Assembly (NCBI GenBank): GCA_964016885.1
Contig: OZ024742.1
Location: 119,226,001-119,290,000, forward strand
Length of the DNA: 64,000 nucleotides
Direction: 5' to 3'
DNA from: Eledone cirrhosa
Lineage: Eukaryota
Part shown: positions 1 to 64,000 of the stretch, one piece after another
Numbering within the stretch: the stretch's first letter is position 1
Layout: each line of letters starts with the position of its first letter
The notes under the pieces: generated by a model
The model's database searches: none
What the model saw: the letters and a program-made list of their open reading frames with translations, nothing else
Told to the model about the DNA's origin: nothing
Position numbers and translations under genes: made by a program

Positions 1-458
1 GCATCCTTTCTGTTCGTCCGGTAACAAGTTGTTTGTGTGGAGGTGATGGTAGATTTCCTCAGACATAATGCTTGTCAACAGTTTCCACATTACGGACAGA
101 CATGTGATAGGTCTATAGTTGGTAACATCATTACCCTTGATTCGGTCTTTCATTATCAGAACTGTGGTACCTTTTGTCAACCACTCTGGCACCTCACCTG
201 ACATCAAGCAGTCATTGAACATGGTTGTCAGTTTCGGGTGGAGGGATGTTATATTTTTAATCCAATACCCCTGTACACCATCTGGGCCTGGTGATTTCCA
301 GTTGGTTAGTTTTTTGGCCTGCCCCTTAAGAGTTTCAACTGTGATACTCAAATCAGTTTGTTGGTGTGCCTGTTCACTAATCTCCTTCTGTACTGTCTCA
401 ATCCACACTGCCTGGTGTTTAACATCCTGCTCCCATATTCCTTTCCAGAATGTTTTAG

Positions 459-462
<4 letters not shown>
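1..462 (-). mobile_element. 5'-truncated R4/Dong-clade non-LTR retrotransposon, N-terminal part of the RT, running off the window start
   Basis: Manual minus-strand translation is open: ...FWKGIWEQ...NWKSPGPDGVQGYWIK...PEWLTKGTTVLIMKD...NYRPITCLSVMWKLLTSI...LLPDEQKGC. The 5' junction abuts (TAA)n, the known Dong target. Confidence 0.85.

Positions 463-531
<69 letters not shown>
463..531. repeat. (TTA/TAA)n microsatellite
   Basis: Direct reading. Confidence 0.98.
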
Positions 532-532
<1 letters not shown>

Positions 533-750
533 GAATATTGTGTTTATAATTACTATTATTTTTATCTACATATTCAATATTATTTTTATATCCTGCTTTA
601 TGTAACGCTTCATTATAGTATCCAGCATTAGTATTAAAAATAGATTTGTTAGCAGATAATCTAGTTATACTTTGTTGAACACTATTGACTATTAACACTT
701 TTAGGATGATTAGAATAAAAACTAACATAATTTAGGTTTTCATTAGATTA
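532..750 (-). mobile_element. Penelope-like element RT C-terminal/linker fragment
   Basis: Peptide ITRLSANKSIFNTNAGYYNEALHKAGY matches RISNLSSYQDVFDKNASFYNEALARSGH in the GIY-YIG-linked copy at ~34.9 kb. Confidence 0.65.
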
Positions 751-763
751 AATATATATATTG

Positions 764-1077
<314 letters not shown>

Positions 1078-1160
1078 AATCTTAGACAGGAACAAACACA
1101 GAGAGGCAGTACAAATATGAGTTTATTAGGTTCACGCTTTTGAGAGTGGGGGGTGGGGAA

Positions 1161-1189
1161 CGACGTTTCTGGCATAAGCCCTTCATCAG
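1161..1189 (-). ncRNA. Minimal Penelope-type hammerhead core
   Basis: CTGATGA-AGGGC-TTAT-GCCA-GAAA-CG-TC with palindromic ACGT in stem III. Stem I is poorly supported. Confidence 0.55.
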
Positions 1190-1873
1190 GAGAAAAGTAG
1201 GTAGGAAGAGAGTTCCGAGGGTGTGTAGGGGAGTGGTGGAAAGACATAAAAAAGGGAGGGGGGGGGGAGATAAGGGAGGATAAACGATTTTAGAAGTACA
1301 AATACAAATAAAAATAGACATAAAAATAAACAAGTGGTGGAAGGGTGCGAGGCGTGTAGGGGTGATGGCGGGTGGAGTTGGGAGAGGGAGGCGGGCTCCG
1401 AGCGGGGCGGGCTGAAGGTGGTGTTTGTGTATGTGCGTAGGTGTACATGAGTGTGTGTGTGTATGTGAATGTGAGAGTTGGGGGAAGAACGAGGTTCCAT
1501 GTTCAGGTAAAGGGGAACCGCTGTGTACGTGGGTGGGGTGTAAGTCGGTGTGTGCGTGCGTGTGGATGGAGAGGGGTCAGAGGAGTGGGGGAGGGGAGGG
1601 GGGCGTGTGGATTCCGGAGGCTGAGTGTGTATATGTGGGGATACGCACGTGTGTGTTTGTGTTTATACGTGGTGTGGATGTAGGTGGCGTGGTTCGAAAA
1701 TAAATGTGAGTGTTTGTTCGTGGGTTTGTTCCTAAAGTAGATCCGGTGGAGTGTGCGATAAGATGTTGAATATTTCTCATGTTACAGAGTGGATAGCTGG
1801 AACAATGACCGGTGGTGTGTGCGTGTAAGAAAATGAGGGTTTCTTAAATGAAAAAAAACCGGATGTCCTAGAC

Positions 1874-2592
1874 CACAGGTTCTCAACCCATTTAGGCCAA
1901 ACGCCCCCTTTTGTCCCTCGAAATCACGAAACGCCCCCCTTCCCACCCTATTTTTCCATTTTTAAATATACTACTGATTTTTATATCAGTAGATTACTAA
2001 AAAATTGATTAACAATATTCCAAAGATGTGTGTATTATCTGATTATGTGTTGTATGTGGTCCTAGATGTGTGTGCTACCCGCTCCTGTTTTTTCTTTTCT
2101 TGTTTTTATTTGTAATATTATTTATACAATAGGGAAAACAATAGATCTACATAGTGTTAACTCGTTACGGTTGAGTCAATAATTTCAGACATGAAATACA
2201 TTGTTATCGGTGAAGGAAAGATAAGATTCTAACTGGCTGCGCTCAAAGTGTCTTTGACGCAGTTGACTGTGGGTTTTCCATTTTTAGGATCTCAATTACC
2301 GGTTAACGTCTCAATTACCGGACATGCCTGCACACCTGCTCACAGCTGCGGTCAGACTGTAGTTATGCTGTCTGCAAGCTCATTGAAATGCATTCACACT
2401 GGCTGTCTGAAAGACATACAAATATGGCTTATAAAACTTACCAAAATAAAGAGCCTTCCAGCGCCCCCTAACCCCCTCCCCCAACTCTAAATGCCCCCCT
2501 AACGCGACTTTGCTCACAAACGTCCCCCCCCGGAGTTCTGAAACGCCCCCCCCCCCCCCGGGGGTGCATATACCCCCCGTTGAGAACGTTTG
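1874..2592. mobile_element. Non-autonomous hAT (Charlie-like) DNA transposon
   Basis: 8-bp TSD TCCTAGAC at 1866-1873 and 2593-2600. Imperfect TIRs CACAGGTTCTCAAC / GTTGAGAACGTTTG. An empty-site paralog lies at ~10510-10530. Confidence 0.85.
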
Positions 2593-2655
2593 TCCTAGAC
2601 GAATGAAAGTATAAGGAAAAGAAATCGAAAATGCAGCTTGAGTTTTTTTAAGAAT

Positions 2656-2820
2656 ATTTATTTGTTTCCTTTACCGCTTTCACAGTTCTTATGCTTTTCA
2701 AAAGTAGAATTGAGATGGAGGGTTTGTAGTTTTTCTCACGAAAACCCCCACAAACTTCCGTCTCAATTCTACTTTTGAAAAGCATAATAACTGTGAAGCC
2801 GATAAAGGAAACAAATAAAT
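2656..2820. repeat. Fold-back with two decayed U3-A8 hammerheads (2668-2704 minus, 2772-2808 plus); same family as 10537-10820
   Basis: Inverted arms around ~2738. Plus copy reads TTGAAAA-GCA-TAATAAC-TGT-GAAG-CCGA-TA-AAGG. Confidence 0.75.
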
Positions 2821-2976
2821 AAACAAATAGTTAAAATTATGCATTTAGGCAAAACATACATTGGAATTTTTTTTGTGTGTGTGCGTGCGTGTGTGTGTAT
2901 TTGTGTTTGAGTGTGTGTATGTATATATATGTTTGTGTATGTGCACATATAAATACACACACACTCAAACACAAAT

Positions 2977-3079
<103 letters not shown>

Positions 3080-3345
3080 ATCCTAATGTATAAAATACTT
3101 GAAAAGAAATCGGTGATAGAACCCTTTGAATCGGAAATAAGTTGGCTCAACTTATAATAGAACAGATATATATATTCAAGCATAGCGTTATACAAATATG
3201 TATAACGCTATGTTTGAATATGTATATCTATTATATTAAAAGTTCGCTTCATATGCAAATAAGATAAATCACCTCATTTACACAGACGAGAAAACTATAT
3301 ATTCTCGACTGTTTTCAAGTCCAGCAGTTGCATGCGGTGGGAGGG

Positions 3346-3389
3346 ACCGTCCTGAAGAAGGCCAGTCAAGCCTGAAATGCATAGACGGT
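3346..3389 (+). ncRNA. Type I hammerhead ribozyme, intact core
   Basis: ACCGTC-CTGAAGA-AGGC-CAGTCAA-GCCT-GAAA-TGCA-TA-GACGGT. Stem I is 6 bp, stem II 4 bp, stem III is palindromic ATGCAT. An outer stem GTCCAGCAG/CTGCTGGAC encloses it. Confidence 0.9.
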
Positions 3390-3545
3390 TGTCCCCCTTG
3401 CTTCTGCTGGACATCACCAGAGGGCGTTAGCTCCGGTGTTTGCATAGCTACGGCTTCCTAAAACCATGTTTCTTTAGAAATACGAAATTTCTATACATAT
3501 TTGTATAACGCTATGCTTGAAGCGAAATCCTATTTCTAATATATA

Positions 3546-3598
<53 letters not shown>

Positions 3599-3601
<3 letters not shown>

Positions 3602-4363
3602 AGTGGAAGCTTAGTAAAATCGAAGCTTTGGCTGTAGCAAAGTCGACTTAGGAATGAGTAGCAAAGCACTCAATAAGGGTAGGCCCTTAGAGTAATAACA
3701 TTACGTTTAAATAGCTTGACAAATTGAAAATTGCGGTAGGCAAAACCCAACCATACAATACCAAAACAGCGAAAGAACTAATCAGGTTAAAACAACAGAC
3801 CTGGACAGATCGAACGATATTCTGCAATACGTCCAATAGGTTTCTATGAATTTCGAAATAATCAATCCAACTTACGTAACACGTAAGCTTGTGGTATTCC
3901 ATAATCGAACAGGGGACTCACTTCATCGACAGGCATTTCGTTCTTTTGCCTCAAGCGGGTGTCAACTTGACTCCATGCGACTACCACAATAGACAGCCTT
4001 CAATCATTTCGTTGTCACGTGTTATTTCCAACAAGGGAAGCAACCCCCAGTTTTTGGCGGGTAAATTCGAAATGTTAACAAAGGAAAATAAATTTCGCTC
4101 AACATTCCGAATAAAAGCTCTCAACCAGATGTTATTCAACAAACACAAATAATTAACCAATCAACAGAATTGTCTAATTAAATTAATTAATTAATTATCA
4201 TGTCTAGGAGATAATAATACAAGTGGAAGTTTAGTAAAATCGAAGCTTTGGCTGTAGCCAAGCAAAGTCGGCCTACAATATGAATGAGTAGCAAAGCACT
4301 CAATAAGGGTAGGTCCTTAGAGTAATAACATTACGTTTAAATAGCTTGACAAATTGAAAATTG
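3599..4363. repeat. ~135-bp direct repeats (3599-3733 and 4219-4363) bracketing a unique segment; pLTR-like
   Basis: Near-identical CAAGTGGAAG...GACAAATTGAAAATTG copies, starting at a (TA)n run. Confidence 0.8.
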
Positions 4364-4424
4364 TCAAGGACTAGTGTCAGAAACGCTAATATTCACTTCC
4401 TGTGTCATATATATAATATGTGAA

Positions 4425-4712
4425 AATGCATGGTTTAGTGGTTAGAGCGTTGGGCTTGCAATCGGGGGCTTGTGAGTTCGATTCTAGGATGGCGTTGTTT
4501 CCTTCAGCAATACTCTTTATTTTACGTTTCTCCATTTCCCTCAGCTGTAGAAATGAGTTGCGACGTCACTGGTGCCAAGTTGTATCGGCCATTGCAACAT
4601 CATGCATGGGCGACTACTGGTCTTTCACAAACACACCTTGGCCAGGCTTGTACCTAGGAGGGGAACTTTCCAGGTACAAAACTATGGTGATTCGTGACCG
4701 AAGGGGGCATAC
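4425..4712 (+). mobile_element. tRNA-derived SINE
   Basis: A-box TGGTTTAGTGG and B-box GTTCGATTC. Confidence 0.7.
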
Positions 4713-5599
4713 CATATAATATATATACAGCAGGTTTCCGCAAAGTCTCCATCTAGCAGATTTCCTTCTCAAGGCATTGGTCAACCCGAGTTTATACTCG
4801 AAGTCACTTGCTTAAGGTCCCACGCGGTCTTCATGAACCTGAAACCACGTAAACAATTACAATATGTGTATTATCTGCGCAGTTTCATAAAAGAATAAAA
4901 ATAATTTCAGAGAAATACAATACTTATGGCTAATGGGTGCCACGGGTGTCACAGATGATTTGACACAAGCCGACTTTTTAAAATAGGTTTTTCCTAGAGG
5001 GCATTATAATTTAGATATCTCTAACATCTATGCTATTGTAGTTCTTAGGAAATTTTAGGCCACTATATAATAGATGTTTGGATATAGAAGGACGAAGTTA
5101 GACAATGTCGAATTGAGTAAATCTATAAATGTACTTTTTTTGTAAAATTTTAATCCTCTCACAGATTTATCTGAATAAATTAACCTGAATTTAGGATTAG
5201 AAACGAAGTTTTCTCTTATGATCCTGAAATGTTATAAACAGTTGACATTTAGTTAAATTTTCTCTTGTCTAGTTGCATACTTTTTATATTTGCGTTTTAT
5301 ATTTTTCGAATTTGCGTAATGTTCGATAGCTGTTGGGTAGTCTCTTATCGATTTTATATATTTTTCAGGTTTTGTTTAAAAAATAAATTGGTGGTTTTTG
5401 AAACATTTTTTTCAATTTGTTGAATATCAAATTTGTTCTGTTTTGGTGGCGTCATTATAGTCACGGAATGTTATATTCGCTATTAGTATTCAACGACACA
5501 CCAGAGTGTTGGCTAAAAACTTTTGTTGTTTACGAATGATATACCTAACGTACACTTTAAAGTTTCAAACACACGCTGTTTCATGCATCACTAATTATA

Positions 5600-6066
5600 T
5601 ACACATACATAATATATACATACGTACATACATACATACGTATATACATACATGCATACATACGTATGCATACAAGTATACATGCATACATGCATGCATA
5701 CATACATATATACATTATACTACGTACATACATGCATAGATACATAATATACATACATACATACATACATACATACATACATACATACATACATACATAC
5801 ATACATACATACATACATACATACATAACATACATTATACATCAACGCGACCAGTCACACTTATGGCGTGGGAGACTATTCATTAAATTTAAGATGAATA
5901 TTATATCCGACAGTAATGCTACAACTACATACATAATAGATATACACACACATACACCATACATAAATACATACTTACTTACATACATACATAACATACA
6001 TAATACATACATACATACGTATTCATACATGCATGCATACATACCTAACATACATAATACATACAT
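5600..6066. repeat. Degenerate (TACA)n array containing an R4-family 5'-end fragment (5840-5930)
   Basis: 5840-5930 is a diverged duplicate of 6322-6410. Confidence 0.8.
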
Positions 6067-6318
6067 AAAAATATGTAAAACATTCCCAAAATTCTGCATC
6101 TAATAACTCCATGTAGACGTAGAGATACAAAGCATATGCATATGCACACATACAATTCAAAACGTCCACACCCACACATACATTAACATCCATACCTGCA
6201 CACACATGCATACATATCTACTTAGATGATGTTGTGTAAATTCCAATGAGAGAGTCTTGTCAGAAGCCGACTCTCTCTCTATTGGTAAAAATTTATAAAA
6301 TTATAAAACCAGAAGAAC
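6067..6318 (+). mobile_element. 3' end of a (TACA)n-associated R4/Dong-clade LINE
   Basis: Encodes KICKTFPKFCI* and ends AAAACCAGAAGAACATACAT. Homologous to 36088-36350 on the minus strand. Confidence 0.85.
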
Positions 6319-6321
6319 ATA

Positions 6322-8517
6322 CATCAACATGACAAGACACACACATGGCATGGGACACTATTCATTAAATTTAAGATGAATATTATATCTGACAGTAATG
6401 CCACAACTACCAGCCGTGTTGAATAATTGTATATTCTTCTAACTACACTCACTGAAGACACCTTTTATTCGCTTTCGTAGAGAAATCCTACTAAATACGA
6501 AATACTAAATTCATTTTACAAGGATTTGCATACAAGCAGCATGACTGAACACTACATCAACATCAACAACATTAGTGGAGATCCGGGGTAAAACAACAAC
6601 GAGAAAGGTTAACAATATTTTTAGTTGTAGTTACAGAAGGAATTATGAATGGCCTTTTTCTTGGAGCTATGAACTTAATAACGATTTATCTAATTGTTAT
6701 ATGTTGGCTATATGAACAGAATGAAGCTATACTGAGACGAAATAAATCCAGAGCTAAATCAATTCACAGCCAAACAATTACGCCAACAAGCAACGTTTGT
6801 TGAACGTGAAAATAACATGAATATTATTCGTTCCAAGTCGCCCAGATCGAACATGCAATCAAAAACACGTGTTACAGGCCGCCATGTTACTAGACTTTCT
6901 ATTAGCCAGGCCACCATGTTACTAGACTTTCTAGCAGCCAGGCCCCCATGTTACTGGACTTTCTAGCAATCAGGCCACCATGTTACTGGACTTTCTAGCA
7001 GCCAGGCCACCATGTTACTAGACTTTCTAGCAGTCAGGCTGACCATCAACAAACAACAGCAATACAGAAACAGTTCCCTGAAACAACGATGCCGGTAAGA
7101 AATTTGACACCACATGTATCAACTGATTTTACCTCGACTGCTGTGGAATCTCACTGCCACATTGATTAACATCAAAACACTGTCAATAATAGGTCTGCCA
7201 TTAGTAGGGGAAATCAAGAGTATAAACAAGTGAAATATACACCCAACAAAACTTTCCAGCGAGAAATTAATTCGTGTATAGACAACAAAATGAAACCAAA
7301 TAATGAAATTGGGGGTGGATATTTGCGACGAATTGAAGTCCCTACATTTTGGAAAATCAACGTCTGTTTATTTTCCCTGGCAACGACATTGAAACATTAT
7401 TTTGTTGATAACAGAAATGTTATCAAAAACAAAGCACCACAAAAATTGCCATCATATATTACTAAAATAGTAAAAAAAGATTGCTGACCTTCGGAAAACT
7501 ATAGGATATGTGACAATGCTCTCCACATGCAAACAAAAACAAGAAAATCTACACTCCTCACCAACAAAGAGTGAAAAATAAAATAGAAACGAAGTTTGGA
7601 GACAGTTACAACCCGAACTCTTCAATACAAGCTGATCACCACTCAAACAAGAATTGAAAGCTGCCAGACAGAGAAACTTCGATACCAGAAGAGGGTGGTT
7701 AAAAGAAAAATAATTAAAAAAAGATTCAGCTGAAACCAAATATCTGTTTATAGAAATATGAAGGAAAAAGTAATAAAATCATCGAGGCCCCATCCCAGAA
7801 AGACAAAGATTTATTATGGAGAAACATATAGGGTGGAGAGAAGAAATTCAACCAAGATGTGTGGCTGAAAGAGATCCCAAAGAATTACTGCCCCTACACT
7901 ACAACAAAAGCATATAGCATGTATGATGATACCTTTGAGACTGTTTGGAAAATTCCAAGATAAGAAAACACTACGAAGAGACTTGATTGTCAGCTACTGG
8001 TACAGCAAACTGACATTTTATCGGATATATCTTATCAACCTCTATCAGCAAGCTCTCTAGGGAAACACAAATGGGATAAAAACCTTGACCTGGTTACGAC
8101 GTTCTCGAAAGATATAGGAATGGAGTATGGCCAGGATAAGTGTTCATATATGATTGTAAAGCGAGGAAAGGCTACAAACCAATCTAGCAACATTTTTATC
8201 AATGGCCTAACTGTTTCACCGATATCTGACGAGGACTGCTACAGATACCTAGGGATATATAAGAATATATCTTATGATGGTATTTGTAACAAGGAACGTG
8301 TAACCGGGGAATATTACACCCGATTAAGAAAAATATGGTCATCTAAAATTTCTGCACACAATAAAACGATGGTTCATAATGTGTTTGCTGTGCCTGTCCT
8401 AACACCAACTTTTGGAATACTCGATTGGACGATAGATGAAATCCGATCTATCGATATTAAAACCCGAAAAATCTTAAATAACACTGGAAATTTTCACATC
8501 TACACTAATATGGACCG

Positions 8518-8520
<3 letters not shown>
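6322..8520 (+). mobile_element. Decayed, internally deleted R4/Dong-clade LINE (5' region to RT thumb)
   Basis: 8080-8520 encodes FSKDIGMEYGQDKC...YRYLGI...RLRKIWSSK...AVPVLTPTFGILDWT...IDIKTRK...MDRL. It starts in tandem right after the previous 3' end. Confidence 0.75.
6875..7040. repeat. 32-bp tandem repeat x5
   Basis: CAGGCCACCATGTTACTRGACTTTCTAGCAGC at 6875, 6907, 6939, 6971 and 7003. Confidence 0.95.
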
Positions 8521-8567
<47 letters not shown>

Positions 8568-9116
8568 TATGTGTCTACCATATAGATTGTGTTTCAAGTA
8601 TGCACGTGTTATTTACGTGTGTAATGCAAAAAACAATGTGAATAGTTTGTATAATGATTCCGCGTATAAGTTAGAATGCCTGAAATTTGTGTGTGTGTAT
8701 GTACGTGTGTGTTTATTTATGTGTGTGTTCGGGTGTGTCAATCCATGTGTGTGTATTGGTATCTGTCCATGCTAATCAGTCCATGCTAATGTGTCTATAC
8801 ATAGGTACGACTAAGTTTCAAAGGGGCTTTCATTCATTTCATTCATTTCATTCGTAATGGTGGCTAATCAAGAGCCGAATTGTGTTTGCAAGGTAATATC
8901 GTGCAATTACTATTGTTTCGTTTTTAAACCGGAGTGACCAATCAAGTCACAACTTCAGTTTGAAGAGATAGGATCTGTTCGAACGATAAATATATATGTT
9001 CACATGTGTTTGATCCTATTTTTCCGAGTTGTTTCAGTTCTATATAGACTATATAGACTAATATAGCGCCTCTAAATGCCATAATTTGGTGTTAACTGTT
9101 TATTGAACACGTAAAG

Positions 9117-9207
<91 letters not shown>

Positions 9208-9257
9208 AAATAAAGTAAAATGAAAAGTCAAATGTTTAAAATTTAGCTTCGTTTATT

Positions 9258-9312
9258 ACTGCTATATATATTTCGGTGACAGCCATCTTTGGCTGTGACC
9301 TCTTCAGGCAGT
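9258..9312 (-). ncRNA. Type I hammerhead ribozyme, intact core
   Basis: ACTGC-CTGAAGA-GGTCACAGCCA-AAGA-TGGCTGTCACC-GAAA-TATATA-TA-GCAGT. Confidence 0.9.
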
Positions 9313-9315
9313 CCT

Positions 9316-9515
9316 NNNNNNNNNNNNNNNNNNNNNNNNNNNNNNNNNNNNNNNNNNNNNNNNNNNNNNNNNNNNNNNNNNNNNNNNNNNNNNNNNNNNN
9401 NNNNNNNNNNNNNNNNNNNNNNNNNNNNNNNNNNNNNNNNNNNNNNNNNNNNNNNNNNNNNNNNNNNNNNNNNNNNNNNNNNNNNNNNNNNNNNNNNNNN
9501 NNNNNNNNNNNNNNN
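9316..9515. other. Assembly gap (200 N)
   Basis: Run of N. Confidence 1.
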
Positions 9516-9971
9516 TAGCGAGAATCGAATTTCAGCTCAGGAATTAACGAAAAACACTTCCGAGTTGTGTGGCAAGCGCTCGATAATTCATATGAATTAG
9601 AGCTACAACATACGTTAAAGGCCAAACACACTGAGATGGTGGTTAAACTAATCATCCGCACAGCGAAAAAACGATCAATTTATTCGGGTCAAGCAAATAT
9701 AAAAATATAAAAATATAAAAATATATAAAAATATATATGATTGAAAATTTACCCGGACCCCTGGAGAGATAGTAAAATCCAGTATTTGGGTTTCTGCGGC
9801 TCCATAAGTCATTTACTGTCCGCTTACATAAAGGATGTTAGGCTTCTGGCAAGATGACTGAACAAGGAAGTCACGATATCAACGGGTTTTTACTCAATAC
9901 TATACATAAGTTTGTCTGTTACTGACCCCATATATATATATATATATATATAGAAAGAGAGAGAGAGAGAA

Positions 9972-10046
<75 letters not shown>

Positions 10047-10434
10047 AAAATAAATCGTTTCGAAAAAGCAAACAGATAAAGGTAAGTGAAGAAGTTATTA
10101 CAGCTCAAAATCTGAGATTTATTACAGTAAACTACTCAGAAGTTTAAATACAATTCTACTTCTATGATCTCCTTATTTCAGATGTTCATAGAGCAAATAT
10201 TACATTGAAAAGAAGACCGAAGACTCTTAATTATATTATATCTTAATTAACAATCTTTGGTCTTCTTTTCAATGTTATATATATTTATCACATATAGTTA
10301 ATAAATGAAGCAAACAAAATACAGAAGGCAATTTTACAGTTATATAAGGTTCACGCTTGGTGGATGTGATATATATATATATATATATATATATCGTTTC
10401 TGAATTTGTTTAGCAAATGACCCTCCCAAAGTAT

Positions 10435-10480
<46 letters not shown>

Positions 10481-10609
10481 GTGAGGTTTTTTTTACAAAA
10501 TGAAAAATAACCGGTGTCCTACACGAGTGAAAGTGTAAAGAAAAAGAGATGAAATCGAAAATGCAACTGGAGTCTTATTTTTAAAAAAAATATATATATT
10601 TATTTGGTT

Positions 10610-10647
10610 CCTTTACCGGTTTCGCAGTTCTTCTGCTTTTCAAAAGG
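10610..10647 (-). ncRNA. Minimal type I hammerhead, U3-A8 core variant
   Basis: Exact reverse complement of 10710-10747. Confidence 0.85.
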
Positions 10648-10709
10648 TGAGTTGAGATGGAGGGTCTGTGGTTTTTCTCGAAAAACCACAGACCCTCCAT
10701 CTCAACTCA

Positions 10710-10747
10710 CCTTTTGAAAAGCAGAAGAACTGCGAAACCGGTAAAGG
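10710..10747 (+). ncRNA. Minimal type I hammerhead, U3-A8 core variant
   Basis: CCTT-TTGAAAA-GCAG-AAGAA-CTGC-GAAA-CCGG-TA-AAGG. Palindromic ACCGGT stem III and a GUA cleavage site. Confidence 0.85.
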
Positions 10748-10816
10748 AACCAAATAAATATATATATTTAAAAAAAAAATAAGACTCCAGTTGAATTTTC
10801 GATTTCATCTCTTTTT

Positions 10817-10910
<94 letters not shown>

Positions 10911-11251
10911 TATATATAATATATATATATATATAATATATATATATATAATATAATATATATATATATAATATATATTATATATATATAAAAACATGAG
11001 AAGAATTGAGTGTTGCGTGGTTGCACATGGGTTACATATGAAAAAATTAGTCCTTCATCAGTGATTTTCCAACCTTCATTGGTATTTCATCGCTTTAAAA
11101 ATCATATACCTCCAGTTGGTGCGAGCAATAGCTAAATAAAGCTATTGGGACAAGTAAATCGCGTAAAGCGAGTGAGACAAGTAAACAAACATATAAGGAT
11201 AGCAACGGAAAGATAGGAAGAAACAAGCACATGATATCCGTTCAGCTTAAG

Positions 11252-11284
11252 CTCTCTCGCCCATGAATTTCATGGGCGAGAGAG
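11252..11284. repeat. 16-bp-arm palindrome
   Basis: CTCTCTCGCCCATGAA-T-TTCATGGGCGAGAGAG. Confidence 0.9.
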
Positions 11285-11321
11285 ACAGCAGACCGTCCGA
11301 CGCGAGTGAGGTGTGAGCGAG

Positions 11322-11362
<41 letters not shown>

Positions 11363-11408
11363 ATAAGAAACGGAGAATCAGTGGTGCGACGAATTAAAAT
11401 TTATTAGA

Positions 11409-11617
<209 letters not shown>

Positions 11618-11707
11618 GCAAATATATGAACACGCGCACAGATATGCGGGTGCACACACACATACATATATATATATGTATGTATATATATATATATATA
11701 TATATAT

Positions 11708-11824
11708 AACGAAGGAAAAGGGGTAAGGAACCAGGTGGACCATAACGCACCAAAGTACTCAATACTTAGGGTAGTAGAGTGGGTAATAGGAACAAGTAAG
11801 ACCCCATGGGGTCTTACTTGTTCC

Positions 11825-11827
<3 letters not shown>
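11708..11827 (-). mobile_element. 3'-terminal piece of the Penelope-like family seen at 32.6 kb, capped by a 42-bp perfect palindrome
   Basis: Aligns by eye to 32625-32711. Palindrome spans 11786-11827. Flanked by (TA)n. Confidence 0.8.
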
Positions 11828-11859
<32 letters not shown>

Positions 11860-11862
11860 TAC

Positions 11863-11968
<106 letters not shown>

Positions 11969-12292
11969 CAGATTAGAGCAAACATCACGAGCGCTCTATC
12001 TCAAAATTATTTTTGAAAAGCATTAGAAATGCGCAACCGGTAAAATCTTAAAACTAAAACTGAATACTAACCAATACTTATTACTAATTTATACTTATTC
12101 CTAATTAAACTATTTTTCACTGGGAAAAATTTGTCAGCATTTTCTTTTCCTTTTACTAATATATATATATATATATAAGAGCGGTGCCCCAGCATGTCCT
12201 CAGCCGATGGCTGGAACAGGTAAAAGAGTATATATATATATATGTATATTTATATGTATATATATATGTATATATGTATGCGCGTGTTCATA

Positions 12293-12349
<57 letters not shown>

Positions 12350-12374
12350 ACATATGTATACATATATATATAGA

Positions 12375-12507
12375 TATTTTATTAAGGCTAAATAGTGCGT
12401 CTTGTTAATCTGGAGTTTCGCCTGTTTACCAAAGAGTCATCAGTCAACATGTGATAAACAGGCGAAACTCCAGGGTTATAAGATTCACTAATTAGCCTTA
12501 ATAAAAT
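12375..12507. repeat. Imperfect fold-back containing a decayed hammerhead-like motif
   Basis: Arms CTGGAGTTTCGCCTGTTTA / TAAACAGGCGAAACTCCAG. The minus strand has CTGATGA...CAGGC-GAAA-CTCCAG. Confidence 0.6.
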
Positions 12508-12595
12508 AATATTAAAACTCTACTTCGGTATTGAGTACTCCTTTGTCTCAGCCGTCAACCACATACGGATCTATCTATCTATCTATCTATCTATC

Positions 12596-12644
<49 letters not shown>

Positions 12645-12759
12645 ATAACGAAGGAAGTGTGGACAGCAATATGGTGAATTAGCATGATCTCATTTCGATC
12701 CTAGTTAGGAAATCTTCAGAAACCAATCCTTGTGTATATATATATATATATATATATAT

Positions 12760-12823
<64 letters not shown>

Positions 12824-12835
12824 TTTATAGAAGGA

Positions 12836-12884
12836 GCTTCTACAGGACTAGTACTGTTTCATTCAGATGAAATCTTCAGGAAGC
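12836..12884 (-). ncRNA. Type I hammerhead ribozyme, intact core
   Basis: GCTTC-CTGAAGA-T-TTC-ATCT-GAA-T-GAAA-CAG-TACTAGTC-CTG-TA-GAAGC. Confidence 0.85.
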
Positions 12885-12886
12885 CA

Positions 12887-12934
12887 TTTCCTGAAGATTT
12901 CATCTGAATGAAACAGTACTAGTCCTGTAGAAGC
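12887..12934 (+). ncRNA. Type I hammerhead, inverted twin of 12836-12884
   Basis: Right arm of the fold-back spanning 12822-12948. Confidence 0.8.
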
Positions 12935-28732: not shown

Positions 28733-28883
28733 ATACACGCACGTATATATATGGGCCTTCCACTTTCATTTTACATTATATATATGTCTGTATATTTTAA
28801 TTATTTAAAAATTATTTTTAAGTGAACATGATTAAAAAAAATATTTTGATGTAAACGTGACTCAACGGGTAACAGGTGGTTTA

Positions 28884-28959
<76 letters not shown>

Positions 28960-29053
28960 GTTGAACACTGGGAGGTAATATCCGTAGTGGTAGAGCACTC
29001 AGACCAAGGGACGAGTTAGGTAGAAGTGGTTACACAACAGTTAGTTCACCATA

Positions 29054-29093
29054 CCGAGAACAATTGTTTCACCTTCACGGATCGTCAGCTCGG
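29054..29093 (-). ncRNA. Minimal type I hammerhead ribozyme
   Basis: CCGAG-CTGACGA-T-CC-GTGAA-GG-T-GAAA-CAATTG-TT-CTCGG. Confidence 0.85.
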
Positions 29094-29145
29094 GATGTGT
29101 ATGGTTATAATAACCATACACATCCCGAGCTGTTGTGTAACCACT

Positions 29146-29259
<114 letters not shown>

Positions 29260-29484
29260 AATAATCGAGTATCGAAAAATCGGCGCACGAGTTCACGATA
29301 AACAAAATTCGAAATGAGCGGCAGAGGGCTCAATAATTCAGATAAATCAGAGCTATAACTATCGTTAAAATACCGTCACACATAGAACATGTCTACAATC
29401 AACCATACGACCGAAAAATTACGATCTGGAAGATTCGGGACACTCAGATAAAATATCAATAAATCAATAAATCAAATGAATGTA

Positions 29485-29534
<50 letters not shown>

Positions 29535-29535
<1 letters not shown>

Positions 29536-30350
29536 TAGCTGAGTAGCCCGTCGTTGCCGGCTAATAATCACAATAGTATGCTTTTATTTCATTAAAATTC
29601 CATGTCAGACCATGTCTCCCCCGAATGATAGTCCCCTTGGTGAGGACATCCAGTAGAAAGTTGACCATGGGCGAAACAAAGCTCTTCAAGGTGTAAACTG
29701 GCAACGGAAAATGTTTGTCCCTGTGATTTGTTGATGGTCATGGCAATACTAAGACCCACAGGAAATTGAAGTCGTTTAAATTGAAATGGGACATCAGTGG
29801 AGATAAGGGGAATTCTTAGAATGAACACATCCTCTCCCTTACCACATCCTGTTGAAATAGTGGCTTGAATCACGTGTAGATACATATTTTTCAATACCAA
29901 TCGAGTGCCGTTGCATAGCGTTGGTGGGTCTAATTTCCTCAATAACATGATGGGTGCTCCTTCTTTAAGGTGAAGGACATGTGGAGGCATTCCTGATGGT
30001 TTTAATGAGTTGAGAAACTTTGTCGGGCAATTGACAGATTCTGACTGTTCCACCACAGTGTCGACAGGTCGTTAGAGACTCGAAACCTTTGGAATTCTTT
30101 TTAACAGTTCTTGGTTTACCAATTTCACAGTCACATTTTTCGGAGCCAATATAGTCATTTCACTGAGCCACTTGGGACTGGCAAACTGATATCCAGTTTT
30201 TCTATAAGATGACATATTGATTCCACCATCGTGCCTATGGGACTTATATCAATAGCTCCTTTGCTATCTACTTGAAGAATACCTGTCCACATATAAATAT
30301 GTGGACAGGTATTCAAGTTTTACATTTATTGTAGTCCCCATTTTCAGCGA
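29535..30350 (-). mobile_element. Helitron 3' portion: PIF1-like helicase C-terminus and 3' terminus
   Basis: FLNSLKPSGMPPHVLHLKEGAPIMLLRKLDPPTLCNGTRL...RLQFPV...AMTINKSQGQT. The terminus is a hairpin-like CCGGCAACGACGGG followed by CTAG|T at 29535. Confidence 0.9.
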
Positions 30351-30923
30351 AATGTATCTTTGAATTTTTATGTTTATTTTTTTCTCTTCGGCTCCGATGA
30401 GGAGACCATATCAAACTTTTCTTTTTAATATCACTTACTATTATCGATTTTATAATCGATAATTATCATCTATATGTGAAGAATACTGGTATAGTTCCCG
30501 AAATTAATTAGTTCCAGCCATTAAATAGATTTGTTCAAGAATTTGGTATTGTTTTTTCAAGCATTTAATTTCGAGAATTGCCACCCTTTGACCTTTTTCT
30601 CGTACACGAGTTGACCGAACATGACTTTGTAACTCCCCAAGGTCATAGATTCTTTTCTGCATATGTTGCAACGAAAGAAAAAAGAAAAGGCAATACTCAT
30701 GCAACGCGTGGAAGTCGTTTAGGTCAAGCGATGCCTGTGTTTGAAGCTTTTTTAAGTAAATAACATATGATTGTATGTATATGTGCGTGTGTGTGTGTCT
30801 TTGTATGTATGTATGTATGTATGTATGTATGTATGTATGTATGTATGTATGTATGTATGCATGTATGTATGCATGTATGTATGTACGTAAGTATGTATGT
30901 ATGTAAGTAAGTATGTATGTATG

Positions 30924-31002
30924 TTCTTCTGGTCTTATAATTTCACAAATTTTTTGCCAATAGAGAGAGAGTCGGTTTCTAACATAGACACAGGACTCTC
31001 TC

Positions 31003-31003
<1 letters not shown>
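30924..31003 (-). mobile_element. 80-bp 3'-terminal stub of the (TACA)n R4-clade LINE
   Basis: Matches 36090-36169. (TATG)n lies on both sides. Confidence 0.9.
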
Positions 31004-31033
<30 letters not shown>

Positions 31034-31063
31034 TGTATGTATGTATGTATGTATGTATGTATG

Positions 31064-31092
<29 letters not shown>

Positions 31093-31094
<2 letters not shown>

Positions 31095-31528
31095 GAGTCA
31101 ATGGCCATCCAAAATCACCGGGAGAGATGACCCTTTAGCCTTTGTCAAGGCAGAATTCTAGGAGAAGGAAAACTCTGATATAACACCTGCAACTCTGATG
31201 GTATCCAATGATGTTGACTTGTTCTTCTTTTTGGTAAATATCATCTTGGTTAAGAGAGTGGGACTGGCTTTGTGCAGTGCCTTTGCTCACTATAAAAGCT
31301 TCACGGCACAGGCATTGCTTTATATCTGGAGATCTCTCTGCACTTGTCGTCACAGGGTACCATGGGCCCAGCACTATGTGTCAATATTTGTCACAAGTGT
31401 AGTGTTTGTACCAGAGTTTTCAAGTTGCTGGTTGGACTAAAAAGTCACACTCGTTCAGCGCATCGGTAGGGTTTCTCCTATATGGATATAAAGTAGTGGC
31501 CGTACTCGAAAACGAGTTGGCAGCCACC
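31093..31528 (+). mobile_element. ~435-bp non-coding interspersed retroposon with (ATGT)n tail
   Basis: A second copy at 47781-48153 (minus) shares the GCAGCCACC-ATGT end. Confidence 0.75.
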
Positions 31529-31877
31529 ATGTATGTATGTATGTATGTATGTATGTATGTAGGTATGTATGTAAGTATGCATGTGTGTAACTATATATGT
31601 AATCTAAGTATGTATGGCTTAATGGTTAAGGTGTTCGATTCCCGATTTCGATTCTTGAACAATGTGGCCTGGTGTACAAGATACTTTATTTCAGGTTGCC
31701 GAATATGGCGAGTGAGAAATAGAAACTTCAATGTATTGTGTCTATTCTCTCTATTTCGAAACCAAAATTCCTTTAGTAGGGTTCAGATCTTGAGAAGAAA
31801 GCAAGGGAAAAAAGTTCGATAATCATAGATAATTCAAGTTTTATTTTTACAATAATTTTAGAAAATGCAGTCAGTCA

Positions 31878-32150
31878 CAAGAGACCGGATTTGTGGGTCA
31901 CACAAAACTGGTAGCTTCATCATGAGAACGCCCCAGCTCATTCACTGCAGTTGATTCAATGTTTCCTTGCAAAAAAAGAAAAAAAACAAAAAAACATTTG
32001 TTCACTCGCCAGGTTCCTTACTCTCCAGACATAGCTCTTTCTGACTTCTGGTTGTTCCGAAAAATGAAGACACCACTGAAAGGTTCTTGCTTTGAGACCT
32101 GAGGACATCATCTGGAGTGTGATAGAAGAACTGAAAGAAGGATCCCTTAC
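31878..32150 (+). mobile_element. Mariner transposase remnant
   Basis: KRPDLW...W*LHHENAPAHS...PYSPDIALSDFWLFRKMKTPLKG (HDNA and YSPDLAP motifs). Confidence 0.85.
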
Positions 32151-32707
32151 GTCCTCGAAAAGTGGGAGGATCATTGAACCCACTTCAATTGACCATAATT
32201 CTCTTAGCTTAATGTAGAGTATATATAAGACGAACAGACTATTGAATCTCTATATCGCCAGGCACCTTGCAGGCGTGCAATTTCATGCATGAAAGCGGTA
32301 TTGTATTTGTAATACCAGTTTTCACAACAGATTGGAGATAAATACATATAAATATTATCACTAGAAATAGATGAAAAACTGACTGAGCACGAACACGTGT
32401 GCATCATGTCATGTTGACGTTGGGAAAATGGAATAATTTAGATTTACGTCAAAGGAATGTGGTTGAGTGTTTGGGTTTACTAAAAAGAAATCCTGCCACC
32501 TGCATATTTTAAGAGACGAAAGGCAGAGAGACGGGCTGAAGAAGAAAAGAAGGAAGAAGGCAAGAGAACGAGAGTAAAAAAAAAAAATAAAATAAAAAAA
32601 TATATATATATATAGCAAAGGAATTGTGGTAAGGAACCAGATGAACCATAACGCACCCGAGTTCTCAATACTTAGGGTAGTAGAATGGGAAATAGGAAAA
32701 AGTATGA

Positions 32708-32801
32708 CCCCGACGGCAGAGATCAAGCCGTTTCGACGGCTATTTCTGGACTAAATTAGAATTTTTTACCTGGTGAATAAATAGCCGAACTTTTCAAGGG
32801 G
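32708..32801 (-). ncRNA. Type I hammerhead, U3-A8 core variant
   Basis: CCCC-TTGAAAA-GTTCGGCTATTT...AAATAGCCGTC-GAAA-CGGC-TTGATCTCT-GCCG-TC-GGGG. Predicted cleavage between 32712 and 32711. Confidence 0.8.
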
Positions 32802-33337
32802 GGTACTCCCTTATATGGGAAGATTGTAGTTGTCAAGAGGATTGGTTAAAATTTGTTGTAAACACAAATAAGTCTATCATGGCATTTGGTGGGAGGTAGG
32901 GGTGGCTGAACTTGTCTGTAGAACAATAGGGGAGTGACAGGAGCGGTCAAGCGTTGAAAGTGATATGTATACAGCAGATTCTGAGGATAGAGTATGAAGT
33001 GGAGGAGGGACGTTATAGAATAGGTAAATCGAATGAGAGTAGAAGACAATAAAAGATAATAGAAATAAATAAAAAAATATATAAAATTAGATAGTGAGAA
33101 ATGAATAAAAAAAAAATCACAATGCTATCTTACAATTACAGGTTATAGAAAAACTTGTAGAAATTGAGTAGTACCAGAACTGATACAGAATTAAAGGGGT
33201 TTAACACGTCTGCTATAAGTAGTTAGTAAAACGTATTCGCCCAATTCTATCTTAAGATTGCAGGGGTGGGGGAACTGATGCTACAGAGGCCCGATGGGCT
33301 GCATCGGGGTAGACGAAGGGGAAAGCAGACGAGGAAG

Positions 33338-33875
33338 AAAATAGGGGGTGGAAGGAAGTGATAGGATGAGACAGGGGGAAGAAGAAGACAAAGAGGAAAA
33401 GAAAAGAAAAGATATACATCTACCTAAGTAAGCTGGGGTTTTCCCTAACTTATTCGGCAAGTAGGGGGTATCAGCCCTTCTCTACCCACCCGGGTCGTTA
33501 TGGGGTTTGAGGGCGAGGTAAGTCCTACGCAATCTGTGTTTGTATGCGGTTACCAGTCCCTCTTTCTTGTTTAGGAGTTGGTCCTTCGAAAACAGCATTT
33601 GTAATGTTACATTACAAATGCTGTTTTCGAAGGACCAACTCCTAAACAAGAAAGAGGGACTGGTAACCGCATACAAACACAGATTGCGTAGGACTTACCT
33701 CGCCCTCAAACCCCATAACGACCCGGGTGGGTAGACAAGGGCTGATACTTGCCGAATAAGTTAGGGGAAACCCCAGCTTACTTAGGTAGATGTATATCTT
33801 TTCTTTTCTTTTCCTCTTTGTCTTCTTCTTCCCCCTGTCTCATCCTATCACTTCCTTCCACCCCCTATTTTCTAT
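33338..33875. repeat. ~265-bp-arm palindrome of the Penelope ORF end and 3' UTR
   Basis: Centre at ~33608. The ORF track shows an identical 64-aa ORF on both strands. Confidence 0.95.
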
Positions 33876-35035
33876 TGTCGTTATGGGGTTTGAGGGCGAG
33901 GTAAGTCCTACGCAAAGGGGTGGCCCTTTTGAGCACACTCCAGGTCAGGTTGTAATCGATATTCTTTTTTCTATAATTATTAATTGTTGCAGCCAAGGAT
34001 GTTGTATTAGCTAATGCGGCATTTTTAAAACTGTTTGTGGGTATTAAATCTTACTTTAAATTGGTTAGAAGTAGCTCCTATATATGAATAAGTTGAGTCC
34101 TTAGTGCTAATTTTACATTTATATACTATGTTATTAATAAGACAATTTCCCTTTAATGGACAATTTCTTTTGTTTCTACAGTTACAACCATTCGTGAATA
34201 TTATATCAGGGGAGTTAGTCAAATTTGGTGTGGAATTTACTCGACTTGTTATATGTGAAAGAGATGGTGGTTTGTTGCGGTTTATTTTAGTATTATCGTT
34301 GGTTTGATGTGTTGGTGGTATATTCGTGTTTTTTTTACATTTATATGCATTGTACGCACTTATATTTTGTTGTATATTTTTGGTAGGGGAGTAGGAAAAT
34401 TTGACAGTTGATCTATTTAAAATTTGATGGTATTTATGGTTTGGCGGAAAGATTTTCTCTAGGATAGTAAAATTTTTTTTAGGGATATTATCTTTAATTT
34501 GTAGATTAAATGGAACATTATACCAAGTAACTCGTCTATTACGGTTTCGGTGTTGTTTTTTATATTTATACGATGTATCAGGATGTTTACTAAGAGAGTT
34601 AGTATTAGTGAATTTATTATATATAGGTTTAGTTAGATTAACTGATTTAGGTGTTTTAGTCTGATTATTAGGAATTTTGTTAGTAATGTTATTAACGTAT
34701 ATTGGAGTATTAGGATGAATGGTTTTTTGAAAGTTATATTGTATGTGAGAAGAGGTAGAGAAATTAAGTTTTAAGTTGGTATTTTGGGGTGTAGTGTGAG
34801 TGGCATTTAGGTGTGTTTTTCATATTGGGTTGTATGTTTGAAGTAGTATTGGTGCAAGGTATGTAGACTAATTTGTTTTTGTGGCCGCTTCTAGCTAACG
34901 CTTCGTTATAAAAGGACGCATTTTTATCGAATACATCCTGGTAAGATGAAAGGTTAGAAATTCTGAGTGAGATATTATATGCTAGGTTTTTAAGGATAGA
35001 TCTAGGGTGATTGGATTGTGAGTGTATGTAATGTA

Positions 35036-35082
<47 letters not shown>

Positions 35083-35376
35083 GCAAGTTTGAAGAATTAT
35101 TAGATAAAATATATCCAGTCTTTCCTCACCCTAGTCCGTAGAAATCAACCAGATATACAATCATTTAAACGAGGCTATAAGTTTAAAATGTAACTATCAA
35201 GAAATAATAGACAAATGATACAGACTATTTTCCGCGAGGAACAGTCAGATAAAATGTATCTAGTCATTCCTTTTAGCCCGTAGAAATTAACTAGACAACT
35301 AATCAATTAAACGGAGCTAAGTCTAAAATATAAGTTAGAAGAAAAAATGCATATAAACATTACCAAAATTCCTCTA

Positions 35377-35462
35377 GTCCCGACTGTCGACAGTTTCGCT
35401 CGCACTTTGTGGATATATCCAATCTTGGTATTATCCATGAGGCTTCGAGCTTATCAAGCGAC
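35377..35462 (-). ncRNA. Type I hammerhead, U3-A8 core variant
   Basis: GTCGC-TTGATAA-GCTCG...CGAGC-GAAA-CTG-TCGA-CAG-TC-GGGAC. Palindromic stem III. Confidence 0.8.
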
Positions 35463-35765
35463 CCCTCAGGTTTGGATTAAGATTTCCACAGTGATCATTG
35501 CCAGAAATGAATTCAAAAACGGCTAAGAATCATCACGTGGCTAGTGGTCAAAGTAGAAGGTTGTGAATGGTGGCCAGGCGGAAAGTAGGCTGGCTGCTAG
35601 AAAGCGCAGCCAGATACTGCCTAAAGTTTTACTCAAACGTACGGGAGTATATGTTAAATTCATAGGGATATATGTATAAATTTAGACAGATATTTTGACA
35701 TAGTCTAAACCACGGTGTGGTTCAATGAAAAATTTAATTAAGCAAATAATTATTAATCAGAGCAT

Positions 35766-35892
<127 letters not shown>

Positions 35893-35894
35893 AA

Positions 35895-35980
35895 TTGACT
35901 CGCAATCGCGAGGTTGTGAGTTCGATTCCTGGACAGGGAGATGCGTTATGTTCTTGAGCAAGACACTTTATTTCCTGTTT
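35895..35980 (+). mobile_element. tRNA/CORE-like SINE fragment
   Basis: GAGTTCGATTCC...GTTCTTGAGCAAGACACTTTA. A reverse copy lies at ~39985-40055. Confidence 0.7.
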
Positions 35981-36087
35981 GTTGGAATTGGAAAAGGAAT
36001 GTCTTAACGTATCGGACGTTAGCCCTTCATCATGAGGAGTAAAGTTAGAAGAAAGAGGAGGCTAGAAGGTTTGTATGTATGCATGTA

Positions 36088-37404
36088 TGTTCTTCTGGTT
36101 TTATAATTTCACAAATTTTTTCCCAATAGAGAGAGAGCCGGTTTCTAACATAGACACAAGACTCTCTCATTGGAATTTAGACAACATCAACTAGGCAGAT
36201 ATGTATGCATGCATGTGTAGATATGGATGTTATTGTATGTGTGGATGTGTATGTTTTGAGTTGTATGTGTGCATGTGTATATGCTTTGTATCTGTACATG
36301 TGTATATGCAGTTATTAGATGCAAATCTTTGGAATGTTTTACATATTTTTACTGTTCCATTAATGGATTGTACTTGTAATTTCCTAACTAGTTGTGTTCT
36401 TTCTGTTCCTGTGAAGCCTAGCTTCTCAAGATTTGTATTGAGGCAGTTACTAACATACTCCAGTGCCCCAATAATCGCAGGCATAAATCTGAAGGTGTAA
36501 TCAGGGTGGAATATCTGCAGATTTCTCATCAGTTCTGCATAAATATTCTCCTTTTCACTAATATTTGATATTATATTGGCATCTGCTGGGCAGCTAATTT
36601 CCACTACTGTGCATGTTTTCTTCTCCCTGTCCTATATCATAATATCTGGTCTGTTATGCCTGCATTTTATTGGGGTTTTTACTGGAACATTCCACCAGCA
36701 CTCTTTCATATTATGTACATGGATGTCTTCCACATTGCTGTAGCTTTTAATGTGTTTATTATCGGGGCTATCTTTTTTACGAACTGCATTGTACAGTGTT
36801 TTGGCCACTACATCATGCCTCATAGGTAGATAGTACCGCGATGACATCTTTGGACAGCTGCTGATGACATGGGTGATATCCTCGATGTTAGTTCTGCAGA
36901 GTCTGCACTTGTTATCACATCTAGGTGTTTTGCCTGCATCCCTATCTCTTTTGTGAATCAGGAATTTCGTGTTAATCTCCTGTTCTTGGATTGCAAAAGC
37001 GTATCCTTCAAAGTGGGAGCCAATATAGCGGTTGTTGGTCCAAGATAGACTACTTTCCTTATCTATACTACTCTTACTCTGGAGCTTCCTCGCAACATAT
37101 CCATGCATGATTTTTTGCTGATAAGTATGTAGTTTTTCATCCATGGATTCACTGCGATACTGCTGAGCGACTTCCCTGGGTGTGAGTTTTTGATTATCAC
37201 ACAGGGAATATCTCTCGAGGAGTTCCTTCCCAACTCTCATGATCTTATCCGTTTCATGCAGATAGACTTGCTCGAGAAACGGGCTCCTACGCTTCGAGGT
37301 TCGTAGATGTTGTCGGAGAGATGTGATGCGACATTCAAATGTTGTCTGGACTGATGTTAGGCCTCTGCCTCCCTGCTTACGTTTCAAGTAAAGGCGGTCT
37401 ATGT
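36088..37404 (-). mobile_element. 5'-truncated R4/Dong-clade LINE (CCHC knuckle plus PD-(D/E)xK RLE endonuclease) ending in (TACA)n
   Basis: DIDRLYLKRKQGGRGL...CRLC...THVISSC...RHDVVAK...NRPDIMI*DREKK..VVEISCP...KENIY. Confidence 0.92.
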
Positions 37405-37479
37405 CAATTCAAGTAAAAGTGGTCTATGTCACTTCAAGTAAAGGCGGTCTATGTCACTTCAAGTAAAGGCGGTCTATGT
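37383..37479. repeat. 25-bp tandem repeat x4 at the LINE 5' junction
   Basis: TTCAAGTAAAGGCGGTCTATGTCAC at 37383, 37408, 37433 and 37458. Confidence 0.95.
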
Positions 37480-37681
37480 TTTGCATATTTTGAAGGTGCC
37501 AGCTATCGCAGCCATTTGCAGACTATGAATTAGGGAGCTGCGCTTTTTGTCCGCAAATCTAAGTTCAGTCATACTTTGGTCCAAGCGGGTTGGTATATAA
37601 CCCGTAGCTCCAATAATGATGGGTATGAAGCTAAAGGTGTATCTTGGATACTGGATTTGTAAACTCCTCATCAATGGTCTG
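37476..37681 (-). mobile_element. RLE C-terminal fragment of a related R4-clade subfamily
   Basis: LMRSLQIQYPRYTFSFIPIIIGATGYIP...IAGTFKICKT. It abuts (TATG)n. Confidence 0.8.
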
Positions 37682-38059
37682 TATGTATGTATGTATGTAT
37701 GTATGTATGTATGTATGTATGTATGTATGTATGTATGTATGTATGTATGTATGTTTGTATGTATGTATGTTTGTATGTTTGTATGTATGTATGTATTTTT
37801 AGATGTGTGTATGTATATGAGATATTGTGTCTATAGTAGAAATCAGTATATGTTTGTTTCATTAAAGTAATTAATATCATCATATAGCTGGCCAGCTACT
37901 GAGCCAGTTTCGTTATCAGTAATGGATTAGTTTTAATATCTGTGTAGAAATGTTGAAACCATTGATTAATCTGGTAAAACCATAAAAAAAAATTTCGTTC
38001 AGAAATAGTAGGTGGTCTATCAAATGATTTCAATAAAATTATTCAAGCAGCTTGAATTA

Positions 38060-38121
38060 AGCTTTTTATACGTTTAATTGTTCCAAAATTTTATTTAATC
38101 GTTGGATCACTTCTTCAGGCT
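38060..38121 (-). ncRNA. Decayed hammerhead-like motif
   Basis: CTGAAGA-AGTGATCCAA...TTGGAACAAT-TAAA-CG-TA (G12 mutated). Confidence 0.4.
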
Positions 38122-39019
38122 GGAATGTCAATGTATTGTGACAAGTGGAAAAAAAATCAATCATTCTAGTGTAGAGCTCGTCAATTTTTTTTATAATTAG
38201 AGCACACTTTTGCTACTTTAGTGAGAATAAAACTTTCGTGCCACCCACTATAATTTAACCCAAACGAAAAATTACTTTGCTTTCATAAACAGTAAAGTTA
38301 AATCCTATTTTACACTGGGAAATAAGTTAAAGTAACTTACCGGAAATGAAGTCATTATACATCCACACACGTTTCAGAAGCACGTGTAGTATAATTTAAT
38401 ACTGTTTCATTATCACCTCACACGTTATATTTCATTATCTCTGTTTAATCTTTATCAAATTTGTTTCAATCATGCTGCTCCCACAGTCAACAACTTTCAT
38501 TGTGCCTGCAAGGGATGTATTAAGTGCTGCAGATATAGTAGCTGAAATACATCAGCTTTAAAATACCATTTCCAGCTACAATAACTACCAATGTGGCTAT
38601 TCCGTAGCTTGTGGTTCAATGTATGTTAGCCAGCATTGCTAGATGTAGTTACTGCAACATTCCTGCCAGGTTATTGAAGCATGTGTCATCGATTGGTGGA
38701 AGGATGTTGCAATGTTAATATTCTAGTAAAACCTATATTTACAGTCATGACTCTACTCCGTATTTGCTTGAATACATATAGACCGCTGGGACCGTGGGGT
38801 GGCCAGTGCGTGGGACTCCATTTGCTCACAATAGTGAGAGATGAGGAGGGCGAGAGAGACGGCGGCGATGGCAGTGGGAGTTCGACTCCCCTGTGTTCGG
38901 ACATGGTGTACATGTGTGTGTATCTTTACTTCTATTCATTCTTTCTCTCTTCTCAATTCTCGTGACTAAATATATATATATATATAATTTAAAGGGTATA
39001 TACATATAAACTAGACACA

Positions 39020-39059
<40 letters not shown>

Positions 39060-39124
39060 TTTGGCAACCATTCACGGTGTGGCTCAATGACGAATTAATT
39101 CAATAATCAATAATCAGAGCAATA

Positions 39125-39870
39125 TATAAAAAGTAAGTCTATAGAATCATTAGATAAAATATATACAGTATTTCTTCTCCCAATCAGCATAAATCAACCA
39201 CACAAAAAATCATTTAAACGAGGCTATAAGTTTAAAATATACTCATGAAGAAACAATAGATAAATGATATAGCTTTTTATCCGCGACTCATAGCTACAAA
39301 GAATTTACCCAGTATTTCTAATAGCCTGTACAAATTGACTAGACATATAGTTAACCATACATAATTAGGTACAAAATCAAAGTTAGAAGAAAAAATGTAC
39401 ATAAACCTAACCAAAGTCATCAAAATATCTCTACCCTCGGCGGCTTCATTCCATTTTTGGATATATCCGATCTTGGATAAATCAACGAGGTTTGGAAATC
39501 ATCAGGAGATAACTCATTTGGACAAAGATTTTTCTTACATGATCCCCACCAGAAACGAATTCAAAATGGCTAAGAATCATCACGTGGCTAGTGTACATTT
39601 TTTTCTTCTAACTTTGATTTTGTACCTAATTATGTATGGTTAACTATATGTCTAGTCAATTTCTACAGGTTATCAGAAATACTAGGTAAATTCTTTGTAG
39701 TTATGAGTCACAGATAAAAAGCTATATCATTTATCTATTGTTTCTTCATAAGTATATTTTAAACTTATAGCCTCGTTTAAATAATTTTTTGTGAGTTTGA
39801 TTTATGCTGATTGGGAGAAGAAATACTGTATTTATTTTATCTAATGATTCTATGGACTTACTTTATATAT
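39125..39870. repeat. ~275-bp-arm inverted repeat with a hammerhead in the spacer; homologous to 35077-35560
   Basis: 39125-39402 pairs with 39591-39870. Confidence 0.9.
39427..39510 (-). ncRNA. Type I hammerhead (C3-G8 core; A15.1>G)
   Basis: ATCTC-CTGATGA-T-TTCCA...TGGAA-T-GAAG-CC-GCCGAG-GG-TA-GAGAT. Confidence 0.7.
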
Positions 39871-40933
39871 ATATATAAAGGAACGATCGACTTTCGTCAA
39901 ATCGGACCGAGGGAACAATGTTTCCGTTGGTCTTTCCAATTGTTAATACTATCTATCGGTCGCAACTCCAGGTAGAAGGAGCAACGTGAAATAAAGTGTC
40001 TTGCTCAAGGACATAACGCATCGCCTGGTCCAGGAATCGAACTCACAACCTTACGATATATATATATGAAGAAAGACTATGACCACCTGTTCCCGAACCT
40101 TGTTTCCACTGTTAATGAATTTTAATTTTCATCTTATAATTCTTATTCGTTTACTCTTAAAGTTTTACATTTTTCTTTTAAAATTTGGCGTTATAAAATT
40201 TATTCCAAATCAATTTCTTGTTTATTTTCATTCAACACATCGGTTTCACTGCTACATTTTGTATATGACGTCAGTTCCGCTAACTCAAGTAAGCTTGTTT
40301 TGCAGCGTGAAATAGGATTTCATTAACCTGCGTAAATTTAAAAAGATAAATTGAAATCGTGCATAAGTTAGTGAGATTATTAGACCTGATGCTGAGAGAT
40401 TAAATTTTTAATATCCGGTTCGATTTTTGTTAAGAACAGGGGAAGATTCAGAATCTTCCAAGATGTTTAATCTATTTCTCTCTTTCGTGAGAATATGATT
40501 GTGAAAAATTCTTTGACTGAATGTATTATCAAACTTTCTCCAATGTTATGACTTTTACCACTCTTTTCAATTAGTTGTGATATTTGATATACAGCAGTTA
40601 ATCCATCTTAGTTCTTTGAATGGCGAAATTAATGTAGAACGCATTTTAAATCTTCCACACAGTTCTTGAAAATATTGAATTGGTTTGTCTTTATCAAATT
40701 GGTGTTTTGTAACAAGGTGGAAAATATTCCATGAGCATATGTTGACCTTTACAAAGTTTTCCATTTTCGCACCACTCAACAACAACAACAACAACAACAA
40801 AAACAACAACAACAACAAAATAATGAAGCTATCAGGAAAAACAAAGTTAAAAGGTAGTAAATAGAGTCCAGCTAAACGAAGATCCTACACGTTTTCCAAA
40901 GATTAGATTAAAGTCGTTTATCTACATGAACTG

Positions 40934-41232
40934 TGGAGGCGTGTGGTCGAGTAGTAAGTGTGTTGCACTAACGATCATAATGTCGTGAGTTCCATTCCTG
41001 GACTGGGTTGTGTGTTGTGTTCTTGAGAAAAACACTTTATATCACGTTGTTTCATTATACTCAGCTGATAATGAGTACCAGCAGTAGCTGGGAGTTTAAT
41101 CCTGCGATGGACTGGCGTCCATTTCGGGGGGGGGGGGGGGGAGTTTGTCTAGTACTTTCAGTCGTTTAATGCCACAGAAACCAGGATAAGCACCGACTTG
41201 ATGAGCCTCCAAGCTCGAGGCAGACTTTAGAC
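40934..41232 (+). mobile_element. Full-length tRNA-derived CORE-like SINE with 16-bp TSD
   Basis: TSD TTATCTACATGAACTG at 40918-40933 and 41233-41248. A- and B-box-like head. Confidence 0.9.
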
Positions 41233-41461
41233 TTATCTACATGAACTGATCATAGTTACTCATTCTCACCAATATTTATTCCGATTCTTTACTTTCTGAG
41301 TTCAAATTCAGTCAAGTATTGGAGTCGATATAATCAATTTTCCTTTCTCCCAAATTTACTGGTCTTGTACCAAAATTAGAAACCCTTATTAGATAGTCAG
41401 ACGTCAGTAAAATAATGAACGCTATGTCTCTTTTGTTTATTGACATCTCCTCTGTGTTTAA

Positions 41462-41900
41462 ATGGTGGGCTTTTTGACAAATTCATGGGTAGCTTCGATG
41501 TTAACAAAATTTAAGAATTAAGCGTCTTGCACTTCAAGTATATTGCTATATGGAGATGATTCGCTGACATTCCCCTTCCATATGAATCGCTACATCTTGA
41601 AAAACCTTAACAGACATATTTAAGAAATTTCAGTTAAAAATGATCATCAATAAAAACTTAAGAATCGTCAATAATTTAGATAACACATCAGACCTAATTA
41701 TAGAGAAGTACTTCTCTTATAGAAAGTCAAATGAAAATATATTATTTATAGATAAAAATTCCAACCCCCACGCAATCATAAAAATCGATAACAGTAGAAG
41801 AACACCGAACTCACCCTCTGTTAAAGGCGATATTTAATTGTATATTCAATACAATGACATATTGAAGAGAAGCAGTTTCAAGAAAGTATTGGAGTATGTT
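41462..41900 (+). mobile_element. Highly decayed Penelope-like RT fragment
   Basis: GLFD..MGSFD; LYGDD; NKNLRIVNNLDNTSDL...YRKSNENILFIDKNSNPHAIIK. Confidence 0.6.
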
Positions 41901-42495
41901 GAACAAGAGTCACGTAGGAAAAGTCAAATCATCCGGTTTTCCAGACGCATATGGAATTTGTTTGGCAGAAGTTGAGCACTAGAATGTAAATAAAACAATT
42001 AGGGCATGTTTTTCATTAATGACATTCATGTTCTTTACGAAATGACCATTTCATACGAAAGAACAAAATAATTTAGTCCCAAAAGATTGGAGTGTTTACA
42101 ACAAATTATGATTTTATAGATATGTGTCATATGCTGATGCTGCCACATGACAAACCTATTTTATGACAAACCATATAAGAGTCCTGCAGCAAACAGTAAA
42201 ACTAAGATCGCGTGCGATAAAAAAGTGACACGAGACCAGAAAGAGATACCTCAATGTTTATGATTAGCATATTATGAACTTTTACACTAGAGTAGTAAAG
42301 GGGTTGTTTTCCGTCAGATAGAAATGTTTTAATCTTTTAATGTGCTTATGTGTGATGTGTGTAGTACTTGAGTATGTTAAGGAAAAGTTAAGTTATATGT
42401 AGACACACACACCAACAAACATATATATATATAAATGTCAGCTTAAACACACAAACAAATACACACACACGTGCATATATATATACACATATATT

Positions 42496-42549
<54 letters not shown>

Positions 42550-44559
42550 TACGCACACATATGTATCGTGTTTGTGAGTAGATAAATAGATAAATAGCTA
42601 GCTAACTAAATAAACTCAGTGAGAAGGGAGAAGAGAGGGCGAGGAAAGAGATAGGGAAAGAGAAAAAAGAGGTGTTGATTGTAAAAAAACAAGTTATCAA
42701 TATGATTATAGAATATCTAGGGCAGTGTATATTATGTATAGTTTCTTCAAACTTTCTGAAGTCTATCTCGAAGCATACAGATTCACAGAGCACACACCTA
42801 CACGTGCAAACACACATAAACACGCACATGAACAGATTAAGAAATAATCTACAAAAACAAATAAATCAACAAAAAGTTAATTCTCATCTCTATTGATTAC
42901 ATTTTCAACGGCTTTTGAGTTATCCTAAATTTGAGACGTATTAACGTAATTAAATATATAGTAGGCGATAATGTTGAAGTAACGACCGTTAAAGAATGTA
43001 TCTTACTAATTGTAATCATTAAGCTACAACTAAACGTCCGAAACATATTACAAAAATGTCCCAAACTATATGGAAGAATCGCGACATCTAAAATAAAACG
43101 GTGTTCTAAAAGAATAACTTAATTGTGAAACAAATATCACAGGGAAACATCTAAAAGCAGTAGATTTGCAAAGCTGACTATTAATGAGAATACGACCGAT
43201 ATCAAGCAACACTGTGACAGCTTATATTTCACTTCTACAGCCCAGCTGCACTGAAATAAAACATCTCGGTTTACAATCGTTACAGTCTGAAACGTTTTCT
43301 TAACAATTTCTAATTTCCGATCTATATCCTCCTCTTATAAACCTTTGTCAAGAAGATCCCTCGATGTCCGGACTGGTGATTGTTTACTAGTTGAAGAAAA
43401 TTAAAGAAATCCGTCTTCAACTACTTCAAAAGATTATATAACAGGCTATTGGTAGATAATAAAAACTGTATTCAGAGAGTGAAGATTGTTATCTAGACAA
43501 TTGCTACATATAAAAGATGGGACAGATAGAACATTTAATATGTTTTGGCTTATTTTGTTAGCACTATAGACTTACAGATTATTGCTAGAAAGATTGCATA
43601 TTTTTCAATGGGAATTTTCTAAATGTATAGAATGAGACTTTTATGCTTGAAAAGAAGTTATAAAAATACTTACACATCGGACCAAATGGTAAACCAAACA
43701 GTATTTAATTTCGTTCCTCAATACTTCCTCAATACTGAGTTCAAACTCCGATGGTGTTAATGTTGCCGCTTATCGCAAATCTTTGGAACTCTTTAATTCT
43801 ACTAAAAATCTCAGGAAAAAACCTCCATACATATGAACATGAGCAGATGTGATATCTTTAACAGATGGCGAATAAGAGACATTACAGCGAATTGGAAAAG
43901 CATATAAACTGAAAAACCTATACAACAATTGAACAATACAGAATATAAACAGAGATGGAAGCATTAAATAAAATGAACGTGTGATAGAAAAGCTGACAGC
44001 TGTTGGCTGATAGATTGATTACTTTGTGGTGATGTAGATGCAGATTTGATAAAATGCCCGCTACGATTTTAAACGAAACACATACGGTGTCCCGAAACAG
44101 CCATCGATCTACAAACTTTACTGTTCGAAACCAATTGTAAATGATTAATAAAGAAATAGAAAACATTGTCAATAAAAAAGATAAATGAGCATAACATGAA
44201 AACATATATACAAGAGATATATATTGAATATGTATTGAATTGGTTAATGACTCGATAGGTATTCATGAGATGTAACCAATCTTAAAGAGAGAGATGGAGA
44301 TAGTAGAGGAGATATGAGAGGAGAGATTGGTGAGTTAGTTAGAAGCAAAAGCGTAAAGGCATGTGCTCAATGTGCAATATGCAGTAGAAACCAGCTAGGT
44401 GGCTGGGTTCATGCAGAAGTTAGGTGCGCAGAGCTGGAAATATTCATTAGTTAAGCAAAACAAGGCCACAAACTTCACAAGGAAGACATTAATAAAAGAT
44501 TGTCAACATATTTTAGTTTGATGTAAGGAATGTAGAGAATAATGATAATAATATTAATA

Positions 44560-44680
44560 ATAATTGTTTCTACTTTTTGGCACAAGGCCAGCAATAACCC
44601 AGTGCATTACTGGTACTTTATTTTATCGACCCCGTAAGGATGAAAGGCAAAGTCAACCTCAGCAGGATTTGAACTAGAGC
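44560..44680 (-). mobile_element. SINE fragment with (AAT)n tail
   Basis: Same family as 19030-19225. Confidence 0.8.
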
Positions 44681-44879
44681 CTTGCCACTGGATGTAGTTT
44701 AATATCATACCCAGGACATGTAGTTAGGGGCTCTAACGCTAGTGCTGTTAAATACCCTCTCCATGTTCTTTTCAATGGCTGATAATACCTTACCGGCGCC
44801 ACTCAAATAAGGTAATTATTTAACCCATAAAAGGGGCCCTAACTGGTACTACTAGTCCGGGCCAGAGCAAACCTGGCTT

Positions 44880-45683
44880 TACTGTAACACCGGCTCAGAG
44901 CAGGAGAGTTAAGGCGAAAAAGATATCAGATGCTGAATTTGCCGACGACATAGTTTTCGTGACAAACACAGTGAAGGAGGCAGAGGATTTGATGCAGGAG
45001 GTGGAGACTGTGTCGATGAGTGTGGGGCTGAGAATGAATGAGATTAAGACGAAATATCTGGTAGAGAATATTAAGAAGCCAGAGAAGATTACTAATGTAG
45101 GCGGGAAGCCGCTAGAATTGGTTGAGGACTTCCTGTATTTGGGAGCAAAGATTGGGAATACGGAAGATGATGTGGTCTAGAGGAAGAGCAAAGCCTGGGC
45201 GACGTACCAGAGCTTGAGATCGGTGTGGAAGTCGGACCTTCGTAAAGACCTGAAGATTCGCCTCTTCATTGCTGTAGTGGAGTCTGTGCTGCTGTACGGG
45301 TCTGAAACTTGGACACTGACCAAGAAACTCACTCAGATGGTGAATGGGTGCTTCACGAGAATGCTGAGGATAACTCTGAACGTTAATCAGTATACACTGA
45401 AGATGAAAAACTCAGAACTGTATGGGAGCCTCCAAAAGTCAGCTCAAAAGTGACACAGAGGAGACTGAGGTTAGCTGGACATGCTCACCGACATCCAGAG
45501 TTGACACTGCCCTCAGTGCTCCTGTGCGAGCCCCTGCATGGGAAGAGGAAGACCGAGGTTAACATATGTTGATGCTCTAAGGACAGACTGGTCTGTTGGA
45601 GACGCAGGACATGGCAGCGATAATGAGGGACAGAGACCGCTGGAGAGAACTCGTCAATGGATCACGGGAATTTTACCTGCCTT

Positions 45684-45687
<4 letters not shown>
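44880..45687 (+). mobile_element. 5'-truncated RTE-clade LINE
   Basis: AEFADDIVF...GLRMNEIKTK...FLYLGAKI...ESVLLYGSETWTL...RRLRLAGHAHRH...GRGRPRLTYVD. Confidence 0.9.
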
Positions 45688-45743
<56 letters not shown>

Positions 45744-45881
45744 ACATTAAACAATTACAGGGGATCATTTGTAAAGAGTGTAAACACACATAGTTACGGA
45801 GGTAACATATTAAACATTAACAAGAACCTTGAATATAGATACCTTGCAATAATGATTATAATGATTAATATATATTTATAT

Positions 45882-45926
<45 letters not shown>

Positions 45927-46088
45927 ATATTTATATATATATAAGTTGACGGGACTAGCATAAGGTTTCCCTGCTAGTACCGGTTTCATCTCAGCGTACT
46001 CAGTAGGTAAGGTTATATAAAAGTTCCAGAGTAGACACAAAGTTATTTGCTTCAATACAACACACGTAAATGGGTACCATAAAACTAT

Positions 46089-46201
46089 ACCCGTACTCGA
46101 GTTTCGGCCACACTTAATGCAGAAAAAGAGTGCACAGCATCGACTGCCTGCATTTATTATGCAATAATGCACAATCCGTGCATGTGGCTTCATCAGCGGG
46201 T
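46089..46201 (-). ncRNA. Type I hammerhead with long stem II
   Basis: ACCCG-CTGATGA-A-GCCACA...TGTGGC-C-GAAA-CTCGAG-TA-CGGGT. Palindromic ACTCGAGT stem III. Confidence 0.85.
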
Positions 46202-46620
46202 TTCGCCTAATCAATAACCAATCGATTGACAGAATTCGATTTCAGTCCTTGTTGGCTATGGCAATGAATGCAATAAGCGACACAGTAGTACATTTGCAAC
46301 TGAAATCCCTACGAGTCATCCCAATGCCGCCAACCGATTAGCTATCGGTTCAGAAATTTACGTGATGGTAGGCGTCGAAATTCAAATACTTCCGCCTCAG
46401 TCATGCGCACTCGCTAACATATCTCAAACACAAATTAACAAGTGAGTGAAAAAATTGTCTATTAGAGAAAATCAGTCTCCAATCGCTGTACAATAGAATG
46501 GTAGCATTCAGCTCCAGTCTTCAAGTACCATGGCGAACATAGTGAGACAATAACAATGGTAGTGCCTAAAGCCTTTCCGGAATTAAATACATGCATATAT
46601 ATATATAAAATAAGAGAGAA

Positions 46621-46736
46621 GAGGTAGCGATGCTCTGACATAACATGATTGATATCTGAACTGGGGTTCACATATCAATCATGTTATGTCAGAATCATAT
46701 AAATCAAGCATGCAATGTCAGAGCATCGCTACCTCT
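46621..46736. repeat. Nested fold-back
   Basis: Inner hairpin 46631-46699. Outer arms 46621-46641 and 46716-46736. Confidence 0.85.
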
Positions 46737-46925
46737 CATTAACTAGAACCTGTAGGCTTTAACGAACCAGAAACGGCCGTTACGGTGCTTTCCCTTGAAT
46801 GTTAATGACCAGTGGTGAAATCCAGCACTTGTAAAATTCACAGTAAGGCTGTCAAAATGCTTATTTACCTGAAATTTTGTATATGATTCAATATATAACT
46901 GCAGTCATATATATATATATATGAC

Positions 46926-46992
<67 letters not shown>

Positions 46993-47100
46993 ATTATTAG
47001 AAATGTAAGCTATCGCCGTATTTGGACTAAAGAAATTAAATAAATTATTTAGCCTGATAGTGGGGTTAAGAACCCTCGGAGAAATGGAAAAAGATGAGTA

Positions 47101-47172
47101 TTGGCGTACATGGGAGTCGAACCCACATCTTTGGTTATCCGGACCACTGTACTACCATTTACACCAACACAT
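47101..47172 (-). pseudogene. tRNA-like sequence (tRNA pseudogene or SINE head)
   Basis: A-box TGGTGTAAATGGT and T-arm GTGGG-TTCGACT-CCCAT. The acceptor stem pairs poorly. Confidence 0.55.
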
Positions 47173-47214
47173 CATGGTGTAGTGTACTCTTTTTCAGGTG
47201 CTGGCTGATACATC

Positions 47215-47770
47215 ACAACAGTCTTTTCCAAGCTTATTGTGAGGCCCAAAGCGCTGCAATCTTCAGAAAAAGAGTTCATAATATGCTGCATGTCACTTTG
47301 TGAGTGCGCAGTCATCTGCATACAAAAACTCTCGGATTATAGATGTTAATACCTTCGTGCTTGCACCAAAGCGCCTGATGTTGAACAACCTTCTCGAAGT
47401 GCGATACCTGATGTAAACTACATGCGAACAATTTTTCCTGGATGCCATGAGAAACACTATCGTAAAATATAAGGAAAACAAAGTTGGAGCCGGAATGCCC
47501 TTCTGCTGCACTCCATTTTCAACTGATATTGGTTCAGCGATGCTACCGCCAATACTGATCCAAGCCTTCATGTCATCATGAAAAAGACGCAGAATCTTCA
47601 CAAACTTTGGAGGGCAGCCAAGCTTTTACAACATTTTTCACAATGCAGTTCGATTGATGGTGTCAAAGGCCTTTGTCAAGTCAACAAAGACCTGGTAAAG
47701 TCCATACATTGTTGGATACACTTTTCTTGCAGCTGCCTCTTTCGTTTCTGAACCCACACTGCGACTCAGA
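47215..47770 (-). mobile_element. RTE/BovB-like RT fragment
   Basis: ESQCGFR...QLQEKC...FVDLTKAFDTINR...GCPPKFV...APTLFSLYF...FLYADDCAL. Confidence 0.9.
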
Positions 47771-47780
47771 TAACATACAT

Positions 47781-48153
47781 GGTGGCTGCCAACTCGTTTT
47801 CGAGTACGGCCACTACTTTATATCCACGTAGGAGAACCCCTACCGATGCGCTGAACGAGTGTGACTTTTTAGTCCAGCCAGCGACTTCAAAACTCTGGTA
47901 CAAACACTACACTTGTGACAATTATTGACACATAGTGCTGGGCCCATGGTATCATGTGACGACAAGTGCAGAGAGATCTCCAGATATAAAGCAATGCCCG
48001 TGCCGTGAAGCTTTTATAGTGAGCAAAGGCACTGCACAAAGCCAGTCCCACTCTCTTATCCAAGATGATATTTACTAAAAAGAAGAACAAGTCAACATCA
48101 GTGGATACCATCAGGGTTGCAGGTGTTATATCAGAGTTTTCCTTCTCCTAGAA
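47781..48153 (-). mobile_element. Second, shorter copy of the 31093-31528 retroposon
   Basis: High identity by eye; shares one end. Confidence 0.8.
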
Positions 48154-49239
48154 GATACATACACACACACATACACACACAAACGAACACACACATACAC
48201 ACACAAACGCACACACACATATACACCCGCATACACACCCATAAGGATATATATATATCAAAATGGCACAACGAGGGTAAAAATACATACATAAGACGCA
48301 GACAGATGGAGACAACACACGAACCAATGATCGCGTCTTCAGTTGTCCATTATAATTTACGTAACCAGGCCTATACTTGCATCAGTACCTTACAAAGTTA
48401 TAGTTACTAGAAAATAAACAGTTCTAGAAACGAATATACACACAGAAAGTGTATCTTGACAAACAGGGACAATACGGGATCAAGAAAAAAAACAATGTAT
48501 CTACCGAAATTATCAATTACAGTCAGAAGGGTGCTGTAAGAAAAAGCAAGATTGGCAAAACGAAAAGATTCTATTGAATGCTAATACAAAGCAAGAAAGT
48601 GAGATGAACACAATACGTGCTGGGATTGAAAACGCTGAAAAGAGACAAATTAAGGCCTTTACAACCTCGCTCATATATATATATGAGTGTATGTGTGGAG
48701 TGTGTCCGTGTGTGTAATATATATACATTTGCATGTATATAAAGCTTACGCTTCTTTCTTGGATTAACGAGTCTCATTTTCATAGATTTCAGTATATTTA
48801 AGTGTTTTGATCACATGTTATGCCTCAGAGGAAGACAGTGCTGGCTGCATCGGTTGTTGCATCAACATATTTTACGTACAGCCTTATCTCTTTTGCGTTT
48901 TTTGATATCCGATTTGATTTTATAGTCGTCAGTCAGCTTGGCATACTTATATCTCCATTAAGGGCTTGCTGGTAAAGACTGATAAAGTAATCCCAAAGAA
49001 ATTAATTCTCTTCTACCGGAATCTGGCAACCAAGCCTCTTCTTTGTGCTTTTGTATCTTGAAGTGTTTCTATTGTAGTCTCAAATGTATCAATGGCCGTT
49101 GATGCAGTAAGCTTCTGGTATAATGCAAGGAGTATAATTGTTTTAGATTTCTTCTAGCCACAATGCTTAAACTTCTTTTTCTCAGTCCTGATTTCTGTAT
49201 TCGTCGGATTAATATATATATACTCAAGTTCTCTCTTTT

Positions 49240-49400
49240 TAAGCGGTGAATTGGCGAAGTTGTTGGCACATTTGTTAAAATGGTTTGCGGTATTCACTTC
49301 GGATCTCTGGGTTCTGAGTTCAAATCTCACCGAGGTCAACTTTGCTGTTCATCCTTTCGAGGTCGATAAATAAAGTACCAATCCAGTACTGGGGTAGATT
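49240..49400 (+). mobile_element. tRNA-derived SINE
   Basis: TTCTGAGTTCAAATCTCACCGAGGTCAACTTTGC...GGTCGATAAATAAAGTACCA. Confidence 0.75.
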
Positions 49401-51347
49401 CTTCCTCTATATCCCTTTCTCATATCCTCTCTCACTTTTACTCCGAAAGAAATCGGCTGAATTAAACTTTGGAAAGGGATGGGCCACGCCAAGTTTAAAT
49501 ACCCAAGACACACCTTATATGATTACGGTGCCCGTTCGTATCAATCAGGTGTTAAGAGCACATGGCATAGTATGGCATCTTCTTTTGACAATTCCAAATA
49601 TTGTTTCCATTTTATTTATAAGATTTTTTGTTGGTGAGCAGTATTAATATTTCGTTTCTGAATTTGTTTAGCAAGATTCTTTATCTGAAATCGTGTGTTG
49701 AAACCGATATTGTTATACTTTGGGAGGGTCATGTTGCCAATATTGTTTTTCCTGTGATAAACATCGCCACATAATTGATAGTCTTTCCTAGATAAATGAA
49801 CTTTTTCCCTCTTCCAAATGCATGATGGCACGTTTTTATTGTTTGGCTTTTATTTACTTTTATATTTACAAGATACTACTTTGAAATTGTTGAAAGACAT
49901 ATAAACAAGCTTTAATTAAACAAATTAAATGACACTACTGTATTGTAAATATTCATCCTGGACTTCGTTAATCACCATCAACATTAACTCAGTGACTCTC
50001 GTATCAATGCTAGTTAAATTCTGTCGGTCTTCTAGCGAGATCTTTAAAGAAACGAAATCTTGATTCATTTCCTTAAGAATACATTTCGATTGCATATATT
50101 ATTCGCTCTTCCAGTAATACACTTATTACTGTCATTGCTTCTATAGTCCCTGACACCTGACACTTTGGTGTGGACGGCGAGTCTAACAGTAAAGTAATGT
50201 AGTAGCAGTATGAGTACAGTTTGTTGAGATATGTGATGTCATATCTGTTTTAGGAATAAATTCATGTAGTATCACTTGTGTAGGGTTCTCAATTTCGGGA
50301 ATAAAATTAATTTAGCACTTTTAAGGGGGGAAAAATATATATAACACTCATCCATCCTCTTCCGTTTAGAAAATGTTGTTTAGTGTAATGTTTTGGTGTT
50401 AAATAATTTAGATCTGGATGAAGCTTCTCCCAATATACTTTCATTCTATTAATATAACCAACAGAGGGATGATATATAGGATGCAAACGTTACAATAGAT
50501 TTCTGTTCAAGTAAAGTTGGGACCCATCAACCATGAGCGATAGTTCATCTGCGTTCAAATACGAAACCATAACTTACAAAGTCTCTAAAAAAACATGATT
50601 ACATTTGGAATATAATGCCAGGGTAGCAAAATAGAATTTTCTCTACAATTCTTTTGAAGGTCACGCATATTGTTTAGAGAAAGTCTTGTTCTATTGATGA
50701 GAGTTGCCTGATTGGCACGTAAATGTCTGATGTTTTATTTGTTGGCTTCTATGATGACTATGGTATCTTGGGTGTGGTAATTTTGTAAGTGTTTTTGAAA
50801 CAGGAAGTACTTTGATTCCTATATATAGTTCTCAGAGAGTATTTATGCATGATTTATTCCCAGCTTGACTACCTTTCATATTAGGTACATGTCTACATTG
50901 TTGATCAGGCGATTAGAAAGTGTACATATGTTCTTGTTGTCCGAAAGTCGGTCTTTGATTAAAACTTCCTCACTGAGGATCCTAACTGCACCAGTGTATA
51001 TTCATACGGCAGTGGTCTGTCCTCTTCTTAAAAAGCGATAGCATAAGCCACCTCTTGGGGAGTGCGCAATTCTTGCTGGTGCATTGGCATCCTGGGGTTT
51101 AGTGAGGGATGTTGGATAACTGTTTTCTACCAGGATTATTTGGAATTCTTTGGTACCGGTGTCAGTGTCCCTAGTATTGCTGCAGCTGTCCGAGAATCAG
51201 CACTCAGTACATCAGCCGTTTTGGTTCTGCTGAGAAGGGATGAGTCGTGGGGAACAAAGAAGCACCCGCAGAAAGCTTTCATCTAAAATTTGGTTTATAT
51301 GGGGCCATTGATCACTTCCCTATGATTTTCCAGCATACAACATACAC

Positions 51348-51412
<65 letters not shown>
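51348..51412. repeat. (TATC)n microsatellite
   Basis: Direct reading. Confidence 0.98.
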
Positions 51413-53013
51413 GAGGCGGTCGGCACCTTACTGGAGGAGTACGAAAAGTTCACAGGGGCTAAGCTGAACCGGGACAAGTCGATCGGTTTGCAACTCGGCA
51501 CGTGGAGGGGCAGACCGATGCCCTCCGATAGCGTCGTCGGACGCTGGACGGAGGGCCCGGTGAAGTTGCTCGGGGTCTGGTTCGGACCGGACCTCCAGGT
51601 GGAGAAAAACTGGGCGGAGGTTACGAACAGGGTGTTTGCACTGACCCAGAAGTGGGCCAGTTGCAAACTATCCCTGAAAGGTCGGGCGGAGGTGGCGAAC
51701 ACCTACATAGCGTCCGTCATCTACTACCGCCTGACCGTAGTGCCCTGCCCAAGGGAAACCCTCACCAAGATGGAGCGCGCGCTCTTCCAATTCCTTTGGA
51801 AGAGGCGGGCTCCTATGGTGAGGAGATCCATCTGCTGTCAACACCCTTCGAAAGGAGGGCTGGGGATGCCGTGGCTAATGATGCGTAAACACGCATTAAG
51901 GCTACGGCACCTCTACGTATTCCTCACCGGACAACCGGTGTGGGCCTCGTTTGTGAGACGAACCTTTCCCAGACTCGTCTCACTCACCGAGCTGCAATCC
52001 TGGGTCAAGCAAAGACCGAGAAAACTGGGCGCCTGGCACACTGAGTGTGCCCAGGCGCTCACCGCCCTCTGGCAGGCGGATCTGGTTATCAGTGGAGACT
52101 CCACCGCAACATTCTATAGAGGGCTGGTGCGCAGCAGGTGCGACGACGCCCTCGGAGAAGCCCTAGACATGGAGGAGGACGAACTGGCCAGCCTGTTCGG
52201 TAGGACATTCAGCCCGGGACCTATGGACAACTTCCAGAAGTCCCTGGCCTGGCAGTGCTACCGAGGGGCTTTACCCGTTCGAGAAAGGCTCTACAGACAC
52301 GGGCGCCCGGGTAGGGACCCCGCCAAAAAGATCTGTCCCAGATGCGTGTGCGACGAGGAAACCGTTGCACACGCATTAGTACACTGCTCGGGCGTAGCCG
52401 ATCTGTGGGGCTATGTCGAACAACTGCTGTCAAGGGTGGGACCGATCCGGTTGACCACCGAGTCTATTGTAATGATCAAGCCGCCTCCCCCCTTCAAAGA
52501 TGAAGCAGAGGCGGTGTTTCTGTGCGTAATAGCCATGGCGAAAGAGGTTGTATGGTGGACGCGTCTGAAAGGACTGAGGTCAGGCACCTTTCTCTCTGGC
52601 CAACAACTGGTCCGTTTCTTCCGATATCATTTCGGAAGAAGGATCAGGATGGAGAGAGAGGTGCTGCACCCCAGTCGTTTTTATGAAAGATGGGTGAAAG
52701 TGGCGAGAATGGCCCGTGTGAATGGGCCTTCACTCTACATCAGACTATAGGTGAGGAAGATGAAAGACCAAGGGAGCACCCCTTCTCTGTGCTCCTGAGG
52801 AGAAGGGTTGCACACCTTTTTCGGGGGTGTGTGCGACCCCCCAAGGCGCCTCCTCTCTATTGAGGATTTTGTTAAAAATTTTATTTTTTGTTATATCTTA
52901 TTTTATTTTTATATTTTGTTATTGCCTCCTCCTTATTGAGGACGCCTTTTTGTGTAAACTCCCCCCTTTGTACTTGTCCCACTTTTGATGCCCTAGTGGC
53001 AAATAAAAGAAAC

Positions 53014-53014
<1 letters not shown>
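51413..53014 (+). mobile_element. Tx1/L1-clade LINE copy A, 5'-truncated; ORF2 C-terminus open to 52750
   Basis: KLLGVWF, LSLKGR, GGLG and CPRC...HALVHC (zf-RVT). AATAAA at 53002. (TATC)n on both sides. Confidence 0.92.
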
Positions 53015-53109
<95 letters not shown>

Positions 53110-53110
53110 A

Positions 53111-53179
<69 letters not shown>
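53015..53179. repeat. (TATC)n microsatellite
   Basis: Direct reading. Confidence 0.98.
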
Positions 53180-53513
53180 GGTTTTACTTGAGACGTGTGC
53201 CAGTTCGCTGGTAAGTTTTTGTTGATTTTCTAAGTAAGAAATCAAAAATTTATTGTTAAATTTATTACTATTTTATAGCTTGATCCCACGTCTGGACTTT
53301 CAGATGGTGGATCAAGTCATCTTCACCCCTCCCTGGGGTGAAATTTTCGTTTTGAAAAAAATTTCGCCGGTGAAAAAAAAAAGTCTAAACAAACCTTGCA
53401 TTCAGTTCATAACTAGAAGTGGTGGAGAGGCGGTAAGAGTGTTAAGCTCGCAGTCACCTCCTCTCATCACCTCATTGAAAGACATCGAAAATGTCGCCAG
53501 TTTTGAAAACACG

Positions 53514-55355
53514 ATGTCGGACGTTGATTGTAACATCAACACTAACACAAACACCAATAACATGCAAAATATAAACAACACCAACCAGAACAACAACAAC
53601 AACAACAATAATGACAACAAGAACAACAACAGCAACAATGATAACAACAACACCACCACCACCACCACCAACAACAACAATGATAACAACACCATCACCA
53701 ACAACAGCAGCAACACGAACAACTCTACGAACAAGGAAAAGATTTCTTTTGCTCAAACCGTCCAAAAGACGGAACTGTTCACATACCTTGACATTTCCAA
53801 TGCTAGGGAAATGTTAAGCGATGCAAAACAGTACGTAACTTTTGGTGAGAGTGGTGCTTTCAGCATCACTTCTCCTTAACAGTTACGCAGAGAAACTGTT
53901 CTAAAAACAGTAATTTTTAGGACGGTTTCAAATGTGTCGAAAAAACCAGTTCAGTTATCCCAAAACGATATTGAACTGGTTCTGAAGAATTCCATGAAGG
54001 ATATTGCCTTCATCCAAAAAGGGAAACTTTTTGGAAGCATTTCGGTGTTGTTGAAAGACCAATTGACAGCACACAAATATTCTGTATCGCCGATTGTGTC
54101 CCCCCTTTACACCTCTTGCCCCACATATATGGGAAAAAGAACTCAAAGAATAAAAATTTTGAACATTGCACCAAATGTAAACGTTTGGTGGACTTTAACT
54201 GGCTTTATCGATTTCGACGAAGACACCATCATTTCGGTGGGAAAGTCCTCCAGAGGCACATTCAATGGTACAAGCATGGAAGTTCTGGTCCAAATGAAGC
54301 CAGAACGGATAGCTAAAATACCCCAACGTGTGCCTCTGGATGGAATTTCACACATAAACATTTCTGTTGGTGGTAGGCGGCCTTCATGTTACCACTGTTT
54401 AAGAAGTGTCACCTGAAGGCTTACTGTCCTCAGTTAACTAAAAAAAAAAGAGGCACTACTGCCAACACCCAAAACAACAACACAACCACCACCACCACCA
54501 CCACCACCACCACCACCACCACCACCACCACCACCACCACCACCACCACCACCACAACAACAACAACACACAAACACAACCAAAACAAGAATAACAAACC
54601 AACCTGCAAGCACAGTTCCACCCAACCCCACTCCACCTAAAACCACTGCAAAAACACCCACAAACACAACAGCTCCCCAAAAGATACCCCTTCCAAATAA
54701 CACAGACACCACAACGGACGAGGCCCCCACATCATCACCAAGTGATGATGAGGGAGAGCCTCTCCGTTCGAAAAGAAAAAAGAAAAGACACCACAAGAAC
54801 AAAAAAACAACAAACATCACTACAAACATACAACCACCAACACAAACAACCCAAACATTACAAACAAAACCCCCCCGTCCCGAAAACAAAACCACGACAT
54901 CACTCCAAACACAAACACCTACAACAAAACGAAAGCTCCCACAAGAACAACAGACAAAAACCACCGCAACACAAGAACATTACACATACATAAACAGTAA
55001 AAACAAAACTTTAATGGAGGTCATCTCCAACGACCCTTCGGTGAAAACCGAAGGGAAAACTTTTTCGAACTGTGTAGACAAACCTAATTTAAAGATGATT
55101 AGGGTCCCTACGGACACCTATAAGTCTTTAAAGGAAAACTTTCCTAAGGACGTGGGTAATCCTTGTGTTAAACCCATTAACCATGTCCTTTTAAAAAGTT
55201 TCCCCACCCTCACCCCAGACACACCCACCCCAGACACCCCCATCCCACCAAACATCTCCGTCCCCACCCCGCCGGAAACCACCACCCACCCAGACAACTC
55301 CTCTAACACCCACATGGAAACCGTGCGGCCTGATCCCCAGGAGACGAAGAGGTGA
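53514..55355 (+). pseudogene. Copy B ORF1 (Gag-like, CCHC knuckle, low-complexity N/T/P tracts), disrupted
   Basis: SFAQTV; GRRPSCYHC/..HLKAYC; ends ETKR*. Colinear with copy D ORF1. Confidence 0.75.
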
Positions 55356-55392
55356 GTGTTTTCTTCTCCTCTTTTAACTTTTCAGAACCAAC

Positions 55393-58300
55393 ATGGCCAA
55401 TATAAGAGTTGGGTGTGTGAATGAATGTACGTGGCCTGGGGATGCCCTGGAAACAGGGCAAACTCTTAAACAACCTCAGGTCGCACAGTATGGATGTAGT
55501 AGCCATTTGCGAGTCCAGGATCCACAGCGAGCGACAGCTGGCCCCCATCTTCGATGACTTTGAGATCTACGCATCTCTCTGTCAGCCGGGGGGTGGGGGA
55601 GGGGTTGCCATTTTGCTGCGTAGACACCTGGGCCTCGTAACACAGACGGTACATCTGAACCCGGAGGGTCGACTGGTGGTACTAGACGTTGACGGTAGTG
55701 AAGGTGGAGCCTTCAGGCTGGTGGCCGCATATGCCCCATCCGAGACACCGTGACCAGACTTCTTCAAACGTCTAGAGACTTTTCTGGGAACGTCCCGCTC
55801 CTTGCTTTTAGTGGGGGACTGGAATGGATTCCTAGATGCACGTTGGGACTATGTGGGAGCATGTCCCTATAAAGGGGGGTGTAACATCCTCAAACAGTTA
55901 AGCGGCCGATTTGACCTGGCCGATAGATATCGACTAGATTTTCCGACTGTGCCACTGTGGACGTGGACTAATCGTAGCGGAACATCTAGATCGTACCTAG
56001 ATAGGGTTCTAGTTAGAAATAAGGATAGGGACATGTTAAGCTGTCCACAAATATTCATGGTTGCCTATTCAGATCACAAACTAGTGACCTGCATGGTCAA
56101 CCTTGATAGAAACCATAGACAAGGACCCGGCTACTGGAAGCTGAACTTGTCGTTACCGACATGCAAAGCCTACAGTAGACGGATTAGCACTTTAGTTAAA
56201 CAGCACTTGACAGGGGTCATTTTCAACAACAGATGGTGGTACTCTCTCAAGAGGGCAGTTAGATTAGACTCATTAGTTTTTAGTAAAGAATTAGCGTTAG
56301 ATAGAAATAGAACTGAGAAAGAATTGGTAGATAAAGTAGAAAAGGCAATTAGAAGTGGCAACGTAGCCAGCATGCTAGCAACGAGAACGGCCTTGGACCA
56401 GTTCTTCGACGCAAAGCATGAGGGCTCCGTTGTCAGAAGCAAAATACGTGCTCAGGGAAACGAGGGAGCCAAAGCTGTTAGCTGGGCCCGAGTGACGGAG
56501 GCAAAAATTGGCAACAAGTCCACGATTCGGTCTTTGAAGGACCAAAACGGACGCGTGATACGTGAGCCGAAGCAGATGTGTGCGGCCTATCAGCGGCACT
56601 TTGCTCAGCTGTTCGGGCAGGGCGGCGCGCCGGGAGGGGCTATGGATTTCGGTCCATACCTCGACGGCCTACCGCAACTCTCGGACAGCAAGGCAACGTT
56701 CTGCGAAAAGCCGATTTCAGCCGCTGAGATAGGGGACGCGTTGAGCCAATGCGGCAAACGCAAATCTCCAGGTCTCGACGGTCTACCCTACGAATTTTAC
56801 GTAGCAATGCCGGACTTATTCTCCGGTCTCCTGGAAGCGGTCTAATGCAACTGGCAACAGAACGGGAGAATTCCTAGTTCTGTGACCGGGGGCGTAGTCA
56901 CACTAGTCAGGAAGGACGAGAATAAGGGGGATGACATAGGCAACTTCCGGCCCATAACTCTGCTAAACACAGAGTTACAGATTTTAGCCAAGGTGTTGGC
57001 AAAGAGGCTGGCGCTTGTCGTCGAGAACCTGGTGGGAGAAGCGCAGACATGCGCAATCCTGACCAGGTCCATACATGACAACCTCCACCTCATGCGACAC
57101 ATCATAGAGAGGGTAGGGTGTAAACCCGGCTTCGGTGGGGTCCTGATCAACTTGGATCAGTCTAAGGCTTTCGATAGGGTTGACCATCGTTACCTGGATT
57201 CGGTGCTCGAGGCGGCAGGCTTCGGACCCGTGTTCAGGGGCTGGATTGCTGCAATGCATAACAGCAACATCTGCTCAAGGGTTAAGGTGAACGGCTACTT
57301 CTCGGAGCCGTTCCATATCACGCGATCCATTCGACAGGGATGCCCTCTCTCCTCCCTTCTGTACGTATTGACTCTCGAGCCACTACTGCGGAAGTTGGAG
57401 CTATTGCAGGGCATCCCTCTGGAACCGGGACTGCGGAAAGCGGCGTCGGCCTACGCCAACGACTTGACAGTAATGGTGTCGAGCGCCTCGCAAATCGAGG
57501 AGGTCGGCACCTTACTGAAGGAATACGAAAGGTTCACAGGAGTGAAGCTGAACCGGGACAAGTCCATCGGTTAGCAACTCGGATCGTGGAGAGGCAAGCA
57601 GATGCCTTCCGATGGCGTCGTCGGACGCTGGACGGAAGGACCAGTAAAGCTGCTCGGGGTCTGGTTTGGTCCGGACCTCCAGGTGGAGAAGAACTGGAAC
57701 GAGGTGTCGGCCAAGGTGTTTGCACTCACCCAGAAGTGGGCCGAGTGCAAAATATCATTGAAAGGTCGAGCGGAGGTGGCGAACACTTTTATAGCGTCCG
57801 CCATCTACTACCGCTTGACCGTCGTGCCTTGTCCAGCCAAAACGCTCGCCAAAATGGAGCGCGCGCTCTTCCAATTCCTTTGGAAGAGGCGGGCTCCTTT
57901 GGTGAGAAGATCCATCTGCTGCCAACGCCCTTCCAACGGAGGGCTGGGGTTGCCGTGGCTGACGATGCGCAAACACGCACTCAGGCTGCGGCATCTCTAC
58001 GTATTCCTCACCGGACAACCGGTATGGGCCCCGTTCGTGAGGCGAGCCTACCCACGACTCGTCTCGCTGACCAAGCTGCAGTCCTGGGTCAAGCAAAGAC
58101 CGAGGAAAATGGGCGACTGGCACATCGAATGTGCTTAGGCGCTCACAGTGGACTCCGCTTCGTCATTCTATAGAGGGTTGATCCGCAGTAAGTGCGACGA
58201 CGTGCTCGCTGAAACTCTGGGCGTAGAGGAAGATGAACTGGCCAGTCTGTTCGGTAGGACCTTCCGCCAGGGACCGATGGACAACTTCCAAAAGTCCCTG

Positions 58301-58804
58301 GCCTGGCAGTGCTACCGAGGAGCTCTACCAGTTCGAGACAAGCTCTACAGACATGGGCGCCCGGGCAGGGACCCTGCAAAAAAGATCTGTCCGAGGTGCG
58401 TACGAGACGAAGAAACCGTCGCACACGCATTCATACACTGCCAGGGTGTCACCGACCTGTGGGGCTATGTGGAACGACTATTGTAGCGGGTGGGACCAAT
58501 CCAGTTGACCACCGAGTCCATTGTCATGATCAAACCGCTACCCTCCTTCAAAAAGGAAGGAGAGGCGGTTTTCCTTTGTGTGATAGCTATGGCGAAAGAG
58601 GTTGTATGGTGGACAAGGTTGAAAGGGCTGAGGTCAGACACCTTTCTCTCCGGCCAACAACTGTTTCTTTTTTTTAAATACCACTTCGGAAGAAGAATCA
58701 GGATGGAGAGAGAGGTGCTGTAGCCCAGCAAGTTTTATGAAAGGTGGGTGAAAGTGGCGAGAATGGCCCGAATGAATGGGCCTTCTCTCTATATCAGCCT
58801 GTAG
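55393..58804 (+). pseudogene. Copy B ORF2 (APE endonuclease, RT, zf-RVT), disrupted
   Basis: NVRGL, GDWN, SYLDR, SDH; KSPGLDGLP, FRPITLLN, DQSKAFDRV, RQGCPLS, YAND (YADD mutated); several stops. Confidence 0.92.
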
Positions 58805-59055
58805 GTTGAGGAAAAAGAGGAGGAGAGGAAAGGAGTACAAACTCTTCGTGCTCCTGGAGATGAGGGTTGCACATATTTTTTCGGGGGTATGTGTTACCCA
58901 TATGTAATGTCACCCCTATTGGGGAAAATCGATTAATTTTTAAATTGCATTTGTGATAATATTTTACACGTTTTTATTGTATGTAAACTTCCCCCTTTGT
59001 ATTTGTCCCCTTCTTTTGTGCCCCTGTGGCTAATAAAGAAACATATCTGTCTATC

Positions 59056-59915
59056 AACAAGTGCGACGACGCGCTCGGAGAAACTCTAGGCGTAGAGGAA
59101 GACGAACTGGCCAGTCTGTTCGGTAGGACCTTCTGCCCGGGACCGTTGGACAACTTCCAAAAGTCCCTGGTCTGGCAGTGCTACCGAGGAGCTCTACCAG
59201 TTCGAGACAAGCTCTACAGACATGGGTGCCCGGGCAGGGACCCTTCGAAAAAGATCTGTCCGAGATGCGTGCGAGACGAAGAAACCGTCGTGCACGCATT
59301 CGTACACTGCCCGGGCGTTACCGACCTGTGGGGCTATGTAGAACGACTATTGTCGCGTGTGGGACCAATCCGGTTGACCACTGAGTCCATTGTCATGATC
59401 AAACCGCTACCCTCCTTCAAAAACGAAGGAGAAGCGGTTTTCCTTTGTGTGATAGCTATGGCGAAAGAGCTTGTATAGTGGACGAGGTTGAAAGGGCTGA
59501 GGTCAGACACCTTTCTCTCCGGCCAACAACTGATTCTTTTTTTCAAATACCACTTTGGAAGAAGAATCAGGATGGAGAGAGAGAGAGGTACTGTACCCAA
59601 GCAAGTTTTATGAAAGGTGGATGAAAGTGGCGAGAATGGCCCGAGTGAATGGGTCTTCTCTCTATATCAGCCTGTAGGTTGAGGAAAAAGAGGAAGAGAG
59701 GAAAGGGGTACTCACTCTTCGTACTCCTGGAGATGAGGGTTGCACATTTTTTCGGGGGTATGTGTTACCCATATGTAATGTCTCCCCCTATTGGGGAAAA
59801 TCGATTAATTTTTAAATTGCATTTGTGATAGTATTTTACACGTTTTTATTGTATGTAAACTTCCCCATTTGTATTTGTCCCCTTCTTGTGTGCCCCTGTG
59901 GCTAATAAAGAAACA
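59056..59915 (+). mobile_element. Tx1 copy C, 5'-truncated
   Basis: zf-RVT region and 3' UTR are near-identical to B. Flanked by TATC units. Confidence 0.9.
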
Positions 59916-59926
59916 TATCTATCTAT

Positions 59927-62900
59927 TATCAACAACAACAACAATACAACAAAAGGAATCAGCGACAACACAACGAGTGAGACCATCATCACCACCACCA
60001 ACAAAATTTCATTTGCAGCAACCGTTGCTAAGCAACAGGATTTTAAATACTACCCCATGGACATTTTAGAAAAGTTCCAATATTTGGAAGAAGCTTCCAA
60101 CTATGTGACGTTTGAGGGAGACACCCCACACATACACATACCCCCACAAATAAGAGAGATGACGCAAAAAAACTGATCTACAGAACAGTTGACATTATTA
60201 CAAAAAAATTCATAACGCTCCCAACAGCACTATTGAAGCTGCACTAAAAGAAATCAAGCCAGACGTGGCATACCCACAAAGAGGTAAACAGTATGGAAGT
60301 GTGTCAGTGCTCTTTAAGAGCGAAACTCTGGCTCAAAAACACCCTGTTCACCCAATCAAAACGAGTCAAAACATCTTCCTCACATACATGGGAAGAAGAT
60401 CCTAAAAAATAAAAATAACAAGGATCCCAGCAGAGGTCAACATATGGTGGATCCTACGCTGCATCCTGAAGAAGGATGAGGACACCCTCCTATCTGTAGA
60501 CAGGACAGACCCGGAATAATTGGTTTGGAACCTGTATCGAGGTTCTGGTACAAATGAGGCCAGAGAGAGTTGAGAAAATCCCGGACAGGATCGTCCTTGA
60601 GGAAGATGTCATCTCCATTTTAGTGAAGGGGAAAAGACCTCAGTGCCATAAGTGTGGGAAAACCACACACTTAAAGGCCCTTTTAAACAAATCGAGGACA
60701 AACAAGGTGTTATTACCAACACCAAAACCCCAACATCAACACCCCAAACCAAACACAACACAAAAACTTGCAGCATCCACTCTCACACCACCCCAGACCA
60801 GAGACAGCCACACACCCAACATCCTAATGAAAATCCCTCTCTTGCCTCCTCCCTCCCTGTCAAATACTTCCATAAACACCTGCACAAACACTCCACCACA
60901 CAACATACCCCTCCCATCTACCCCTGATTCAGAAGTCTCAGACACGAGAACCTCTACATCTCCAAGTGAGGATGAAGGGGAACCCCAAAAATAAAAAAAA
61001 CAAAAACAAAAAGAGACAAAAAACCCCACAAAAACAAAAACATCTACAGAAAACAGGCACACACCCAACCCCACCATAAACATACCACCACAATCTACAA
61101 ACACACCAACAACACAATCACCATCAACACAACCAAACACTTCACCAACAAAACAAACACCCACACCACCACAATCACAAACCCCAACTACAAAAAGAAA
61201 ACTACAAACAGAAACAATACAAATAAAAAACAAAAGACATTACACATACATAAAAACAACAAAGAACTAGTAGAAACTGTCCGAAAGGACCCTACTATCC
61301 AAACGGAAGGGAAAACCTTCCCTACCAAAACCCACACCCAAATCTCAAACTGATCAGGGTAACAACCCTTCAACATGAACCATTGAAAGGGACCTTCCAC
61401 ATGATGTCCCCCCCCCCCCCTTGACCAAAACCCCTTAACCGTGTCCTGCTAAAAGGATTCCCTCTCTCCCCAAACACCCGCAATCTGGACATGGAAATCG
61501 AACAACTCGACCTCCAGGAAACTAAACGGTAAGTGTTCCTGCCTTTTCTCTCCCTAACTCTTCTTCACCAATATGGCGACTATAGAAGTTGGATGTTTGA
61601 ATGTACGTGGCCTAGGCATGCCCTGGAAACAGGGCCAGTTTTTAAATGACCTCAGGTCACATTGTATAGATGTGATAGCCATCACCGAGTCCAGGGTTCA
61701 CGACAAGCAGCAGCTAATCCCCATGTTCGATGATTTTGAGATCTACGCATCTCTCTGTCTGTCAGGAGGTGGAGGGGGAGTTGCTGTTCTATTTCGAAAA
61801 AACCTGGATTTCAAAGTACAGACGATTCACTTGGAACCCGAGGACTAGTGGACGTATATGCTCCGACTGGGACATCGCGACCAGACTTCTTCAAGTGTTT
61901 GGAGCCATTCCTGGGAACGTCTCGCTCCTTAGTGTTAGCGGGGGACTGGAATGGCATCTTAGACGCACGTTGGAACTACTTAGGAGCTTGTGATAATAGA
62001 GCGGAGTATAATAGCCTCAAAAATCTCATCAGCTAATTGCAACTGGCTGATAGATATCGACTAAACTTCTCAAGTGCACCACTGTGGACGTGGAGCAACC
62101 GCACTGGGTCTTCTAGATCGTATTTAGATAGATTTCTAATTAGATAGAATGATAAGGAACCATTAAGCTGTCCACAAATGCACATGGTTGCCTATTCAGG
62201 CCACAAATTAGTCACCTGCATAGTCAACCGTGATAGAACACACAGACAGGAACCCGGATACTGGAAGCTAAATATGTCGTTCCCGACGCGTAAGGCCTAC
62301 AGTCAACGGATTAGCACCTTAGTTAAGAGCCAGTTGACGGGGGCCATCGTCAAAAACAGTTGGTGGAGCTCTCTCAAGAGGGCAATTAGAATAGAATCGA
62401 TAGCATTTAGCAAGGAAGTAGCTTTAGAAAAAAACAAAACTGAAAAGGAACTGGTAGCTAAAGTAGAAGAAGCACTTAGGAATGACAGTACAGCTGACGT
62501 GCTAGTGGCGAGAACGGCACTAGACCAGTTCTTCAACGTGAAACACGAAGGTTGTATTGTCAGAAGTAGAACACGTGCTCTAAGAAACAAGGTAGCCAAA
62601 GCTGTTAGCTGGGCCCGAGTGGCAGAGGCGAAAAGTGGCAACAAATCCACGATTCAGTCTTTGCAAGACAAAGACGGACGCATTCTACTTGAATCCAAGC
62701 AGATGTGCACGGCCTTCCAGCAGCACTTTGCACAACTGTTTGGGCAAAATGGTACGTCAAGCGAGGTGATGGACTTCAGTTCCTACCTCGACGGCATACC
62801 ACAACTCTCGAGCACGGATGCAGAGAGCTGCGAATGGCCGATCACAGCGGGCGAAATAGAAGATGCCCTAGGCCGCTGCGGGAAACGCAAATCACCCGGT

Positions 62901-64000
62901 TTAGATGGTCTACCCTATGAGTTTTACATAGGCAGGCCAGACTTGTTCTCTGGCGTCTTCGAAACGGTCTACTGCAACTGGCAGCAGAACGGGAGGATTC
63001 CCAGTTCTGTAGGCAGAGGCGTAATAATGCTGATCAGGAAAGATGAGAACAAGGGGGATGAGATAAGCAATTTCAGGCCCATAACTCAACACAGAGTTAA
63101 AGATTTTGGCCAAGGTGTTAGCAACGAGGCTGGCGCTTGTCGTCGAGAGCCTGGTAGGGGAAGCGCAAACGTGTGCAACCCGACCAGGTCCATACACGGC
63201 AACCTTCACCTCATGCGATACATCATAGAGAGGGTAGGTGTAAACCTGACTTCGGTGGGGCTCTGATCAATTTAGATCAGTCTAAGGCATTTGATAGGGT
63301 CGACTATCAATACTTGGAAGCAGTTCTCAAGGCGGCCGGCTTCGGTCCCGTCTTCACAGGCTAGATCGCTGCCATGCACACCAGCATCCGCTCGGCAGTC
63401 AAGGTGAATGGTCACCTATCGAAACCATTCCAAATCATGCGTTCCATCCGACAGGGATGCCCTCTCTCCCCCATTCTGTATGTACTGACTCTCGAGCCAC
63501 TACTGCGGAAGTTGAAGCTGTTGCAGGGCATCCCAATCGAACCACGTAATGGTGTCGAAAACCTCGGACATCGGGGTAATCGGCAACCTATTACAGGAAT
63601 ACGAAACGTTGACAGGAGCAAGACTAAACCCAAACAAGTCTGTCGGTTTGCAACTCGGCACATGGAGAGGCAAACTCATGCCTTTCGACAGTGTCGTTGG
63701 ACGCTGGACGGAAGGACCGGTGAAATTGCTCTGGTTTGGTCCAGACCTCCAGGTGGACAAGAACTGGAACGAGGTCACGGTGAAGGTCTTTGCACTCACC
63801 CAGAAGTGCGCTGAGTGCAAACTCTCCTTGAAAGGTCGAGTGGAGTTGGCGACACTTACATAGCGTCCGTCATCTACTACCGCTTGACAGTCGTGCCTTG
63901 TCCCCGCGAATACCTCACTAAAATGGAACGCCTACTTTTCAAGTTCCCCTGGAAGAAACAGGCTACATTGGTGAGGAGATCCATCTGCTATCAATACCCT
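59927..64000 (+). mobile_element. Tx1 copy D (starts in ORF1; disrupted ORF2 from 61573), running off the window end
   Basis: CHKCGKTTHLKA knuckle, then MATIEVGCLNVRGL and RT motifs as in B. Confidence 0.92.

What the first reader, a model, noticed from the sequence alone, without database searches (positions are those of the whole stretch)
11708..11827. Fold-back begins exactly at the predicted ribozyme cleavage site
Seen: 11725-11805 is homologous to 32630-32711. In the 32.7-kb copy the hammerhead would cut GUC|GGGGUC between 32712 and 32711. The 11.8-kb copy stops precisely at that GGGGTC (11805) and continues, after AT, as its own 20-bp reverse complement into (TA)n. Inference: this is a fossil of reverse transcription of the self-cleaved 3' product followed by cDNA snap-back. 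It is in-genome evidence that this family's ribozyme defined RNA 5' ends.
Basis: partly seen in the sequence, partly recalled or inferred. Interest (0 to 1): 0.8.

Follow-up and report, generated by a model that had tools for sequence, protein, structure and literature searches.

The report
Jumping gene fossils mark ribozyme cut
This 120-base hairpin is one of roughly 260 insertions of a Penelope-like jumping gene whose two arms both stop at the single base where the element's hammerhead ribozyme is predicted to cut, likely a genomic record that such ribozymes cut their RNA in a living animal.

Summary
The palindrome is real and centred on the predicted hammerhead cut (+1). It belongs to a Hydra-clade Penelope-like element with over 25,800 copies and a U3-A8 type I hammerhead.

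The spike test passes. 389 loci have both arms reaching +1 within 14 bases. Of the 150 listed, 61 stop exactly at +1 with untemplated bases (mostly A/T) and 28 join bluntly; neighbouring positions show 0-1 each.

(1) This class is about 1% of copies. Most junctions lie at -41 to -46 (4,840 loci) and carry a cap-like extra G (88 G, 12 A), so a capped start site is likely the main RNA 5' end.
(2) Snap-back fits poorly. The inverted arm ends at a family-wide site (+20) and is the longer arm in 30 of 82 loci. Likely two cDNAs, primed at +20 and +98, were joined head to head.

Cleavage itself is inferred; there are no RNA data. The scan saw similar fold-back Penelope insertions in another genome (e1-9963876), folded beside the cut. 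I found no paper with genomic evidence of in-vivo cleavage in these elements.

The parts
11708..11805 (-). Forward arm of the mini-insertion: element positions +1 (11805, first G after the predicted cut) to +98; includes the tail +21..+98 (11708-11785)
   Evidence: 802 candidates for the distal 75 nt
11806..11807 (.). Untemplated AT spacer; likely one added A on each of two cDNAs
   Evidence: the same AT spacer recurs at 2 A-type and 3 B3-type loci among those listed
11808..11827 (+). Inverted arm, element positions +1 to +20; +20 is the family-wide tail-less end
   Evidence: loose ends into (TA)n at the +20 equivalent (32692) in short-read contigs
11662..11707 (.). (TA)n target microsatellite, tail side
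11828..11966 (.). (TA)n target microsatellite, inverted-arm side
32692..32817 (-). Type I hammerhead ribozyme in the pseudo-LTR of the longer copy; extended stem I reaches about +20; predicted cut between 32712 and 32711
32790..32797 (-). Catalytic box UUGAAAAG (U3-A8 variant; position 7 varies A/C/T/G across copies)
   Evidence: variant described in PMC4209133
32752..32752 (-). A at -41: commonest 5' end of family insertions; likely a capped transcription start inside loop II of the ribozyme
32615..33607 (-). Forward arm of the longer copy: endonuclease C-terminus (about 33482-33607), 3' UTR/pseudo-LTR, hammerhead and tail
33608..33873 (+). Inverted arm of the longer copy; its fold lies about 900 nt upstream of the cut

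Best explanation
The 11.7-kb hairpin is a miniature insertion of a Hydra-clade Penelope-like retrotransposon, likely made when an RNA already cut by the element's hammerhead was reverse-transcribed twice and the two cDNAs were joined head to head. Steps: (1, shown) the family carries a U3-A8 type I hammerhead and inserts in (TA)n. (2, shown as fixed ends; inferred as priming sites) insertions have two outer ends, +20 and +98/+100, both ending in TAT, which would let both cut target strands prime on the RNA. (3, inferred) both cDNAs run to the RNA's 5' end. For most RNAs that is a capped start at -41 to -46, giving arms with an extra G. For about 1% it is the uncapped ribozyme cut at +1, giving arms with no extra base or an added A. 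(4, inferred) the two cDNA ends are joined bluntly, through microhomology, or with short inserted bases; here A + T. (5, inferred) both cDNAs likely come from one RNA molecule or a co-processed pair.
For: Spike (hand tallies of the first 50 loci listed per call): both arms stop at +1 with an untemplated spacer in 20, 16 and 25 of 50, and join bluntly in 17, 5 and 6 of 50 (totals 248, 55, 86 loci). Symmetric junctions at +2..+7: 0 of 50, at +8: 1 of 50, against 20 of 50 at +1. At -1 and -3: 1 each of 150. At -8..-15 only the native palindrome is used, 47 of 50. One-base spacers are A/T in 21 loci and C/G in 5, whereas at -41 the non-native purine is G in 88 of 100; an extra G marks cap copying in L1 (PMC11702581). 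26 of 26 fetched loci share this layout, at sites whose flanks share only short 78-92% repeats. Blunt and 1-nt junction forms also occur in short-read contigs. Two cDNAs: forward arm longer in 32, inverted longer in 30, within 1 nt in 20 of 82; arms carry the same subfamily type in 67 of 69 loci, 23% expected at random. A purified PLE protein cuts and extends both target strands and starts at two internal sites bounding the tail (PMC11167929).
Against: No RNA or biochemical test of cleavage. The blunt class (28 of 150) and the GTC/GAC class (29 of 150) can arise from microhomology (CG at -1/+1; CCG-T-CGG centred on -2) without any cut, and one search shows native palindromes do make sharp spikes. 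In unbiased samples only 1 of 138 B-type and 0 of 29 A-type copies are +1/+1. A few +1 spacers begin with C. Structural covariation rests on one diverged copy (3 pairs). 6 of 91 intact cores read CUGAGAAG, a C3-A8 mismatch. About 7 of the 30 'inverted longer' calls are forward arms with internal deletions (by eye). Some G at -42 come from the opposite arm (3 of the 13 single-arm loci fetched). In the anole element no RNA reads began or ended at the cut and cleavage was not needed in vitro (PMC11167929).
Confidence: 0.68

Rival explanations
1. Reverse transcriptase stalls at the folded ribozyme core, or after the G run, on uncut RNA; the +1 spike would mark structure, not cleavage.
For: +1 is the edge of stem I next to the core. 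A stop at -1 plus CG annealing gives the blunt class (28 of 150). No RNA evidence of a cut exists here.
Against: 61 of 150 listed loci lack base -1 on both arms and carry untemplated bases; one-base spacers are A/T 21 times and C/G 5 times. Most cDNAs pass +1 and end near -41. RNAs starting at -41 lack the 5' half of the ribozyme and could not form the core in cis.
Confidence: 0.12
2. One reading: one cDNA from the cut RNA snaps back on itself and copies 20 bases.
For: The arms are identical and concordant in subfamily type, 67 of 69. Snap-back junctions occur at low frequency for R2 (PMC11331408).
Against: A loop of 0-2 bases cannot self-prime (established RNA/DNA folding constraint). A snap-back copy cannot extend beyond its template, yet the inverted arm is longer in 30 of 82 loci. 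It does not explain the fixed stop at +20, or cap-like C on both arms at -41 (7 loci chosen for that feature).
Confidence: 0.08
3. The short palindromes are remnants of longer ones that lost their centre after insertion, by deletion between microhomologies.
For: CG and CCG-x-CGG repeats would give the blunt and GTC classes (57 of 150). Internal deletions between AGCCGTC repeats do occur (L091, L099, L222).
Against: It gives no reason for both arms to end at +1 when no microhomology is used (61 of 150), or for the lack of such junctions at neighbouring positions.
Confidence: 0.07
4. +1 is a second transcription start, or a protein nuclease site, that coincides with the GUC.
For: C|G fits a pyrimidine-purine start (recalled rule). 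4 of 20 untemplated spacers begin with C on one arm.
Against: The cap-like G dominates at -41 (88 of 100) but not at +1; a CG spacer (cap on both arms) is absent from 150 listed loci. Endonuclease mutants did not affect RNA cleavage in the anole element.
Confidence: 0.05

Closest known systems
Hydra clade of EN+ Penelope-like elements (Craig et al. 2021, PMC8557442)
   Same: C-terminal GIY-YIG endonuclease, CxCX5C linker, DKT, CxxC and CxH motifs, hammerhead in the pseudo-LTR, (TA)n targets, inverted 5'-truncated copy plus a tail at one end.
   Different: RWR instead of RWK; unit about 3.1 kb; tail 78-80 nt rather than 30-40; U3-A8 core; most copies are 150-250 bp palindromes. The passages read map no junctions to RNA ends and call hammerhead function unclear.
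Poseidon element PAc of the green anole (Frangieh et al. 2024, PMC11167929)
   Same: Two internal reverse-transcription starts bounding the tail; both target strands cut and extended; AT-rich targets; hammerhead just upstream.
   Different: There cleavage needed protein, was dispensable in vitro, and left no RNA reads at the cut. Here about 260 genomic insertions end at the cut. PAc priming needs no homology; here both starts end in TAT matching the target.
U3-A8 hammerheads of Schistosoma Cercyon PLEs (Cervera and De la Pena 2014, PMC4209133)
   Same: U3-A8 core covariation, type I topology, long helix II, G10.1-C11.1 pair, palindromic loop III.
   Different: This motif has a full 5-6 bp helix III and an extended helix I, so it could fold as a monomer. 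That paper states there was no in vivo evidence.
L1 twin priming and cap-derived G (PMC11702581)
   Same: Both target ends primed on one RNA, cDNAs end-joined with microhomology or untemplated bases; extra G from the cap.
   Different: L1 arms are adjacent and overlap by at most 1-10 bp. Here they overlap fully, priming sites are fixed, and both run to the RNA 5' end.
R2 elements with a 5' HDV-like ribozyme (PMC11331408)
   Same: A self-cleaving ribozyme sets an RNA 5' end that shows up in insertion junctions; untemplated additions occur.
   Different: Different ribozyme and element class. Here the cut end is a minority product and yields non-coding minis.

Membership tests
Hydra-clade PLE | Single ORF, RT followed by C-terminal GIY-YIG endonuclease | tested here: met
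   YRDD-type RT, then YIG, in copies L303, L306, L331, L332; Pfam gave no hit on three ORFs
Hydra-clade PLE | CxCX5C linker | tested here: met
   CNCPDRSxC in L292, L294, L296, L303, L306, L332
Hydra-clade PLE | DKT in place of DKG; RWK motif | tested here: inconclusive
   DKT present (L331, L333); the other motif reads RWR in 3 of 3 copies with an N-terminus
Hydra-clade PLE | CxxC and CxH flanking conserved E and N; no CCHH | tested here: met
   CNLCSEE...LLNK...CKH; no CCHH seen by eye in these translations
Hydra-clade PLE | Insertion into (TA)n; hammerhead in the pseudo-LTR | tested here: met
   282 of the scored 3' ends are followed by ATATAT; 91 intact hammerheads in fetched loci
Hydra-clade PLE | Groups with Hydra RTs in a phylogeny | not tested
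   No reference Hydra proteins were fetched
Type I hammerhead ribozyme | Core boxes with a 3-8 pair, GAAA, NUH triplet | tested here: met
   UUGANAAG in 85 of 91 copies, CUGAGAAG in 6; GAAAC and GUC conserved
Type I hammerhead ribozyme | Three helices around the core | tested here: met
   92.7% of cells paired against 28-55% when slid; 3 two-sided changes, all from one diverged copy; hammerhead fold within 0.8-2.4 kcal/mol of the minimum in 4 copies. No Rfam hammerhead among the 150 of 242 rows shown
Type I hammerhead ribozyme | Self-cleavage after the NUH triplet | not testable with these tools
   Indirect support only, from the junction spike
Non-LTR retrozyme | Head-to-tail tandem units, each with a hammerhead | tested here: not met
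   The minis are head-to-head, single, and lack the 5' half of the ribozyme
MITE (DNA transposon) | Fixed terminal inverted repeats and uniform length | tested here: not met
   Variable centres and spacers, a one-sided tail, and sequence identical to a PLE pseudo-LTR
L1-type twin priming | Inverted and forward segments adjacent, not overlapping | tested here: not met
   Arms overlap fully from the junction to +20; it likely works like twin priming but is not the L1 pattern

The most novel reading that the evidence does not exclude
The insertion junctions of this family are a base-resolution fossil map of germline RNA 5' ends. They show that a metazoan Penelope hammerhead cuts in vivo, and that the promoter starts inside the ribozyme so the 5' copy cannot cut itself while read-through RNA is cut. 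They also show that the long-unexplained inverted ends of Penelope elements arise because one RNA is copied from both internal start sites onto both target strands.
Probability: 0.5. Interest if true: 0.78.

Novelty: new variant of a known kind. Interest (0 to 1): 0.62.

Why it matters
[quoted passage not shown] Here about 260 insertions end at the predicted bond, beside an internal control of thousands that end at a cap-marked site. The same counting can be run on any assembled genome. It makes in-vivo ribozyme activity and the origin of inverted ends directly testable. It also suggests cleavage yields dead-end minis rather than being required for transposition.

Tried and rejected
Rfam scan: only microsatellite-driven miRNA-type hits among the 150 of 242 rows shown; no hammerhead. 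RNA runs: no RNA holder listed, so there is no expression evidence either way. The protein search with window 34025-34819 was mis-aimed: that ORF belongs to a sister family whose flanks mostly do not match this pseudo-LTR; the right protein came. Pfam did not recognise these ORFs. The first breakpoint mapper overshot junctions and was replaced. A 3' splice site at -40 was considered as the cause of the main peak and set aside, because arms often keep the AG and gain an extra G. Enrichment of the ACTGG subtype among +1 loci (16 of 26 vs 8 of 23) was not significant (p 0.15 as computed on 8 vs 14). Assembly artefact is unlikely: junction variants appear in short-read contigs, though these may be the same individual and no piece spans the focal locus. 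Scan look-ups by sequence and by place found nothing. Literature searches for prior genomic evidence listed none.

Full report
Coordinates: +1 is the first G after the predicted cut (11805 in the short copy, 32711 in the long one); negative numbers lie upstream on the element's strand, which is the minus strand of the window.

1. Observation. 11786-11805 and 11808-11827 are exact reverse complements around AT, between (TA)n tracts. 11725-11805 matches 32630-32711 at 72 of 82 columns. These are the only two family members in the window. The long copy folds as a type I hammerhead with GUC|GGGGUC at 32712/32711. Its core is UUGAAAAG. In 91 intact motifs from fetched loci the box reads UUGANAAG in 85 and CUGAGAAG in 6. 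U3-A8 is a known covariant in Schistosoma PLE hammerheads (PMC4209133). Helices pair in 92.7% of cells against 28-55% when slid, but the three two-sided changes come from one diverged copy. Rfam showed no hammerhead in the 150 of 242 rows displayed.

2. The element. The window lies in a 3.0-Gb genome. A 26-nt tail word has 25,835 exact copies. Copies with an ORF show an RT, a CNCPDRSxC linker, YIG, CNLCSEE, LLNK and CKH; the N-terminus has RWR and DKT. These match the Hydra clade as defined in PMC8557442, apart from RWR for RWK. No tree was built. Near-complete copies run pseudo-LTR, ORF, pseudo-LTR, about 3.1 kb from cut to cut.

3. Family anatomy. I drew samples on the tail alone, so they are blind to what lies upstream: 39 copies plus the focal one, 29 plus the long copy (30 of 40 rows), and 99 of the 100 rows (one duplicate left out). 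The typical copy is (TA)n, an inverted arm starting at +20, a variable junction, a forward arm to +98, then (TA)n. Both outer ends finish in TAT, since native sequence after +98 is ATTTAG. An inverted 5'-truncated copy and a one-sided tail are known PLE features (PMC8557442). Two internal starts bounding the tail were shown in vitro (PMC11167929). Forward arms end at -35..-50 in 83 of 167 copies (top position -41, 18 copies) and at -1..+5 in 9; inverted arms end at -35..-50 in 56 of 82. Only 1 of 138 B-type and 0 of 29 A-type sampled copies are +1/+1.

4. The spike test. Patterns with both arms reaching +1 and up to 14 bases between gave 248, 55 and 86 loci for three subtypes, and 0 for the reversed controls. 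I tallied by hand the first 50 loci listed in each. Both arms stop at +1 with an untemplated spacer: 20, 16, 25 (one ambiguous A-type case left out). Blunt: 17, 5, 6. GTC/GAC: 7, 12, 10. Other: 6, 17, 9. Scaled up, about 160 untemplated and 100 blunt loci, roughly 1% of the family. Downstream control (129 loci): 20 of 50 are +1/+1 (four carry a point change), none symmetric at +2..+7, one at +8; six rows are one local cluster. Upstream control (142 loci): 47 of 50 sit at the native loop III palindrome. That control is a warning as well: microhomology makes spikes, and it can explain the blunt class (CG) and the GTC class. The untemplated class cannot be explained that way. CpG decay cannot either: one-base spacers are A/T 21 times and C/G 5 times. 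All 26 loci fetched share the focal layout at unrelated sites. Blunt and 1-nt forms also appear in short-read contigs.

5. The main end and the control it provides. 4,840 loci have both arms reaching -41 within 14 bases, and short-read depth falls steeply across -41..-49. The native base at -42 is T or C. 3,644 arms have a purine there, and it is G in 88 of the first 100. All 20 such loci fetched are junctions, not native sequence; 13 were single-arm rows and 7 were chosen because both arms show it. In 3 of the 13 the G can come from the other arm. An extra G at 5' junctions reflects cap copying in L1 (PMC11702581). So -41 likely is a capped start, and +1, which gains A rather than C on the cDNA, likely is an uncapped end. 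That is what a hammerhead leaves (5'-hydroxyl; established chemistry).

6. Mechanism. Snap-back predicts that the inverted arm never outruns the forward arm. It is longer in 30 of 82 loci and shorter in 32; about 7 of the 30 are forward arms with internal deletions. A 0-2 nt loop cannot self-prime. Read along the top strand, the layout is what two antisense cDNAs give, one primed at +20 on one target end and one at +98 on the other, joined at their 3' ends. The focal AT then is one added A per cDNA, as GGACTC|GAGTCC is one cap-derived C per cDNA at -41 (L327). Arms share subtype in 67 of 69 loci. Mixed junctions (one arm near +1, the other far upstream) number about 3 of 138, well below the roughly 18% expected if two RNAs were drawn independently. 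One RNA, or a co-processed pair, is therefore likely (rough inference). RNA starting at -41 lacks the ribozyme's 5' half, so cut RNA would come from read-through transcripts. Cleavage would then give non-coding minis and need not be required for transposition, in line with PMC11167929.

7. Against and unknown. No RNA holder was listed and no cleavage was tested. A stall at the folded core remains possible (0.12). The +1 share differs among subtypes (relative to the GTC class: about 5, 1.8 and 3), unexplained. Tallies rest on the first rows in genome order.

8. Literature seen. PMC11167929: parts 1-2 of 4 (abstract, main text, part of methods). PMC4209133: parts 1-2 of 4. PMC8557442: passages and section 11. 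10.64898/2026.07.22.740005: part 1 of 5. PMC11331408, PMC11702581, PMC13282606, PMC10018344: passages. No supplements were read; files S1/S2 of PMC8557442 may list this family and its ribozyme. Older subscription papers on Penelope structure and promoter were not seen. Searches listed no paper mapping PLE insertion junctions to the hammerhead cut or to a cap. The scan's note e1-9963876 (another genome, unchecked here) describes similar minis folding beside the ribozyme.

9. Verdict. Observation confirmed; interpretation partly supported. The element and layout are of a known kind. The single-base, cap-free spike at the predicted cut, set against a cap-marked main end, is new evidence on an open question. 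Interest 0.62.

Noticed in passing
window 12821-12949 (+): A 59-bp-arm palindrome in (TA)n from a different family. It holds a canonical small hammerhead-like motif (CTGAAGA...GAAAC, palindromic loop, GTC), folds just upstream of the first box and has a one-sided tail: the same two-arm layout.
   Followed up: partly
window 10588-10769: An 85-bp-arm palindrome with AT-rich ends and a 12-nt centre; a related stretch lies in L208. Possibly another fold-back retroelement mini-insertion.
   Followed up: no
window 34025-34819 (-): ORF fragment of a sister Hydra-type PLE family (CNCRNKRNC linker; 162 matches reported in the genome) abutting the inverted arm of the 32.7-kb copy, with a 39-nt duplication at 33877-33915.
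   Followed up: partly
window 32752 and family-wide: The likely start sites (-41, -45/-46) sit in loop II of the hammerhead and resemble an initiator (TCAGT/TTAGT; consensus recalled), so transcripts begun there hold only the substrate half of the ribozyme.
   Followed up: partly
L017, L025, L079 just after +98: Native sequence continues ATTTAG after a pyrimidine run, like a 3' splice site; a short ATG frame from about +60 stops there. A 5' UTR intron as in Penelope is possible.
   Followed up: no
loop III, window 32719-32726 and family copies: Loop III is the palindrome TGAGCTCA in B-type copies. It could dimerise two RNAs and is itself a junction hotspot (142 loci).
   Followed up: partly
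L136:1678-1805 (-): A diverged relative with compensatory changes in stem II but a G5-to-C change in the core.
   Followed up: partly
window 24834-24949, 29086-29132, 30277-30314: Further short palindromes unrelated to this family.
   Followed up: no
window 51326-63931: Several LINE-like ORF fragments (endonuclease, RT, gag-like) in tandem; 29592-30071 (-) is a Pif1-helicase fragment (PF21530).
   Followed up: no
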